A stretch of 64,000 nt of DNA from Vulcanimicrobiota bacterium (GTDB lineage Bacteria > Vulcanimicrobiota > JAJTBE01). The DNA lies in contig JAIORV010000160.1 in assembly GCA_021107945.1 (NCBI GenBank), forward strand, positions 31,996 through 95,995, written 5' to 3'. Positions 1 through 64,000 of this stretch are shown piece by piece (within the stretch, counting starts at the first letter, position 1; each line of letters begins with the position of its first letter). Made by a program: the position numbers and the translations under genes. Under the pieces are notes generated by a model. That model did not search any database, was not told the DNA's origin, and saw nothing but the letters and a program-made list of their open reading frames with translations.

Positions 1-1525
1 CATTTAATTTCCCGGGTTTTTGCAGGATTGCGTCGGGAATCCCCACTTTTCCAATATCATGAAGAGGTGCGGAGTTATATATTTTTCTGATATACTCACG
101 GTCTATGGTATCCTTGTATTTGGGCAAAGTGGACAATTGAGAGGCGACGAGGCGGGCATAATTTCTCATGCGCTTGAGATGCTCTCCCGTTTCCCTGTCT
201 CTTTTTTCGGCAAGCTCGGCCATTTTAACAAGCAGTGTGAACTGGGCTTCCTCTTTACCCTTGAACTGTGACTGTATGGAGAAAAGCGCGCCCACAGCAA
301 CTGACAGTCCCTTGACCGTTTCGCCGTCATATATATTTACGTCCTTGGGGTAATTGAAAGCAATAAGTGCTCCCTTTTTCTCCCCGGTAATCCTATACGA
401 AGCGAAATTCCTGATCTCTGGCAGGTACCTGGATAGCTCTTCCGGAAAAGAATTCTGGAAATCTTCAATATTGGAGCACAGGTCATACCAGTTTGCAAAC
501 TTCAACTCACCACTTTCCGAAACTACAATAATAGATGAAAGGTTCCTGGGATGTATTACAATTTTATCTGAGACAACCCTGTGCATCCCATGGCGTTTTG
601 CCACAATGAAACCCTCGAGAAGTCTCTCCTCGTTTTCCATTGCCACGAATATATGAGTAGGATACAGGGAAGCCTGGTCTGTGAGGTCTCTTATCACCTG
701 GTGCGTCACCGATATAAGGTCTATCTCTTCATCCAGGTCAATGAATCTGAATTCCTGGAGTGTTGACTCTATAAAATCAAGGACATGCCTTGTTCTGCCG
801 TATGCGGAATCAATCTCTTCCTCCAGTGTTTTTCTCGCCGTGATATCCTTGCCGATAATCAGTACCTTATCCCCGTCACCCTTGAATGGTACGAATGTAT
901 ATGTGAAAATATAATCGTCAAAATTATTTTCCACTCCCTCCAGCTTCCTGTCAGTTCCGACAAGTCTTCTCATATGATTTTGAAATTCATCAGGCAGAAC
1001 TTTTTCAAGGTCCGCATTAATATCCATATTGTTGTTTGCGAAAAAATCCTTCACCGAGCTGTTGACATATGTGATCCCTAAGAATCTGTTCCATTCCATC
1101 AGAAAATCAGGATTATTTTCAGGATACATTGCAAGTTGTTTGAGACGTTTTTCCATTTGCTTTCTTTTTGAAAGATCCCTGAAAATAAAATATATCACTG
1201 GAGAGTCATTATCATCATTTTTAACCTGTCCTGCCGTCACTTCGATATTGAGTATTGCGCCGGACTTGCTGACGCCGCGGGTTTCGAACGACAGTCCCCT
1301 ACCCTTTTTAAGTAATTCAAAGAGAAAGACAAAATTTTCAAAATCTTCTTTATCTATAAGACTGAAAACAGAGTAATTTTTTATTTCCTCTTCGGAATAC
1401 CCAAAAAGATAATGGCAGCCTTGATTCCACATCAACACATGAGCATCAAAATCACAGAATAAAAGTGCTTCAAGTGAATCGCGGGTAAATTTTTCATATA
1501 TGTTTAAAGTCTCTATACAATCCAA
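1..1525 (-). CDS. PAS-domain / HD-GYP cyclic di-GMP phosphodiesterase-like protein (3' end beyond the left edge)
   Basis: Absent from the ORF track because it is open at the edge. Manual translation of both ends: TTG at 1525 after a GAGGTG RBS; PAS-like N-terminus (WNQGCHYLFGYSEEE...FRDLSKRKQME); HD-GYP segment RDRETGEHLKRM...APLHDIGKVGIPDAILQKPGKL in the same frame. Confidence 0.85.
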   Translation of the reverse strand, partial: MDCIETLNIYEKFTRDSLEALLFCDFDAHVLMWNQGCHYLFGYSEEEIKNYSVFSLIDKEDFENFVFLFELLKKGRGLSFETRGVSKSGAILNIEVTAGQVKNDDNDSPVIYFIFRDLSKRKQMEKRLKQLAMYPENNPDFLMEWNRFLGITYVNSSVKDFFANNNMDINADLEKVLPDEFQNHMRRLVGTDRKLEGVENNFDDYIFTYTFVPFKGDGDKVLIIGKDITARKTLEEEIDSAYGRTRHVLDFIESTLQEFRFIDLDEEIDLISVTHQVIRDLTDQASLYPTHIFVAMENEERLLEGFIVAKRHGMHRVVSDKIVIHPRNLSSIIVVSESGELKFANWYDLCSNIEDFQNSFPEELSRYLPEIRNFASYRITGEKKGALIAFNYPKDVNIYDGETVKGLSVAVGALFSIQSQFKGKEEAQFTLLVKMAELAEKRDRETGEHLKRMRNYARLVASQLSTLPKYKDTIDREYIRKIYNSAPLHDIGKVGIPDAILQKPGKLN

Positions 1526-1566
1526 AATAAACACCTCTTGAGTATTTCATTAAATATCCCCTATTG

Positions 1567-1727
1567 GCAACTATTCACCGCAGAGAACGCAGAGTTTTAA
1601 ATGAAGTTTACACTTCAGACAATTATTAATTCCATAAAATTTGGGTGGATGCCGGTCTCCCGACCATCCTGAAACGTTATAAAATCGTAGTTTAGAAATC
1701 CCCCACAAAAAGGGGCTGAATAGTTAC
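1567..1727. mobile_element. MITE-like element, family D copy 1
   Basis: Terminal inverted repeats (g)caactattca / tgaatagttac; internal hairpin ggatgccggtctcccgaccatcc; similar to 35831-35970, 43796-43946, 53842-53913 and 61707-61815. Confidence 0.6.
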
Positions 1728-1993
1728 CCTCATTATTACTGATATATACATTCAGGCAGTAAAGAACTATAACCAACTTATCATATTATTTCCCATAGGA
1801 TCCCACGATTCCTTTCAATATTCAAGTAGTACTATCAATTTTCTCCAAAAAATAAAAGAGGATGATTGTCTAAAGTAATATGATTTAGGGTATAAATAAG
1901 CAAAATGTAATATTTTTTTTTAATAATTCCTGTTCTTTAGGCAGGAAATATTTTTAGATAATTAATATAGAATAGAATGAAAGGAGGAAGCAG

Positions 1994-2791
1994 ATGGCAA
2001 AACTCAACTCAGTGGAAAAGCAGATTGGGAGGATGAAGGAAACAAACGATGACTTCAGCAGATTCCTGAAACATCAGAGAGACAAAAACAAAAAGCTTTT
2101 CAACGTTTCACTCTTGCTCACAATCCTTGTTGTAGTTGTTTTTGTGGTATATATATTCTTCTTTTATGCCACAATAAAAAATAACTTCAAAGGTGAGAAA
2201 CTCCTTCTCAGCCTGGAAAAACATGCTCCCGATATACTGGAGCCTGTTTCGAAGCAGTTTATCAGAGTGGCAACAGAAGCAGCCCCGGTTTATCACAAGT
2301 TGGCGATCAAAAAAGCCGAGGAAACCTTACCGGTCTGGTCTGCACAGGTAGAGGAGGAAATGCAAATATTTTCTAAAGAGACTACTCCGCAGGCAAAAGA
2401 GCAGTTAAGAAAAGCACTCGTAGGGGCAATTGAGCATCAGGACGCTCCATTGAGAGCAGCATTCCCGGGAATGACTGACGAAGATGTAAAAACTCTGATC
2501 GCAGAAATGGAAAAAGACCTTCAGGAAGGCACTGAGGAAATTGTTAACCATGTTTTTGACAATTCAATAGATGACATGATTAACCTGAAGAAAACATTTG
2601 ACAGCTTTGATACCAAAGGACTGCCCAATAACAGAGAACAATTATCAAAGCTATTCATTCATTACATGCTCTTATATCTGGACCAGGAAGTAATGGAAAA
2701 AGGAGGTGCGAAGATTGAAAAAGGAAAACGCTGGGAACGAAACGTCAAAAAAGGAAAAAAACGAGGAAGCGGTAAAAAAGGAAAAAAATGA
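1994..2791 (+). CDS. Hypothetical single-TM alpha-helical membrane protein
   Basis: 265-aa ORF; AAGGAGG RBS; hydrophobic segment at about residues 37-60 followed by amphipathic helices. Confidence 0.8.
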   Translation: MAKLNSVEKQIGRMKETNDDFSRFLKHQRDKNKKLFNVSLLLTILVVVVFVVYIFFFYATIKNNFKGEKLLLSLEKHAPDILEPVSKQFIRVATEAAPVYHKLAIKKAEETLPVWSAQVEEEMQIFSKETTPQAKEQLRKALVGAIEHQDAPLRAAFPGMTDEDVKTLIAEMEKDLQEGTEEIVNHVFDNSIDDMINLKKTFDSFDTKGLPNNREQLSKLFIHYMLLYLDQEVMEKGGAKIEKGKRWERNVKKGKKRGSGKKGKK

Positions 2792-3554
2792 GGAAATAAA
2801 AACGGAAGTGAAAGCATGCCCTGGCGAAAAGGCAGCCGTGAGCAATATTAAAGAGCTCCGTGCTTCCATGGATTCCTCCTTCGATATTGTCAAGGAGGAC
2901 CTTTTAAAAGCAGAGAAAAGACTGAAAATTACAGTTGGAGTTCAAGCTGTTTTGTTGATTTTTGTGATCTTTTACCTCGGATGGTTCTATTCACAAATAT
3001 GCAAAATCGATGCGGAATCTGTTGTCCAGACGACAAAATATCAGCTTCTCAATGCGCTTCCCTCCATAGGAGACGAAATGTCACAGCAACTCAAAGCCTC
3101 GGCACCCAGAACAATCGAAAGCCTGAGGCAAAGTTCGCTGGATGTTATTCCACAAATACGAAGAGATCTCCAGAGACATCTTCTCGCTGAAACAACCAAG
3201 TTGACAACCGGCATAGGTGACGAGGTGAACCATTTAATCTCCGAGTATGTAAAATCTCATGCACAAGATATCAAGAAGAATAATCCGAACCTGTCTGATC
3301 TTGATAAAGCAAGAAGGCTTGTCAGAATGATCAAACTGGATTTTAAGGAAACCGTAAAACAAGCGACAAATAAGCATATTGACGAGTATGCAAAGGATAT
3401 GAGAGAACTCAATAAAGAGATGAAAAAACTGAGAACCTCCAAAAAGCTCACAAAGAAGGAGATGTATCAGAAGAAGATGATCTCGGTATGGGTGAAGCTT
3501 ATGAAGTTAGAAGTCAAAGAGATGCCCCATGCACAGGAGACTCTGGTACCATAA
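2715..3554 (+). CDS. Hypothetical single-TM alpha-helical membrane protein, possibly paralogous to the upstream gene
   Basis: In frame with ORF 2706..3554; AGGAGG at 2701-2706 favours TTG at 2715; TM segment ITVGVQAVLLIFVIFYLGWFY. Confidence 0.75.
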   Translation: MKKENAGNETSKKEKNEEAVKKEKNEEIKTEVKACPGEKAAVSNIKELRASMDSSFDIVKEDLLKAEKRLKITVGVQAVLLIFVIFYLGWFYSQICKIDAESVVQTTKYQLLNALPSIGDEMSQQLKASAPRTIESLRQSSLDVIPQIRRDLQRHLLAETTKLTTGIGDEVNHLISEYVKSHAQDIKKNNPNLSDLDKARRLVRMIKLDFKETVKQATNKHIDEYAKDMRELNKEMKKLRTSKKLTKKEMYQKKMISVWVKLMKLEVKEMPHAQETLVP

Positions 3555-3578
3555 ACCCGGTTTAAAATGTATAGTTTG

Positions 3579-3610
3579 AAAACCTGCCCTATCGGCAGGT
3601 TTTTTATTTT
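3579..3610 (+). terminator. Rho-independent terminator
   Basis: aaaacctgcc-ctatc-ggcaggtttt hairpin followed by a T-run. Confidence 0.8.
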
Positions 3611-3705
3611 ACAATGCAAAGGCAAAGGATAATGAACTATAAATAGCCAAATCATTCTATAATCCCTTGAAAAATAAATACTGCGAACAAAATGGAGGAA
3701 ACATC

Positions 3706-4575
3706 ATGAAAAAAATCATTCCGATTATTCTAATCATTATAATTACTATTTCTGCTATAGCAATATTTTCGATACCATCCATCCGTTACAATTTATTTGG
3801 AGTAGAATTAAAATATAAATTCTTCCAGGGTGAAAAGATAAACTACAAAACAAAAGTCGATATGAGTATTGATTTTAACAAAGGACCAAAGGCAATAGTC
3901 GGAAAGGATATTAGTGCGAAATTTGAAAGGGATTCGATATGGAGAATAAGTAAGGTTGTGGGAGATACGATAACTATAATAAACTCGGGAAAAATAAAAA
4001 AAGGCGACATAAGTCTTGGTGGTAAGACAATCTCGTTGAATGATGATAATAATAAAGAATCAAGGATTGTTATAGAACAGGATATGCAAGGAAAAGTTAT
4101 TAATGTGGAAACTGGGGGCAGGCAGAAAGATGACCGGGAAAACATTCAAAGCCAGATGACCTTTTTATGGTGTAATGTATTACTACCAAAAGGTAAAGTA
4201 ATGATCGGGAGAACGTGGGAAGAAAATATTGATGCATATATGACCCAGCAGATTATCAAAACCCGGATAAAGGGCACAATACATTACAAATTTGAGAAAA
4301 TTGAGAAATACAACAAGAAACTATGTGCCCTTATTACATATGATGATTCATTCGATACCACGTCGAAGATTGGGGGAAGTAACAAAATCGGGTTTGATAC
4401 GACAGTTAAAATGAAAGGAAAAGCCTACCTTGATATAGACAGTGGAAAGATGATATTTTCCGAGAGAGAAATAAATCTTGAAATGTCAAAAACCATCCCC
4501 CTATTAAACATTCCTCTCTCGGCAAACGCAAAATTTCGCGTGGTATATGAGAAAAAAACGGGAAACGGGAAATAG
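3706..4575 (+). CDS. Hypothetical exported or membrane-anchored beta-rich protein
   Basis: GGAGG RBS before ATG 3706; N-terminal MKK plus hydrophobic stretch. Confidence 0.75.
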   Translation: MKKIIPIILIIIITISAIAIFSIPSIRYNLFGVELKYKFFQGEKINYKTKVDMSIDFNKGPKAIVGKDISAKFERDSIWRISKVVGDTITIINSGKIKKGDISLGGKTISLNDDNNKESRIVIEQDMQGKVINVETGGRQKDDRENIQSQMTFLWCNVLLPKGKVMIGRTWEENIDAYMTQQIIKTRIKGTIHYKFEKIEKYNKKLCALITYDDSFDTTSKIGGSNKIGFDTTVKMKGKAYLDIDSGKMIFSEREINLEMSKTIPLLNIPLSANAKFRVVYEKKTGNGK

Positions 4576-4579
4576 GAGG

Positions 4580-4664
4580 GTAGCGGAGGTTTTTAGCCCT
4601 CTAATCATGAGAGGAATAATCCTTAAAACGATGGATAAAAAGGAAACCTGAAGGTTTCCGCTGC
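4580..4664. repeat. Inverted pair of degenerate REP-like sequences (second family)
   Basis: gtagcggaggtttttagccctct ... ggaaacctgaaggtttccgctgc; GTAG/GCAG feet and an internal hairpin. Confidence 0.5.
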
Positions 4665-4685
4665 CGGGAATTGGAGTAATGTACT

Positions 4686-6938
4686 ATGAAATGTCCCGTT
4701 TGTGGAACTGACAATAAAGATACGGCCACATTCTGTTTTTCCTGCGGTTATGCATTATTGCAGGGATCCAACGTTTTTCGCGCATCAAGAAATCCCACCG
4801 TACCCACCGAGTCTTCTACCGTAAACCAAAGTCCTCCTGAACAAAGCTCCCAAGCTTCTTCTCCTCCACCTGCCGGAGCAAGTTCTCAAGATTCATCTCA
4901 CCTATCTCCGAAAACTATCCATAAAGGGCGTTATCAGATTAACAGAAAATTGGGGCAGGGAGGTATGGGTGAAGTCTATCTTGCAAATGACACAGTGATG
5001 CATTCAAAAGTTGTGGTCAAGGAGATGAAGTCCAAGAACGCCTCCACAAATGACAGAATATATTTTGAGAAACGATTCGAGGAGGAAGCACGACTCCTAT
5101 TCCGCCTGAAACATAACAATCTCCCCAGGGTAACTGATCTCTTCAAGGAAGGAGAAAGTTATTTCCTGGTTATGGAATATATCGAGGGAGAAAACCTGGA
5201 AGATGTTGCCGGAAAACGCCCGGACGGACGAATAACAGTGGATGAATGTATTGAATGGATGGGGACGGCTTTGGAAATTCTCAAGTATCTTCATGGTCAG
5301 AAACCTCCGGTTGTACACAGGGATATTAAACCCTCAAACATTATGCTGACGGAAACCGGTGATATATTTATTGTGGATTTCGGCATCGCCCGGACTGTGG
5401 GGACAAGAACATATACCCTGGTAGGCACTCCCGGGTTCATCTCACCGGAGCACATGACAGGCAAGCTCTGCCTTTCGTCGGATATATATAGCCTGGGGGC
5501 AACACTTCACTTCCTGTTGACTGGAGATAATCCACAAAACCGGGATCCCTTCGACTTCCCTCCCCTATCGAAATACCGCGACGATATACCTGAAGGCTTA
5601 CAGGATATATTTGATAAGATGATTGCAATGAAGAGGGATGATCGTTACCGGAGGGTGGAAGATGTTCTGACAGACCTGGCAAACATCAAATGCATCCTAT
5701 CCCCTGCCTCTCCATTTTCTGTAGGAGGGACGTCCCCGTCCCGATTTTTGGAGACGTCCCCGTCCCGAGATCCCGAACAACAGCCTTCCTCCGCCATGCC
5801 TCCTTCTGAATCACCGGCAATGGCAGATCTTCTCCCCGCTCCTGTAAGACCGCAAAAAAAACGTACACCAATCATTCCTCTTGTTATACTTATTGCATGT
5901 ATAATTACAACTGCAGTATTGTTTGTATATACGAGAAATAAGACAAAATCCGGAAAAACGGTTCTCCCTTCTTCAGGAGGAATGTCCTCATCCCAATACC
6001 CCGATAAACAAACTCATTCTATTTCTCCGGGAATACAAAATGAACCACAATTAAAAAAATGGAAATGTCTGAGGACGCTAAAAGGGCATTCTTCTGATGT
6101 TAATTCAGTTGCATTCTCCCCTGACGGAAAATATATGGCGAGCGGAAGTAATGATAAAACAATTAAAATGTGGAATAAAGATACGGGAAAATGTTTGAGG
6201 ACACTGAAAGGGCATTCTTCCGATATTAATTCCGTTAAATTCTCCCCCGACAGCAAATATATCGCAAGCGGAAGTTATGATCACACAATAAAAATATGGG
6301 ATGCAGATTCCGGTGAATGTTTGAGGACACTGAAGGGGCATTCCGGTTCCGTTTATTCCGTTGCGTTCTCCCCCGACGGTAAATATATCGCATCGGGCGG
6401 TTGGGATAAAACAATAAAAATATGGGATGCAGATACGGGCGAATGTCTGAAAACCCTGATAGGCCATACTCTTTGGGTTCGTTCGATCGCATTTTCCCCC
6501 GACGGAAAGAATATCGCAACAGGCAGTTCTGACAAAACAATTAAAATATGGGCAATAGATACGGGTGAATGTCTGAAGACCCTCAAAGGTCATTCCGATT
6601 ATGTTATCTCCGTCGCGTTTTCCCCCGACGGTCAATATCTCGCATCCGGTGGCTGGGATAAGACAATAAAAATATGGAATAAAGATACGGGTGAATGTTT
6701 GAAGACCCTGGAAGGTTATTCTATCGACATAGAATCTGTTGCCTTCTCCCCCGACGGGAAACATATTGCATCCGGAGGTCGTGATAATACAATAAGAATA
6801 TGGAATAAAGATACAGGTAAATGCTCCGGTATCCTTGAAGGACATTCCGGTTGGGTTTTTTCCGTCACATTTTCCCCGGACGGCAGATACATTGCATCGG
6901 GAAGTAAGGACAAAACAATTAAAATATGGAGACGGTAA
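4686..6938 (+). CDS. Ser/Thr protein kinase with N-terminal Zn-ribbon, TM helix and C-terminal WD40 propeller (7 repeats)
   Basis: CPVCG..FCFSCG; GQGGMGEVY, HRDIKPSN, DFG, GTPGF.SPE; TM IIPLVILIACIITTAVLFVY; repeats GHS..V.SVAFSPDG.YIASG..D.TIKIW. Confidence 0.95.
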   Translation: MKCPVCGTDNKDTATFCFSCGYALLQGSNVFRASRNPTVPTESSTVNQSPPEQSSQASSPPPAGASSQDSSHLSPKTIHKGRYQINRKLGQGGMGEVYLANDTVMHSKVVVKEMKSKNASTNDRIYFEKRFEEEARLLFRLKHNNLPRVTDLFKEGESYFLVMEYIEGENLEDVAGKRPDGRITVDECIEWMGTALEILKYLHGQKPPVVHRDIKPSNIMLTETGDIFIVDFGIARTVGTRTYTLVGTPGFISPEHMTGKLCLSSDIYSLGATLHFLLTGDNPQNRDPFDFPPLSKYRDDIPEGLQDIFDKMIAMKRDDRYRRVEDVLTDLANIKCILSPASPFSVGGTSPSRFLETSPSRDPEQQPSSAMPPSESPAMADLLPAPVRPQKKRTPIIPLVILIACIITTAVLFVYTRNKTKSGKTVLPSSGGMSSSQYPDKQTHSISPGIQNEPQLKKWKCLRTLKGHSSDVNSVAFSPDGKYMASGSNDKTIKMWNKDTGKCLRTLKGHSSDINSVKFSPDSKYIASGSYDHTIKIWDADSGECLRTLKGHSGSVYSVAFSPDGKYIASGGWDKTIKIWDADTGECLKTLIGHTLWVRSIAFSPDGKNIATGSSDKTIKIWAIDTGECLKTLKGHSDYVISVAFSPDGQYLASGGWDKTIKIWNKDTGECLKTLEGYSIDIESVAFSPDGKHIASGGRDNTIRIWNKDTGKCSGILEGHSGWVFSVTFSPDGRYIASGSKDKTIKIWRR
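5721..5768 (+). repeat. REP copy (5721-5745) plus partial copy, in frame within the kinase linker
   Basis: Exact gtaggagggacgtccccgtcccgat, then gagacgtccccgtcccga; translates as VGGTSPSRFLETSPSR. Confidence 0.9.
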
Positions 6939-7021
6939 AGGAAGACGGAGGGCAGAAGCCGGAGGACATAAGCCGGACGGCGGATTGCGGATGACGGATC
7001 TCATTTCCCGCCTCTAATTTT

Positions 7022-7117
7022 GTAGGAGGGACGTCCCCGTCCCGATAAAAACAGATGACGGATCGCGTATCCCATTTCCCGCCTCCAATTTTGTAGGAGG
7101 GACGTCCCCGTCCCGAT
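7022..7117 (+). repeat. Two REP copies (7022-7046, 7093-7117)
   Basis: Exact 25-mer gtaggagggacgtccccgtcccgat: GTAG foot plus GGGACG/CGTCCC stem. Confidence 0.95.
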
Positions 7118-7156
7118 ATGTGTCCTTAATCCATATCTCTATCCTTCAACCAACAA

Positions 7157-7660
7157 TCACAAATTCTCTTCCTTAAAAAACCAGAATTCCCAATCTTCGG
7201 GTTTTTCTACCAATCCTTTTCTCACCGAATTCTCATGGCAATATTGCGCGATTTTTTCCAGGTTTTCATAACTCCTTATATTGTGATCATAATATTGCTC
7301 CTGCCAGACGAAACCCTTACGATTCAGTAGTTTATTGATCTTATGAGATGTGAAGCTCTTAAAATCCTTCATTACCTTTGAAAGATTCTGTCCCTCCATC
7401 AACTGGAAAACAACATGAATATGGTCGGGCATTACAATACCGCAAATCGCCTTTATTCTGCCCTTCTCCTCAAGAAAATAAAGGGAATCGAAAAGAATTT
7501 TGCATACCTTTTCATTTGCCAATATCCTGCGACGCTCATATGTTGTAGTGGTTATATAATAGCACAAGTTCGGTAATGAATATCTTCCTTTTCTAAGGTG
7601 AAATTTTCCTCGTTTTGGAAATGTGTATTTTTCCTGTTTTTTTGTTGGTTTATGTTTCAT
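7157..7660 (-). mobile_element. REP-associated tyrosine transposase (RAYT, IS200/IS605 Y1 HUH family), copy 1
   Basis: 167 aa; YYITTTT, MPDHIH (HUH), WQEQYYDHNIR, YCHENSVRKGL; flanked by inverted REP pairs. Confidence 0.92.
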
Positions 7661-7736
7661 GGTGTCACCTTATTTATTGTATTCTATTATCTGAATTAGG
7701 ATAAAATGGCATATGGAATAATCGGATGGGGATAAT

Positions 7737-7824
7737 ATCGGGACGGGGACGTCCCTCCTACAGATCCGGCATCCGACCTCTGACATCTGACATCCGTTTA
7801 TCGGGACGGGGACGTCCCTCCTAC
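7737..7824 (-). repeat. Two REP copies (7737-7761, 7800-7824)
   Basis: atcgggacggggacgtccctcctac is the reverse complement of the 25-mer. Confidence 0.95.
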
Positions 7825-7915
7825 AGATCTGGAAATGGGAAATGGGAAATGAGAGGCGGGAGACGGGATCCATCCTCCGTTCTCCGGCATCCGTTCTCTG
7901 GCATCCGTTCTCTGT

Positions 7916-8602
7916 TTATAATTTCTTCCAGATCTCCCAGAACTTGGGTTTTATGATCGGCGGCGCAACATTCCGGTTTAAATACCACCACCACCTTGTG
8001 AGAGGGGGATCGTTCACTATCTGGTACTGCTTGAAATTATTATAACCTATCTCCCTGACATATATCGCCGCTTTTGCTCTTAACTGAATATCCAACTTTA
8101 CAATTTGCCCCCAGTATTCCTTGAGATTGATAGAGTCATCATATTTCAAGAGATCCAGCACATCCTGGATATCATCCCTGTAATAGTTGAGGTTAGAGGC
8201 GGCCAGACCGTTTTTTCCTATGTTTTCAACATATTTTCTGTATTCGTTTATCGATTCCTGAAGATATTCCAGCATCTCTCTTGCATCGGGATCAACTTTA
8301 TTCTTCCCCTGACCGTCGGCACTATGAATATCTCCTCCGGCGAAAGTTCCGGAAAGTCCTATAATCATCTTACTTTGTGATTTCGCTTGTTGGAAATCAA
8401 GTTTTTGTTGTTTTATCCTCTTTTTCTCTTTCTCTTCTTTCTTTTTCTTCTCCCCGAACTCGCTTTCTTCCAAATCGGGTGGTTTCCCCACGGTTGGCAA
8501 TTTGAAACTTAATGGAGATTCATCGCCTGTTTCTCCAGTTGTATCAGGGATTTCATCTTCCATTGTATCTTGATATTCACTGTAGTATTCGAATTCATCC
8601 AT
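7916..8602 (-). CDS. Hypothetical protein with acidic N-terminus and Trp-rich C-terminus
   Basis: 228-aa ORF with protein-like composition; no family recognised. Confidence 0.8.
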   Translation of the reverse strand: MDEFEYYSEYQDTMEDEIPDTTGETGDESPLSFKLPTVGKPPDLEESEFGEKKKKEEKEKKRIKQQKLDFQQAKSQSKMIIGLSGTFAGGDIHSADGQGKNKVDPDAREMLEYLQESINEYRKYVENIGKNGLAASNLNYYRDDIQDVLDLLKYDDSINLKEYWGQIVKLDIQLRAKAAIYVREIGYNNFKQYQIVNDPPLTRWWWYLNRNVAPPIIKPKFWEIWKKL

Positions 8603-8742
8603 TTTTAAACACCCAAGTCCTCCGGTTTATTAATTTCAGCTTCTTTATAATTAAAAGTAAAAACCAACATAGATATCTTTCCCGAATAATTATTAAATTA
8701 CCTTTGTCAATGCTAAAATAAATCTTCACCGCATTAAGGAAG

Positions 8743-8853
8743 ATGGAAAATGGAAATTGGAAATTGGAATATAGAAGATGGAAGTTGGAAGCTGGAAGCT
8801 GGAAGCTGGAGGTTGAAATTCCATTTTCCAACTTCTAATTTCTAACATCTATT
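8743..8853. repeat. Inverted heptamer arrays (ggaaatt/ggaagct, then ttccaac/ttctaac)
   Basis: About 11 degenerate GGAARNT units followed by complementary units. Confidence 0.75.
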
Positions 8854-9107
8854 TTGGAGATATCAACTTTTTTTTCTCCGGTTATCCTCTGCGCCCTCCG
8901 CGATCTCTGCGGTGAATTTAAAAAGCATTATCCGGGATTAAGGGAAAAGGAAGGTGCTTGTTACAAAATGGTAAAATCAGACTCCGCTTTAGAAGGAAAA
9001 AGCCGGTTCCTCTTTAAATTTCTCTTAATGGGTCAAAATAAAATCTTACATTTAATTTCCTGAAAAGGAGATTGGTTTTAATTTCGGATTTTACTCGGGG
9101 AGGAAGA

Positions 9108-9935
9108 ATGGTGGACACTTCCGATTTATGGAAGAAATATAAAGAACTGGAAGACGAAGAGTCAAAAAATAAGCTTATTGAGCATTATCTTCCCTTTGTC
9201 CGCCAGATTGCTTCCATGATCATAAAGAAACTTCGTCCCGGAGTGGACCTCGATGATCTGACCGGTGACGGAATTTTTGGATTAATCCGTGCGATTGATA
9301 ATTTCGATCTTTCCCGGGGCTTCAAGTTTGAGACCTACGCCACACCCGTTGTAAGAGGATCCATATATAACGGTTTAAGGACCCTGGATTGGGTTCCTGA
9401 GAGAACAAGGGGCAAGGTCAGGGCTGTTCAGAGGAGCCGCGAGAAATATTACAAAATGAAAGGTCGCTTCCCCACCGAGGAGGAGCTTGCTAACGAGCTA
9501 AGGATGAGCTCCGAGGAAGTATATGATCTTATTGCCGATCTCGGATGTCTTTTTATACTCTCCCTGGAACAGCCTCTCACAAACATTGAGGGTGAAAACG
9601 GCACTATAATATCATTGATTGAAAACGAATTGATAAATGATCCCCTGATGGAAGTGGAGTTCTCAGAGGAGAGGAAATTTCTTGAAGAAGCTATAGAAAA
9701 CCTGAATGAAAGAGAAAGATATATAGTTTCAAAGCATTATTTCGAGGGATTTACATTTGAGTCAATATCGCATGATCTTGGTGTTTCTAAACAAAGAATT
9801 TCACAGATGCATGCTCGTGCTGTGAGAAGAATGAGAGAGCACCTTGGCAGGATGACAATAAGCGACGAGGCGATAAAAGATTTTACATATGAAAAGCACC
9901 CGTTGATCCCACCACGATGGAAGAAAAAAGAATAA
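9108..9935 (+). CDS. RNA polymerase sigma factor, FliA/WhiG (sigma-28) family
   Basis: GGAGG before ATG 9108; DDLTGDGIFGLIRAIDNFDLSRGFKFETYA, LRTLDWVP, region 4 LGVSKQRISQMHARA. Confidence 0.9.
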   Translation: MVDTSDLWKKYKELEDEESKNKLIEHYLPFVRQIASMIIKKLRPGVDLDDLTGDGIFGLIRAIDNFDLSRGFKFETYATPVVRGSIYNGLRTLDWVPERTRGKVRAVQRSREKYYKMKGRFPTEEELANELRMSSEEVYDLIADLGCLFILSLEQPLTNIEGENGTIISLIENELINDPLMEVEFSEERKFLEEAIENLNERERYIVSKHYFEGFTFESISHDLGVSKQRISQMHARAVRRMREHLGRMTISDEAIKDFTYEKHPLIPPRWKKKE

Positions 9936-9977
9936 ACATACTATTCCCACGGACAGGCGTTTCCCGACTCCATTTTT

Positions 9978-10979
9978 CTATTTTTGGAGTCTCTCCCCGC
10001 TGTTCAACATTTTATATAGAGCTGATATAACAAGTCTTTCCGCTTCATAAATATCAAATACGTTTTTAATTGCACATCCTGCCGCTTTGGGGTGTCCTCC
10101 TCCGGAGAATGTAGCGGCGACTTTATTTACCGGAATCAGGTTTGAGCGAAGACTTACCTTTATTTCCCTGTCTTTCTTTTCTTTCAACAATGCCATTGTA
10201 TTTATTCCCTTGATCTGAAAAAGGTGTCTTGCAAAATTAGGATGATCGGCATCGTCGATTCCATATCTGTAAAGCAGGTCTCTGGTTAGAATTGAAGTGG
10301 CAACTCCACCTTCGTGTATCCTGATATTTTCCATAAGATGCCCCAGAAGTCTGAATACTCCCGGAGCCATTTCCCTGTCAACTCTTCTTGAGATTTCATC
10401 CAGTGGGAGATCAAATTTATCAAGCATTTTCGAAATTATCAGGTGAGTTTTGTTGGTAGTATTACTAAAATTGAATCCCCCTGTGTCGGTATATATGGCA
10501 ACATACAAATTAGTAGCAATTTCGCTATTCATCGGGTATTCCAGGCATGAGAAAATATCATAAAATATCTCTCCCACAGATGAAGCCCCTGTATCTACAT
10601 AATTCAAATCACCATACAAATCATTATCAGGGTGATGATCAATGTTGACTGTTATTTTTGCTTTAAAATTATTACCTGCCGGACTGCGTGAATAGCTTGG
10701 GCATTCAAAAAGTATGGCGCAATCAAATTCGCTATCGGGAAGTGTGTTAGTGACATACTTAACACCCGGAAGGAAATTATACATTGAAGGCACGGTATCT
10801 GTTGTGAAGACTTTTATTTGCTTGCCTTTTTCCTTAAGAATCAGACAACAGGCAAGCAAAGAGCCAAGAGCATCCCCATCCATATTTATATGGGGTATCA
10901 GAAGAAATGAATTTGAAGATTTTATCACCTTATCAAATTGTAGTGCAAATTTCTGAATCTTGTTCATCGCGACTTTCAT
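9978..10979 (-). CDS. nrnA: DHH-family bifunctional oligoribonuclease/pAp phosphatase
   Basis: HINMDGDALGS, NIDHH, YTDTGGF, GGGHPKAAG; lies after rbfA. Confidence 0.9.
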   Translation of the reverse strand: MKVAMNKIQKFALQFDKVIKSSNSFLLIPHINMDGDALGSLLACCLILKEKGKQIKVFTTDTVPSMYNFLPGVKYVTNTLPDSEFDCAILFECPSYSRSPAGNNFKAKITVNIDHHPDNDLYGDLNYVDTGASSVGEIFYDIFSCLEYPMNSEIATNLYVAIYTDTGGFNFSNTTNKTHLIISKMLDKFDLPLDEISRRVDREMAPGVFRLLGHLMENIRIHEGGVATSILTRDLLYRYGIDDADHPNFARHLFQIKGINTMALLKEKKDREIKVSLRSNLIPVNKVAATFSGGGHPKAAGCAIKNVFDIYEAERLVISALYKMLNSGERLQK

Positions 10980-11344
10980 TCTATGTCCTGATCTTCCATC
11001 TCTTCTTCTTTGTGTAAAGTTTCGAGGATTCTCCTTACTTTCTTACCCTTCTCTAATCCTGAATCCATACAAAAAACAACTCTGGGGGTTTTTTTCAGCC
11101 TTATCTCTTTACCTAATATCTTCCTGATATAACCTGCAGCTGATTCCAGTCCTTTGAGAACCTCTTCTCTCTTTTCACCTTCGGACATAGTAGTGACATA
11201 AACCTTCGCAATTTCAAGATCAGGCGTTACTTTTACTTCCGTAATAGTAACGAAGCCAATGCGGGGGTCATTAATTTTTACTAAAATATCTCCAATAGTC
11301 TCACGAATAAGCTCGGAAACTCTTTGCATCCTTTTTATCGACAT
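10976..11344 (-). CDS. rbfA: Ribosome-binding factor A
   Basis: RMQRVSELIR...DPRIGFVTITEVKVTPDL; follows infB. Confidence 0.97.
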   Translation of the reverse strand: MSIKRMQRVSELIRETIGDILVKINDPRIGFVTITEVKVTPDLEIAKVYVTTMSEGEKREEVLKGLESAAGYIRKILGKEIRLKKTPRVVFCMDSGLEKGKKVRRILETLHKEEEMEDQDIE

Positions 11345-11349
11345 CTATA

Positions 11350-14010
11350 TCACCCGGATTTACTTTCCGCTTCGCCAAGCTCTCTTTTTATTTCCTTGAA
11401 GGTATATGCTTCGACAACGTCTCCCGGTTGCATGGCGCCAAATTTTTCGATTGTAAGACCACATTCAAAATTGGCACCGACTTCTTTGACATCATCTTTG
11501 AACCTGCGAAGTGAATCGATTTTAGCCTCGTAAATCACAACTCCGTCACGAATAATACGAGTATCTGAACCTCTGATAATTTTTCCCTCGGTAACATAAC
11601 AACCGGCGATTACTCCGATCTTCGAAACCTTGAAGGTCGCTCTTACTTCGGCACGACCCAACATTACTTCCTTATATTCAGGATCGAGAAGTCCCGTCAT
11701 CGCCGCCTTGATATCTTCAATTATATGATAGATTACGCGGTATAGTCTGATATCAACTTTCTCTTGATCCCCCATGCGTTTGGTAATGGGATCCGGCCTT
11801 ACGTTATAACCGATAATAATTGCATCGGATGCCGTGGCAAGCATCACATCAGACTCGCTGATAGCGCCTACTCCACCATGAATGACATTGATTTGCACCT
11901 CACTAGTTGAGAGACGCTGGAGAGAATGTCTTAATGCCTCAAGAGCTCCCTGTGTATCAGCTTTCAGAATAATCTTGAGATCTTTTACTTCTCCCTCTTG
12001 CATCTGGCGGAAAAGATCATCCAGAGATGTACGGGAGTAAGTTTCAAGTCTCTTTGTCCTCATATCGTCTTTCCGTTTTTCGGAAATTTCTCTGGCCTCT
12101 TTCTCATCATCGACTACCAATAGATGATCGCCCGCCTGAGGGACTCCCGATAGTCCTGTAACGACTGCAGGCATCGAAGGGAAGGCTTTCTTTATCCTCT
12201 TTCCCTTATCATTGAGCATAGCCTTTATTCTTCCCCACTCATTACCTACTATAGCGCAATCCCCTATTTTGAGTGTTCCATTTTGTACAATTACCGTTGC
12301 AACCGGCCCCAGTCCTGTATCCATTGAGGATTCGATAATAGTGCCTTCGGCCTTCCTGTGTGGATTTGCCTTCAGCTCCTGCATATCTGCAATAAGCAAA
12401 TTCATTTCCAGCAAATCATCAATTCCGATTTTGGTTTTTGCTGAAACTGGAACCGTTACGGCCTCTCCTCCCCAGTCCTCTGCAATGATATCATACTCTG
12501 CTAATTGCTGTTTGACTCGATCGGGATTAGCATTTGGCTTGTCAATTTTATTTATGGCAATAATGATAGGGACATTTGCTGCTTTTGCATGGTTGATAGC
12601 TTCAATTGTCTGAGGCATAACCCCGTCATCTGCAGCCACAACAAGAATCGCAATGTCCGTCACTTTGGCTCCACGGGCACGCATAGCAGTAAACGCTTCA
12701 TGTCCCGGGGTATCAATAAATACAACTTTTCTGTCACCCATTTCCACGACGGATGCTCCCACGCTCTGTGTAATACCGCCGCTTTCTTGCTCGGCAATAT
12801 TTGTTTCTCTTATGCAGTCAAGCAGGGATGTTTTACCGTGGTCAACGTGTCCCAGAACAGTTACAACCGGGGGTCTTGGTGAGAGCAAAGCTGGATCGTC
12901 TTCAATCTCTTCCGGTTTTGGCAGTTCAACCTTTGTACGTTCAACTCTGAAACCATATCTTTTGACTACTCCTGCGGCAAGATCAAAGTTAAGCAACTGA
13001 TTGATCGAAGCCATAATCCCCTGTTTCATGAGCAACTTAATAATCTCATTTGCGGGGACTTCCAGTTTTCTTGAAAGGTCGCCAACTGTCATGGTTTCTG
13101 GAAGTTCCATCCATTTTATTGTTGACTCCTTCATTGTAACTTCAGGAGCTCTTCTTTTTCTTGCTCTTCTGCCATATTTTGAGTATCTAAAAGTCCTGGT
13201 CTGCGTTCTCGTAATTTTTTTGGTTACCTTTCCCTTTTTCACTTCTTTGGCCTTTGTCGATTCTTTGGCCTTTACCGACTCTTTGGCCTTTACCGACTCT
13301 TTGGCCTTTACCGACTCTTTGGCCTTCATTGGTACCTCTACCCTGGGACGTATCACATCCGTTATATTCTTCAAAGAAGATTCCTTAGCCTTTGGTCTAT
13401 GTCCCTTATGCCGCTTCTTTTTTTGCTTGGACTTCCCTTGTTCCATAACCTCGACTGGTTTTTTGTCTCCTTCGGTTGCCGGGGCCGACTTTTCTTGTCC
13501 TATTACGACCTTTACAGTCTTTTTAGGCATTCCGGCTTTCCCGGGATGTGGTGTCTTTTCGGAAACTTTAACTATGCCGGGGGTTTCAACCTTTGTGGGT
13601 TCCTCCGGTCTTTCCCGCTTGACAGGCTGCGCCGGCTTTGGGGCGAACTTTGTTTCAACCGGCTTCTTACCATGTTCATGTTCCACTTTAATAGGAGTTG
13701 TCGGTTTTACTGGCAACTCTTCTTTTTTCACTTTCTCTTCCATGGTTTTCTTCTGCTCGTCAATTTTCTTCTGCTTGGCCAACTTTTCAACCTTTTCCTT
13801 TATCACCCGCCTGGGTATATATTTCTTCCCTTCTTTTTTGGCCCTCCTCATTCTTCGAAATTCAAGAATAATCTCATTGGCGGTCGCCTGATCCACCGAT
13901 GAAGAATGAGACTTTATGGTAACTCCTATTATGTCTTTGATGCTATCCACCAGTTCTTTATTGGATACACCGACAATTTTTGAAAGATCGTAGATTCTAA
14001 CTTTTGACAT
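11350..14010 (-). CDS. infB: Translation initiation factor IF-2
   Basis: [40 protein letters not shown]. Confidence 0.99.
13244..13327 (-). repeat. 18-bp in-frame tandem repeat in infB (KAKESV, about 4.5 units)
   Basis: Units of ctttggcctttaccgact. Confidence 0.9.
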
Positions 14011-14046
14011 TCATTTCCCTTCCTTAGCGGTTCCCTATCGGTTCCC

Positions 14047-14334
14047 TTATGTTATGGAAAAGGTTTGAGAGAGATCTGCCAGCAACTTAAAAGCTTCCCC
14101 GTTAAGACTCCCGTGATAAATTTTCCTGAATCTCTTTTCATTTAATAGGCTCTTAATACAATCCCTGTTCTTACAGATATAGATTCCTTTTCCTGATTTA
14201 ATACTTTTTTCATCCGGCTCAATGATTCCTTTATTATTTTTAATGAGTCTTATTAATTCCAATTTTGGAAACATATTTTTACAAACAACACACATTCTAT
14301 AAGGGACATGCCGTTTCCTCTTAATAGTACTCAT
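14047..14334 (-). CDS. ylxR: YlxR (DUF448) family RNA-binding protein
   Basis: HVPYRMCVVC...GKGIYICKNRDC; lies between nusA and infB; ATG 14334 overlaps the nusA end. Confidence 0.85.
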   Translation of the reverse strand: MSTIKRKRHVPYRMCVVCKNMFPKLELIRLIKNNKGIIEPDEKSIKSGKGIYICKNRDCIKSLLNEKRFRKIYHGSLNGEAFKLLADLSQTFSIT

Positions 14335-16000
14335 CGAAGTCCTGACCTCTTCGCTTTTTCTTCTTTCTTGCGCCCTTCTTCTTCTTGGGGCGGCTATCTT
14401 GTCCTGGTTCCTTTGGTTTTGAAGTCTCAACTGGTTGTTGTGATTGTACACTTGTAGTTAAATCGGAGGATTCTTTCCTGTAGATCATAGCCATATATTC
14501 TTCTACAGGCATATCTTTCGGTATCTCTTTGAGATACTTGTCCATTTTTTCTGTTTTCCTGGATTCCGCAATTGCAGCTTCAAGTTTCAGTTCTTCACCT
14601 GGTTTTAATTTGTATTCTGGAATTTCGGGAGGATTTTCAAGCAACTTCCTTTTTTCTTCCTCTTCCAATCTGGTTTTTTCCTCTTCTTCTTTCCTGAGAC
14701 ATTCCTCTTCTTCCCTCCTGAGTCTTTCTTCTTCCTCTTTCTTCCCGCGTTCTTCTTCGTCTTTAAGCTTTTTTTCCTCTTCTTCTATTCTTTTTCGCTC
14801 TTCTTCCTCTTTCTTATTCTTCTCGTCTTCAACTTTTTTTCTTTCTTCCTCTTCCTGCCTCACTTGAGCTTCAAGATCCTTGGACTGAGATTCACTCTTG
14901 ATATCAATCTTCCATCCTGTCAATTTAGCGGCAAGCCTTGCATTTTGTCCTTCTTTTCCTATGGCAAGTGAAAATTGATTATCCGGCACGATAACCAATG
15001 CCGTATTATCATCGGGATTGAGTGTCACCGTTAAGACTCTTGCCGGGCTCAGTGCATTGGAAACAAAAGTGAAGGGGTCTTCAGTATGATTAATGATGTC
15101 AATTTTTTCTCCACGCAATTCATCAACAATCATCTGTACTCTGCTTCCCCTGGGTCCCACACATGCTCCAAGGGGATCCACATTTGACTCAATTGCCCTG
15201 ACGGACACCTTTGATCTTGCCCCTGGCTCCCTGACCACATTGTGTATTTCGATCAATCCCTGTTGAATCTCCGGTACTTCCAGTTCGAATAATCTTTTAA
15301 TCAACCCCGGGTGTGTTCTGGAGAGGACGACCTGCGGTCCTTTTGGCGCTTGTTCAACCTTCAAGGCATATGCTTTGACTCTCTCTCCTCTTCTGAAATG
15401 CTCATTTGGCGCCTGTTCATGTGGCGGAATAATTCCCTCAACCTTTCCAAGCTCAACTATCCAGCTTCGATGCTCGTTTCTCTGGATGGTTCCCGATATA
15501 ATTTTTCCTTCTTTTTCGGCATACTCACTAAAAATAATATCTCTTTCAGCTTCCCGTATTTTCTGCATGATGACCTGTTTTGTAGTCTGTGCAGCGATTC
15601 TGCCAAAGTTCTTGGGATTTTCTTCCATAACTACATCGATATCCATTCCCAGGAAAAGCTCATCTTCTTCGGGAACAAAAGCCTCATCGCCCAGATCTGG
15701 CAGAAGTGACGGATCCAGTGGATGAATCTTGACGACATATCCATTTTTCATTTTCTTTCTTGCTTGAGAGAGAGAAATCTCAAAGGGGAGGTCTTTTCGA
15801 CGGGAAACTACATTCATTGTCGCTATGACCTTGATTCCTCCTGATTTCCAATCAATCTCCACCCTGTAATTATCTCCCACATTAAAGGTTTTACGGTAGG
15901 AAGAAGTAAGCGCCTGTTCCACGGCCTCTTTTAGAGTATCCAGAGGAATATTGCGCTCTCTTTCTATCTGTTTAAGGGCCGAAATCAGATCCCCGTTCAT
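14321..16000 (-). CDS. nusA: Transcription termination/antitermination factor NusA with long charged C-terminal tail
   Basis: FGRIAAQTTKQVI, REPGARSK, GACVGPRGSRVQ, AIGKEGQNARLAAKLTGWKIDI. Confidence 0.98.
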   Translation of the reverse strand: MNGDLISALKQIERERNIPLDTLKEAVEQALTSSYRKTFNVGDNYRVEIDWKSGGIKVIATMNVVSRRKDLPFEISLSQARKKMKNGYVVKIHPLDPSLLPDLGDEAFVPEEDELFLGMDIDVVMEENPKNFGRIAAQTTKQVIMQKIREAERDIIFSEYAEKEGKIISGTIQRNEHRSWIVELGKVEGIIPPHEQAPNEHFRRGERVKAYALKVEQAPKGPQVVLSRTHPGLIKRLFELEVPEIQQGLIEIHNVVREPGARSKVSVRAIESNVDPLGACVGPRGSRVQMIVDELRGEKIDIINHTEDPFTFVSNALSPARVLTVTLNPDDNTALVIVPDNQFSLAIGKEGQNARLAAKLTGWKIDIKSESQSKDLEAQVRQEEEERKKVEDEKNKKEEEERKRIEEEEKKLKDEEERGKKEEEERLRREEEECLRKEEEEKTRLEEEEKRKLLENPPEIPEYKLKPGEELKLEAAIAESRKTEKMDKYLKEIPKDMPVEEYMAMIYRKESSDLTTSVQSQQPVETSKPKEPGQDSRPKKKKGARKKKKRRGQDFDEYY

Positions 16001-16106
16001 TTACTCTCCTCCTTTATTACCCAGTGGTGGATTGCCACTGAGAATAAAAATTTAATCCGGGAATAACTTCAATCTAATGTTGCTCAAACAAAAAGCTCTA
16101 TGTCAA

Positions 16107-16391
16107 TCACTCAGGAATTTTTGAGTCGATTCCCGGTGAAGAGACTTCCAGACAATATCTCTCCTCAAGAAGGCCTTCCTCGTCGAGCTTTTCACTCAAA
16201 GCTCGTGAAAAGGTCTCACAATCGGAGAGGCTCACACCTCCCTGCCTGTCAATAATGACTCTCAGGATTCTTCTTCCGCCTTCCCTGACATACTCGGTTC
16301 GGATAAGCTCCACTCCTGTCTCATCCCGGACCTCGTCTGCCAGGCGGTTTATTTCTCGCTTTATTTCTCGCCTGTTAATTCTCAAGATCAT
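16107..16391 (-). CDS. rimP: Ribosome maturation factor RimP, N-terminal domain only
   Basis: LRVIIDRQGGVSLSDCETFSR...YCLEVSSPG; 94 aa; lies upstream of nusA. Confidence 0.85.
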   Translation of the reverse strand: MILRINRREIKREINRLADEVRDETGVELIRTEYVREGGRRILRVIIDRQGGVSLSDCETFSRALSEKLDEEGLLEERYCLEVSSPGIDSKIPE

Positions 16392-16407
16392 TCTCCTTTA
16401 TAATAAA

Positions 16408-16430
16408 AGAGTGGGGGGAGATCCCACTCT
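16408..16430 (-). promoter_or_regulatory. Leader hairpin upstream of rimP
   Basis: agagtggg-gggagat-cccactct inverted repeat just upstream of the RBS. Confidence 0.55.
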
Positions 16431-16508
16431 CTGTTTCGCGGAGAGATTTTCGATATAAATATATCACAAATAAAAATATTTGTAAAGCACTTTAACAACC
16501 AATTAGTA

Positions 16509-17651
16509 CTACTTCGGTAAAAAGCCGTAAATCTGGCGAGCCGCTTCTCCTGCCGCCTTTGGGGCTGCTAATTCCCTGGTTTTCAATACCATTTCTTCCC
16601 TCTCCAGGGGATTACTCAACAATCTCTCCACTTCTATGGAAAGATCTTTCTCCCGATAGACTCTTACTCCAACTCCCTTATCCATCAGATAACGGGTATT
16701 CCTCGTTTCCTGTCCGGGTATGGGAGATGTCAGAATCATCGGAAGTCCCACTGCAATGGCCTCGGCGGTTGTCATGCCTCCAGGCTTTGTGATGAGCAGA
16801 TCTGACGCTTTCATGTATTCATGAATATTATCAACATAGTCAAGGGTGCGAATCCTGTTCTTGAACTTGGGCAGATGCAACAGTGTTTCATCAACCTTCT
16901 TTTTGAGCTTGATATTTTTTCCAAAGACAATTACGGCCTGGAATGGAGTATTTATCTTCTTTAATGTTCTCAGTATTCCGGTCACCGGGCTCATGCCAAG
17001 GCCACCGCCCATGACAAGAATGAGAGGCAGGGAAGAATCAAACCCAAGTTTCTTTCTTAACTCTTTCTTATCCACTTCAATACTGAAATTCGGATCAATA
17101 GGTATTCCTGTGGTTACTACTCGACTACTGTCAATGCCTCGCTCAATAACATTATTCTTGAGATCCTCCGTCGCTATAAGGTACATATCCGTTTCCTCAT
17201 ATAGCCAGAAGGGACTTATTACAAAATCGGTAACCACTCCAAGAATTTTTTGATCTAAACCATACTTCTGTTTTATCACTGAAAGAACTCCGCAGGGAAA
17301 TGCATGAGTACAGACTATTAGATCGGGATTCCTCTCGTCTATCATCTTTTTCAAATTCGACGCACATGCCCGGTTTAACCAGTCTTTCAGTCCTTTGATA
17401 GTTTTTTTCTTATTCTTTCTCTCGTAAAAATACCCATATAGCTTGGGTAATAAACGGATAAGATGAAGATATCCTTCCTCCATTACCTTTTCAAGAATCA
17501 AGTTCAAAAACTTGTATGAATTGACAATTTCACATGAAACGGAAGGATCAATCATTCTCAAAGACTTTTTCAATGCCTTCGCGGCAATGGTATGACCAGT
17601 GCCGGCATTGGCCGAAAGAAATAATATTTTCGGTCTCCTGTTGAGACTCAT
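16509..17651 (-). CDS. MGDG synthase / UgtP-like GT28 glycosyltransferase
   Basis: GTGH..AA, VCTHAFP, TGIPI, MGGGLG, TKPGGMT.AEA, PIPGQE.RN; GGAGG before ATG 17651. Confidence 0.9.
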   Translation of the reverse strand: MSLNRRPKILFLSANAGTGHTIAAKALKKSLRMIDPSVSCEIVNSYKFLNLILEKVMEEGYLHLIRLLPKLYGYFYERKNKKKTIKGLKDWLNRACASNLKKMIDERNPDLIVCTHAFPCGVLSVIKQKYGLDQKILGVVTDFVISPFWLYEETDMYLIATEDLKNNVIERGIDSSRVVTTGIPIDPNFSIEVDKKELRKKLGFDSSLPLILVMGGGLGMSPVTGILRTLKKINTPFQAVIVFGKNIKLKKKVDETLLHLPKFKNRIRTLDYVDNIHEYMKASDLLITKPGGMTTAEAIAVGLPMILTSPIPGQETRNTRYLMDKGVGVRVYREKDLSIEVERLLSNPLEREEMVLKTRELAAPKAAGEAARQIYGFLPK

Positions 17652-17813
17652 CCTACCTCCTGAAATAAAAAACTTTCCCACTTCAATTCGTAACCCCTAT
17701 ATTAAATCCTACTGAAAAGTGGAAATAATAATCACTCATCAAACATTTTCAATTTGACCGACAGTGGGCTGCGAGAGCATTTAAGATCCCGTCGTCTCCT
17801 GATTACCTGCACA

Positions 17814-17842
17814 ATTATACTCATATTCCAAATGAATGTCCA
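17814..17842 (-). promoter_or_regulatory. Putative sigma-70 promoter for the glycosyltransferase
   Basis: On the minus strand, TGGACA-N17-TATAAT. Confidence 0.55.
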
Positions 17843-17903
17843 GTATTATATCGGTTTTTTTAAGATCGGAGGGAAAACATAATAATGATAGAAAATATTA
17901 TGT

Positions 17904-18308
17904 ATGTTTATATTTGATGCAGGTCAAACAAGAAAAAAAGTTCACGGAATCAGAATTGAGCGTTGTGAAGCATGCAAAAGGCAAAGACCTCACCGGCTCA
18001 CCGAGGTAGGCACTTTTGTCAGCGTCCTGGACGCGCCGGTTGTCCCATACAAGAAACGCTTCATATTAATATGCCAGAAATGCGGTGGTGGAAAAGAGCT
18101 TACAAAAATTGAGTTCGACCGGTTAAAAAGATATAGGGAAGGACAAGAGACAGAATCATACAACCTTCCCGTTGAAGAAGATAAAAGTATTTTTGAATAT
18201 GAGAAAACAAGGCATTCCGGTAAGAAATATTGCATTCATTGTGGAAGCAAGCTAAGAAAAGGGGCAGTGTTTTGTAATGAATGCGGGCAAAAAGTTAAAA
18301 AAGTATAA
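17904..18308 (+). CDS. Zinc-ribbon domain protein
   Basis: CEAC...CQKC and CIHCG...FCNECG. Confidence 0.8.
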   Translation: MFIFDAGQTRKKVHGIRIERCEACKRQRPHRLTEVGTFVSVLDAPVVPYKKRFILICQKCGGGKELTKIEFDRLKRYREGQETESYNLPVEEDKSIFEYEKTRHSGKKYCIHCGSKLRKGAVFCNECGQKVKKV

Positions 18309-18415
18309 CATATTAAGAAAGATTAAAATGTTGTTAACATTTTGTTAACAACATGTTACATGAACTCGGTTATAATATTAACAGTTTTTATGAAATATTT
18401 TGAGGAGGTACAAAC

Positions 18416-19357
18416 ATGAAAAAAATTCTACTCTGGGTAATGGTAATAGCTTTCGTTTTTTCCGTTGCCACCGCAATATATGCGGGAACAGCCGATCCTA
18501 ATGCAAAGACAGGCGTAACACCAACTCGTACTCTCGATTACATACATCTGGGAGCACAGGCGATTAGACAGGAATTCGTCTGGGACGAAGCCTCTGGAAC
18601 TTTTCAAACAGTAAATCTCTATTCCATAGGAGAGGTTGACGACTTTATAGCGGAAAGAGAACAGGTTCTCCAATATGGAGCGGAGGGAGACGGAGAAATA
18701 ATTGGAGACGCGGCCGATTATACATATTGGGATGGAACCCAGTGGGTAACTCTCGACAATATCACCCGTTATGAAGGGTATGACGAAAGAGCCGAGGCCA
18801 TTGTTACACGCTATGACCTGACATACTGGACACAATCAACATCCTATTATCAGTCTATTACAGGCTATCAGACCCTTTATAGTACATCTTATTATTATAG
18901 AGTGGTAAGACACGACCCCTACTATTATACTTATACATATTCCAATCTGATTGCAACCGGAAGCATTGCCCAGACAGGGACCTTCTCGGTTGTTACCAAC
19001 GTTCCAGATGCCTTTGACCCCGTTTTGGAAGTGGACCTTGCAAATGGCTGGAATGTAACCGTTAATTCACATTACACCGTATGGGGACATGAAGTACAAA
19101 TTACTTCACCCAACGGAGAGACCTCATATGTCTATGGCGATCCCCACCTCTTGCAGGCAGGCGGAACTCAACAGCAGGAATTAGCTGCAATCGGTAATTA
19201 TGTCTTCGATCTCGGCGGATATACGCTGGATCTGTCCTGTATGGAATCAAACGCCGGATTCTCACTGGTCACCGACTTCACGATTACCGGACCCAACGAT
19301 TATTCAATGTCATACGGTCGTAACGGAGAGGTTAAAATAGAAGGTGGAACCAACTAA
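18416..19357 (+). CDS. Secreted Tyr/Thr-rich protein with a GDPH motif
   Basis: GAGGAGG RBS; Sec signal peptide; YVYGDPHL. Confidence 0.8.
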   Translation: MKKILLWVMVIAFVFSVATAIYAGTADPNAKTGVTPTRTLDYIHLGAQAIRQEFVWDEASGTFQTVNLYSIGEVDDFIAEREQVLQYGAEGDGEIIGDAADYTYWDGTQWVTLDNITRYEGYDERAEAIVTRYDLTYWTQSTSYYQSITGYQTLYSTSYYYRVVRHDPYYYTYTYSNLIATGSIAQTGTFSVVTNVPDAFDPVLEVDLANGWNVTVNSHYTVWGHEVQITSPNGETSYVYGDPHLLQAGGTQQQELAAIGNYVFDLGGYTLDLSCMESNAGFSLVTDFTITGPNDYSMSYGRNGEVKIEGGTN

Positions 19358-19385
19358 AAGATAATTTATACATAAATATACACAT

Positions 19386-19420
19386 AAATAGAGGTGGACT
19401 TTCCGCCTCTATTTTATTTT
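19386..19420 (+). terminator. Rho-independent terminator
   Basis: aaatagaggtgga-ctt-tccgcctctattt followed by Ts. Confidence 0.75.
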
Positions 19421-19654
19421 GACTTTTCTTTGGTGATATATTTTATGAAGAGTTCTTTTATTGATATATGTTTCAGAGGTTGCAAGTCAAGCACTCATCT
19501 AAAATAAATTAAACCTACAACTGTCGAGTAAAATAAATGTTTATAGATAAATGAAAAAAAGGATATTCCATTTTAAATCCAGAAAGAAACTCATTCGGTA
19601 AAAAGAATTTATTAAACTGGATACCGATATTAGAAAATTAAAGAAGGTAAATCT

Positions 19655-19939
19655 ATGACCAAGTCTCAGTTAATCGATGCCGTTGCAAGACGATTAAAAA
19701 CTACAAAGAAGTTCGCCGGACAGGCAGTTGACGAAGTTTTCAAGATAATAACGGAAACTATAGCTAAAGGAAATGAAAAAGAAAAGGTTCAAATCATTCC
19801 TTTTGGCAGTTTTTCCAAACGTTACAGAAAAGCCAGGGAAGGCAGGGATCCAAGGACGGGTGATAAAATTCAAATACGTGCCAGGACCGTTCCTGTGTTC
19901 ACTCCCGGCAAAGCCCTCAAGGAAGCGGTTGATAAATAA
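19655..19939 (+). CDS. hup: HU family DNA-binding protein
   Basis: MTKSQLID...FGSF...RKAREGRDPRTG...PVFTPGKALKEAV. Confidence 0.95.
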   Translation: MTKSQLIDAVARRLKTTKKFAGQAVDEVFKIITETIAKGNEKEKVQIIPFGSFSKRYRKAREGRDPRTGDKIQIRARTVPVFTPGKALKEAVDK

Positions 19940-20151
19940 TTATCATATTTCGAGGGACACTACCCTGATTTTATAGAGTTGACGATCCTTACCTATAAAT
20001 AACATGAGCAAGTATATTCATGTATAAAAGGGATATCTTGGAATTGATTCTGACGAAACAATTTGGATAGCAGAAAACAAATTCACCTACCTATAGTAAA
20101 GCTTGTTTTCAAGTGAATTTGTTTATTATTAAATTTGAATATGAAGACAGA

Positions 20152-20850
20152 ATGATTAAAACAAAGAATAACAACATGATAACTGACAAGAAAAAGGTTT
20201 TTCTGACAGGCCCCCTGGGCTCCGGAAAAACCGAGATTGCAATCAACCTTGCTCTCTATTTGAATTCGGAGGACCCGGGAAAGATTACATTAATTGATCT
20301 TGATATGGTAAAGCCATATTTCAGACTACGATCCGTAAAAGAACCGATTAAAAAAAGCGGAATCGAAGTATTGACTCCCGAGGGACCGTATCAATACACT
20401 GATTTCCCCATCATTACAGCCCGGATGGAAAGTTACATCATAAGTCCCGAGAAAAGGGTCATTATAGATGTGGGAGGAGAGACAGTGGGCGCACGTATTG
20501 TGGGGAGGTATCGAGGTAATATTGACCCCGGGGAAGTTGAAGTGTTTTACGTTTTTAATGGAAGACGGAGTGTTGATAACAATCTGTCGGAAATGTGTGA
20601 AGATCTTGAACAAATCCGCAGAGTTCTTCCTTTCCCGTTGACAGGGATAATTCATAATTCTCACCTGATGAATGAATCAACCGTTGATATCCTCGAGTCA
20701 CATATTGATCAGGCGAAAGAAATTTCAAATTATTCAGGAATTCCACTTCGTTTTCATTGTATCCGGGAGGATCTATACAAGGAAGCTTCGAAAACAATAG
20801 AAGGGCATTTGTTGCCCTTAAAACTTTTATTAATACCCGAATGGTTATAG
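20152..20850 (+). CDS. P-loop ATP-binding protein preceding the vor operon
   Basis: GPLGSGKTE, DLDMVKPYFR, IIDVGG; start uncertain (20152 or 20176). Confidence 0.8.
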   Translation: MIKTKNNNMITDKKKVFLTGPLGSGKTEIAINLALYLNSEDPGKITLIDLDMVKPYFRLRSVKEPIKKSGIEVLTPEGPYQYTDFPIITARMESYIISPEKRVIIDVGGETVGARIVGRYRGNIDPGEVEVFYVFNGRRSVDNNLSEMCEDLEQIRRVLPFPLTGIIHNSHLMNESTVDILESHIDQAKEISNYSGIPLRFHCIREDLYKEASKTIEGHLLPLKLLLIPEWL

Positions 20851-20940
20851 ATTTTGCAAACAAGGTAATTACAGGATTATGTAAAACTAATAACCTATAT
20901 TTCAAGACTTTAAATTTTTTTCTGTAAGGAGGCCTGATTA

Positions 20941-21168
20941 ATGCCATTTATTAAAGTCAGGGATGACCTGTGCAAGGGATGTAAGTTATGCATAACTTTC
21001 TGCCCCAAACAGGTTATAAGAATGTCAGATCGGCTAAACCCGAAGGGCTACTATGTGGCGGAACTTTTTGATAAGGAAGGATGTACCGGATGCGGCATTT
21101 GCGCCAGAATGTGCCCTGATGTAGCTATATCCGTATATCGGGAAGATAAAAAGGAAGTTCCCGCTTAA
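20941..21168 (+). CDS. 2x[4Fe-4S] ferredoxin, oxidoreductase delta subunit
   Basis: CKGCKLCITFCP and CTGCGICARMCP. Confidence 0.93.
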   Translation: MPFIKVRDDLCKGCKLCITFCPKQVIRMSDRLNPKGYYVAELFDKEGCTGCGICARMCPDVAISVYREDKKEVPA

Positions 21169-21213
21169 ATATGAATGAGGTAAAATATCACACTTCAAGA
21201 AGGAAGGGATAGA

Positions 21214-22284
21214 ATGTCAAATAAAGTGCTGATGAAAGGAAATGAAGCTATCGGCGAAGCGGCAATAACCGCCGGTTGCCGACATTTCTTCGGTTATCCT
21301 ATTACACCACAATCAGAATTACCCGCGTACCTCTCAAAGCACATGCCAAAGGTGGGTGGCGTATTCTTGCAGGCCGAGAGTGAAGTAGCGGCGATCAACA
21401 TGGTTTATGGAGCTGCAGCCGCCGGAGCAAGAGTCCTGACTTCCTCGTCAAGTCCGGGAATCAGTCTCAAGCAAGAGGGAATATCATACCTTGCGTCATC
21501 CGAGTTACCCGCAGTGATATGTAATGTCATGCGCGCAGGTCCCGGGCTTGGTACAATTCAACCCGCACAGGCAGATTATTTCCAGGCGGTAAAAGGTGGC
21601 GGACACGGAGATTATCACAATATAGTTCTTGCACCTGAATCGGTACAGGAAATAATTGACCATGTGAGACTGGGTTTCGATTTGTCAGACAAATACCTGA
21701 ACCCGGCAATGATTCTCCTGGACGGTGCACTGGGACAGATGATGGAGCCTGTCGATTTTGGAGACTACAAACCTGAGCTGCAGGAGAAACCCTGGGCTGC
21801 AACAGGTTGCAAGGGAAGAAAGATGAATGCCATCACATCGATTCACATCGATCCCCGTGATATGGAAGCACACAACATAAAGCTTCAGGAAAAATACAGC
21901 AAGATAAGGGAATCGGAGCAAAAATGTGAAGAATGGATGCTCGAGGATGCTGAAATCATGGTTGTTGCATATGGTTTATGTGCAAGAATATGCAAATCGG
22001 CAATCAGGGTATGCCGTGAAAAAGGCATAAAAGTGGGATTATTCCGTCTTATTTCATTATGGCCATTCCCGGAGAAAAAGCTCGATAAAGCTATCGACAA
22101 GGTAAAAGAGGTCTTTGTTGTGGAGCTATCAGCCGGGCAGATGATCGAGGATGTCAAGTTGGTAGATAATGGAAGAAAGCCTATTACTTTCCATGGAAGA
22201 ATGGGTGGAATGACCCCGTCCGTGGAAGATATTTCCGATAGGATCGAGTTGATCCATGATCGCATTACCCAAAAGGTTGGATAG
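21214..22284 (+). CDS. vorB: 2-oxoacid:ferredoxin oxidoreductase alpha subunit (3-methyl-2-oxobutanoate dehydrogenase VorB-like)
   Basis: MKGNEAIGEAA, GYPITPQSE, QAESEVAAINMVYGA, TSSSSPGISLKQE. Confidence 0.9.
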   Translation: MSNKVLMKGNEAIGEAAITAGCRHFFGYPITPQSELPAYLSKHMPKVGGVFLQAESEVAAINMVYGAAAAGARVLTSSSSPGISLKQEGISYLASSELPAVICNVMRAGPGLGTIQPAQADYFQAVKGGGHGDYHNIVLAPESVQEIIDHVRLGFDLSDKYLNPAMILLDGALGQMMEPVDFGDYKPELQEKPWAATGCKGRKMNAITSIHIDPRDMEAHNIKLQEKYSKIRESEQKCEEWMLEDAEIMVVAYGLCARICKSAIRVCREKGIKVGLFRLISLWPFPEKKLDKAIDKVKEVFVVELSAGQMIEDVKLVDNGRKPITFHGRMGGMTPSVEDISDRIELIHDRITQKVG

Positions 22285-22378
22285 ATTATTGGAATATTCC
22301 CGGTTATTAAATCCGGGTATTTTCCATCTTCCAACTTCAAATATCTAACTTCTAACTTCTTTAATGGGAGGAATTTGA

Positions 22379-23116
22379 ATGAAAGTTGTATATGAGAGGC
22401 CGGAGTCGCTTCTTGATGTTCCCTTTACATATTGCCCCGGATGTACTCATGGTATTATCCACAGGATGGTTGCCGACACTCTTGATGACCTGGGAATTCG
22501 TGAGCGAACAATCGGTGTGTCCCCCGTTGGATGTTCCGTATTTGCATATGAATTTTTCAATTGCGACATGGTGGCGGCGGCGCATGGACGTGCCCCCGCG
22601 GTTGCTACAGGAATCAAGAGAGTACACCCGGATAAAATCGTATTTACATACCAGGGAGACGGTGATCTGGCCGCAATTGGAACGGCTGAAATCATTCATG
22701 CCGCCGCCCGCGGTGAAAATATCACCGTTATATTTGCCAATAATGTCATTTACGGAATGACAGGCGGCCAGATGGCTCCGACCACATTAATCGGACAGAA
22801 AACCGACACGACCCCTTATGGCAGGAGCGTCGAGGCAAACGGTCATCCGATAAGAGTGTGTGAGCTTCTATCCAGTCTTGACGGTGTCGCCTACCTTGAA
22901 AGGGTATCAACTCACGACCCCAAACATGTTTTGAAAGCGCAAAAGGCGATTAAAAAAGCTTTCCAATATCAGGTGGATGGTAAGGGATTTACTCTGATTG
23001 AGCTATTATCAACCTGCCCGTCCAATTGGGGTATGAACCCGCTTGATTCCCTGAAATGGCTGGAAGAAAGTATGCTGCCATATTATAAACCCGGAGTATA
23101 TAAAGATATAGGATAG
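22379..23116 (+). CDS. 2-oxoacid:ferredoxin oxidoreductase beta (TPP-binding) subunit
   Basis: YCPGCTHG, HGRAPAVATG, YQGDGDLAAIG, NNVIYGMTGGQMAPTT. Confidence 0.93.
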   Translation: MKVVYERPESLLDVPFTYCPGCTHGIIHRMVADTLDDLGIRERTIGVSPVGCSVFAYEFFNCDMVAAAHGRAPAVATGIKRVHPDKIVFTYQGDGDLAAIGTAEIIHAAARGENITVIFANNVIYGMTGGQMAPTTLIGQKTDTTPYGRSVEANGHPIRVCELLSSLDGVAYLERVSTHDPKHVLKAQKAIKKAFQYQVDGKGFTLIELLSTCPSNWGMNPLDSLKWLEESMLPYYKPGVYKDIG

Positions 23117-23235
23117 CGGGGAGAATTCCAAGCTACCTGAATTTTATATGCCCATAATAATTATTAAAGTAATAATTATGAAAGAAAATCTGTTTTATTT
23201 TGATAATAAAAAATGAGAACAATGGAGGAATCCGG

Positions 23236-23796
23236 ATGCATGAAGATTTAATTATTGCAGGATTCGGCGGACAGGGCGTAATGAGTATGGGGCAGATGCT
23301 TGCATATGCCGGACTCACGGAAGGAAAAAACGTACTCTGGATGCCGGCTTATGGACCTGAGACAAGGGGAGGATTTGCCAATTGTACGGTTATCGTATCC
23401 GACATGGAAATCGGCTCACCCATTGTCTCCCATCCCCGTTCAATTATCGTAATGAATCTTCCTTCCCTTGACAGGTTTGAAGATTCGGTAAAACCCGGAG
23501 GAACACTGGTCGTAAACACTACCCTGGCCAGCAGGAAAGTCCGCAGGAAGGATATTGACGTAATACTCGTGCCTGCAACCGAAGTAGCGACAGAGCTGGG
23601 AGATTTGAGAGCGGCCAATATGGTGGCACTTGGAGCCTTCCTGGAGTGCAAGCCGATGATATCATTTAAAGCCGTCAAGAAGACTCTCCAGAAAGTCTTT
23701 GCGAATAAGAAAAGTGTTATACCCCTGAATGAAAAGGCCCTTGAAAGAGGAGCGGAAATCGCCCGAGAGCAGAGAAAAGCCAGATCGGCAGTTTGA
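23236..23796 (+). CDS. 2-oxoacid:ferredoxin oxidoreductase gamma subunit
   Basis: IAGFGGQGV, PAYGPETRGG, ANMVALGA; GGAGG before ATG 23236. Confidence 0.93.
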   Translation: MHEDLIIAGFGGQGVMSMGQMLAYAGLTEGKNVLWMPAYGPETRGGFANCTVIVSDMEIGSPIVSHPRSIIVMNLPSLDRFEDSVKPGGTLVVNTTLASRKVRRKDIDVILVPATEVATELGDLRAANMVALGAFLECKPMISFKAVKKTLQKVFANKKSVIPLNEKALERGAEIAREQRKARSAV

Positions 23797-23879
23797 AACA
23801 GGAGTTGAGATATTTAATCTTTTATCATCACTCCCGTCTGTTTTAGGATTAGACCTGATAATAACTTCCCTGAAAAGGA

Positions 23880-24884
23880 GTGCACCTGATGGCGGAAACC
23901 ACTGAAAAGATAGCAGATAATGGAAAAATGAAGAGAAAAGTTGTGGCGGTCGGCGATCTTCACGGAGATTACGAACGCTTGATTCGCGTTTTAGACGAAC
24001 ACAACTTGCTTATCGAGGGAACCTGGATGTGGAACCCCGGAGCCAACAATATCGATCTTGTTCTGATCGGTGATTATGTTGACTGGAGAGGGGAACCCCT
24101 TGAAGGAGACCCCACAAGGTGGGAAGAGGGACCCAAGAAAATACTTCATCTTCTTTTCTACCTGCGTCACAAGCTGAAAGAATACAGGGATAAAGATCCG
24201 GACTTCCGGTCATACATTCATCCGATACTGGGGAATCATGACCAGATGATGCTCGATGCAACATCAATATTCGAGTTTATGGATTTCGAGCAGCTAAAAC
24301 AGGTCATCCGCTTCAAACAAAATTACTCTCCCCTGAAGAAATACCTCAACGACATAAGACTCAACTATGAGCAGGTCGAGAAGGTTATGAAATATCTCAA
24401 CTGGTATTACCAGGGCGGCGAAGCTACAATCAAAGGATTTGGGGGTCTGGAAGTATGGAAATCCGAGATGGAAGGCGAGCTCGGCGATTTCCTCAGGAAT
24501 AACCTCGTTCTGGGAGTGCGAGTCAATGACAGGTTATATGCCCATTCACTCCCGGATCGCAGGGAATTCTGGAAGTCAATCGATGATATCAGTAAACTTC
24601 CCGAGAAGGAAAGGATCAAGGCAAGGGAGGCCTTTATATGGGGCCGCAGGATCTGGGGAATCGATGCATATACTAATATGAAAACACCACAACCCGAAAT
24701 AAAAGAAATTGATGATATGCTTTCAAGAATGGGCGTGAATGGCGCGGTTGTCGGGCATACACCGATGCTTCGCAGAGAGCCTGTGATTGCATTTGAAGGA
24801 AGAATCATCAATATTGATCTCCATGGCATTCCGGGAAGCGGCGTATTTTCAGAGGAGTATGAAGCCCCCAAAAAAAATAAGTAA
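23880..24884 (+). CDS. Calcineurin-like metallophosphoesterase
   Basis: GDLHG, GDYVDWRG, LGNHD, VGHT. Confidence 0.9.
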   Translation: MHLMAETTEKIADNGKMKRKVVAVGDLHGDYERLIRVLDEHNLLIEGTWMWNPGANNIDLVLIGDYVDWRGEPLEGDPTRWEEGPKKILHLLFYLRHKLKEYRDKDPDFRSYIHPILGNHDQMMLDATSIFEFMDFEQLKQVIRFKQNYSPLKKYLNDIRLNYEQVEKVMKYLNWYYQGGEATIKGFGGLEVWKSEMEGELGDFLRNNLVLGVRVNDRLYAHSLPDRREFWKSIDDISKLPEKERIKAREAFIWGRRIWGIDAYTNMKTPQPEIKEIDDMLSRMGVNGAVVGHTPMLRREPVIAFEGRIINIDLHGIPGSGVFSEEYEAPKKNK

Positions 24885-24901
24885 CGAGGCAGGGATCTTA
24901 A

Positions 24902-25825
24902 ATAAACAAGTTCGTAAAAAAAATCGTCGATAATATCGAGAAGGTAATTGTCGGTAAAACCGATGAAGTCCTCCTTGTCATGGTCGCACTTCTATGCGAG
25001 GGGCATATGATGGTGGAGGATGTTCCCGGCGTCGGCAAAACCATGCTTGCCAGGGCAATTGCGAAATCCCTTGGATGTGAATTTTCGAGAATCCAGTTTA
25101 CTCCCGATCTACTACCCTCGGACATTATCGGGGTGAATATATTCAACCAGAAAACCAGGGACTTCGAATTCAAACCCGGTCCCATACATAGCCAGATTAT
25201 TCTCGCCGATGAGATTAACAGGGCGACACCCAAAACCCAGTCGGCTCTTCTGGAGTGCATGGAGGAAAGACAGGTTACCGTCGATGGCGTTACATACAAG
25301 ATGTTACGGCCGTTCCTGGTGATTGCCACACAGAATCCCATTGAATATGAGGGGACTTTCCCACTACCCGAGTCACAGCTTGATCGCTTTTTTATCAGAG
25401 TAAACCTGGGCTACCCTGATGAGGAAGCCGAGGGAGAAATCCTTATTCGACAACAGCTAAGACATCCCATAGATGATCTAAAACAGGTTGTAACTGTTGA
25501 GGAGATCCTGGAAATGCAGAAAAAAACACGAGGAATTTTCATGGAGGATAGTCTCAGGGAGTATGTTGTTAAAATCGTTCAACAGACACGTAAAAATGAG
25601 AACCTTTTTCTGGGAGCAAGTCCCAGAGGGTCCCTGGCACTTTTCAGGGCGGCGCAGGCAAGGGCGGTTGTGGAAGACCGCGATTTTGTCATACCGGACG
25701 ATATTAAATCGATGGCTCCATATACTCTTGCTCACAGGATGATCAGCAAGACCGACGGATTATTTTCCCCGGGACTGGAAAAACTTGTCGAAAAAATCCT
25801 TGATGATATTCCGGTTCCCGCTTGA
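24902..25825 (+). CDS. MoxR family AAA+ ATPase (start anomalous)
   Basis: EDVPGVGKT, RIQFTPDLLPSD, LADEINRATPKTQSALLE, GASPRGS. The conserved N-terminus extends to 24902 (ATA); the first ATG is at 24980. Confidence 0.9.
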   Translation: MNKFVKKIVDNIEKVIVGKTDEVLLVMVALLCEGHMMVEDVPGVGKTMLARAIAKSLGCEFSRIQFTPDLLPSDIIGVNIFNQKTRDFEFKPGPIHSQIILADEINRATPKTQSALLECMEERQVTVDGVTYKMLRPFLVIATQNPIEYEGTFPLPESQLDRFFIRVNLGYPDEEAEGEILIRQQLRHPIDDLKQVVTVEEILEMQKKTRGIFMEDSLREYVVKIVQQTRKNENLFLGASPRGSLALFRAAQARAVVEDRDFVIPDDIKSMAPYTLAHRMISKTDGLFSPGLEKLVEKILDDIPVPA

Positions 25826-25871
25826 TATAACATGGTTAATTAAATTACGGTTAAGGAAGGAGAATGCAAGG

Positions 25872-26306
25872 ATGCTAGGAGAAAACCTGGAGGATTTCCT
25901 GGAAGCTACATTGAGTTCTTCAGAAGGAGAATGGGCTTCAACGGATACAGTCGCTAAATACCTAGGAATAAAACTTCATAGCGCTTATGTATCTGTCAGA
26001 AAGTTGTCGGAAATGGGATTTATTAAGACAAAAGATAAAGCGGCAAAAATCGCCCTTACAGAAATAGGCTTGAAACTTGCAAATGCCGTAACCGGTAAAC
26101 ATGACCTCATAAAACGTTTCCTTACAAATTTCCTATGCGTACCGGAAGGTGTCGCCGACGAGGATGCACATCACATGGAGCACATTATAAGTGATGAGTC
26201 ACTTGAAAAGATATTACAGTTCTTCGAATTCGTTGAAAAAGATCCTGATGATTTCATGAAATGGTTCTCAAAATACAAAACATTTGTTTGCAAAGTAAAA
26301 GTTTGA
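25872..26306 (+). CDS. DtxR/MntR family metal-dependent transcriptional regulator
   Basis: ENLEDFLEA...HTH...LTEIG...KHDLIKRFL...DAHHMEHIIS. Confidence 0.88.
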   Translation: MLGENLEDFLEATLSSSEGEWASTDTVAKYLGIKLHSAYVSVRKLSEMGFIKTKDKAAKIALTEIGLKLANAVTGKHDLIKRFLTNFLCVPEGVADEDAHHMEHIISDESLEKILQFFEFVEKDPDDFMKWFSKYKTFVCKVKV

Positions 26307-26330
26307 GATTAAAAGTTGGAAGATAGAAAT

Positions 26331-26485
26331 GTAGGAGGGACGTCCCCGTCCCGATAAAAGGATGACAATCATCGGTTGTCAGTTGTATTGGTTTTTTGTT
26401 TTCACCACAAAAACCACTTGAAAATGCGAAACTCATGACCTTAATTCAGTGACATTATTTGTAGGAGGGACGTCCTCGTCCCGAT
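26331..26485 (+). repeat. Two REP copies (26331-26355; 26461-26485 loop variant)
   Basis: The 25-mer; the second copy has loop tcct instead of tccc. Confidence 0.95.
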
Positions 26486-26561
26486 ATTATCCCCGTCCAA
26501 TTATCCATTATGCCTTTATATTCTCATTCAGATAATAAAATACAATGAATAAGGTAATAAT

Positions 26562-27065
26562 ATGAAAGATGGACAAATAAAAAACCGGGGGAAATACACA
26601 TTTCCGAAACGGGGAAAATTTAACCTTCGAAAAGGAAGATATTCGTTACCGTACACATGCTATCATATAACCACTACAACATATAACCGACAAAAAATAT
26701 TGGCAAATTAAGAGATATGCAAAATTCTCTTCGATTCCCTTTCTTTTCTTGAGGAGAAGGACAGGATAAAGGCGATTTGCGGTATTGTCATGCCTGACCA
26801 TATTCACATGGTTTTACAGTTGATGGAGGGGGGGAATCTTTCGAAGGTTGTGAAGGATTTTAAGAGCTTCACATCTCATAAGATCAATAGACTACTGAAC
26901 CGTAAGGGTTCCATCTGGCAGGAACAATATTACGATCACAATATAAGAAGTTATGAAAACCTGGAAAAAATCGCACAATATTGCCACGAGAACCCAGTGA
27001 GAAAAGGATTGGTAGAAAAACCCGAAGATTGGGAATTCTGGTTTTTTAAGGAAGAGAATTTGTGA
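26562..27065 (+). pseudogene. RAYT copy 2 with a premature stop
   Basis: 504 bp, collinear with copy 1; codon 50 is TAA (26709-26711) where copy 1 has GAA (E50). Confidence 0.9.
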
Positions 27066-27090
27066 TTGTTGATTCAGAATTATCCGTTTT

Positions 27091-27115
27091 ATCGGGACGG
27101 GGACGTCCCTCCTAC
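27091..27115 (-). repeat. REP copy
   Basis: Exact reverse complement of the 25-mer. Confidence 0.95.
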
Positions 27116-27191
27116 AAAATTGGAGGTGAGAAACTGGAGGTGGGAAATGAGATCCGTCATTCGCAATCTATCCTCAGTCATCTATAATCCA

Positions 27192-27332
27192 TCATCTATC
27201 ATCAGGATTTCCCCATATTTTTATTGTGTCATCAGCACTTCTTGACGCAATATATTTACCGTCGGGTGAAAATACTACGGATGGAACAGAAGAAGAATGC
27301 CCTTTCATTGTCCTTAAACATTTTCTTGTAGC
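27192..27332 (-). pseudogene. Orphan 3'-terminal WD40 repeat fragment
   Basis: Manual translation ATRKCLRTMKGHSSSVPSVVFSPDGKYIASRSADDTIKIWGNPDDR*; no upstream parent gene. Confidence 0.85.
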
Positions 27333-27345
27333 GTAAACCTTTTTT

Positions 27346-28794
27346 TTATTCATTTTCCTGAAGATTATTCCTTATATCCCCGGGTATAAATGCCTTCAGT
27401 CTTTTGACTTTTTCTTCCGCCTCCGAGTGCTCAGGATTCAACTGGAGGCACTTTTTATATTCCCAATAAGCTTCCTCTTTTTTACCCGTATTCAGATAAT
27501 ACTCACCCAGATTGAAATGTATTTCCGGATCATCGGGTTCAATCTCCACCACCCTGTCAAAATATTCCTTCGCTTTGTTAAAATATCCCGTTTCAAAAAG
27601 CAATACCCCCATCACGCCTAAAAATTCTGCATTATCAGGTTCAAGCTCAATTGCCTTCTCAAATTCATCGCAGGCCTCGTCAAGAAGACCCCTGAGTTTG
27701 TAAACCACGCCCAGGGAGAGGTGTGGATCTCCATATTCGGGATCCATTTTTATTGCTTTTCTATACTCAATCTCTGCCTTTCCCGTGAGCGAAAGTCCGA
27801 GGTAGGCCTCGCCCAGGGTGAAATGATACTCTGCTTTATCGGGATCAATATTAATCGCCTTCTGATATTGATTAACAGCTTCATTAAACATTCCCTTTCC
27901 GGTATAAATCGCTCCCATGGTATAGTGAGCTCCCGGATTCTTTGGGTCAAGCTGTACTGCTTTTTTAGCATTCTCAAGAGCTAGATCAAGTTTTCCTTCT
28001 TTGAGAAAAACCAAAGAAAGGAAATATCTTGCATCGGGATTCCGCGGGTCAAGCTCGCAGGCTTTTAATAAATTCTCCCTTGCAGATTCCATTTCGTCTT
28101 GCATTCCATTTAAATTACCCATTGCGATATATGCAAGCGGATTTTCCGGGTCACATTCAAGCGACTTTTCGCAGTATTTTCTTGCTTCATCTATTTTATC
28201 TTCTTCAGACAGAATCATACCCAGAACCGCCAATGCGTCCGAATTATCGGGTTCCAATTCCAACGCCCTTTCGCCCTCTTTTTTTGCCATTTCCACCTCA
28301 TCTTTTTCCTTGTGTATCAATGATAACATCCAGTGAGGGTCGGCTTTTTCCGGAGAAATATCCAGGGCTTTTTGCAGGTGCTCAATGGAACTGTCAAACC
28401 TGTTTTCATTTAAATAAAGTACCCCCATAATGAAATGGAGCGTGTAAATATCACTTCTCATTTTTATCGCTTTTTTTAGATCCGCTATTGCCTTTTTATT
28501 CTGGTGCAGCTCCTTTGCCGCAAGAGCGGAGAGGAGAAGCAACTCAGGCTTGTTCTCCGCCTTTCCCTGTTTCCTCATGTTTTTTGAAAATTGGAGTAAC
28601 TGATCCAGGTTGAAATGTACATCCACAAGAAGATTCGTCCAGATAAGTGAGAAAGGATCTTTATCCAATCTCTTCTTCACTGTCTCCCGCGCCCCGTCGA
28701 AGTTTCCTGTTTCTATAAATTTCACCACATTTATATAATCAGGATCTTTCTTATAATCAACTGTGGGAATGTTTCTTGTTTTGTCTTGCGCCAT
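27346..28794 (-). CDS. TPR repeat protein
   Basis: About 11 consecutive 34-aa units (LG..Y...G....A...Y.KAI.LDP). Confidence 0.93.
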   Translation of the reverse strand: MAQDKTRNIPTVDYKKDPDYINVVKFIETGNFDGARETVKKRLDKDPFSLIWTNLLVDVHFNLDQLLQFSKNMRKQGKAENKPELLLLSALAAKELHQNKKAIADLKKAIKMRSDIYTLHFIMGVLYLNENRFDSSIEHLQKALDISPEKADPHWMLSLIHKEKDEVEMAKKEGERALELEPDNSDALAVLGMILSEEDKIDEARKYCEKSLECDPENPLAYIAMGNLNGMQDEMESARENLLKACELDPRNPDARYFLSLVFLKEGKLDLALENAKKAVQLDPKNPGAHYTMGAIYTGKGMFNEAVNQYQKAINIDPDKAEYHFTLGEAYLGLSLTGKAEIEYRKAIKMDPEYGDPHLSLGVVYKLRGLLDEACDEFEKAIELEPDNAEFLGVMGVLLFETGYFNKAKEYFDRVVEIEPDDPEIHFNLGEYYLNTGKKEEAYWEYKKCLQLNPEHSEAEEKVKRLKAFIPGDIRNNLQENE

Positions 28795-28915
28795 GATAAA
28801 TCTCCTTCGTTTTAATCACCTGGGATTTTCGGTTATAAACATTGAAATTATCTGAAAGTTCTTCTTTTTTTCTTACCTGCGCGTCCTCTGCGTTCTCTGC
28901 GGTGAATAGTTATAA

Positions 28916-30622
28916 TTATACATTTCTCCTTAGCATCATATAAGTGATATCATCAAACTGGCTTTCTCCCTGGAATTCATTCAGCGTTAAAATGATCGCT
29001 CCTCCCATTTCCTTTAAAGATAGATTGGCATTTTCTTTTAAAAGCGAGTGAAGCCTTTCTTCTCCGAAAAATTCTCCATTTTTCGATACCGCCTCTGTTA
29101 TTCCGTCGGTGTAAATGAAAACCATCTCGTTTTGTTTCAATATAATGCTATCCTGTTTATAAAAATAATCTTCAAGAGCTCCAAGCGGCACGTCACCGAA
29201 TGATCCCGATACTTTGGAATCTCCATTGGGTTCGACAAGTACAAACTCGTTGTGTCCCGCGTTGGCAAATGTAAGCTCACCGGTTTTTATGCCGTAATAT
29301 CCCAGGAATACCGTGGCGAACATACATGTATCCCTGTATTCATCAAGAAACTTATTTGTCTCATTCAATGCGTCGGACGGGCTATCGGGATGTTTCATGC
29401 AAAGGTTCTTAAGCGCGGTTTTAACCACCGCCATATACATGGAAGCCGGGACTCCTTTTCCTGAAACGTCTCCCACAACAATGGCCATCGTGTTATCATC
29501 AATAAAGAAGAAATCGAAGAAATCTCCCGACACTTCTTTTGCCGGATATAGTGCAACAAACAAGTTGAATTCTTTTCTCTCGGGGAATTTTTTGGGGAGC
29601 ATGTACTCCTGGATCCTGCGTGCTATTTTGAGTTCGCTTTCGAGGGATTGTCTTGCAGTCACCTCTTGCCTCAATTTTTTCATGTATTGATCCAACTTGC
29701 TTCCCAGCTCATTGAAGCCATGGGAAAGCTCGATTATTTCTTTCGAGCCTTTTTCGGGAACTGTTGTGGAGAAATTGCCCTTTCCCAGCTTTTTAACCCC
29801 ATCACAGAGATCATTGATGGGTCCCGAGATCGACCCGGAGAAGAAAATTGCCAGTATAAAGCCTAAAATAAGCAAGCATACTCCTGCAACGGCACTGGAA
29901 AGCTTAATCTTTTTCATTGTGATTTGCCCCATTTTTTCTGTTGTATCTTCGATTACCTTGATTGTATTATTACCCATTTCCATAAGAGATTTATTAACGG
30001 GAACGAAGAATTCATCAATGTTCACAACCGAGGCGACTACAAACGGAGTGTTCTGAACCCTTGCCAGAACCATATATTTTCTTCTTGTCTTTCCCTCCTT
30101 GTCAATAAAGTCGTATGATCCTTTCACAAGCGGTTCCTTGCGTGACTTGCTGACAAGCAGCCACATTTCCGGATACTTTTCTTTCCACTCCTTTAAATTC
30201 TTGCCCTCGACAAGCTTGTTGGGGTGAATAATGTTTATACCCTTGTCGTCATTCAGATCTGTATATCCCGCCACCTTACCATCATGAGTGTATATGTTCT
30301 GAATGACAATCTTTCTTAATTTTTCATTTTTTCTCATCATTTCATAATCGGGAATCGGCATGTCGGCGAGGATTACCGACAAATCGTCTGCAACGTCACT
30401 GGCCTTGAGTTCAACTATATCCATTGCATATTTACTAAGAATCTTTCTAGAAAGTTTCTTGTTATCAAGCATTGTCTTTTCAATTGCCACTTTTGCCGCC
30501 TGAAAACTCCTCTCTGTGAGTTCATCCACAACAAAATATGTGAAAAACCATATGACAATAAAAAAAACAAGTATGAGAAAAATATAAGACAGCATAAGTT
30601 TATTTCTTATTTTCATTATCAC
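28916..30622 (-). CDS. Membrane SpoIIE/RsbU (PP2C) phosphatase with Cache-like sensor and HAMP domain
   Basis: Two TM helices, HAMP, ELKIARRIQ, VSGDFFD, GDVSGKGVPA, NAGH, YTDGITEA, QFDDIT. Confidence 0.93.
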   Translation of the reverse strand: MIMKIRNKLMLSYIFLILVFFIVIWFFTYFVVDELTERSFQAAKVAIEKTMLDNKKLSRKILSKYAMDIVELKASDVADDLSVILADMPIPDYEMMRKNEKLRKIVIQNIYTHDGKVAGYTDLNDDKGINIIHPNKLVEGKNLKEWKEKYPEMWLLVSKSRKEPLVKGSYDFIDKEGKTRRKYMVLARVQNTPFVVASVVNIDEFFVPVNKSLMEMGNNTIKVIEDTTEKMGQITMKKIKLSSAVAGVCLLILGFILAIFFSGSISGPINDLCDGVKKLGKGNFSTTVPEKGSKEIIELSHGFNELGSKLDQYMKKLRQEVTARQSLESELKIARRIQEYMLPKKFPERKEFNLFVALYPAKEVSGDFFDFFFIDDNTMAIVVGDVSGKGVPASMYMAVVKTALKNLCMKHPDSPSDALNETNKFLDEYRDTCMFATVFLGYYGIKTGELTFANAGHNEFVLVEPNGDSKVSGSFGDVPLGALEDYFYKQDSIILKQNEMVFIYTDGITEAVSKNGEFFGEERLHSLLKENANLSLKEMGGAIILTLNEFQGESQFDDITYMMLRRNV

Positions 30623-31043
30623 CGCTCCCTTGTTTGCGAAGAATGCGCTTTTTCATTATTACAATATTTTTATCTTCATCCCTTTTATAATCTATCTCAT
30701 CCATCAGACTTCTCGCGAAATGTATTCCAAGTCCACCCTCATCACGCTCATCAAGCGATGCTTCAACATCGGGATTCTCAACCTGGAGAATATTAAAGCA
30801 CTCGCCGCGATCTATTATATATACAATAAATTCGCCTTCATCCTCATATTCAACACCTACATCAATATCACCGACTTTCCCGGAATAGGCATATTTAATA
30901 ATATTCACCAGGATTTCCTCGCAGGCCAATTCAACCTCAAATATAATTTCCATATTAATTCCGAGGTCAATCATTTCATTCCTGATATAATCCAGGAAAC
31001 CGGGGAGATATTCCATTCTTGCGGGATAGTTTAAATAATTCAT
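30600..31043 (-). CDS. RsbW-like anti-sigma factor / Ser kinase
   Basis: LACEEILVNIIKYAY, IDRG..FN, GGLGIH. Confidence 0.92.
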   Translation of the reverse strand: MNYLNYPARMEYLPGFLDYIRNEMIDLGINMEIIFEVELACEEILVNIIKYAYSGKVGDIDVGVEYEDEGEFIVYIIDRGECFNILQVENPDVEASLDERDEGGLGIHFARSLMDEIDYKRDEDKNIVIMKKRILRKQGSGDNENKK

Positions 31044-31241
31044 GGTATAAACTCACCGCAAAGCTACGGAGACCGGAGGCAAGAAGTCGGAATTTTGTCT
31101 TCCCACTTGAGGTGTCGAAAAACATCCAAACCCCGTCAATTTCTCGTTTCCCGTTTCTCATTTTCCACTTCCGTTTTTTGCAGATTTGCGGTAAAATCAA
31201 TCCTCCTCAAGCACCCAAATTTTATATCGATTTATCGTGGT

Positions 31242-31575
31242 CAGGAAACCGTTTCCACATAGAAAGAAATGTGTAAAACTGTCATTCCTTCACTTCGTTC
31301 AGGACAGGCTCTGAGCGAAATACGATCTTTTAATTTACAGAATTGGCTTTGGCAGGAACGGGTTTTACTTACCTCCGATGTAATATTCAGCGAAGGATCT
31401 TAAAAAACCAATCATCCTCTTTTTTTTATTGAGACTTGCTCCCTGTAGGCCATTGTGGTCGAGATTCTTCGCTATGTAAATCTTTGGAGATCAAGAAAAT
31501 CCCGTCCTTGAGAAAGTCATTGGAGTAAAGTAATCCTTTCTTGTATCGCTCAGAATGACAATTGCGTAAGCCCTG
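31242..31575. mobile_element. ~290-330-bp TIR element, family C copy A
   Basis: tgtcatt..ctgagcg...gcgaaggatct-[spacer]-gagattcttcgct...cgctcagaatgacaattgcgtaagccctg; homologous to 35541-35830. Confidence 0.8.
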
Positions 31576-31643
31576 TATAATAAAAGAAAAAAAGGGTCAA
31601 TCAAAACACAAATTGAACCCCATCCATCCCGGTGATAAAGTTT

Positions 31644-31937
31644 TTATTCGATTTTCATGATCTTATCAAATCCGGCAATTTTAAACACCTTTTTCACAGT
31701 GGGTTTCACATGCTCAACGGAAAATCTATCGTCTCCCATTTCTCTTGCAACTTTGAGGCAGATTCGAAGAAAAGCTGAAGATACATAATCCACTTCTTTC
31801 AAGTCAAATACTACGGAAAGATCCTGCCCCTTTATCTTTTCAATCAATTCACTTCCAACCCGGGTAGATTCCTCCGTATCCATACGCCCTGAAAACAAGC
31901 ATGTAATCTTTCCCTCATCAGAACGGTACTCTATCAT
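31644..31937 (-). CDS. STAS anti-sigma factor antagonist
   Basis: SGRMD, FDLKEVDYVSSAFLR, VKKVFKIAGF. Confidence 0.92.
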   Translation of the reverse strand: MIEYRSDEGKITCLFSGRMDTEESTRVGSELIEKIKGQDLSVVFDLKEVDYVSSAFLRICLKVAREMGDDRFSVEHVKPTVKKVFKIAGFDKIMKIE

Positions 31938-31959
31938 GGTAATCCTCCTTCAATATTTA

Positions 31960-33462
31960 TTAATAATTTTGATTATATTCTTTCTCGATAGTTACAGCAT
32001 TTATTGACTCATCAAGGTATTTTTCTTTGTTAAAACGCATATATCTTTCATTTAACCTACGCAGTGTTATTCGCTGTATGTTCAAAAGGTTGGATACTGT
32101 AATATTGTCTGTTGTGATATTTTTACCGGCCGCTCCACATCCCAGCATCATCGAAGGATGAAGTGTGTTGTAAATCCCACCGAGCGCGCCCTGAGTCGAG
32201 GGCATATTCACAAGAATACGTCCCGCATTCATAACAAGTGAGAACTCTTTTATCTTTTCCTCGTCATTGGAGAAAATACCGGCGGTATGCCCCACGCCTC
32301 CCGAAAAATTAACTTCAATACATGCGTTTATAGCTTGTTGAAAATCATCGGCTACATGGAATGTAAGAATCGGGGCGATAATCTCACCTGAGAGGGGATA
32401 ATCATCGCCTATTCCATCCTGTGGAGCAATCAACACGGCGGTATCCTCCGGCACTTCGAAACCCGCCATTCCGGCAATTTGGAAGGCAGGTTTTCCGATA
32501 ATATCCATGCTTATTTTCCCTGTCTCTTTATCCAAGACTATCTTTTCCAGGAGTCCGACCTCTTCACCGGTCATGAAATATCCCTTTTTCTTCTTGAACT
32601 CCTCCATTATCTCACCTGCGACAGCCTTTTCCACGACGACCGCCTGCTCCCCCGACCAGGATGTTCCATAATCGAATGTCCTGGATATCAATATCTGATT
32701 TATGGCAAAAGGTATGTCGGCGGTTCTCTCGATGAATACCGGCGCGTTTCCGGTACTCGCTCCCAGTGTTGGGTTTCCCGAGCTCTGCGCCGCCTGAATG
32801 ACATCACTCCCGGCCGCAACAAGAATAAGGGCGAACCTGCGGTTGGAAACCAGTGTCCTGAATAATTGAATCCGGGAGTAAGCTTCCTCGCTTAGTCTTT
32901 CCAGCGATATGCTTGCGCTCATCATCTCGGGGGTCAATTTTCTTGAGGAGTATTCAACCCACTGAATACAATCCTCGGGGGCGTCCTCAGCAAGTGCCGC
33001 TTCATAACATATTCTTGCCGCTTCAATCGAGCATTTCGCCGCCTTTTCATGAGGTGTAATCACAATGGGATTCCGTGTTTTCAAGCAGATTAAAATATCA
33101 AAAATTACGGTTGAAGTGGGATTCGTAAAAGGAGTAATCGCCAATACCGGCCCCATGGGTTGAGCAATCTCGATAATTCCGTTTTTCTCATCCCGGGAGA
33201 TGATGCCGACGGTCTTTGTACTCTTAATATCCTCATAGGTCATCTGAGAGGCAATTACATTTTTAAGTACCTTGTCTTCCCATTTGCCCATACCTGTCTC
33301 TTCTTTCGCCATTTTTGCAAGCTTCACACGGTTATCCATGGCGGCTTTATAAACAGCCCTGGTTATCCTGTCGGTATGCTCCTGATCAAGTTGACTGAAA
33401 ACTGCGGAGGCCCTTACCGATTTTTCCAATATCTCATTCAGACTCTCATAAGCTGATGTCAT
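31960..33462 (-). CDS. AdhE-type CoA-acylating aldehyde dehydrogenase homologue lacking the catalytic Cys
   Basis: ETGMGKWEDKVLKN, TNPTST, LKTRN, GHTAGI, LGCG...N.TTDN; GTSWSGEQ replaces GxICASEQ; GGAGG before ATG 33462. Confidence 0.88.
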   Translation of the reverse strand: MTSAYESLNEILEKSVRASAVFSQLDQEHTDRITRAVYKAAMDNRVKLAKMAKEETGMGKWEDKVLKNVIASQMTYEDIKSTKTVGIISRDEKNGIIEIAQPMGPVLAITPFTNPTSTVIFDILICLKTRNPIVITPHEKAAKCSIEAARICYEAALAEDAPEDCIQWVEYSSRKLTPEMMSASISLERLSEEAYSRIQLFRTLVSNRRFALILVAAGSDVIQAAQSSGNPTLGASTGNAPVFIERTADIPFAINQILISRTFDYGTSWSGEQAVVVEKAVAGEIMEEFKKKKGYFMTGEEVGLLEKIVLDKETGKISMDIIGKPAFQIAGMAGFEVPEDTAVLIAPQDGIGDDYPLSGEIIAPILTFHVADDFQQAINACIEVNFSGGVGHTAGIFSNDEEKIKEFSLVMNAGRILVNMPSTQGALGGIYNTLHPSMMLGCGAAGKNITTDNITVSNLLNIQRITLRRLNERYMRFNKEKYLDESINAVTIEKEYNQNY

Positions 33463-33631
33463 TTTTTTCCTCCGTATTTTTTTGCTATTTAACAACGGTT
33501 TATATGTTTGTAAATTCCTGAAATCATAAAAATTCCCTGCAATATTTTTTCCGACTGAAGGATCGTCATTTAACATGAAGAATAATTGAATATATCTAAC
33601 CAAACTGAATCGTTGGAAGGTTTATATTGTT

Positions 33632-33808
33632 ATGAAATATGAAGACGACATATCGGGAGAATTTGAGGCAGATCCGGCATACGACCAAGCCCCGGGAAAT
33701 CAACAGGATATTGGTGGCTCAATATCCGAGGGCGACAGGAATCTCCTTGACCGGGAATATACAAATTTTATCAGGAAGAAAGCAATCAGGATGATCGGCA
33801 ATAATTAG
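33632..33808 (+). CDS. Possible 58-aa acidic small protein
   Basis: MKYEDDISGEFEADPAYDQ...KKAIRMIGNN*; GGAAGG upstream; below the ORF-track cutoff. Confidence 0.4.
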   Translation: MKYEDDISGEFEADPAYDQAPGNQQDIGGSISEGDRNLLDREYTNFIRKKAIRMIGNN

Positions 33809-35448
33809 TCTTCCAAAACATCCGGAACCATGTCATACCGGCCGATGGGCATCAGGTGAACGCCGTCAACCAGTCCCCTGCATTCCTCCAGGATTTCCCT
33901 TGCTATCTCCAGCGAGACCGATTTCTTGTCTTTTGTATTTTCCATCCTCTCGATCAACGAATCGGGTATGATGATTCCGGGGATGTTTTTCAGCATATAA
34001 CGCGCCATCTTTTCGGACTTGAGAAATATAATCCCTGCAATTATCCTGGTCTTGATCCCGGCCTTTTCCACTTCATCCAGGAATCTCTTTAAAAGCTCTA
34101 TGTCATATATCCCTTGGGTTATGAAAAACGACGCGCCTGCCTCGACTTTCTTTTTCATCTTGATTATCTGCATAGCCAGCATATCGCTTCCGGGGTTCAC
34201 AACTCCGCCAATGTGAAAACGGGGACTGCCCTCCAGGGGATTGCCGTTGTAATCCCTGCCTCTCGTCAACTCGGTAGCGAGCTTGATTAACTGAACCGAG
34301 TCCAAATCATATACAGGTTTCGCCTCTTTGTGATCCCCCACCGATTGGTGATCCCCCGTCATGGCAAGCGTATTTCTTATGCCCATCACGTATGCGCCCA
34401 AAAGCTCGCTCTGCAGGGCAAGCCTGTTTCGCTCGCGGGTGGTCAGATGCAGGATTGGCTCCATTCCCTCCCTTGCAAAAAGAGCGCTCATCGACAGGGA
34501 GCCTAACCTCATTATGGATCCCGGGTTCTCATTAATAGAAAACGCCGTTATATATTGCTTTAAACTCCTGGCATGATTCAGCGTATTCTCGACATCAATC
34601 CCCTTGGGTGGGATAATTTCACATGTAACAACAAACTTCCCCGATTCCAACTCCTCCTGCAATCTTGATACAGACTCATCAAGATTGATTTCCTCATCTT
34701 TTTTGATCCTGTCTTTGGCCAGTTTATGGAATTTTTTCCTTATCTGTAATTTCTGTTGCTTGAAATGGTCAACTCTTGATGCCCTCTCGTCCTGGGTTTC
34801 TTTCCTTATATCCAGACTCCCGGGTTTTATGGAAATCTCAAAATCCATCATTGGTTGGTATTTTTCGAGAATATCCATCCTGCCTGCTTTTTTCGCCCTC
34901 TCGAAAATCAAATGCCAGGCACAATCACGATTGCCGTCAACCTCGCATTTCCCATCCTTGCTCCCGCCACAGGGCCCGTTAACCAGGCTTTTCGCACACC
35001 TTGTTATGGGACATATCCCCATCGTCCGATCCAGGATGCAATTTCCACAAAGTGAGCATCTCTCGTCAAACCATCCGTACCTTATTGTATTTCCCAGAAA
35101 TAGTGTATTCAGACCCGGCAGGATGGTTTTCGCGGGGAGAACTTCGCTGACCGATTGAACTCCCGCACCGCATGCAAGGACAATCATGGCATCGGCGGCA
35201 GTGACTTCCTCCTTTGATATTCTCAACTCCCGCCGGACTTTTTGAACGTGACAGGGAGTATCAGGCACAAGCACGCCTGTTACCGATTTGCCCCGTTTCT
35301 CCAATTTAAGCTTCATGTCCTCGACCTCGATCTCTCCACCCGTACTGCATAATGTGGCACAGTCAGCACATCCGAGGATGAAGATCCTGTCGTATCCTTC
35401 GAGGGATTCGATTATTTTGCTAAATGGTTTTTTTTCGGTTATGATCAT
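33805..35448 (-). CDS. Fused MetV-MetF methylenetetrahydrofolate reductase
   Basis: N-half Cys-rich MetV (GCADCATLC, ACGAGVQ, CSLCGNC, CPITRCAKSLVNGPCGG, CAW); C-half MetF (CEIIPPKG, RERNRLALQSELLGA, MTGD, KKVEAGASFFITQ). Confidence 0.9.
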   Translation of the reverse strand: MIITEKKPFSKIIESLEGYDRIFILGCADCATLCSTGGEIEVEDMKLKLEKRGKSVTGVLVPDTPCHVQKVRRELRISKEEVTAADAMIVLACGAGVQSVSEVLPAKTILPGLNTLFLGNTIRYGWFDERCSLCGNCILDRTMGICPITRCAKSLVNGPCGGSKDGKCEVDGNRDCAWHLIFERAKKAGRMDILEKYQPMMDFEISIKPGSLDIRKETQDERASRVDHFKQQKLQIRKKFHKLAKDRIKKDEEINLDESVSRLQEELESGKFVVTCEIIPPKGIDVENTLNHARSLKQYITAFSINENPGSIMRLGSLSMSALFAREGMEPILHLTTRERNRLALQSELLGAYVMGIRNTLAMTGDHQSVGDHKEAKPVYDLDSVQLIKLATELTRGRDYNGNPLEGSPRFHIGGVVNPGSDMLAMQIIKMKKKVEAGASFFITQGIYDIELLKRFLDEVEKAGIKTRIIAGIIFLKSEKMARYMLKNIPGIIIPDSLIERMENTKDKKSVSLEIAREILEECRGLVDGVHLMPIGRYDMVPDVLED

Positions 35449-35540
35449 TGTTCTACAAATTTCTCCCGTTTTATTTCAACCCGAACGATGCTTTTTATAT
35501 TTACCGCAAAGACCACAAAAAAACGCAAAGATTCTTTAAT

Positions 35541-35830
35541 CAGGACTTACGCATTTCCAAGAAAGAAAAGCATAGAACTGTCATCCTGAGCGGAATACGA
35601 TCTTTTCCTTTCCTGAATAAACCTTGGCAAGGACGGGTTTTACTTACCTCCAATGTCTTCCACAGCGAAGGATCTCTACCCACGACAAATGATCCTCCTG
35701 CAGGCAATTATTCAAGAGATTCTTCGCTATGTAAATCTCCGTAGATCAAGAAAATCCCGTCTTTGAGAAAATCATTGGAGTAAAGAAACTCATTCTTGAT
35801 CCACTCAGAATGACAATTGCGTAAGTCCTG
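35541..35830. mobile_element. 290-bp TIR element, family C copy B
   Basis: Perfect 13-bp TIR caggacttacgca / tgcgtaagtcctg; inner inverted arms tgtcatcctgag / ctcagaatgaca. Confidence 0.85.
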
Positions 35831-35970
35831 GTACATGTTGTAAATTATGGGAATGGTTTCCCAATCCCGTTTCATGCAATATCCAGACTGGTCAGGAGAC
35901 CAGCCACTACCCAAATAGCGGAGTGGTCTGAAGTGTCAAATTTACTTAAACCTCTGCGGTGAATAGTCAC
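35831..35970. mobile_element. MITE-like family D copy (inverted, partial)
   Basis: Reverse complement reads gtgactattcaccgcagag...acacttcagac...gtagtggctggtctcctgaccagtc, like 1567-1660. Confidence 0.6.
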
Positions 35971-35974
35971 CAAC

Positions 35975-36925
35975 CTATTTAAACTTTCTTTTTTTCGAAA
36001 CGATTACCATTGAACCCTCGCCAGGCTTGCTGTATATCTCCACCTTGTCCATGAGTGCTTTCATCAGGAATACTCCCCTACCCCTTTCCGCGAAGGGATC
36101 GGGCGGCTCTTCGCCCATTCCGGTTGAGTCGAAACCGGGGCCATAATCGGAAATCTCGATACGCAACTCTTCCATGGTGAGATGATAATGAACGTCAATC
36201 CCCTTTTCCGATTTTCCGTGTTCAATTGCGTTATCACAAGCTTCTCCCACAGCGGTTTTTATATCCTGAACTTCTTCCTCGCTATAATGAACTCTCCTTG
36301 CAATCGCCTCCGCCTGCATACGAACAATCACAGCGAATTCATTTCGACATGGCACTTTCAAGTCGATGTTTGACGCGCTCTTTACAACCTCTTCCCACCC
36401 CTGGAGCGCATCTTCCTGCGATTTAATAACCATATTAAGGTTTTTTATATAAGAATCGGCAATCTGGATCATAATATAATTAACAAATGTATTTATTCTT
36501 TTTTCAAGTTGGAAAAATGACGACGCCCTTATTTTTTCATCGGACATCTTCGAAGAAAGGTAAATCCATATTTCATCCCTGAATATCTTTATCCCGCGGA
36601 GGAGATCTCTGAGTTTAATCTCAAAGACTACACGCCTGGATGTTATCCCATCCTCAAACTTGATAAGGTCAACTGTAAGAAATCCGTTGTCCTTCCCCAG
36701 TGAGAATTCTTTGTTCCTCAAAAAATCTATAATATACCCAAGTGTTATATCCATAGTTTTCCTGGATTCAGCTATGGGCATACCTCTCTTGCGATAAGGT
36801 TTGATGATGTTATATATTTTCTTGGCCGACTTTTCAACAAGCTGATCCCTTCCTTCTTCAAGCCAGTCGGCTGCCTGCTTCAATAGCAGTTTGGCCACCT
36901 CCCAAACATTTTTCAAAGTTTTCAT
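35975..36925 (-). CDS. Anti-sigma-type HATPase (RsbW-like C-terminus) with an uncharacterised N-terminal helical domain
   Basis: IKTAVGEACDNAIEHG, ISDYGPGFD, ERGRGVFLMKALMD. Confidence 0.88.
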   Translation of the reverse strand: MKTLKNVWEVAKLLLKQAADWLEEGRDQLVEKSAKKIYNIIKPYRKRGMPIAESRKTMDITLGYIIDFLRNKEFSLGKDNGFLTVDLIKFEDGITSRRVVFEIKLRDLLRGIKIFRDEIWIYLSSKMSDEKIRASSFFQLEKRINTFVNYIMIQIADSYIKNLNMVIKSQEDALQGWEEVVKSASNIDLKVPCRNEFAVIVRMQAEAIARRVHYSEEEVQDIKTAVGEACDNAIEHGKSEKGIDVHYHLTMEELRIEISDYGPGFDSTGMGEEPPDPFAERGRGVFLMKALMDKVEIYSKPGEGSMVIVSKKRKFK

Positions 36926-37122
36926 TTTGCCATGAACAACAAAAATCCTTTTAGCATTTTGAAGTGGGAAATGGAAGATGATTTTTTACACCACGAAGCC
37001 ACGGAGTTCACGAAGAAAACAAATGACACAAACTCATATAGTTTGTGTCCTTCGTGCCTTTGTGGTAAATAGAAGTGGGAAGTGGGATCCGCCATTCGTT
37101 CTCTTTTCTTTGTTCTCAATTT

Positions 37123-37147
37123 ATCGGGACGGGGACGTCCCTCCTAC
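37123..37147 (-). repeat. REP copy
   Basis: Exact reverse complement of the 25-mer. Confidence 0.95.
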
Positions 37148-37168
37148 AGATCTGACCTCTGACTTCCG

Positions 37169-39664
37169 TTATCCTACCGATTCCTTCACCTCGTCAAATT
37201 CCCTCATCGTGGACAGTCCCACCGTGCTCCATAATTGAACCGGATTCGACTCGGACTCGCTTGCCGCCTCCGCTCCGTATGCTATGGGCTTCATCTTGCC
37301 GTTATCAATTTTGTATGTCCAGAGCTCGGAGTTTACCAGATCCCCTGCATTTTGCTCCATTTTTCTGAGGTTTGATAGGGATTTGAACATATCCTTCGCC
37401 AGCTTCTCATGCCCGGGTCTTTCCTGGAACCTCTTTATCTGTTTCATCAATCCTTTTTCCATAAGCGCCATATGCCACGACCAGACAACGGTTCCATGAT
37501 ACCCGTTCCTGTCAAGTGTTTTTCTGAGTGATTTATTTGATGCAAAGACCGGGTTTGCAACGAAAATGCCCGACGATCCGGCAAGTCCGAGGGGGTATGG
37601 AAGGTCAATCGTTTTGAGAATTCCCCTTATTTCTTCCGGGGAGGGATTTCCGTTGAAAAGCCTGAATCCGGCGTCGGAATTCATAACCTCCACAGGTTTG
37701 CCGTCCTTATCAAGTGAGAGGGCGTAGAAGCTCAACCCGTCCTTCAGGTTGTCCGGTGTTTTATTTCCATATACAAAATCTCTCACTGTTACCTTGTCGT
37801 CAATTTTTGTATTCAAATGGAAGTCTTTCTCATCGGAATCAGGCAGGTAGTTCTCCATGTAATCTTTCAATTTACCCCTGACCTGATCCGGCGACATATC
37901 AACCTTGTAATGATCCCTGGCCCCATGCCATGCCTTGATATTTTTATCCATAACCTCCGGTGATTCCAGAGCTTTCCTGATAAATCCCAGGTTATGCTTT
38001 GAAGCGATTTCCTGAAGCTCACCCCTTGAATAAACGCCTGAATCAATAACATCCCTGACGGATGAAAGACTGTCGGCCACAAAATCCACATTTACACTGC
38101 AGGGATATACTCCCCAGCCAAGCCCGGGATTGGAGTCACGCCAGTCGCCTACAGATTCGTCATGCGCTATCCTTATGAGATCCTTCGGGTCCCCTGTCTC
38201 CGTATATCTCTCCGCTTTTTTGAGGGCATAATCGAAGTTCTTTAAAAGGGCATCGACATTTTTCTCACCCTGCTGATTTGTCTTATTGAGGAAAGCCAGT
38301 TTCCTTGATTTTGCTATGGAGTCATCACTGATATAATTTCCCACCGTATGGGGTAGCATATAATCATCGTCAATCATCTTGTAATCATATATGGGATCCG
38401 ACAGGTGCTTTTTCACCTCGGCGGCTTCGTTATTTTTCCCCTCTGCTCGAAGTTGATTATATTCCGACACTCTCTGCGCAATTGCCTGTGAGCCTATGTC
38501 TTCTTCGTGGGCGACAGCTCCTTCAGGTGAAAGGCCGTCCAGGACGCTTTGCATCGCGGATTCATACACCTTCGTGTCAACGCTGTCCCTGAGCATCATC
38601 AAGCTCATCATTGTGTCGCGACCGAAGTATGTGAGAAATCTCCAGGAGCCTGCAAGGAATTTTTCATGGTATGAGAGGAATGAGAGACCCTGAAGAGCTT
38701 CGCCAAACCGTTTTGCCTTTTGAGGATCGGTCTTTTTCAACTTCTCCCTGTAAATGGAAGCTTTATTGTTAAGGAGGTCATCCTCTGTATATGGAGTAAG
38801 GGGCTTGTAGTCAATCGATGAGGCGACCCCAAATTTTACCGGGCCTCCCTCTTTTGACTCAATTGTAAGCTTGCCGTTCTCGACTTTAGCCTCCATCTCG
38901 TCGGGGATCCTCAACTCGGTGTAAAATGTGTTTTTCCGGTCAAGTGTTTTCCTTGTTATAGTTATTACCTCGTTCTTCCCCCTTCTTTCAACCGATATGG
39001 AGGGATTCAAGTATCCGTTTTCTGGAATGTCGGTAAGATCCAGAAATTTGCGCTTGTCGTTCCATCTGTTTTTGACAGCATCAGGAGCCTTGAGGTCCCT
39101 TATGAACCTTATTGAATCGAGATGAACATCAGATATAACAACCCTGTTTTTATTGGCCTTTACTTTGAATGAGACTCCATTGTCATTCTTGCCGCGGGAG
39201 AATTCCCGGGGCTCGCCGATGTATGAAAATTTCATCCCTTTCGAGCTTTCATCGCCGGGATCAAGCCTCATTGCCATGCCTGAATTCCCCACGGGGAAAC
39301 TCACATATATCCTGCCATTTTGTCCGTCGGTGAGCATAACATGAGATGTAAAATCCTTCGAGGAAAAGAAATAGTTGCTTGAAAGGCCTTCCCTGATAAA
39401 GAAATTATGTTTTTTTTGGTCAATTTTCCCGCTATCCTGTGCAAAATTAAGCATATTGGGTACTTTCTTTTCCACTATTTCACGGGGCGTTTCAGGTGTT
39501 ACAGCTTTCATCTCTTCCAGTGGGGACTTCTTTTCAGGTGGTGAGAATTTACCGATTGTTACCTTGTCGGATATGACCGAGGATTGTTTTTCTTTTTTGA
39601 CAACTGTTTTTTTAGGTGTTATTGAACCGACTTGTTGTGTGATTGAAACAGATCTTATATCCAT
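37169..39664 (-). CDS. Putative glycoside hydrolase (glycogen-debranching-like alpha/alpha barrel)
   Basis: FLAGSWRFLTYFGRDT, AHEE, GDWRDS, YHGTVVWSW motifs; 831 aa. Confidence 0.65.
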   Translation of the reverse strand: MDIRSVSITQQVGSITPKKTVVKKEKQSSVISDKVTIGKFSPPEKKSPLEEMKAVTPETPREIVEKKVPNMLNFAQDSGKIDQKKHNFFIREGLSSNYFFSSKDFTSHVMLTDGQNGRIYVSFPVGNSGMAMRLDPGDESSKGMKFSYIGEPREFSRGKNDNGVSFKVKANKNRVVISDVHLDSIRFIRDLKAPDAVKNRWNDKRKFLDLTDIPENGYLNPSISVERRGKNEVITITRKTLDRKNTFYTELRIPDEMEAKVENGKLTIESKEGGPVKFGVASSIDYKPLTPYTEDDLLNNKASIYREKLKKTDPQKAKRFGEALQGLSFLSYHEKFLAGSWRFLTYFGRDTMMSLMMLRDSVDTKVYESAMQSVLDGLSPEGAVAHEEDIGSQAIAQRVSEYNQLRAEGKNNEAAEVKKHLSDPIYDYKMIDDDYMLPHTVGNYISDDSIAKSRKLAFLNKTNQQGEKNVDALLKNFDYALKKAERYTETGDPKDLIRIAHDESVGDWRDSNPGLGWGVYPCSVNVDFVADSLSSVRDVIDSGVYSRGELQEIASKHNLGFIRKALESPEVMDKNIKAWHGARDHYKVDMSPDQVRGKLKDYMENYLPDSDEKDFHLNTKIDDKVTVRDFVYGNKTPDNLKDGLSFYALSLDKDGKPVEVMNSDAGFRLFNGNPSPEEIRGILKTIDLPYPLGLAGSSGIFVANPVFASNKSLRKTLDRNGYHGTVVWSWHMALMEKGLMKQIKRFQERPGHEKLAKDMFKSLSNLRKMEQNAGDLVNSELWTYKIDNGKMKPIAYGAEAASESESNPVQLWSTVGLSTMREFDEVKESVG

Positions 39665-39695
39665 TATAATCCCCCCATTTTATTTATTCGTATTA

Positions 39696-39724
39696 ATTTT
39701 ATCACATTAAAGATAGGATGTAAA
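39696..39724 (-). promoter_or_regulatory. Putative sigma-70 promoter with extended -10
   Basis: On the minus strand, TTTACA-N17-TAAAAT, with TG at -15/-14. Confidence 0.5.
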
Positions 39725-39812
39725 TAATTGTCTTTTTCATATAGAGGGAATCAGGTTATATGCTCGAAAGATGGTAAAAAATTCCACATAATATAATTAA
39801 GGAGGAAGACAA

Positions 39813-40571
39813 ATGAGAATTCCATTTCTTGCAGGAAACTGGAAAATGCACAATACCGTTTGCGAGGCATTGAACCTCGTTCAGGATCTGATAATAAGCA
39901 CAAATGATGTAAAGGATCGTGAGGTTGTAGTATGCCCCACATTCACAGCTTTGCAGGCCGTGAGTAAGTTGATCGAGGGTACTCACATCCGCCTGGGAGC
40001 GCAGAATATGTATTGTGCAGAGAAAGGCGCGTTCACCGGTGAAATTTCCCCGCCGATGCTCAAGGAACTTTGCTGTCGATATGTTATCCTGGGTCATTCC
40101 GAGAGAAGAAACGTATTCGGTGAGGATGACGAGCTTATCAACAAGAAGATAAAGATGGCGCTTGATTGGGGACTGCATCCCATTCTATGTGTCGGAGAAT
40201 CTCTCAAACAGCGTGAAGCCGGCGAAACAAAGGACTGGGTGAAAGGACAGGTTGAGAAAGACCTTCACCAGTTGACCCCGTCGGAAATTGAGAAAATGGT
40301 CATAGCATACGAGCCAATCTGGGCGATTGGAACCGGCAAGACCGACACCGCCCAGGGTGCGAATGACACAATAGGAATGGTTAGAAATCTGATTGCCGAT
40401 AATTCATCATATGAAGTGGCGCAGAAAGTGAGAATACTTTACGGCGGATCCGTGAAACCCGGTAATGTTGACGGATTTATGGCTCAAAAAGAGATTGACG
40501 GCGCGCTCGTAGGCGGCGCAGCCCTGAAAGCGGATTCGTTTGCAAGAATTGTAAAATACGAGGAGATTTAG
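39813..40571 (+). CDS. tpiA: Triosephosphate isomerase
   Basis: AGNWKM, GAFTGEIS, LGHSERR, AYEPIWAIGTG, YGGSVKP. Confidence 0.99.
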   Translation: MRIPFLAGNWKMHNTVCEALNLVQDLIISTNDVKDREVVVCPTFTALQAVSKLIEGTHIRLGAQNMYCAEKGAFTGEISPPMLKELCCRYVILGHSERRNVFGEDDELINKKIKMALDWGLHPILCVGESLKQREAGETKDWVKGQVEKDLHQLTPSEIEKMVIAYEPIWAIGTGKTDTAQGANDTIGMVRNLIADNSSYEVAQKVRILYGGSVKPGNVDGFMAQKEIDGALVGGAALKADSFARIVKYEEI

Positions 40572-40736
40572 ATATATCCCCTTGAGAATAATTGAGAAAG
40601 TGGAAGCGGTGGTTGGATCATTGAAATTTAGCCACCGTTTTTTGCATTTTATGCCCAACATCCAACTTCCAACCTCATTCACGAGATTATCCTCCAGTTT
40701 CACAGGGTGTCCAACAACTTGAAAACTTGCATCAGC

Positions 40737-40913
40737 ATTGTCATTGCTGGGGGGCGAAGCCGACGAAGCAATCTCACTATTTGGAAGCGAGAAACGGGAG
40801 GCGAGAGGCGAGAAGTGAAAAATGAGGGCTTCCTCTTCCCATTTCCCATCTCCCTTTTCCCGGTTCCCGTAAAGGAGATTGCTTCGCCTCCTGCGGAGTT
40901 TCGCAATGACAAT
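40737..40913. repeat. Long inverted-repeat element with heptamer-filled interior
   Basis: attgtcattgc..cgaagcaatctc / gagattgcttcg..gcaatgacaat. Confidence 0.75.
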
Positions 40914-40979
40914 ATCCCTGGTAAAAAGTGCTAAACCATAGTATTAAACATTACCATGAATAACTTTTCCAATCTCATA

Positions 40980-41032
40980 TTGACAAGGAAATCAAATTAT
41001 GCTAATATAAGTTAGTTAACGTTAACTAACTT
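40980..41032 (+). promoter_or_regulatory. Sigma-70 promoter with a 24-bp perfect palindrome (likely TetR operator)
   Basis: TTGACA(40980)-N17-TAATAT with extended TG; aagttagttaac|gttaactaactt at 41009-41032. Confidence 0.8.
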
Positions 41033-41046
41033 TAGGGAGATAAAAA

Positions 41047-41643
41047 TTGATAGTGGATAGGTACTCAAAAAGACAACAACAAATAATTGAAGCGGCGATA
41101 AATCTTATAGCAAGTGATGGAATCCAGAAGCTTTCAATAAGGAATCTCACAAGGAATATCGGGATAACTGAACCTGCTCTATACAGGCACTTCGATTCAA
41201 AACAGGATCTATTGATCGAAATTCTCAATTACTTCGAGGAAACAGGGAAGGTTATTAACGATGAAATATGCACCATTTATGAACGCCCCCTTGAATGTAT
41301 CGAAAAATTCCTTTTATTGAAGCTTGAAAACCTTTCCAGGAATCCCGCTTTGGCCTCGGTAATTTTTTCAGAAGAAATTTTTCGATATGACGGGAGACTG
41401 TCCAAAAAGGTTCAAGACATAATGCGAAAAAATCGGGATTTTATTGAAAAATTGGTAATAACCGGACAGGAAACAGGAGAAGTTAGAAGCGACATACCAG
41501 GGGATCAAATAAGCATGATAATCCTGGGGACAATAAGGCTGCTTGTAAAGAGATGGCGTTTGTCCGATTTCTCATTTAATCTGGAGGACGAGGGGAGGAG
41601 ATTGAAAGATACCATTATCGGGCTCATCAGCGAGGGAAAATAA
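41047..41643 (+). CDS. TetR/AcrR family regulator
   Basis: RQQQIIEAA...SIRNLTRNIGITEPALYRHFDSK. Confidence 0.93.
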   Translation: MIVDRYSKRQQQIIEAAINLIASDGIQKLSIRNLTRNIGITEPALYRHFDSKQDLLIEILNYFEETGKVINDEICTIYERPLECIEKFLLLKLENLSRNPALASVIFSEEIFRYDGRLSKKVQDIMRKNRDFIEKLVITGQETGEVRSDIPGDQISMIILGTIRLLVKRWRLSDFSFNLEDEGRRLKDTIIGLISEGK

Positions 41644-41743
41644 TGATATATGTTCAAGACAGCCAGGGGCAATTGCCTGCGACTTAATACTATAAAACAA
41701 AGGTGTCCCGGTCTTCTTAAAAGCTATAAAAGGGAGTAATAAG

Positions 41744-42082
41744 ATGAAAATTATCTCATTAAAAGATGCACCAAGAACAAAGAATCCCCATAACGTTCAG
41801 GCATGCAAAGTATATGACACAGAAAATGCGATAGTGGTTCATATGACACTTGAACCCGGTGAAAAATTAAAAAGGCATAAAACACCTGTTGACGTTTTCT
41901 TTGTAATACTTGAAGGGAAACCCTCCATTGAGGTTGGAGACGAGAAAATTCAGGTGGAAAAAGATCAACTTATCGAGAGTCCCGCCAATATTGTCCACTG
42001 TATATACAACGAAACCGACGAACCCGCAAGAATATTGGTTGTAAAAGTACCGAAACCTTCCAGTAAGACAAAAATAATTTGA
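41744..42082 (+). CDS. Cupin domain protein
   Basis: LEPGEKLKRHKTP..FVILEG...PANIVHCIYN. Confidence 0.88.
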   Translation: MKIISLKDAPRTKNPHNVQACKVYDTENAIVVHMTLEPGEKLKRHKTPVDVFFVILEGKPSIEVGDEKIQVEKDQLIESPANIVHCIYNETDEPARILVVKVPKPSSKTKII

Positions 42083-42101
42083 ATCTATGAGGAGGAAAAA
42101 T

Positions 42102-43772
42102 ATGAATATGTTTTGCTTTCAATGTCAGGAAACACTGAAAAACACGGGATGTGTAATGGCCGGGATCTGCGGAAAGAGTGCGGATGTGGCGACTCTTCAG
42201 GATCTTTTGATCTATCTCTTAAAAGGAATATCAGTATATGGAGAAAAGGCGAGAAAACTGGGACACAACGATGAAGAAGTCGATATATTCGTTGCGAGGG
42301 GCCTTTTTACAACAATAACAAACGTCAACTTCGACACAGACAGGTTGGTAAAGCTTATTGAACAGGCATTCAAGGCCAGGGAGAAGATCGAGAATATCTT
42401 TTTGAATGCATACAAGGAGAAACATGGCGAGGATTTTACAGGCAAATTACCTGAACCTGCGAGATGGAAATCCGGTGACGGAATCCGCAGTTATCTTGAA
42501 AAAGGCCGCAATGTGGGAGTATTGGCAGAAAAAAATGAGGACATAAGATCCCTAAAACAGCTTCTCACATACGGTCTGAAAGGAATTGCCGCATATGCGG
42601 ATCACGCCTACATACTGGGCAAAAAGGACGACAGCATATTTGCGTTTCTTCAGGAAGCTCTGGAGGCTACAACGAGGGAATTCATCACTGTCGATGAGCT
42701 TGTCAATCTCGTTATAAAGGCGGGAGAAATGGGCGTAACAACAATGGCACTCCTTGATGAAGCCAATACATCACGATACGGAAATCCGGAGCCTACCGAG
42801 GTTTATACCGGCACAAGGGCAAAGCCTGCAATTCTTATAAGCGGCCACGATCTTCTTGATATGGAGGAGATTCTCCAGCAGACCGCCGGCAAGGGAGTGG
42901 ACATTTACACCCATGGCGAAATGCTCCCGGCAAATGCATACCCCGCCTTCAAGAAATACGATCACTTTGTGGGCAACTACGGAACCTCCTGGTTTAACCA
43001 GCAAAAGGAATTTGACAAATTCAACGGCGCGATAATAATGACGACAAACTGCATCCAGAAACCCAAAGAGAGTTACAAGAACAGGATCTTTACAACAGGA
43101 CTCGTGGCATGGCCTGATGTGGCGCATATTTCTGACAGGGAATTTGGGAAGCCTAAAGATTTTTCACTGGTTATCGAAAAAGCACTGGAGCAGGGCGCAC
43201 TGGAAGAAATTCCCGGCAAGAAAATCATGATAGGATTCGCCCGGAATTCCCTCATGGCTTCAGCAGACAAAATAATCTCAGCCGTGAAATCCGGCAAGAT
43301 AAAACGCTTCGTTGTTATGGCGGGATGTGACGGACGTTATAAGAATCGTGAATATTATACCGAGGTAGCCAAAAATCTCCCGGAGGGCACGGTTATCCTG
43401 ACCGCAGGATGCGCAAAATACAGGTACAACATGCTGGATCTCGGCGATATCGACGGAATCCCCAGAGTGATAGACGCGGGGCAGTGCAATGACTCATATT
43501 CCCTTGCATACATCGCTCTTCAGCTTGTAAAAGCATTCGAAGCCGACAGCATTAACGATCTGCCGATATCATTCGACATTGCATGGTACGAGCAGAAGGC
43601 GGTAACAGTCCTCCTGGCCTTGCTGTATCTCGGAGTAAAAGGCATAAGACTGGGACCAACCCTGCCGGCATTCCTGTCACCGAATGTGGCAAAAGTCCTG
43701 GTGGAGAAATTCGACATAAAACTCATCGGTACGGTGGAGGAAGATATTGATGCCATGATGTTGGGAAAATGA
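42102..43772 (+). CDS. hcp: Hybrid cluster protein (hydroxylamine reductase)
   Basis: MFCFQCQET...GC...GICGK, SGHDL, THGEMLP, MAGCDG, DAGQCNDSYS, WYEQKA. Confidence 0.98.
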   Translation: MNMFCFQCQETLKNTGCVMAGICGKSADVATLQDLLIYLLKGISVYGEKARKLGHNDEEVDIFVARGLFTTITNVNFDTDRLVKLIEQAFKAREKIENIFLNAYKEKHGEDFTGKLPEPARWKSGDGIRSYLEKGRNVGVLAEKNEDIRSLKQLLTYGLKGIAAYADHAYILGKKDDSIFAFLQEALEATTREFITVDELVNLVIKAGEMGVTTMALLDEANTSRYGNPEPTEVYTGTRAKPAILISGHDLLDMEEILQQTAGKGVDIYTHGEMLPANAYPAFKKYDHFVGNYGTSWFNQQKEFDKFNGAIIMTTNCIQKPKESYKNRIFTTGLVAWPDVAHISDREFGKPKDFSLVIEKALEQGALEEIPGKKIMIGFARNSLMASADKIISAVKSGKIKRFVVMAGCDGRYKNREYYTEVAKNLPEGTVILTAGCAKYRYNMLDLGDIDGIPRVIDAGQCNDSYSLAYIALQLVKAFEADSINDLPISFDIAWYEQKAVTVLLALLYLGVKGIRLGPTLPAFLSPNVAKVLVEKFDIKLIGTVEEDIDAMMLGK

Positions 43773-43795
43773 TAAATGATATGTGAAACTTGATT

Positions 43796-43946
43796 TTTTT
43801 CACCACAGAGGACACAGAGATCACAGAGTTTTAAACGGACTTAATTATATTGAAATTCACTAATTCCCTGATGTTCGGGTGGAGGCTGGTCGGAAGACCA
43901 GCCTCCATTGCTGTAAAATCGGGTTGGGAGGGGTCTGAATAAATAC
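43796..43946. mobile_element. MITE-like family D copy
   Basis: caccacagaggacacagag...tggaggctggtc-ggaa-gaccagcctcca...ggtctgaataaatac. Confidence 0.6.
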
Positions 43947-44054
43947 TCTATGAAACTCACTTTCACAATCGCCCAAATGGATGTCGGGACATTATGGGCA
44001 TTAAGATTTCGTTTCGTGGTTTCTTATGACAGGCAAAGAATATGGTAATTTGTA

Positions 44055-44375
44055 TTATTTATTGAGCGATTTCAAAATAAACCTTCTGTCCTCAATGGGT
44101 ATCAATTCAAGTTTTGGGGGGCTTCTCTTTTCCCAGGGTGCAAGATTATTTTTTATCATCCATTCTCCAATTTCTTTCTTGCGTAGTTCAGGGCAATCTT
44201 TCCAGAAAGTCCCCTCCACAATATTGACATCAATCGAATTGCCATCACTAAATTCAATATTTACCGAAGACCATTCTTCCTTGAAATACCTCTCCCTGTC
44301 TTTTTCATTAATACTAATACCGTACCCGGAGCCTCTTTTTTCTCGTTTGCCGTTACTCCATCCTGATACCATCAT
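44055..44375 (-). CDS. Hypothetical protein (106 aa), coupled to the CBS-HEPN gene
   Basis: ATGA overlap with the upstream gene; W/G/P-patterned sequence (GWSNG..GSGYG..FWKDCPEL..IGEW..PW..PP). Confidence 0.8.
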   Translation of the reverse strand: MMVSGWSNGKREKRGSGYGISINEKDRERYFKEEWSSVNIEFSDGNSIDVNIVEGTFWKDCPELRKKEIGEWMIKNNLAPWEKRSPPKLELIPIEDRRFILKSLNK

Positions 44376-45163
44376 GCCTGAGATGCCTCCTCACAATTAT
44401 TAATTGTGCTTTCAATCTTATCGGATACTTCTATAACTTCCGACCAGGATGAACCGGAGATAATATCATAGCCGTGTGCAATGTTATTTCTAAGCTTTTC
44501 TACTTTATCAAAAATTTTATTAGCTTTTTCCTTAGACTTAATGCCAATTAGGCTAAACAATTCATCCTTTTTCCTGATTATTGTGCATTTATCACATAAT
44601 TGCAGGCAATCAAAGACATCTAATTCTTCATTTCTGACTCTTATATCCTCATAAAAAGATTTGGCTTTTTCAATCCTTTTTTCTGATAATAGACTTTCCA
44701 ATTCTCCCTCGTCGCAAAATTTTCTAATCATACGAGTGAAATGCATCTCCAACAAGTTGATCAAGGCAAAAAGAAACATGCGCACAGGAGCTTTTCTTAA
44801 ATCTCCTTTTGTCACAATATACTTTATTTCATTATTTTCAAGAATAAACAACCAACCTTTATCCTTAAGTATATCTAGGCATTTTAATATTGGAGTTGAT
44901 TCCGCCACGATATCTATTGGCTTGATGGTCTCAACTTGTTGAGAACAAATCCCAGTTGTTAACTTTGATTGGATTACATACCCGATAATTACTCCGCTGG
45001 ATCTTACAGGCATTATGTCAAAGTTTTCGTCTTTCATTCGATCTCTAACTTCCGAACAATTATCATTTTCGTTGACAGATTTAACTTCTTCTGCAATATG
45101 TTTGACTGATATTTGATTAAGAACATTTCTCAATTCATCCAAGTTTGTTCTTAGCTGTTTCAT
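44372..45163 (-). CDS. CBS-pair + HEPN (RxxxxH) domain protein
   Basis: CBS motifs FDIMPV..IIGYV and LFILE..YIVTKGDL; helical C-terminus with LLEMHF..IR and LRNNIAH; AAGGAG before ATG 45163. Confidence 0.8.
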   Translation of the reverse strand: MKQLRTNLDELRNVLNQISVKHIAEEVKSVNENDNCSEVRDRMKDENFDIMPVRSSGVIIGYVIQSKLTTGICSQQVETIKPIDIVAESTPILKCLDILKDKGWLFILENNEIKYIVTKGDLRKAPVRMFLFALINLLEMHFTRMIRKFCDEGELESLLSEKRIEKAKSFYEDIRVRNEELDVFDCLQLCDKCTIIRKKDELFSLIGIKSKEKANKIFDKVEKLRNNIAHGYDIISGSSWSEVIEVSDKIESTINNCEEASQA

Positions 45164-45211
45164 AATGATACTCCTTTCATTTAATTCAATCATCATTCAA
45201 TCGGGGAAAGG

Positions 45212-47932
45212 TTATTCTCTTGCCCCGTGCATGCGGAGGAGTTTTACCATGTCTGTATGACCTATCTGCTTCGCATAGCGCAATGGAGTCCTGCCTTTAT
45301 CATCCTTCACATTAATATTGGCGCCATTGGACATGAGAAGTTCTACTACTTCACTGTTGCATCCCGCTGCCGCACATAGCAACGGCGTACTGCCATTATT
45401 ATCCTTTGCATTAACATCGACACCTTTGGATATGAGAAATTCTGCTACTCCGATGTTAATAGTTGCTACCCAATGCAACGGCGTACGGCCTTCATCATCC
45501 TTTGTATTAACATCGGCACCTTTAGATGTGAGAAGCTCTGCTAAATCCGTATGGCCACTCACACATGCCTCGAGCAATGGTGTCCATCCACTATTACTCT
45601 TTGCATTAACATCGGCACCATTGGACATGAGAAACTTTGCTACATCGGGGTAGCCTTTCTGTGCTGCCAAGTGCAACGACGTCAAGCCATATTCATTCTT
45701 TGCATTAGCATCGGCACCCATTGATATGAGAAGTTCAGCTACTTCGTTATGGCTTTCCTGTACCGCGATGTGCAATGGCGTTTCTCCTTCATAACCCACC
45801 ACATTAACATTAGCACCTTTGGATATGAGAAGTTCCACCACTTCAATGTTGCCATACTGTGTCGCTATGTGCAATAGCATCCCACAATCCTCATCCATTG
45901 AATTAATATCGACATCTTTTAGTATGAAAAGTTCCACAACATCTGGATGTTCATTAGAATATGCTAAATCCATCGGTGTAAAACCCTCATAATCCTGTGC
46001 ATTAACATCAGCACCTTTGGATGTTAGAAGTTCCGCTAATTTGATGTCGCCATTATCTGCAGCGCTATGCAATGGCGTCCAAATCGAATTATCCCCTGCA
46101 TTAACATCAGCACCCTTTGATATTAAAAATTCTACTACCTCTATATGTCCATTGATAACAGCGCTGTGTAATGGCGTACGACTCGAAATATCCTTCGCAT
46201 TAACATCAGCACCTCTTGATACGATAATTTTTACTATCTCTATTTGCCCCATGAAAGCCGCCAATTGCAATGGCATCCAGCCCATATCATTCTTAGCATT
46301 AATATCAGCACCCATGGAGATTAGGAGCCTAACTTTATTTATATCCCCATTGCATACCGCTTTATGAAGAGGGACTTCTCCATTTATGCCTTTTGAGCTG
46401 TTTTCGACGAGGAGTCTTACCATGTCTGTATGACCGTAAAAAGTCATCAAGATTAATGGCGTTTCGCCGTAATCATCAATCGCATTAACATCAGCACCCT
46501 TTGACATTAGAAGTTCCACTACCTCTGTATGTCCATTAATGACAGCGCTGTGTAATGGCGTACTACTCGAAAGATCCTCCGCATTAACATCAGCACCTTT
46601 GGACACTAAAAGTTCCACTACCTCTGTATGTCCGTCGGTAGCAGCAAAGTGTAATGGCCTCTTCGAAAGAGCCTTCGCATTAACATCAACACCTTTGGAT
46701 ATGAGAAGTTTTGCTACTTCGATGTCGCCATACTGTGCCGCGATGTGCAATGGCATCTCGCGAATATTATTCTTCGCATTAACATCAGCACCTTTGGATA
46801 TGAGAAGCTTTGCTATATCTATTTGCCCCATGAAAGCCGCGATGTGCAATGGCGTCTCGCCCTTATCATTCTTAATATTAATATCAGCTCCCATTGATAT
46901 TAGTTTTTTAGCTTCATCTATTTCCCCGCCTTTTATAGCTTTATGAAGAGGAGTCTCCCCATCTTCGTCCCGTTTATTTACATCAATTAGTTGAACTGGG
47001 CTAACGGATTTAGAATTTAACATCTCCAGGATTTTATCCGCTGATTCAGGCCTGTTGTCTCTGTTGAAATCGAGCATTGACGTAATTGTATCGTTTAAAT
47101 AATCAGGGACTGTTGAATTCAGGTCTTTTATCGGCTCGAATTTGAATGGCTCACGGGAGGGATCCTGAGGGTCTATTCCCGTTAAAAAGTAGTGCATCAT
47201 TGCCCCCAAGGAATACAGGTCGCTTCGGGGGTCTGTAAATCCCTTGTATTGCTCCGGTGAGGAGTAACCGGGAGTGCCGATTAGGGTTCCCTTCGTTTGA
47301 GGCCTAAACAACCGTGCGATTCCAAAGTCTATCAGGAATACGGTTTTATTCTGAATCATGACGTTGGAAGGTTTCATATCACGGTATATCACAGGCGGCT
47401 TCTGTGAGTGGAGATAGGAGAGAATACTGAGAATTTGCCGGAAATAATTGAGAGATTCGTCAACAGCCAATGGTCTGCCCATTCGTTCATTCATCATAAT
47501 TTCCATGTCTTTACCTTCGATAAATGTCATAACAAGGAAATGAGCAGGTTTGCCGGAATCGGGATCATTTTCAATAAAGAAATCGCTTACATTGGGAAGT
47601 CCGCCGTGATGGAGCTTTGACAGGATACGCGCTTCCTCAAGGAATCTTTTTTTAGCATATTTCTCCTCTTCATTATTTCCAACGACCAGGAAGAGTTTTT
47701 TCACTGCAACAGATATACCAAGGCGAATGTCGTGTGCTTTATAAACACATCCCATATTCCCGGATTTTACGACGGTCTTTATTTCATAACGATTATCCAG
47801 TAATACAAACTTCTGAGTTCCTTTTTTGGGGAGTTGTCTGATCTGCTCTCCACATTCAAAGCAAAAGTATGCAGGATCAGGATTCTCCGCACCGCATTCG
47901 GGACAATATATCAGCAAATTTAACCCCCCCAT
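45212..47932 (-). CDS. Ser/Thr kinase with N-terminal Zn-ribbon and about 17 ankyrin repeats (no TM)
   Basis: CPECG..FCFECG; VAVKK, YRDMKPSN, DFG, GTPGYSSPEQ; TPLH.A...G...V..L..KGADVNA repeats. Confidence 0.95.
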   Translation of the reverse strand: MGGLNLLIYCPECGAENPDPAYFCFECGEQIRQLPKKGTQKFVLLDNRYEIKTVVKSGNMGCVYKAHDIRLGISVAVKKLFLVVGNNEEEKYAKKRFLEEARILSKLHHGGLPNVSDFFIENDPDSGKPAHFLVMTFIEGKDMEIMMNERMGRPLAVDESLNYFRQILSILSYLHSQKPPVIYRDMKPSNVMIQNKTVFLIDFGIARLFRPQTKGTLIGTPGYSSPEQYKGFTDPRSDLYSLGAMMHYFLTGIDPQDPSREPFKFEPIKDLNSTVPDYLNDTITSMLDFNRDNRPESADKILEMLNSKSVSPVQLIDVNKRDEDGETPLHKAIKGGEIDEAKKLISMGADINIKNDKGETPLHIAAFMGQIDIAKLLISKGADVNAKNNIREMPLHIAAQYGDIEVAKLLISKGVDVNAKALSKRPLHFAATDGHTEVVELLVSKGADVNAEDLSSSTPLHSAVINGHTEVVELLMSKGADVNAIDDYGETPLILMTFYGHTDMVRLLVENSSKGINGEVPLHKAVCNGDINKVRLLISMGADINAKNDMGWMPLQLAAFMGQIEIVKIIVSRGADVNAKDISSRTPLHSAVINGHIEVVEFLISKGADVNAGDNSIWTPLHSAADNGDIKLAELLTSKGADVNAQDYEGFTPMDLAYSNEHPDVVELFILKDVDINSMDEDCGMLLHIATQYGNIEVVELLISKGANVNVVGYEGETPLHIAVQESHNEVAELLISMGADANAKNEYGLTSLHLAAQKGYPDVAKFLMSNGADVNAKSNSGWTPLLEACVSGHTDLAELLTSKGADVNTKDDEGRTPLHWVATINIGVAEFLISKGVDVNAKDNNGSTPLLCAAAGCNSEVVELLMSNGANINVKDDKGRTPLRYAKQIGHTDMVKLLRMHGARE

Positions 47933-48154
47933 ATTCGGAAAAATTAATGAAATATTGAAGTGTAATTCTTTATAATAGATGTTACATCCTTTATAAAATG
48001 TTTATGTGTTGGAGGCGTGAGGTGAGAAGCGGGAGACGGGATCTATCATTTGACATCTGACCTCTACCACGAAGAACACGGAGTATTTAAAGGATCTTCT
48101 TCGTGAACTCCGTGGCTTCGCGGTGAAAAATAAATGGGATCAGGGCTCCGTTTT

Positions 48155-48179
48155 ATCGGGACGGGGACGTCCCTCCTAC
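48155..48179 (-). repeat. REP copy
   Basis: Exact reverse complement of the 25-mer. Confidence 0.95.
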
Positions 48180-48250
48180 AGATCAGGACTGTGTTATTCT
48201 TTCTCTGAATTTCTTTGTGGTCTTTGTGGGCTTTGCGATGAAATATCAAT

Positions 48251-50440
48251 TTATTGGCCAATTTTATTATAATAGACCACCCAGCCTACTGCTTTTGACT
48301 TTAATTTGCCCTGTTTTTCTCTTTTTATATATTCATTCAGGTAGGAGACTGCCTTTTTGTAATTGCCCTGTTTTCCTTCGATTCTGCCGAGGTAATATAA
48401 TGGAGTGGTTATGTTGGGGTTTTGCTTTATTATGTTGCTGTAAGATTTTTCTGCCTTTTTAAGATCTCCCTTTTTATAATAATTGAAGGAGAGATTGAGT
48501 CTTGCCGCCATGTTGTCCGGGTCAAGCTCAATTGCCCGCAGAAAGCATTGTTCCGATTTCGCAGAATCCCCTACCCTGATTTCATAATTCAATCCCGCAT
48601 TGAAATATGCCCATGAAAGGAAGTTTTTATCCGATTTTTCAGGTGATTCAATAAGCTCATTCGAATATGGAACAAGCACATTGGATTGCCTGGCAAAATC
48701 AAAATAATACACGTATGGCTTCCTGTCTGAATAACTCTTTATCAACTCCGAGTTTTTCTCCGGCTCAAGGAAAATCACCCTGAGATTATCGGCTTTAAGA
48801 TCAGGATAATTCATCGTATCGACAAACCCTGAATGAAAAAGAAACACAAGCGATTTCTGATCCGGCGGAATTACATTTTTCTCCATCCTGTCCATTATGT
48901 AATATTGACTTAAAAAATTTGTCGTATTTTTATATACCTGTGGATATATAAAAAACAACATTATAATAATCGAAGCGGGAATAAATAATTTATATGAGAA
49001 TCCCTTGAATTTGATCCTGTTTTTAATAAATTCCCCGAGTAAAATCAACCCCCGTGCAAACGGTACGCTTAAAAGAATGTATCCCACATACAGGTAACGG
49101 GAGCCATGCTCGCCTCCACCAATCGTGTAATAGCCTATGAAGAAAAGAAGGTAACAGGGGAAAATCCACCATATCAATCCCGTTTTTCTCTTTTTTTCAA
49201 ATAACGCGAGAATCGATAGCTCAAGGAAGAAGGGCACGGTCCAGTAGGTCATCCTGAGAACCGAATATATCACATTCCACAATCCCCTGATTGGCGTGTG
49301 CCCCTCCATCTTGAATCCCCATTTTTCATCGGGATTATAGACACTGAACGATAGTTTCGTGAAGCTTCCGTTTTGAATGTAATTCCCGATTCCAAGGAAA
49401 AGACCGCCCAGGAGAAGCCCAAATCCGAGGGATACAATGGTCGATAATACATTTTTCCTGTCTTTTGATTTTATCAGGCTAAAAAGAAGGTACAAAAACG
49501 TGGGAATACATACAAGGGCGGCATCCACCGGACGGATATTCACAAGCATTGCGGCGGATATTGCTGTGAGGATATGCCATTTCATCGAATTTTTGGCGAC
49601 ATCCCTGAACACGGAATAGACAAGCAAAACGGCAAATAATCCCGCCGAGGTATGATTCATCATAGTCGCCCCACATAGTATAAATGCAGGCATGAGTAAG
49701 ACAGCAAACAGCGAAATAAAAGCGGTCTTCTCGTCATACAGAAACCGGGCGAGGAGGAATATCATGAGCATTGTTACCATGGCAATAATCGGATTCACTA
49801 CAAGGGGTATTTTAAGAAGCATTCCCGGAATAAGCAGCAAAGGCCAGCCCAAGGTATATTTACTGTACCATTTACCGTTGTTGATAATATGCGCCGTCTG
49901 ATAGAATTCCCGCATGGGAGGAGATTCTGCATGGAGCTTCCCTGACAGCATAAGCTTGCTCTGTAATACGTATGAAAATTCGTCAAAGGGCAGGTTCCCT
50001 GATCTCGTGGAGTATGCGATTATAACCATCGCTAAAAATGCCGTCACACATAGCGAATAAAGGACTGCCTTTCGATATTTATCCGGTAGAATCATCCAAC
50101 CGGGAATATCAATCGATTTTTTTGACAAAAAACATATGGCAAGGATAATGAGAATCCCGATTCCCAGGATAAGATAAACACCGACAACATAGAATTTAAT
50201 GAAATGGGGAATAAGGAAACGGGTCAGGAATTGCTGGAATGCATTTGTCGGCTCGGCTATTTCATCAAAAAGCCAATTCGCTCCATAATTGCTCGTGAGT
50301 ATGTCCGCAAATATCCCGGCGTTTCTGACAAGCCATCTTCCGCTGAGAACACATGATGTTGCCAGAAGAATATATATAAAAAAAATAAACGGTATGCTTG
50401 ATTTTTCTTTTTGTGGGGGTTTTGTTTTTGTATCGTTCAT
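48251..50440 (-). CDS. Polytopic GT-C type (PMT/ArnT-like) glycosyltransferase with C-terminal TPRs
   Basis: FDEFSY motif in the first loop, about 12 TM segments, C-terminal TPR units. Confidence 0.75.
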   Translation of the reverse strand: MNDTKTKPPQKEKSSIPFIFFIYILLATSCVLSGRWLVRNAGIFADILTSNYGANWLFDEIAEPTNAFQQFLTRFLIPHFIKFYVVGVYLILGIGILIILAICFLSKKSIDIPGWMILPDKYRKAVLYSLCVTAFLAMVIIAYSTRSGNLPFDEFSYVLQSKLMLSGKLHAESPPMREFYQTAHIINNGKWYSKYTLGWPLLLIPGMLLKIPLVVNPIIAMVTMLMIFLLARFLYDEKTAFISLFAVLLMPAFILCGATMMNHTSAGLFAVLLVYSVFRDVAKNSMKWHILTAISAAMLVNIRPVDAALVCIPTFLYLLFSLIKSKDRKNVLSTIVSLGFGLLLGGLFLGIGNYIQNGSFTKLSFSVYNPDEKWGFKMEGHTPIRGLWNVIYSVLRMTYWTVPFFLELSILALFEKKRKTGLIWWIFPCYLLFFIGYYTIGGGEHGSRYLYVGYILLSVPFARGLILLGEFIKNRIKFKGFSYKLFIPASIIIMLFFIYPQVYKNTTNFLSQYYIMDRMEKNVIPPDQKSLVFLFHSGFVDTMNYPDLKADNLRVIFLEPEKNSELIKSYSDRKPYVYYFDFARQSNVLVPYSNELIESPEKSDKNFLSWAYFNAGLNYEIRVGDSAKSEQCFLRAIELDPDNMAARLNLSFNYYKKGDLKKAEKSYSNIIKQNPNITTPLYYLGRIEGKQGNYKKAVSYLNEYIKREKQGKLKSKAVGWVVYYNKIGQ

Positions 50441-50619
50441 ATTACTTCCTGAAAATATACTTCCCCACTTAAATATCCATTCCCTCTATGATTAACTTCC
50501 ATCCACCCTGTGTAATCCGTGATCCTCATAAAATAGAAAAAAGGGTAATATTCAAAATTAAACGAAAGACGATGATTCAAGAGAATAATTAAAATAAGTA
50601 TCACAAAGAGGTCAAATCA

Positions 50620-52479
50620 ATGTTCAAGAAAATACGCATAACAATATTTCTAATATTAATCATTGCATTATTGCCAACAGGTATTTCCATAGCTCAGGAA
50701 TTCCAGGAGGGACCTGTGAAGGTTAAACTCACAGACAAGGACGATAAAGTTTGCGCCGAGTTTTGGATAAGGGGAAGACTCATCGGAAGACTGCCACAAT
50801 TATCAGATTTTGACAGGTTCGATGCAACCATTCTGAACTGGAAAAAGAGACTCAACAAAATATTTACCGAAAAGACAGACATAAAGAGCATAAGAGCAAG
50901 GGCTTCCGATGGAAAAGGTATTGTCTATCAGGGCAACACCCAGATTCTCATTTTCGATTCCGAGATGGCGAAAAAGGCAGGCACAACGCCCATCAAGATG
51001 GCGAAAAAATGGGCGGGGAATATCAGGTTCGCCCTGACAAAAGCTCCGTCTTTCACCATAAAAAAACGAAATGTCATCATCCCCCTCAATGAAACCGCAA
51101 CGCTTCATTTCGATGGAAATTTTACCGGAAATATAGAATTTTATGATTATGATCCCGATATTGTCACCGTTTCATCAGACAAGAAAAAGAAAATCATTCA
51201 AATTACCGGACACAACCTGGGTAAGGGAATGATAAAAGCAAGAGCCGAGGACATTGAACAGGTAATATATTTCAATGTAATGGAGAGAGCCGGTTATTCT
51301 CCTAAATGGGTCAATGTCGAGGTTTCAGGAAATCCGGCGAGCATCTCACTCATTAAAAAGGCACTGAATTCAGTCATATATTACAAGAGCGCCGCCAAAA
51401 CGGGGGCATATACAGTTATAGGCAAGCCCCTCAAAGACGGTAAATTCAAGAGCCTGAAACCGGGGCAATCATTGAAGTTGATTATTCCCGTGAAAGTTGC
51501 CGGGGAAAACTACATCAAATCCGTCAACAAAGCGCATGTTACCGTCGAAAACGTAGCTTACAAATGGCAAACTCCAAAACTGCTTCTCGTCTCGAATAAA
51601 CCCGAGGTTATCAGGAAAGACGGCGATCTCTTCAAATCAAAGATAAAGGTGGGGTCACCGGCACGGTATTTCTATCACCATGTAAATGCAAGACACGCCG
51701 CCTGGCGAAGGTTATACATCTCCATCGAGAACACAAGCTCCATTCCGGCGAAAATATTCATTTTTCCCGTGGGCGCAGGTCCGTCCTCCGACGAGTTATT
51801 CGTGGGACATATGGCGGTACTTGCCTTTTTCCATGGCAGGAGGAGACATGTGGGTTGGTTTATCACATTAAAACCCGGCACAAGATTTCTCCTCGAAAAA
51901 AGGCTTGTCAAGAACAGTCAGACGGTATCGGGAGTGGGTTACATTAATGTCGTTGAGGGAGCGGAAGTGTCGTTTAACGTATATGCCACCACGATTCCGG
52001 GCAAGTTGCCCCCGGAGAATGTTGAGCTTCACCCTGAGAAACCCGGGGTAAGAACGGCAAAAGGAGTTTTTCCTGCGGGAATAAAAATAGATCCCACCCA
52101 CAAAATCGGCGGAAAATATACATTCATATACCTCGGTAATGAGCCTTTCCAGAAGGATCTGAATAACGGCAATCCTAATTACGGCAATTATGGGGCGATA
52201 TATGATATTGATATCACAGTTGAAAACAATTTCGACAACGAGCGCAACGCATGGATATATTTTGTCCCCGGCGGAGGCATATCCAGAGGAATATTTGAAA
52301 TCGACGGTCAACTTTACGAAACCCCCCTTGCATCCCCAGCCCAGAAAGTTTTATTAAAAAAAATGACAGTAGCTCCGGGATCGAAAGAAAAAGTCAGGCT
52401 TGTCACAATGCCCCAGGGCGGAGCTTATTATCCCGTGAAGATAATAGTGGAATCGGAGTATGTGAAAAAGAAGAAATAG
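50620..52479 (+). CDS. Secreted hypothetical protein
   Basis: 619 aa; Sec signal peptide; beta-rich. Confidence 0.8.
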   Translation: MFKKIRITIFLILIIALLPTGISIAQEFQEGPVKVKLTDKDDKVCAEFWIRGRLIGRLPQLSDFDRFDATILNWKKRLNKIFTEKTDIKSIRARASDGKGIVYQGNTQILIFDSEMAKKAGTTPIKMAKKWAGNIRFALTKAPSFTIKKRNVIIPLNETATLHFDGNFTGNIEFYDYDPDIVTVSSDKKKKIIQITGHNLGKGMIKARAEDIEQVIYFNVMERAGYSPKWVNVEVSGNPASISLIKKALNSVIYYKSAAKTGAYTVIGKPLKDGKFKSLKPGQSLKLIIPVKVAGENYIKSVNKAHVTVENVAYKWQTPKLLLVSNKPEVIRKDGDLFKSKIKVGSPARYFYHHVNARHAAWRRLYISIENTSSIPAKIFIFPVGAGPSSDELFVGHMAVLAFFHGRRRHVGWFITLKPGTRFLLEKRLVKNSQTVSGVGYINVVEGAEVSFNVYATTIPGKLPPENVELHPEKPGVRTAKGVFPAGIKIDPTHKIGGKYTFIYLGNEPFQKDLNNGNPNYGNYGAIYDIDITVENNFDNERNAWIYFVPGGGISRGIFEIDGQLYETPLASPAQKVLLKKMTVAPGSKEKVRLVTMPQGGAYYPVKIIVESEYVKKKK

Positions 52480-52509
52480 TGAAGTCCGGATATCGGATGT
52501 CGGGACTTT

Positions 52510-52534
52510 ATCGGGACGAGGACGTCCCTCCTAC
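52510..52534 (-). repeat. REP copy (loop variant)
   Basis: atcgggacgaggacgtccctcctac. Confidence 0.93.
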
Positions 52535-52807
52535 ACATTCTCCGAATCTTCGCGTTCTGAGCCTGCTCTGAATTTATTTCAGGGTGATTCCGTGGTGAAT
52601 AAATTTTTGTTCTTTTTGCCGTACATTCGGGAATTTGCGATGATGAAGGATGTTTTTTTTATTTTTTCACGAATTTCAACAAAAAAGCCTGATTATTGGC
52701 ATAAAATCGAGGTTTTTCGAAAAAAAAAGAAGGAATGACCTTATAAAACATAGAAGTGAAAAAAATACTCAAAATACTATCACTAAAGGAAAGGGAGGAT
52801 TGTGGAT

Positions 52808-53107
52808 ATGGCAGTTAAAACCAAAAAGAAAGTTCTTGGAAAACGCGATCTGGTTGAAGAAATTGCAAAGAAAGCAGACATCTCAAAGAAAGATGCGAAC
52901 TTGGCTCTCAATGTGATTCTCGAGTCAATAGGAGAACAGCTTGCAAAAGGCAACACTGTGAGATTGATTCCTTTCGGCAGCTTCGAGGTAAGACACAGAA
53001 AAAGCAGAATGGGAAGAAATCCCAGAACAGGCGACGAAATCAAGATTTCTGCACGTAATGTCCCGGCTTTCAAACCAGGGAAAGCCCTGAGAGAAGCAGT
53101 AAAATAG
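52808..53107 (+). CDS. hup: HU family DNA-binding protein (second copy)
   Basis: KRDLVEEIAKK...FGSFEVRHRKSRMGRNPRTG...PAFKPGKALREAV. Confidence 0.95.
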   Translation: MAVKTKKKVLGKRDLVEEIAKKADISKKDANLALNVILESIGEQLAKGNTVRLIPFGSFEVRHRKSRMGRNPRTGDEIKISARNVPAFKPGKALREAVK

Positions 53108-53153
53108 GCTGTTATTCTCAACAGGAAGCTAACAAGCAAAATATTTACCAATG

Positions 53154-53190
53154 GCGGCGGATGTGAAATACTACCCGCCGCTTATTTTAT
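53154..53190 (+). terminator. Probable Rho-independent terminator
   Basis: gcggcgg...ccgccgc followed by ttatttt. Confidence 0.6.
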
Positions 53191-53371
53191 TATTAAAATT
53201 CCAGGACGCCAATACTTATCTCCTCGTTTTTTTCATCCCGGACCGAAGAAGAGTCGGAAAGACGAAAAAGGGGATTTTGTTATGTGTTGATAGAAGTATT
53301 AACAAGATAATTCTTCCATTTATCATGACAAGAATCATTCTGCAATAACAAGTATCCGGGGAGGGAATATT

Positions 53372-53842
53372 ATGGATCACAAAATAAACCTCACTGTAAA
53401 CGGGCATCCTGTAGAGAAATGGATTAAAAGCAGTACCACTCTTCTTGATTTTCTAAGGAATAAACTGGATTTAACCGGTATTAAGGAAGGCTGTGGTGTC
53501 GGCGAATGCGGCGCATGCACAGTGATAATGAACGGCAAGACAGTCAGATCATGCCTTGTCCTGGCGGTGGAAGCCGATGGAGCTGAGATTACAACTATTG
53601 AAGGCATTGCAAAAGACGGCGAATTGAGCAATATTCAGAAAGCTTTTGTCGAAAAGGGTGCGGTGCAATGCGGATTCTGCATCCCCGGGTTTGTCACGGC
53701 GGGTGAAAACCTGCTCCAACGAAAAGAAAACCCCACCAGGGAAGAAATAATAGAAGCATTCAGCGGTCATCTATGCCGCTGCACTGGATATGTGCAGATA
53801 ATGGAGGCAATGGAATCGGTGACGGAAGACAATAAGGGGTAA
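53372..53842 (+). CDS. (2Fe-2S)-binding protein, xanthine dehydrogenase/CoxS small-subunit family
   Basis: GCGVGECGACTV, QCGFCIPG, LCRCTGY. Confidence 0.93.
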   Translation: MDHKINLTVNGHPVEKWIKSSTTLLDFLRNKLDLTGIKEGCGVGECGACTVIMNGKTVRSCLVLAVEADGAEITTIEGIAKDGELSNIQKAFVEKGAVQCGFCIPGFVTAGENLLQRKENPTREEIIEAFSGHLCRCTGYVQIMEAMESVTEDNKG

Positions 53843-53913
53843 ATTATTCACCGCAAAGGACGCTGTGAAATCAAGGTTTAGAAATCCTCCGTAAAAAGGG
53901 GCTGAATAGTTAC
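53842..53913. mobile_element. Internally deleted family D element
   Basis: aattattcaccgca...gtttagaaatcctccgtaaaaaggggctgaatagttac; matches both ends of 1567-1727. Confidence 0.65.
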
Positions 53914-54034
53914 TGGAATTTTAATAAAACCGCAAACCTGCAAAGAACCCCGGCTTTCACCAGGGCAGGCGCAAAAAAAATATTTTGACCTTTGTGGTCT
54001 CTGTGGTCTTTGCGGTTATAAATATTTTCAATAA

Positions 54035-54442
54035 CTATACAAAGCTTAAACGCATCGAAATCTGCACAATGGGAAGGAATATCCCGATCATCATAATCCC
54101 GCTGAACATTACAAAAGTAAATTGAGCGATGATTGAAAGAATAAAGCTGATAATCGATCCTCCCTTTGCCCTCGCAACAAAAAGAACACAGGCAATAATT
54201 CCCGTGATAATTGCGATGTAGCCTTTAAGTATCAGAACGGAGGGCGTGGGAAGTTGAATGCCCAGTCTGGAGAAAGTCTTTAACAAATGAGAAAGGCCGG
54301 GCATGGCGATCAATAGCGCCAGCGTAAGAAGACAGAATTGAACAGCGGTGGCAAGTGTGAACTTCCGTGTCCATTCAACGGGTATTCCGATTTTTTCATT
54401 ATTATCTTTCTTGTCTTTTGTATCAATTTTTTCTTCGTTCAT
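54035..54442 (-). CDS. Small 3-TM membrane protein
   Basis: ATG 54442 overlaps the upstream stop; MP...F..LG.QLP.P motif. Confidence 0.75.
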   Translation of the reverse strand: MNEEKIDTKDKKDNNEKIGIPVEWTRKFTLATAVQFCLLTLALLIAMPGLSHLLKTFSRLGIQLPTPSVLILKGYIAIITGIIACVLFVARAKGGSIISFILSIIAQFTFVMFSGIMMIGIFLPIVQISMRLSFV

Positions 54443-54819
54443 GATGCCCCCAACCTGAGTAAATTTGGAAGTTGAATCGCGATCCATGTCAACATCAGCG
54501 AGAACCAGGTTACAAATTGCAAAGTAATAAAGCTAACGACACCCCAAACGATATATGCGTTAAATTTTTTCCTGAATATATAAATAAGGCAAATGCAGGG
54601 GATAAGCGAAAGAATAAAAACAAAGATAGGAATCAACCTGACATGTAATAACATTGCATTATTTCCCGTAATCTTGGCGATTTCTGTGAATGTAGGCGAT
54701 ATATATGTTTTCAGGAATTTTGAGTGTGAAAGAATGGAAATTATGATGAACGCATTTCCGGCAATCAACAAACCTGCAATTATTCCGGGTTTTATTCCCT
54801 TTAACTTACCCACCTTCAA
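54439..54819 (-). CDS. Small 3-TM membrane protein
   Basis: 126 aa; three hydrophobic segments; overlaps both neighbours. Confidence 0.7.
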   Translation of the reverse strand: MKVGKLKGIKPGIIAGLLIAGNAFIIISILSHSKFLKTYISPTFTEIAKITGNNAMLLHVRLIPIFVFILSLIPCICLIYIFRKKFNAYIVWGVVSFITLQFVTWFSLMLTWIAIQLPNLLRLGAS

Positions 54820-55204
54820 GCCCCCCTTTCAAGACGCAGATCCATAGGAAAATCGCCAGCGCCATCGGAACGAGCCCGAGCCCGATGCACCAGAGCCACA
54901 TTACAAAATCCCTGGCGCTCTTACCGTCCTTTTTGCGGAAATTTATGTACAATCCAAGACTGACAAATGCAAGCGCAAAGAATGTTGAGACAATCCAGGT
55001 GGATGTAACCTTGAAACATGTGATCAATCCTGTCGGAATTCCCTTTGCCTGAGCTTTTTGAATTATCTCATTGGAATAAAGAATGGCATTGGGAAGAAAA
55101 CAGCTTGATATGGCTGTCAAAATTGTGATAATAACAAGTACAAATATGATATCAGTCCATATATTTTTCCATTCCGGGAGTTTTTCAGGTTCCAATATAA
55201 TCAT
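54806..55204 (-). CDS. Small 3-TM membrane protein
   Basis: GGAG before ATG 55204; three hydrophobic segments. Confidence 0.7.
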   Translation of the reverse strand: MIILEPEKLPEWKNIWTDIIFVLVIITILTAISSCFLPNAILYSNEIIQKAQAKGIPTGLITCFKVTSTWIVSTFFALAFVSLGLYINFRKKDGKSARDFVMWLWCIGLGLVPMALAIFLWICVLKGGLEGG

Positions 55205-55322
55205 CTCCGGTCGGTCATATCCTTTATAGTCTGATATGTGTAATCCATTCTCCGGACCCCTCTGTGGTCTCTGTGTCCTCTGTGGTGAAAAACACATACA
55301 TCTTATCTTGTGCTATCCGTTT

Positions 55323-55347
55323 ATCGGGACGGGGACGTCCCTCCTAC
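55323..55347 (-). repeat. REP copy
   Basis: Exact reverse complement of the 25-mer. Confidence 0.95.
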
Positions 55348-55361
55348 AATTCTGACCTCTG

Positions 55362-56456
55362 TTATCCGTTTATTGGTCTATACCTGTAATACGCGGCGCA
55401 GGTTCCCTCGGAAGATACCATGCAGGCTCCGACTGGGTTTTCAGGATTACATATTGTGCCGAAGCCGGGGCAATCCAGGGGGGATTTCACTCCGGTGAGG
55501 ATCTGTCCGCAAATACATCCTTCCGCATAATGTGGCGGTGGAATTTCAACATTAAATTTCTTTGAGGCGTCAAAATCGGAAAATTCCTCTTTGAAATCAA
55601 GTCCGCTATCCGGGATGACGCCTATTCCGCGCCATCGGGAATCGGCAGGTTTGAAGACCTGCTCCATTATTTTCATCGCCTTCACATTTCCCTCGGGTCT
55701 GACTACGCGGGAATATTCGTTCTCAACTTCCGCTCTACCTTCCGACACCTGTTTTACAAGAAGCCTGATTCCCTCGAGAATGTCCAACGCCTCGAATCCG
55801 GTAATCACGCAGGCGACGCCATATTTTGAAGCTACAGGCTCATAAATTTTTGTGCCGGTTATGACACTGAGATGACCGGGTGCAATAAGCCCATGCAGGT
55901 TTATCTCGGGAGATTCCGCCAGTGTTTTAAGGGCGTTGGGAAGTGTTTTGAATCCTGCAAGAACGGAGAAATTGTCGATGTTTTCTTCTCTTGCCTGCAA
56001 AACCGTTGCCGCAATTGTTGGAGATGTTGTTTCGAACCCTACCCCAAGGAAAACTATATTTTTATCTGGATTTTTCCTTGCAATTTCAAGGGCGTCAGCG
56101 GAGGAATATGTAACTTTAATATCCGCTCCCCTGCCCTTCTCCTCCTGGAGTGACGAATAAGATCCCGGAACCCTGAACATATCGCCGAATGTTGTGATAA
56201 TGACCCCTGGGACCTGTGACAGTGCAAGTGCGTGATCCATATATTCGTTTGAAGTAACGCAAACGGGACATCCGGGACCCGAGAGCAGGTTAACCTTTTC
56301 AGGCAACATCGATCTGATTCCAAAACGTGCAACTTGATGGGTATGCGTGCCACAAACCTCCATAAGGTTAATTTTCTTATCCAGCGGAATTTGCCTTATC
56401 GCCGCTGCAATTTTTTCCGCAATATTCGATTGTGAAAACTCGTCTTTGTATTTCAT
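55362..56456 (-). CDS. hypD: Hydrogenase maturation protein HypD
   Basis: MEVCGTHT, GPGCPVCV, GFETT, GACMVSSEGTCAA. Confidence 0.98.
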   Translation of the reverse strand: MKYKDEFSQSNIAEKIAAAIRQIPLDKKINLMEVCGTHTHQVARFGIRSMLPEKVNLLSGPGCPVCVTSNEYMDHALALSQVPGVIITTFGDMFRVPGSYSSLQEEKGRGADIKVTYSSADALEIARKNPDKNIVFLGVGFETTSPTIAATVLQAREENIDNFSVLAGFKTLPNALKTLAESPEINLHGLIAPGHLSVITGTKIYEPVASKYGVACVITGFEALDILEGIRLLVKQVSEGRAEVENEYSRVVRPEGNVKAMKIMEQVFKPADSRWRGIGVIPDSGLDFKEEFSDFDASKKFNVEIPPPHYAEGCICGQILTGVKSPLDCPGFGTICNPENPVGACMVSSEGTCAAYYRYRPING

Positions 56457-56622
56457 TGTTTGCTCCGTTATTTAAGATAAGGTAAATATATCATTCCTTA
56501 AATGACAATAATGACAAACGGCCTCCTTATTTGTCATTTTCCATTCTCCGAATCCCTTTGTGGTCTTTGTGGTCTTTGCGGTTTAAATAATACATCCGGC
56601 ATCCGTTATCCATCATCCGTTT

Positions 56623-56647
56623 ATCGGGACGAGGACGTCCCTCCTAC
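56623..56647 (-). repeat. REP copy (loop variant)
   Basis: atcgggacgaggacgtccctcctac. Confidence 0.93.
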
Positions 56648-56746
56648 AGGCCTGGCCTGCATTCCCCACATCCCTTCGTGTTCTCCGTGGCTTCGTGGTG
56701 AAAATAAAAACCCTCTGTGTCCTCTGTGGTGAAAATAATAAATCCG

Positions 56747-57400
56747 TTATCCGACTTTTTCCTTAATCCACTCAATCCACTGTTCAAATCCCTCGCCTGT
56801 TCTGGCGGATAATTTCATAACCCTGATCTTGGGATTTACTTTCCTGATGTTTTCTTCAAGGGTATCCGTATCAAATTCCAGAGCTTCTTCAAGGTCAATC
56901 TTATTTATCAGGGCAAGCTCACATTTATGGAACATTACGGGATACTTCAGGGGCTTTTCGACACCCTCGGCAAGCGACTGAACTACGACATCCGCATTTG
57001 AGCCAACTTTGAACCCCGCCGGACATATCAGGTTTCCCACATTTTCTATAACCACGAAATCAAGCTCATCCAGGGGAAGTTTTTCTATGACATCCGCTAT
57101 CATCTTTGCCGACAGGTGGCATGCTCCACCGAATTTGTCGGTCGTGATTTGAACCGTGGGAATGCCGAATTTCTCGATCCTCTCGGCGTCGATATGAGTG
57201 GCGACATCCCCCTCGATGACTCCAACCCTTATTTTATCCATAATCGCCGGGATTGTTCTCTCCAGAATCGTGGTCTTGCCTGATCCCGGGGATGACATCA
57301 TATTAATGCAATATATTTTTTTCTCTGCCAATAATTTAGTGGTCTCCAGGGCTATCTGATCGTTTTTCGACAGAATATTTTCGGTTACTTTTATTTCCAT
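56747..57400 (-). CDS. hypB: Hydrogenase nickel-insertion GTPase HypB
   Basis: SSPGSGKT, IEGD, ACHL, ENVGNLICPA, NKID. Confidence 0.98.
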   Translation of the reverse strand: MEIKVTENILSKNDQIALETTKLLAEKKIYCINMMSSPGSGKTTILERTIPAIMDKIRVGVIEGDVATHIDAERIEKFGIPTVQITTDKFGGACHLSAKMIADVIEKLPLDELDFVVIENVGNLICPAGFKVGSNADVVVQSLAEGVEKPLKYPVMFHKCELALINKIDLEEALEFDTDTLEENIRKVNPKIRVMKLSARTGEGFEQWIEWIKEKVG

Positions 57401-57780
57401 GCCATTGCCTCCTCCGTTATCGGGTCCGCTGTTTCATCTATTTCAAATGTATCGACATTCATTTCCTTACCGGACAATATTTTAAGATTGAAGCTGTCGC
57501 ATTTCCTGCAGAAAAAGAAAGGTTCATCAAGTATCATATCCTCTTTGCAGTCCTCGCAGTGAATCTTCAGGGGGATTTCCACTATCTCCAGCTCAGCTCC
57601 TTCAAAAATCGTGTCCTTTCCCGCCATCTCAAAGCAAAACTCAAGCGCTGCCGGCACTACCGTTGACATCTTGCCTATATTAACAGCAACTTTCTTCACC
57701 GGGTAATATTTCCCGTACATTTTTTTCAACTTTTCCCGGACAATCCGGAATATATTCATCGCTATGGACATTTCATGCAT
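57391..57780 (-). CDS. hypA: Hydrogenase nickel chaperone HypA
   Basis: MHEMSIA, CEDC..CRKC, GKE. Confidence 0.96.
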   Translation of the reverse strand: MHEMSIAMNIFRIVREKLKKMYGKYYPVKKVAVNIGKMSTVVPAALEFCFEMAGKDTIFEGAELEIVEIPLKIHCEDCKEDMILDEPFFFCRKCDSFNLKILSGKEMNVDTFEIDETADPITEEAMAWK

Positions 57781-57782
57781 AT

Positions 57783-58004
57783 TTACATCCCTACTCTCGC
57801 CAATTCTTCGAATAACTCAAGTCTTTTCCCGGCCTCGTCTTCATCAAGCACTTCCAGTGCATAGCCGGCATGTATGATAAGATAATCTCCTATTTTAACA
57901 TCGTCAACAAGTGCAAGGCCGATTTCGCTCATCACGCCGCCTATATCAACTTTTCCTTTCAGGCCGTCCATTTTAATCAATTTTGCGGGTATCGCAAGAC
58001 ACAT
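57783..58004 (-). CDS. hypC: Hydrogenase assembly chaperone HypC
   Basis: MCLAIPA...GDYLIIHAGYA. Confidence 0.97.
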   Translation of the reverse strand: MCLAIPAKLIKMDGLKGKVDIGGVMSEIGLALVDDVKIGDYLIIHAGYALEVLDEDEAGKRLELFEELARVGM

Positions 58005-58009
58005 ACAAA

Positions 58010-60355
58010 TCACCTCTTCTCGAACATTTTCGCCGCGATTACAGCTTGACCCAACGATATACCACCGTCGTTCGTGGGAACTCTTTTATGTATATATGTA
58101 TCAAATCCTTCATCTTCAAGCAAATAAAGTGATTTTTTTAACAGAATCATATTCTGGAACACTCCCCCGGACAGGGCAACCCTTTTTATCCCGGTTTCTT
58201 TTGATATTATTTCCGCTCCGAGCAAAATTACTCTTGCCATTGTGTTATGAAAACGCCCGGCAATTTTTAATTGAGAAACATTGTTTTTCAGATCATCAAT
58301 AATGCCTGAGAATATCGGCGCAGGATCAATAACAAAATTTTTATTAACCTTCGCGTCCTTCGTGTTTTCGTGGTAAAAATCAACTTCATATTCCCCGGTT
58401 TCATCTTCGTCCGCCATCATCTCCATTTCAATGGCCGCCTGTCCCTCAAAATTGCAGACACTCCTTATTCCGATGAGGGCGGAAACCGCGTCGAACAGTC
58501 TCCCTGCGCTGGAAATTTCAGGACATCCAATTCCCTTGTCAATCATTTTTCTTATAAATTCCACTTTTAATTTATCAACTTTGGATAAAAAATGCAAATT
58601 CAGATCAAAAATATCGTCCCCGTAAATATCATAAAGATATGCAAAAGCGGATCTCCAGGGTTCTTTTATTGCTTTCTCCGCGCCTGCAAGCTTCATGTAT
58701 TTTAACCGGATCCGACGGGTAAATGATTCCCTGTTTGCAATCATAAACTCGCATCCCCATAATTTTCCGTCAGATCCGTATCCCACACCGTCAAGGGCGA
58801 CGCCTATCACATCGCCGTCGATTTCGTTGTCTGCCATACAGGATACGATGTGGGCATGGTGATGTTGAACCTGAACCTTTATCTCTATGGGCGAATCGAG
58901 GGCGTATTGCGTGGAAAGATAACGGGGGTGGGCGTCGCAAGCAATCACTTGGGGGGTAATATCAAAAAGCTTCCTGTAATGCTTTATTCCCTCTTCAAAT
59001 GATTGCATTGTCTCAATGTTTTCCAGGTCGCCTATATGATGACTTACAAACGCATGATTTCCCCTGTAAAGGCAGAATGTGTTCTTCAACTCCGCTCCCA
59101 CGGCAAGAACCGGGACAGAGGAAGTATGTTTCAGTATCACCGGGAACGGCACATATCCCCTGGATCTTCTCAGCGGATACTCATTCCCCTTGAAAACTCT
59201 CATCACGGTGTCGTCACATCTCGTATGAATGGGGCGGTTATGTATAAGGAAATAATCGGCAATATGGGAGAGTCTGCCTTTTGCCTCCTCGTCAATGTAC
59301 GATATAGGCTCCTCGCTTACGTTTCCCGATGTCATTACTAACAGAGATTTGAACTCGTTCATTATCAGGTGATGAAGCGGTGTATATGGTAACATTACGC
59401 CAAGGTAATCATTATTCGGAGCTATGGATTTCGCCATGTCATTTTCCGGCAGATTCTTTAAAACAACAATCGGACTTCGATAAAATTTCAGTGTTTTTTC
59501 TTCTTCCATGCTGAACTTACATATTTTTCGAACGGAATTTATATCCGGAGCCATTATCGCAAATGGCTTATCCTCCCTGTACTTTCTCTTTCTAAGAGTT
59601 GAAACAGCCGTTTCGTTTTTTGCATCCACTGCAAGGTGATATCCCCCAAGCCCCTTTATGGCGATGATTCCGCCCTTTTTTAGAATATCCACAGCACTTG
59701 ATATTACTTTGTCGGAATCTTCCGTTACTACATTCCCCCGGTTATCAAGCAGAGTTATATGAGGTCCGCAAACCGGGCAAGCCACCGGTTGAGCATGGAA
59801 CCGCCTGTCGGAAGGATCTTCATATTGTCCCCGGCAGTAATCACACATGGGGAATCCGGCCATTGATGTGTTTTTCCTGTCGTACGGAACATCGGTGATA
59901 ATCGTGAGCCTTGGTCCGCAGTTGGTGCAATTGATGAAGGGGTATTTATACCGGGGATCGGCGGGATCATTCATTTCCCTGATACAATCCTCGCATGTGG
60001 CGATATCGGGTGATATCAGCACAGTCTTTGCTCCGACATCCCTGCTTTTTCTTATGACAAAATCAGTGTATCCCTGGAGTTCATCACTCATTTCTTCAGA
60101 AATATTCTGTATATCGGAGAGCCCCGGCGGATTGGCGGAAAGGTGATCCCGGAATCTGCAAAGTGTATCTTTCTCTGCCTCAACCTCAATTGTAACACCC
60201 CTGCTGTCGTTTAGAACATACCCGGCAAGCCCGAATGATTTCGCCATATTATAAACGTGGGGTCTGAATCCGACACCCTGAACGATTCCTTCTATGAAGA
60301 GCTTTAGATGCCCGGTATTGTTGCTTTGTATGTTTTGCGCCTTTTGCATGGTCAT
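58010..60355 (-). CDS. hypF: Carbamoyltransferase HypF
   Basis: GIVQGVGFRP, CTNCGPR, RRFHAQP.ACP.CGP, QHHHAH, NDGGISLGQA; start approximate. Confidence 0.97.
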   Translation of the reverse strand: MTMQKAQNIQSNNTGHLKLFIEGIVQGVGFRPHVYNMAKSFGLAGYVLNDSRGVTIEVEAEKDTLCRFRDHLSANPPGLSDIQNISEEMSDELQGYTDFVIRKSRDVGAKTVLISPDIATCEDCIREMNDPADPRYKYPFINCTNCGPRLTIITDVPYDRKNTSMAGFPMCDYCRGQYEDPSDRRFHAQPVACPVCGPHITLLDNRGNVVTEDSDKVISSAVDILKKGGIIAIKGLGGYHLAVDAKNETAVSTLRKRKYREDKPFAIMAPDINSVRKICKFSMEEEKTLKFYRSPIVVLKNLPENDMAKSIAPNNDYLGVMLPYTPLHHLIMNEFKSLLVMTSGNVSEEPISYIDEEAKGRLSHIADYFLIHNRPIHTRCDDTVMRVFKGNEYPLRRSRGYVPFPVILKHTSSVPVLAVGAELKNTFCLYRGNHAFVSHHIGDLENIETMQSFEEGIKHYRKLFDITPQVIACDAHPRYLSTQYALDSPIEIKVQVQHHHAHIVSCMADNEIDGDVIGVALDGVGYGSDGKLWGCEFMIANRESFTRRIRLKYMKLAGAEKAIKEPWRSAFAYLYDIYGDDIFDLNLHFLSKVDKLKVEFIRKMIDKGIGCPEISSAGRLFDAVSALIGIRSVCNFEGQAAIEMEMMADEDETGEYEVDFYHENTKDAKVNKNFVIDPAPIFSGIIDDLKNNVSQLKIAGRFHNTMARVILLGAEIISKETGIKRVALSGGVFQNMILLKKSLYLLEDEGFDTYIHKRVPTNDGGISLGQAVIAAKMFEKR

Positions 60356-60413
60356 AGGTTTTAAGCTGTTATGGATAAATCCTGCTAATTTAACCCCATA
60401 GCAAAACATAAAT

Positions 60414-60450
60414 AAAAAACCCGGATAACATCAGAAATCCGGGTTTTTTT
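60414..60450. terminator. Terminator hairpin with A/T tracts on both sides
   Basis: aaaaaacccgga...tccgggtttttt. Confidence 0.75.
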
Positions 60451-60486
60451 ATAGTCAAATCGGTTAACAGGCTTTATTCGTGCCTA

Positions 60487-61521
60487 TTACTTTTCCGTTT
60501 TTTCTACCGCTTCTTTTGGTACTTCTTTTACCTCTTCTTTTACCGCTTCCTTTGGCACTTCTTTTACGGCTTCTTTTGGCACTTCCTTAATCGCTTCTTT
60601 TTCTACCTTATTATCAGTCTCTTTTACCGCTTCTTTTGGCACTTCTTTTACTGCTTCTTTTGGTGCTGCCTTTGATGCATCTTTTGGCGCATCTTTTAGC
60701 GCTTCTATTGCCGCTTTTTTTATTTTCTCATCTGAGCTGTCTTTTAAAGCTGACAATTCCTTAGCAACATTGGGATCTTTCATCCCGCTGCTTTTCAGGA
60801 TTGCTATGGCGGCGACTTTCATCTCTGTGGTTTCTTTGTCGTCCTTTACTATGGCGAGTCCTATTTTATTGAGAGCTTCCTCGTTCTTTTCAATAAAGGC
60901 TCCTGAAGCTGGGCTTCCGATATTCTGCAGGATTTCCAGGCGCAGTTTTTTGTCTTTTGTTTTTCCGAAAGTTTCCAGTACCTTTGGTGTAATAATCTCG
61001 GGCTCATAATAATAAGTCAGAAAACCCCAGCAACCCTTACGATATTCCGGATCATCACTGGTTGTAACAACTTCTATAGCTTTCTCTCTGTACATTGCAT
61101 GATCAGCCCAATCCTCTCCCTTGTAATCAGAGATAACATATAATAAAAGCTCGTTGGCAGCTTTTTTCCTTACTGGAGGTCCGTTCTGGGCAAGTATGAA
61201 CAGGGATTCTATAAATACCTTGTCTTTTTTCTTGGCGTGTTCCTGTGCTTTGGCCTTGAGGGCTACAAACTCTTTTTCGAAGCGAAAGTCATCTTCGTGT
61301 TTGAATTTGTCCAGCGCCTCGAAAAGGGCTTCTGTTTCCTTGTCGAATTTCGAGGGAAGAACTTTGATACCGGGACCTTCATCGGGCTTCTCGCCCGGTT
61401 TGACAGGGGCGCCTTTTATCGCAGGGTCAGTAGGCTGCACCGGCGTTTTTTGCTGTGTGCATCCCAAGGTCATAAACAAGCCTATGACCAGAGCCGCGAT
61501 GATAAGTGTTCGCATTTTCAT
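60487..61521 (-). CDS. Lipoprotein with HEAT-like helices and a C-terminal KEAV/KEVP repeat tail
   Basis: Lipobox MTLGC; tandem KEAVKEVP units. Confidence 0.85.
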   Translation of the reverse strand: MKMRTLIIAALVIGLFMTLGCTQQKTPVQPTDPAIKGAPVKPGEKPDEGPGIKVLPSKFDKETEALFEALDKFKHEDDFRFEKEFVALKAKAQEHAKKKDKVFIESLFILAQNGPPVRKKAANELLLYVISDYKGEDWADHAMYREKAIEVVTTSDDPEYRKGCWGFLTYYYEPEIITPKVLETFGKTKDKKLRLEILQNIGSPASGAFIEKNEEALNKIGLAIVKDDKETTEMKVAAIAILKSSGMKDPNVAKELSALKDSSDEKIKKAAIEALKDAPKDASKAAPKEAVKEVPKEAVKETDNKVEKEAIKEVPKEAVKEVPKEAVKEEVKEVPKEAVEKTEK

Positions 61522-61706
61522 CTTGTAAATATCTCCTTTATAATAAAATCTTGACGGATGGTTAAGTTATATATTCAAGAGAAATCTCCTTCTTTATGTA
61601 GGCATAGACAATCTAATTCTCTCACAAAGGATTGAGTGAAGATGCCCTTATAGTGAAAGGAATTTTACATACAAAAAAGAAATCAATGAGGCATAAATGA
61701 ATAGTA

Positions 61707-61815
61707 TTTATTCAGACCACCCCAGGATTTGGGCGGAGGCTGGTCTCCCGGCCAGTCTGGAAATGGTACGAAATGGAGGCTGGAAGTCTCTCTTGCAGTG
61801 AGAGGTCTGAATAAA
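61707..61815. mobile_element. MITE-like family D-related element
   Basis: 12-bp TIR tttattcagacc / ggtctgaataaa; internal ggctggtctcccggccagtc hairpin. Confidence 0.65.
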
Positions 61816-61848
61816 AAAAACGAGTATGATTTGAAAGGGGATCGTGCT

Positions 61849-63423
61849 ATGAAAAATATGAAACTCAACAGACTTTTGCTTTTTGGTGCAATAATAATAT
61901 TCTGCCTTGCTATTTCACCGGTTTTTGCGGTGGAAAAATTCGACGATAAAGATTTCAGTAACTTCGTAAAGAAAGAGATGAAAATATGGAATGTTCCCGG
62001 TTCAGCTATTATTATCATTAAAGACGACAAGGTCATTTTTTCGGAAGGATTCGGTTACAGGGATGCGGAGAAGAAACTTAAAGTAACGCCGAAAACCATT
62101 TTTGCCATAGGTTCGTCAACCAAAGCCTTCACCACGCTTGTCGCGGGTATGCTGGTGGATGAGAAAAAAGTTGAATGGGATCGTCCAATCCGGGATTATT
62201 ATCCGGGTCTGAAAATGTATGACAAATATGTCGCCGAGCACCTGACTCTCCGTGACGCCCTATGCCATCGTTCCGGATTGCCCAGACATGATATTGTATG
62301 GTGGGTGAATTCAGGACTTAGTCGAAAAGAAATAATGGATAGACTGCAATACCTCAAGCCATCTTATGGTTTCAGGGAGATAATGCAATATAATAACCAT
62401 ATGTATGTGCTTTCAGGGTATGTGGTTGAAAAGATCACAGGGAAATCATGGGAGGAATCTGTAAGGGAGAGAATCTTCAAACCCCTGGGAATGAATGACA
62501 GTTGTTTTGAAATTGCAGATGTGATGAAATCCAACAATTATGCACTGCCATACCATCTGCAACCCAAGAAGCCAGAACAGATGCCTGAGAAACCTGCCGA
62601 TGTTCCCATAAAACAGATTCCTTTCTGTAAAGACCTCGTATCAATAGGACCCGCCGGCTCAATCAATTCCAATATAGAAGATATGGGGAAATGGGTTAAA
62701 TTACATCTTAACAGGGGAAAGGTTTCAGACAAACAGATTATCAGGGAGGATACACTTCTTGATATGCATACTCCACAAATGGCAATGCCGGTAAAGGGTG
62801 AATTTGAGCCTGTTATATTCAAGGAAATGCCGGTGCTGAATTACGGGTTGGGCTGGGTTATTCAACCATATCGGGGTAACTATCTTGTGCATCACGGTGG
62901 GAATGTTGACGGCTTCTCAGCCCTGGTCAGCTTCATACCGGAGAAGAAAATTGGAATTGTAGTATTGACAAATATGACCAGAACTACTTTGCCATATATA
63001 ATTACTTTTTCCGCTTACGACAGGTTAATTGGTCTGGACCGGATCGATTGGAATAAAAAATTTATGGACAAAAAAGCTGAATTACTTGGAAAAAGCAAGG
63101 AATCGATGGAAAAAGAACATAAAAAGAATACCAGTCCGTCGCACCCCATCACAGATTACATGGGTAAATACACAAACAAAGCTTACGGTGACATAATCAT
63201 TACCCTGAAAGATAAAAATCTGAATATAACTTTCAGAAATAAAACCGGACACCTGAAGCATTATCAATATGATACCTTCAAGCCTGAAATGCAATTCCCC
63301 GTATATTACTTCAATGCCGGGGTGACATTCGGGATGAATAAAAAAGGTAACATAGACAAGCTATCAATTCCCCTTGAGCCTGCTGTGGATGATATTGTAT
63401 TTGAGAGAGTTTCTGATGGATGA
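61849..63423 (+). CDS. Secreted serine hydrolase, beta-lactamase class C/AmpC-like, with C-terminal DUF3471-like domain
   Basis: Signal peptide; IGSSTK (SxxK), YNN, HGG. Confidence 0.92.
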   Translation: MKNMKLNRLLLFGAIIIFCLAISPVFAVEKFDDKDFSNFVKKEMKIWNVPGSAIIIIKDDKVIFSEGFGYRDAEKKLKVTPKTIFAIGSSTKAFTTLVAGMLVDEKKVEWDRPIRDYYPGLKMYDKYVAEHLTLRDALCHRSGLPRHDIVWWVNSGLSRKEIMDRLQYLKPSYGFREIMQYNNHMYVLSGYVVEKITGKSWEESVRERIFKPLGMNDSCFEIADVMKSNNYALPYHLQPKKPEQMPEKPADVPIKQIPFCKDLVSIGPAGSINSNIEDMGKWVKLHLNRGKVSDKQIIREDTLLDMHTPQMAMPVKGEFEPVIFKEMPVLNYGLGWVIQPYRGNYLVHHGGNVDGFSALVSFIPEKKIGIVVLTNMTRTTLPYIITFSAYDRLIGLDRIDWNKKFMDKKAELLGKSKESMEKEHKKNTSPSHPITDYMGKYTNKAYGDIIITLKDKNLNITFRNKTGHLKHYQYDTFKPEMQFPVYYFNAGVTFGMNKKGNIDKLSIPLEPAVDDIVFERVSDG

Positions 63424-63708
63424 CTTACGCAAAATGAGGAGTTAGCCCTGTCATACTGAAACAAGTTCAGCATAGGTTTCTGAGCGGTTCAAGAATGAGC
63501 TTCTTTAATCCGACGACTTTCTTGCTTAATGTTCGCAGATTGACAAGTGAAGAATCTCCTGGATGTTGTCCTGAGAGAGCGCTATTCATGGATGGAGATC
63601 CTTCGCTGATTAATACATCGGAGGTATGCAAGCTCCGCTCCTGAGAAAGGTAGCCTATTAAAGTAAATTGGATCGTTTTCCGCTCAGGATGACAAAATGC
63701 GTAATTCC
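63422..63708. mobile_element. Family C element copy C (inverted)
   Basis: gacttacgca...gaagaatctc-[spacer]-gagatccttcgctg...cgctcaggatgaca..tgcgtaattc; internal arms are reverse-complement homologues of copies A and B. Confidence 0.8.
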
Positions 63709-63736
63709 CGTGAATAATTTTTCAGTTGACCGGAAA

Positions 63737-64000
63737 TCAACGCAAAAAAGGATGGTGTAACATACAAGAACCAAAAAACAACATATAAAAGGACATTATA
63801 ATATAAAATACATTACAGCCAAAAAACAACATAATAAAAAGCAGGTCGGTTTTATTTGATTTCTTCAAGTCAAGTGTCAATTCTCTTCTGTACTCGATCG
63901 ACCGAAATTTTAGAAACGATAATAATTTCTCTCCTGAATCGATTGCTTCAAAAGTATCCATATAGATATCGGGAAATAACCCGCTTTTATACAGGACATC
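63737..64000 (-). CDS. 3' end of a membrane protein, weakly GspF/PilC-like (5' part beyond the right edge)
   Basis: Open to the edge: DVLYKSGLFPDIYMDTFEAIDSGEKL... followed by a terminal TM helix. Confidence 0.55.
   Translation of the reverse strand, partial: DVLYKSGLFPDIYMDTFEAIDSGEKLLSFLKFRSIEYRRELTLDLKKSNKTDLLFIMLFFGCNVFYIIMSFYMLFFGSCMLHHPFLR

Follow-up and report, generated by a model that had tools for sequence, protein, structure and literature searches.

Downstream of hcp in a Vulcanimicrobiota contig lies a gene whose product joins a tandem CBS pair to a helical domain with the R-x4-H motif of HEPN ribonucleases. The gene raises the question of whether the protein is an RNase switched by a nucleotide ligand and, if it is, whether it serves phage defence or the physiology of the cell. 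We examined the gene, its relatives and its surroundings in a window of 64,000 nucleotides, the whole stretch of DNA analysed.

The gene and its start codon

The longest reading of the frame in the ORF listing runs from 44372 to 45196 on the reverse strand and would encode 274 aa. The ATG at 45163 is the likely start, giving 263 aa, because a Shine-Dalgarno sequence (AAAGGAG, 45171-45177) is positioned 7 nt upstream of it, the database copy of the protein begins at this ATG, and homologues begin MKQL. The in-frame upstream ATG at 45196 is probably not used. The coordinates proposed in the earlier note are those of the frame read from the likely ATG (Table 1). The gene is AT-rich, as had been claimed, with a GC of 0.335 (GC3 0.311) compared to 0.422 for the window; hcp has a GC of 0.466 and a GC3 of 0.52. 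The AF2 model of the whole protein had a pLDDT of 91.2 and a pTM of 0.85.

Table 1. Features of the CBS-HEPN locus, in positions of the window
Feature	Position	Strand	Basis and remarks
CBS-HEPN gene	44372..45163	(-)	263 aa, span includes stop codon; ORF and start-site evidence
CBS pair (Bateman module), residues ~18-123, predicted sensor	44795..45112	(-)	Pfam and Foldseek
HEPN-fold helical domain, residues 125-263	44375..44791	(-)	Domain model and VIA-wide matches
Glu139 (LLEMH), first HEPN helix	44747..44749	(-)	Translation, conservation
R-x4-H motif RNNIAH (R225..H230), predicted catalytic	44474..44491	(-)	Translation, conservation
106-aa ORF	44055..44375	(-)	ATG overlaps CBS-HEPN stop (ATGA, 4 nt)
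Hairpin, perfect 11-bp	43881..43906	(.)	Sequence and fold energy; between convergent hcp and 106-aa ORF

A CBS pair fused to a HEPN-fold domain

Pfam PF00571 (CBS) matched the protein in two stretches (E 6.1e-9; score 36.5 bits, cut-off 24). When the whole model was searched with Foldseek, 199 PDB matches were obtained at E<=1e-3; those at the head of the list were all CBS pairs, including 3fv6_B (E 5.2e-6), DarB, CbpB and the CNNM CBS, with a probability of 1.00 for many of them. The tandem CBS pair described earlier is thus recovered both by profile and by fold. The G-h-h-T/S-x-x-D motif of CBS domains holds the ribose-binding Asp; it is matched in CBS2 by IVTKGD (IVTKGDL, with T118 and D121), and CBS1 carries GYV (G61, Y62). 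Residue conservation was counted in 149 aligned representatives of the protein family: D121 was present in all 149 and T118 in 134, and the position of Y62 was occupied by Y in 119 and by F in 18.

The isolated C-terminal domain was modelled with a pLDDT of 95.5. Its best VIA-wide match was AbiF 8vz6_B (Z 9.3, 137 residues aligned, rmsd 3.3), followed by AbiA 8oz7_A (Z 8.4), Csm6 8jbc_A (Z 7.6) and 4rgp_B (Z 7.0), and the HEPN toxins 7ae2_A (Z 7.3), 8xdj_A (Z 7.1) and 5yep_B (Z 6.6); by the tool's scale, Z 6-9.3 is middling for helical bundles. HEPN was in the title of five of the top 20 rows (7ae2, 8xdj, 2hsb, 3o10 and 4nqf), and two Csm6 and one Cas13h were also among these 20. The matches AbiF, AbiA, Roquin, Swt1, HI0074 and SO_3166 are HEPN proteins as well.

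Sequence profiles gave weaker signals. The NCBIfam Csm6 model TIGR02672 matched the HEPN part with an E of 8.7e-4, and a precomputed PF18735 match was found in two relatives (P0010 and P0206). The Pfam HEPN families stayed below their gathering scores: HEPN_RiboL-PSP at 16.2 bits versus 28.4 (E 0.01) and HEPN_Cthe2314 at 13.8 versus 27.1. PADLOC returned weak HEPN-motif matches only (best E 7.9e-4), weak CARF-HEPN matches among them. Foldseek with the isolated domain gave no match at E<=1e-3, and the sole match in a PDB sequence search with the protein was to CBS (E 0.082). Pfam and NCBIfam gave no match to an HTH or to any other DNA-binding domain.

The R-x4-6-H motif of the HEPN superfamily, with a polar residue after the R, was present. 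R225 and H230 were found together in 16/16 close homologues and were kept in 148 of the 149 representatives, the sole exception being a truncated protein. Position 226 was N in 88 and D in 59, giving the pattern R[N/D]xxAH. E139 was E in 146/149 and D in the remaining three. The domain is opened by a conserved linker, KAPVRM, with K124 in 141/149, P126 in 143/149 and R128 in 141/149. The LLEMH and RNNIAH motifs translate as the earlier note had claimed and are conserved well beyond chance, including the RxxxxH pair, for which a lack of conservation had been named there as refuting the proposal; the assignment of the helical domain to the HEPN fold agrees with the confident domain model and its AbiF, AbiA, Csm6 and HEPN-toxin matches.

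We read this fusion, in which a HEPN domain with a conserved R-x4-H motif follows a CBS pair, as a ligand-gated RNase. This part of the earlier proposal is borne out for the fold and the motif and has a precedent in DS-11; RNase activity and ligand gating remain predictions.

Relationship to DS-11

DS-11 is a one-protein CBS+HEPN anti-phage system from DefensePredictor (Science 2026; PMC13092281). According to that source, defence was abolished by R330A, H335A or Y157A, R330/H335 being the HEPN catalytic pair and Y157 a CBS aromatic residue that contacts adenine. The CBS-HEPN design has thus been published and validated with DS-11 and is not a new kind of system. The E. coli protein (WP_000257686.1, 365 aa) is covered by NCBIfam NF053863, 'CBS domain-containing anti-phage protein'. 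Our comparison was made with this model and with one partial DS-11-type protein from another genome (L167; 224 bits to NF053863), which ends at a contig end.

The CBS-HEPN protein scored 36.4 bits (E 3e-9) with NF053863, and its 274-aa form 35.7 bits, against a curated equivalog cut-off of 260. The alignment ran in one stretch over both domains, from 82 to 284 of the 305 profile positions and from residue 24 to residue 230, ending at H230. The CBS half alone scored 20.9 bits, and the HEPN half alone had no match to the model. NF053863 matched 34 of the 149 relatives at E<=1e-3 (best E 2.8e-10); at E<=0.01 it matched neither the 330-347-aa relatives in genus g7 nor one of two haloarchaeal plasmid relatives, the other of which scored 21.3 bits. 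Above the cut-off, it was found in 0/401 genomes of the phylum. When the family profile was aligned to L167 with hhalign, the two were collinear over 188 columns (probability 18.4%, E 0.0013), with GIVTxxDL paired to GIVTKKDL and LRNxLAH to IRNKFMH of L167; BLASTP against the same protein gave an E of 0.036 over 39 residues. A search with the family profile returned 69 proteins, all of them family members and none named DS-11.

Because the similarity to DS-11 is this weak (36 bits, with the hhalign and BLASTP values above), we take the DS-11 result to transfer by architecture and not by orthology. As judged by these alignments, the protein belongs to a separate, large and unnamed family and not to the DS-11 equivalogs.

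Genomic setting

The CBS-HEPN gene lies downstream of hcp (42087-43772, forward strand) and is convergent to it. The hairpin between the two transcription units has a fold energy of -37.1 kcal/mol (z -5.6), and 0/200 shuffles were as stable; it is likely a two-way transcription stop at which the unit ends on its 3' side. Having no T-run, it went unlisted in the consensus terminator scan, and the promoter/terminator consensus scan of the window performed no better than on shuffles. The neighbours in the window are housekeeping in character (hcp, cupin, TetR, TIM, glycosyltransferase and hypothetical genes). No cyclase domain or cas gene was found by a Pfam scan of 22 neighbouring ORFs and no CRISPR-like array in the window, in line with the earlier reading.

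The gene is directly flanked by a Ser/Thr kinase-ankyrin gene upstream and by the 106-aa ORF downstream. The kinase gene was considered as a defence partner and rejected: its PD-T4-6 and PDC-M72A matches were judged generic because kinase-domain matches number 58 in this genome and 23-56 in its relatives. At the 8 representative loci, the kinase gene does not adjoin the CBS-HEPN relatives.

The CBS-HEPN protein was found in 0/3 of the nearest genomes (same family or order) and in 6/40 other genomes of the phylum; these six make up one distant genus in full (6/6), and the identity there is 28%. The proposal that the gene was inserted after hcp is made plausible by its low GC and its absence from the three nearest genomes, but neither insertion borders nor an empty site could be demonstrated against these genomes because synteny with them ends at hcp (plus the cupin gene in one). 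It is plausible that CBS-HEPN is an acquired accessory gene in this genome.

The wider family and a possible role in physiology

The family comprises 201 clusters at E<=1e-30 and occurs in 303 species genomes; loci were compared for the best 80 of the 303 genomic relatives. A conserved cyanobacterial neighbourhood (Microcoleus and allies) was present in 43-46 of these 80 loci, with a sigma factor and cupin_7 upstream and ARD and the Der GTPase downstream. Defence-island enrichment of homologues had been suggested as a check, and the nearest named relatives, from filamentous cyanobacteria, lie in this conserved housekeeping neighbourhood instead. The 78 neighbour ORFs at 8 representative loci were mostly housekeeping; the exceptions were two Uma2 genes and a TPR-CHAT gene at one locus (L070) and an HNH_2 gene at another (L069).

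A relative is also carried by 7 haloarchaeal plasmids, in one case flanked by transposase and integrase genes, and by only 2 viral contigs. A single-protein scan of metagenome contigs gave no close relative of the CBS-HEPN protein. Most family members are solitary. One relative (P0177) is labelled 'predicted transcriptional regulator' by JGI.

The alternative to be weighed most seriously is that the protein is a CBS-gated HEPN RNase of housekeeping function. It would respond to the adenylate or energy state of the cell itself, or to a second messenger, and would trim or degrade RNA, slowing translation when the cell is starved, stressed or in darkness; it would not be an immune gene. This account fits the synteny near the Der GTPase, ARD and sigma factor genes in many cyanobacterial species, the size and wide occurrence of the family, the mostly housekeeping neighbours at the representative loci and in the window, and the classical role of CBS modules as energy sensors, which is also cited in PMC13092281. 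It fits poorly with the patchy occurrence in the phylum (one genus, and none of the close relatives), the deviant GC here, the plasmid-borne haloarchaeal relatives beside transposases, and the coupling to an ORF of a defence-associated family. Moreover, the sole experimental data on a CBS+HEPN architecture, as given in PMC13092281, concern defence. We consider a housekeeping function possible, and less likely than defence.

The overlapping 106-aa ORF

The small ORF that overlaps the CBS-HEPN stop codon is preceded by GGAGG at 44386-44390, inside the CBS-HEPN gene. It belongs to a family of unnamed proteins of ~105 aa, with homologues at 61 metagenome loci, all starting MIVT/SxW. The 106-aa ORF itself had no Pfam, PADLOC or NCBIfam match, no PHROG match below E 0.075 and no PDB sequence match (best E 0.2); no relative was found on a viral contig, and the genome gave no further copy. 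Pfam on 44 members of the family gave nothing, the best E of 0.016 being scattered across families. Its structural neighbours in the ESM Atlas were B3, EcoRII-N and NgoFVII_C (TM 0.60-0.69, leads only), and on these models the protein is possibly a B3/EcoRII-N-like DNA-binding barrel. At other loci, members of the family come directly after Hma, type IIG, Hachiman-like, TIR and Mrr genes. What is new here is this unannotated family, which recurs as the trailing gene of several known defence operons.

Neither family accompanies the other. The 106-aa ORF was present at 0/80 CBS-HEPN loci (best 80 of 303; best tblastn E 1.2), and a CBS-HEPN relative at 0/61 metagenome loci of the small family. 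A complex prediction with two CBS-HEPN copies and the 106-aa protein gave a score of 0.00 and a mark of 0.32, which speaks neither for nor against binding.

The 106-aa family might consist of portable B3/EcoRII-N-like proteins, each the translationally coupled last gene of an unrelated immune effector and acting as a shared foreign-DNA sensor or defence regulator, with CBS-HEPN and the ORF forming a two-gene system; on the models and loci at hand, we hold this doubtful. If it were true, the effectors served would include Hma, type IIG/DISARM-like methylase-nucleases, Hachiman-like helicases, TIR and Mrr.

A toxin-antitoxin pair, with the HEPN protein as the toxin and the 106-aa protein as the antitoxin, the DNA-binding repressor of the operon, or both, is suggested by the 4-nt stop/start overlap and the internal GGAGG, by known HEPN toxins with small partners (HEPN-MNT structures are among the fold matches) and by the possible DNA-binding barrel. 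We judge such a pair improbable: besides the lack of co-travel, the 106-aa ORF follows many unrelated genes, and the solitary CBS-HEPN genes must be non-toxic alone. Least probable of all, and very unlikely, is a HEPN-like domain that is no nuclease, in a protein acting as a CBS regulator or nucleotide-binding adaptor; the sub-threshold Pfam HEPN score, the empty Foldseek search with the isolated domain, the middling VIA Z of 7-9, the JGI name of P0177 and a best whole-protein Foldseek match to the CBS domain of the repressor CcpN would suit it, against a near-invariant R and H at HEPN spacing with N or D after the R, top VIA rows that are almost all HEPN proteins and not random bundles, the Csm6 HEPN model match and the failure to detect a DNA-binding domain.

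Proposed mechanism and a probable role in defence

On sequence, structural models and analogy, we lean towards reading the CBS-HEPN gene as a self-contained ligand-gated RNase, most likely of DS-11-like abortive-infection phage defence. The CBS pair would bind an adenosine-containing ligand at a site around D121 (G-I-V-T-x-x-D) and Y62. The signal would pass through the linker D-L-[RQ]-K-A-P-V-R-M to the first HEPN helix and switch the HEPN RNase on (or off), with R225, H230 and E139 as the predicted active site, most likely shared between the two subunits of a dimer, in the manner of other HEPN enzymes. Cleavage of RNA would lead to growth arrest, and the trigger may be a change in nucleotide pools during infection or a nucleotide signal made at that time.

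Defence is taken as the most likely role because DS-11, of the same architecture, has been shown to act in defence. The low GC, the patchy distribution, the haloarchaeal plasmid relatives and the defence-trailing family of the 106-aa ORF were counted in its favour; the weak DS-11 similarity, the housekeeping neighbours in cyanobacteria and in the window, the weak PADLOC matches and the scarcity of viral relatives were counted against it. The solitary state of most family members fits a self-regulated effector.

The work on DS-11 (PMC13092281) established that in phage defence a HEPN RNase can be gated by a CBS module. The family described here is far larger than an E. coli curiosity, and its members are shorter, their sensor, linker and catalytic residues being sharply conserved. 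In this genome and on plasmids of haloarchaea the gene is mobile and accessory; in cyanobacteria it is chromosomal and syntenic. The family is a good system for asking which nucleotide is sensed and whether such RNases serve immunity, physiology or both.

Comparison with known systems

The closest counterpart in design is DS-11. Both are single polypeptides with the CBS pair N-terminal to HEPN and an R-x4-H motif ~30 residues from the C-terminus (R330/H335 in DS-11, R225/H230 here); their weak alignment is collinear through both domains, and the members of the present family are usually solitary genes. The CBS-HEPN protein differs from DS-11 in being ~100 residues shorter (263 vs 365 aa), without the DS-11 N-terminal extension, in its conserved KAPVRM and DCLQxCDK motifs, neither of which occurs in the DS-11-type protein L167, and in the overlapping small ORF that follows it.

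Csm6/Csx1 (CARF-HEPN, type III CRISPR) likewise combine a nucleotide-sensor domain with a C-terminal HEPN RNase domain and are among the fold matches, but the sensor here is a CBS pair and not CARF, and the window is without a CRISPR array. AbiF/Abi_2 and AbiA are the best structural matches of the C-terminal domain, and AbiF (8vz6_B) and AbiA (8oz7_A) are both HEPN-bearing abortive-infection proteins; the identity is 11-18%, and the CBS-HEPN protein is without the ncRNA partner or polymerase domain and has CBS as its regulatory module. HEPN-MNT (HepT-MntA) shares the HEPN fold with R-x4-H. It differs in its nucleotidyltransferase, which has no adjacent counterpart here: the 106-aa ORF gave no match to NTP_transf_2 (the minimal nucleotidyltransferase antitoxin), and the CBS-HEPN protein has a sensor domain of its own.

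Gene layout at the locus

The CBS-HEPN gene is the middle one of three genes on the same strand (see the table), and its ORF reached 274 aa in the longest form of the ORF listing. The sequence indicates that the ATG at 45163 is almost certainly the real start, because AAAGGAG lies 7 nt 5' of it, the database copy of the protein (P0001) has 263 residues, and homologues have the N-terminus MKQL; residue numbers follow this 263-aa form, which is also the one delimited in the earlier note. As that note had remarked, the gene is AT-rich, with a GC content of 0.335 (GC3 0.311) vs 0.422 for the window. The product of the upstream gene combines a Ser/Thr kinase domain with a zinc ribbon and some 17 ankyrin repeats, which recur in the DNA with a 99-nt period.

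Elsewhere in the window, two direct-repeat pairs (65 nt, 89% identity; 34 nt, 97%) have in common a core (TATCGGGACGGGGACGTCCCTCC...) that runs in opposite directions; they thus resemble a small inverted-repeat element or a REP/MITE-like sequence. An imperfect-repeat array with a 12-nt period lies just past a hypF-like gene.

Features in the window and at homologue loci (coordinates are those of the sequence named in the second column)
Feature	Sequence	Position	Strand	Remarks
CBS-HEPN gene	window	44372..45163	-	263 aa
CBS-HEPN ORF, longest form	window	44372..45196	-	
AAAGGAG of CBS-HEPN gene	window	45171-45177		
Ser/Thr kinase with ankyrin repeats	window	45212-47932	-	906 aa; upstream of CBS-HEPN gene, gap 48 nt
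Small ORF	window	44055-44375	-	106 aa; ATG overlaps CBS-HEPN stop (ATGA)
GGAGG of small ORF	window	44386-44390		
Perfect 11-bp hairpin	window	43881-43906		end of three-gene unit, facing convergent hcp; -37.1 kcal/mol, z -5.6
Direct-repeat pairs	window	6983-7118 and 7736-7832		
hypF-like gene	window	58010-60409		
Imperfect-repeat array	window	60455-60754		~300 nt
MNT nucleotidyltransferase + HepT-like HEPN pair	L095	3825-4465		
Divergent hypothetical gene	L165	3516-3872	-	~118 aa
Divergent hypothetical gene	L166	3533-3889	-	~118 aa
CBS-HEPN relative in two adjacent ORFs	L163	4001-4741		112 + 108 aa

Domain composition and conserved residues

The tandem CBS pair read from the DNA in the earlier note was detected by Pfam (E 6.1e-9, 36.5 bits, cut-off 24). 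AlphaFold2 with 16 homologues gave a confident two-domain model of the whole protein (pLDDT 91.2, pTM 0.85), with which Foldseek retrieved CBS pairs (199 matches at E<=1e-3), including CcpN, CNNM/CorC, DarB and CbpB. Pfam HEPN families yielded sub-threshold matches only (HEPN_RiboL-PSP, E 0.01). The C-terminal domain was modelled alone with 90 sequences (pLDDT 95.5), and Foldseek returned no significant match for it. An exhaustive VIA-align search gave a list headed by HEPN proteins, with AbiF (8vz6_B, Z 9.3, 137 residues aligned), the AbiA C-terminal domain (Z 8.4), Csm6 (Z 7.6 and 7.0), a Cas RNP (Z 7.4) and the HEPN toxins 7ae2 (Z 7.3) and 8xdj (Z 7.1); the tool rates Z values of this size as middling where helical bundles are concerned, and it is the consistency of the list, which also held AF_0298 HEPN, the sacsin HEPN domain and Cas13h, that carries weight. 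The NCBIfam Csm6 model TIGR02672 matched the HEPN part (E 8.7e-4), a PHROG of unknown function matched as well (E 2e-6), and PADLOC contributed only weak matches to CARF-HEPN models.

Sixteen homologues were found in an index of 5.8 billion proteins, and when 1.84 billion cluster representatives were searched exhaustively, 1831 matched at E<=1e-3 (875 at E<=1e-10, 201 at E<=1e-30), nearly all of them 255-290 aa long and aligned end to end. Conservation was counted on an alignment of 149 of these representatives. R225 and H230, the R-x4-H pair, were kept in 148/149 (the exception is a truncated protein), and the upstream Glu, E139, in 146/149, with Asp in the remaining 3; the motifs singled out in the earlier note are therefore real and under selection. 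Position 226 is N in 88/149 and D in 59/149. On the CBS side, D121 is invariant (149/149); it is the last residue of a G-I-V-T-x-x-D motif, and we take it to be the ribose-binding Asp known from nucleotide-binding CBS domains. T118 (134/149), K124 (141/149), P126 (143/149), R128 (141/149), C186 (144/149), D191 (140/149) and K192 (144/149) were also retained, and position 62 is Y in 119/149 and F in 18/149.

The trailing small ORF

The small ORF had no match in Pfam, NCBIfam, PADLOC or PDB sequences and no useful match in PHROG. Its homologues, proteins of about 105 aa at 61 metagenome loci, all begin with MIVT/SxWNNG, read from an ATG, and have Trp, Gly and Phe residues at invariant positions. 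The structural neighbours of its ESM Atlas model (pTM 0.78), unnamed clusters aside, were B3, EcoRII-N and NgoFVII_C barrels (TM 0.60-0.69), and a B3/EcoRII-N-like DNA-binding barrel may be taken as a lead only. A dedicated partnership with the CBS-HEPN protein was rejected, as the small ORF was absent from the loci of the best 80 of 303 CBS-HEPN relatives (0/80), and no CBS-HEPN relative occurred at the small-ORF loci (0/61).

The homologues trail other genes, often as the last gene and often with the same 4-nt overlap. Twelve of 30 neighbour ORFs matched PADLOC defence models, namely three HmaA (E ~1e-207 to 1e-210) and a further partial one, two HmaC, two TIR proteins, and one each of DrmMI/type IIG enzyme, HamB-like helicase, PDC-S02/Mrr and SNase. 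At L095, a homologue that trails HmaA is directly followed by a toxin-antitoxin pair (see the table), and this is a stacked defence locus. The unnamed trailing family is the new element at the CBS-HEPN locus, and coupling to a small gene that habitually ends defence operons modestly favours a defence setting.

Distribution and biological role

The CBS-HEPN protein was not found in three genomes from its host's family or order; of 40 further genomes from the phylum, only those of one distant genus had relatives (6/6 genomes, 28% identity, with a C-terminal extension). Seven haloarchaeal plasmids carry full-length relatives (21-24% identity), and on one plasmid the relative lies between genes for transposase and integrase. 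Deviant GC, patchy occurrence in the phylum and plasmid-borne relatives are evidence that the gene is accessory in this genome.

On two of the plasmids (L165, L166), a divergent gene of equal size and distance precedes the relative, and could be a partner that this branch has conserved. The relative on viral contig L163 is spread over two adjacent ORFs and may have been split or broken. In G002 and G003, two genomes from the order of the window's organism, the matches to hcp carry in-frame TAA codons, 2 in the former and 1 in the latter.

The gene might instead serve physiology, not immunity. Its neighbours in the window are hcp, cupin, TetR, TIM, PMT-type glycosyltransferase and hypothetical genes. 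The best 80 of 303 species-genome relatives (37-41% identity) belong mostly to filamentous cyanobacteria, plus Neobacillus, and 43-46 of these 80 share a neighbourhood of sigma factor and cupin_7 upstream and ARD and Der GTPase downstream. The earlier note had proposed defence-island enrichment of homologues as a check; the 78 neighbour ORFs at eight representative loci proved mainly housekeeping, except for two Uma2 genes and a TPR-CHAT gene at L070 and an HNH_2 gene at L069. Viral contigs with a relative numbered only 2. The PD-T4-6 matches of the upstream kinase were rejected as a defence sign and judged generic, because the genome holds 58 kinase-domain matches vs 23-56 in relatives, a strongly expanded family. 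Given the housekeeping neighbours, cyanobacterial synteny and few viral copies, a physiological role is therefore a serious rival to immunity, though we consider it rather unlikely.

Comparison with DS-11

The DefensePredictor article (Science 2026; PMC13092281) describes DS-11 as a one-protein system that combines a CBS with a HEPN domain (WP_000257686.1, 1098 nt, 365 aa), predicted by AlphaFold3 as a dimer with two ATP molecules. Of the mutants made (Y157A, R330A, H335A), it states that the CBS mutant and the HEPN catalytic mutants abolish defence, and its authors state that no defence system with CBS domains had been characterised before DS-11 (PMC13092281). A full-text search for CBS and HEPN anti-phage literature found nothing relevant beyond this paper and its preprint. 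The earlier note's idea of an adenylate-gated HEPN RNase is thus right in kind, yet already in print for another protein. A CBS-gated HEPN RNase is a well-grounded prediction here and matches the validated DS-11, whereas the ligand, activity and biological role of the family are what we infer.

The NCBIfam model NF053863 (DS11_antiphage, CBS domain-containing anti-phage protein) matched the CBS-HEPN protein at E 4.9e-9 in one collinear stretch across both domains, ending at H230; the CBS half alone scored 20.9 bits and the HEPN half alone gave no match. Identity with DS-11 was rejected, as the whole protein scored 36.4 bits vs the 260-bit cut-off. The model matched 34/149 relatives at E<=1e-3 (best E 2.8e-10), and nothing passed the cut-off in 401 genomes of the phylum, where the one DS-11-type protein (genome G067, 224 bits) is clipped by a contig end. 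Against this partial protein, the CBS-HEPN family profile aligned over 188 columns with GIVTxxDL and R-x4-H in register, but at a probability of only 18.4% (E 0.0013), and BLASTP with the CBS-HEPN protein was not significant. The CBS-HEPN protein is without the ~100 extra N-terminal residues of DS-11, and the linker and HEPN motifs of its family are its own. From NF053863 and the one partial DS-11-type protein, we conclude that the CBS-HEPN proteins form a separate family, distinct, compact and widespread, with the known design of DS-11.
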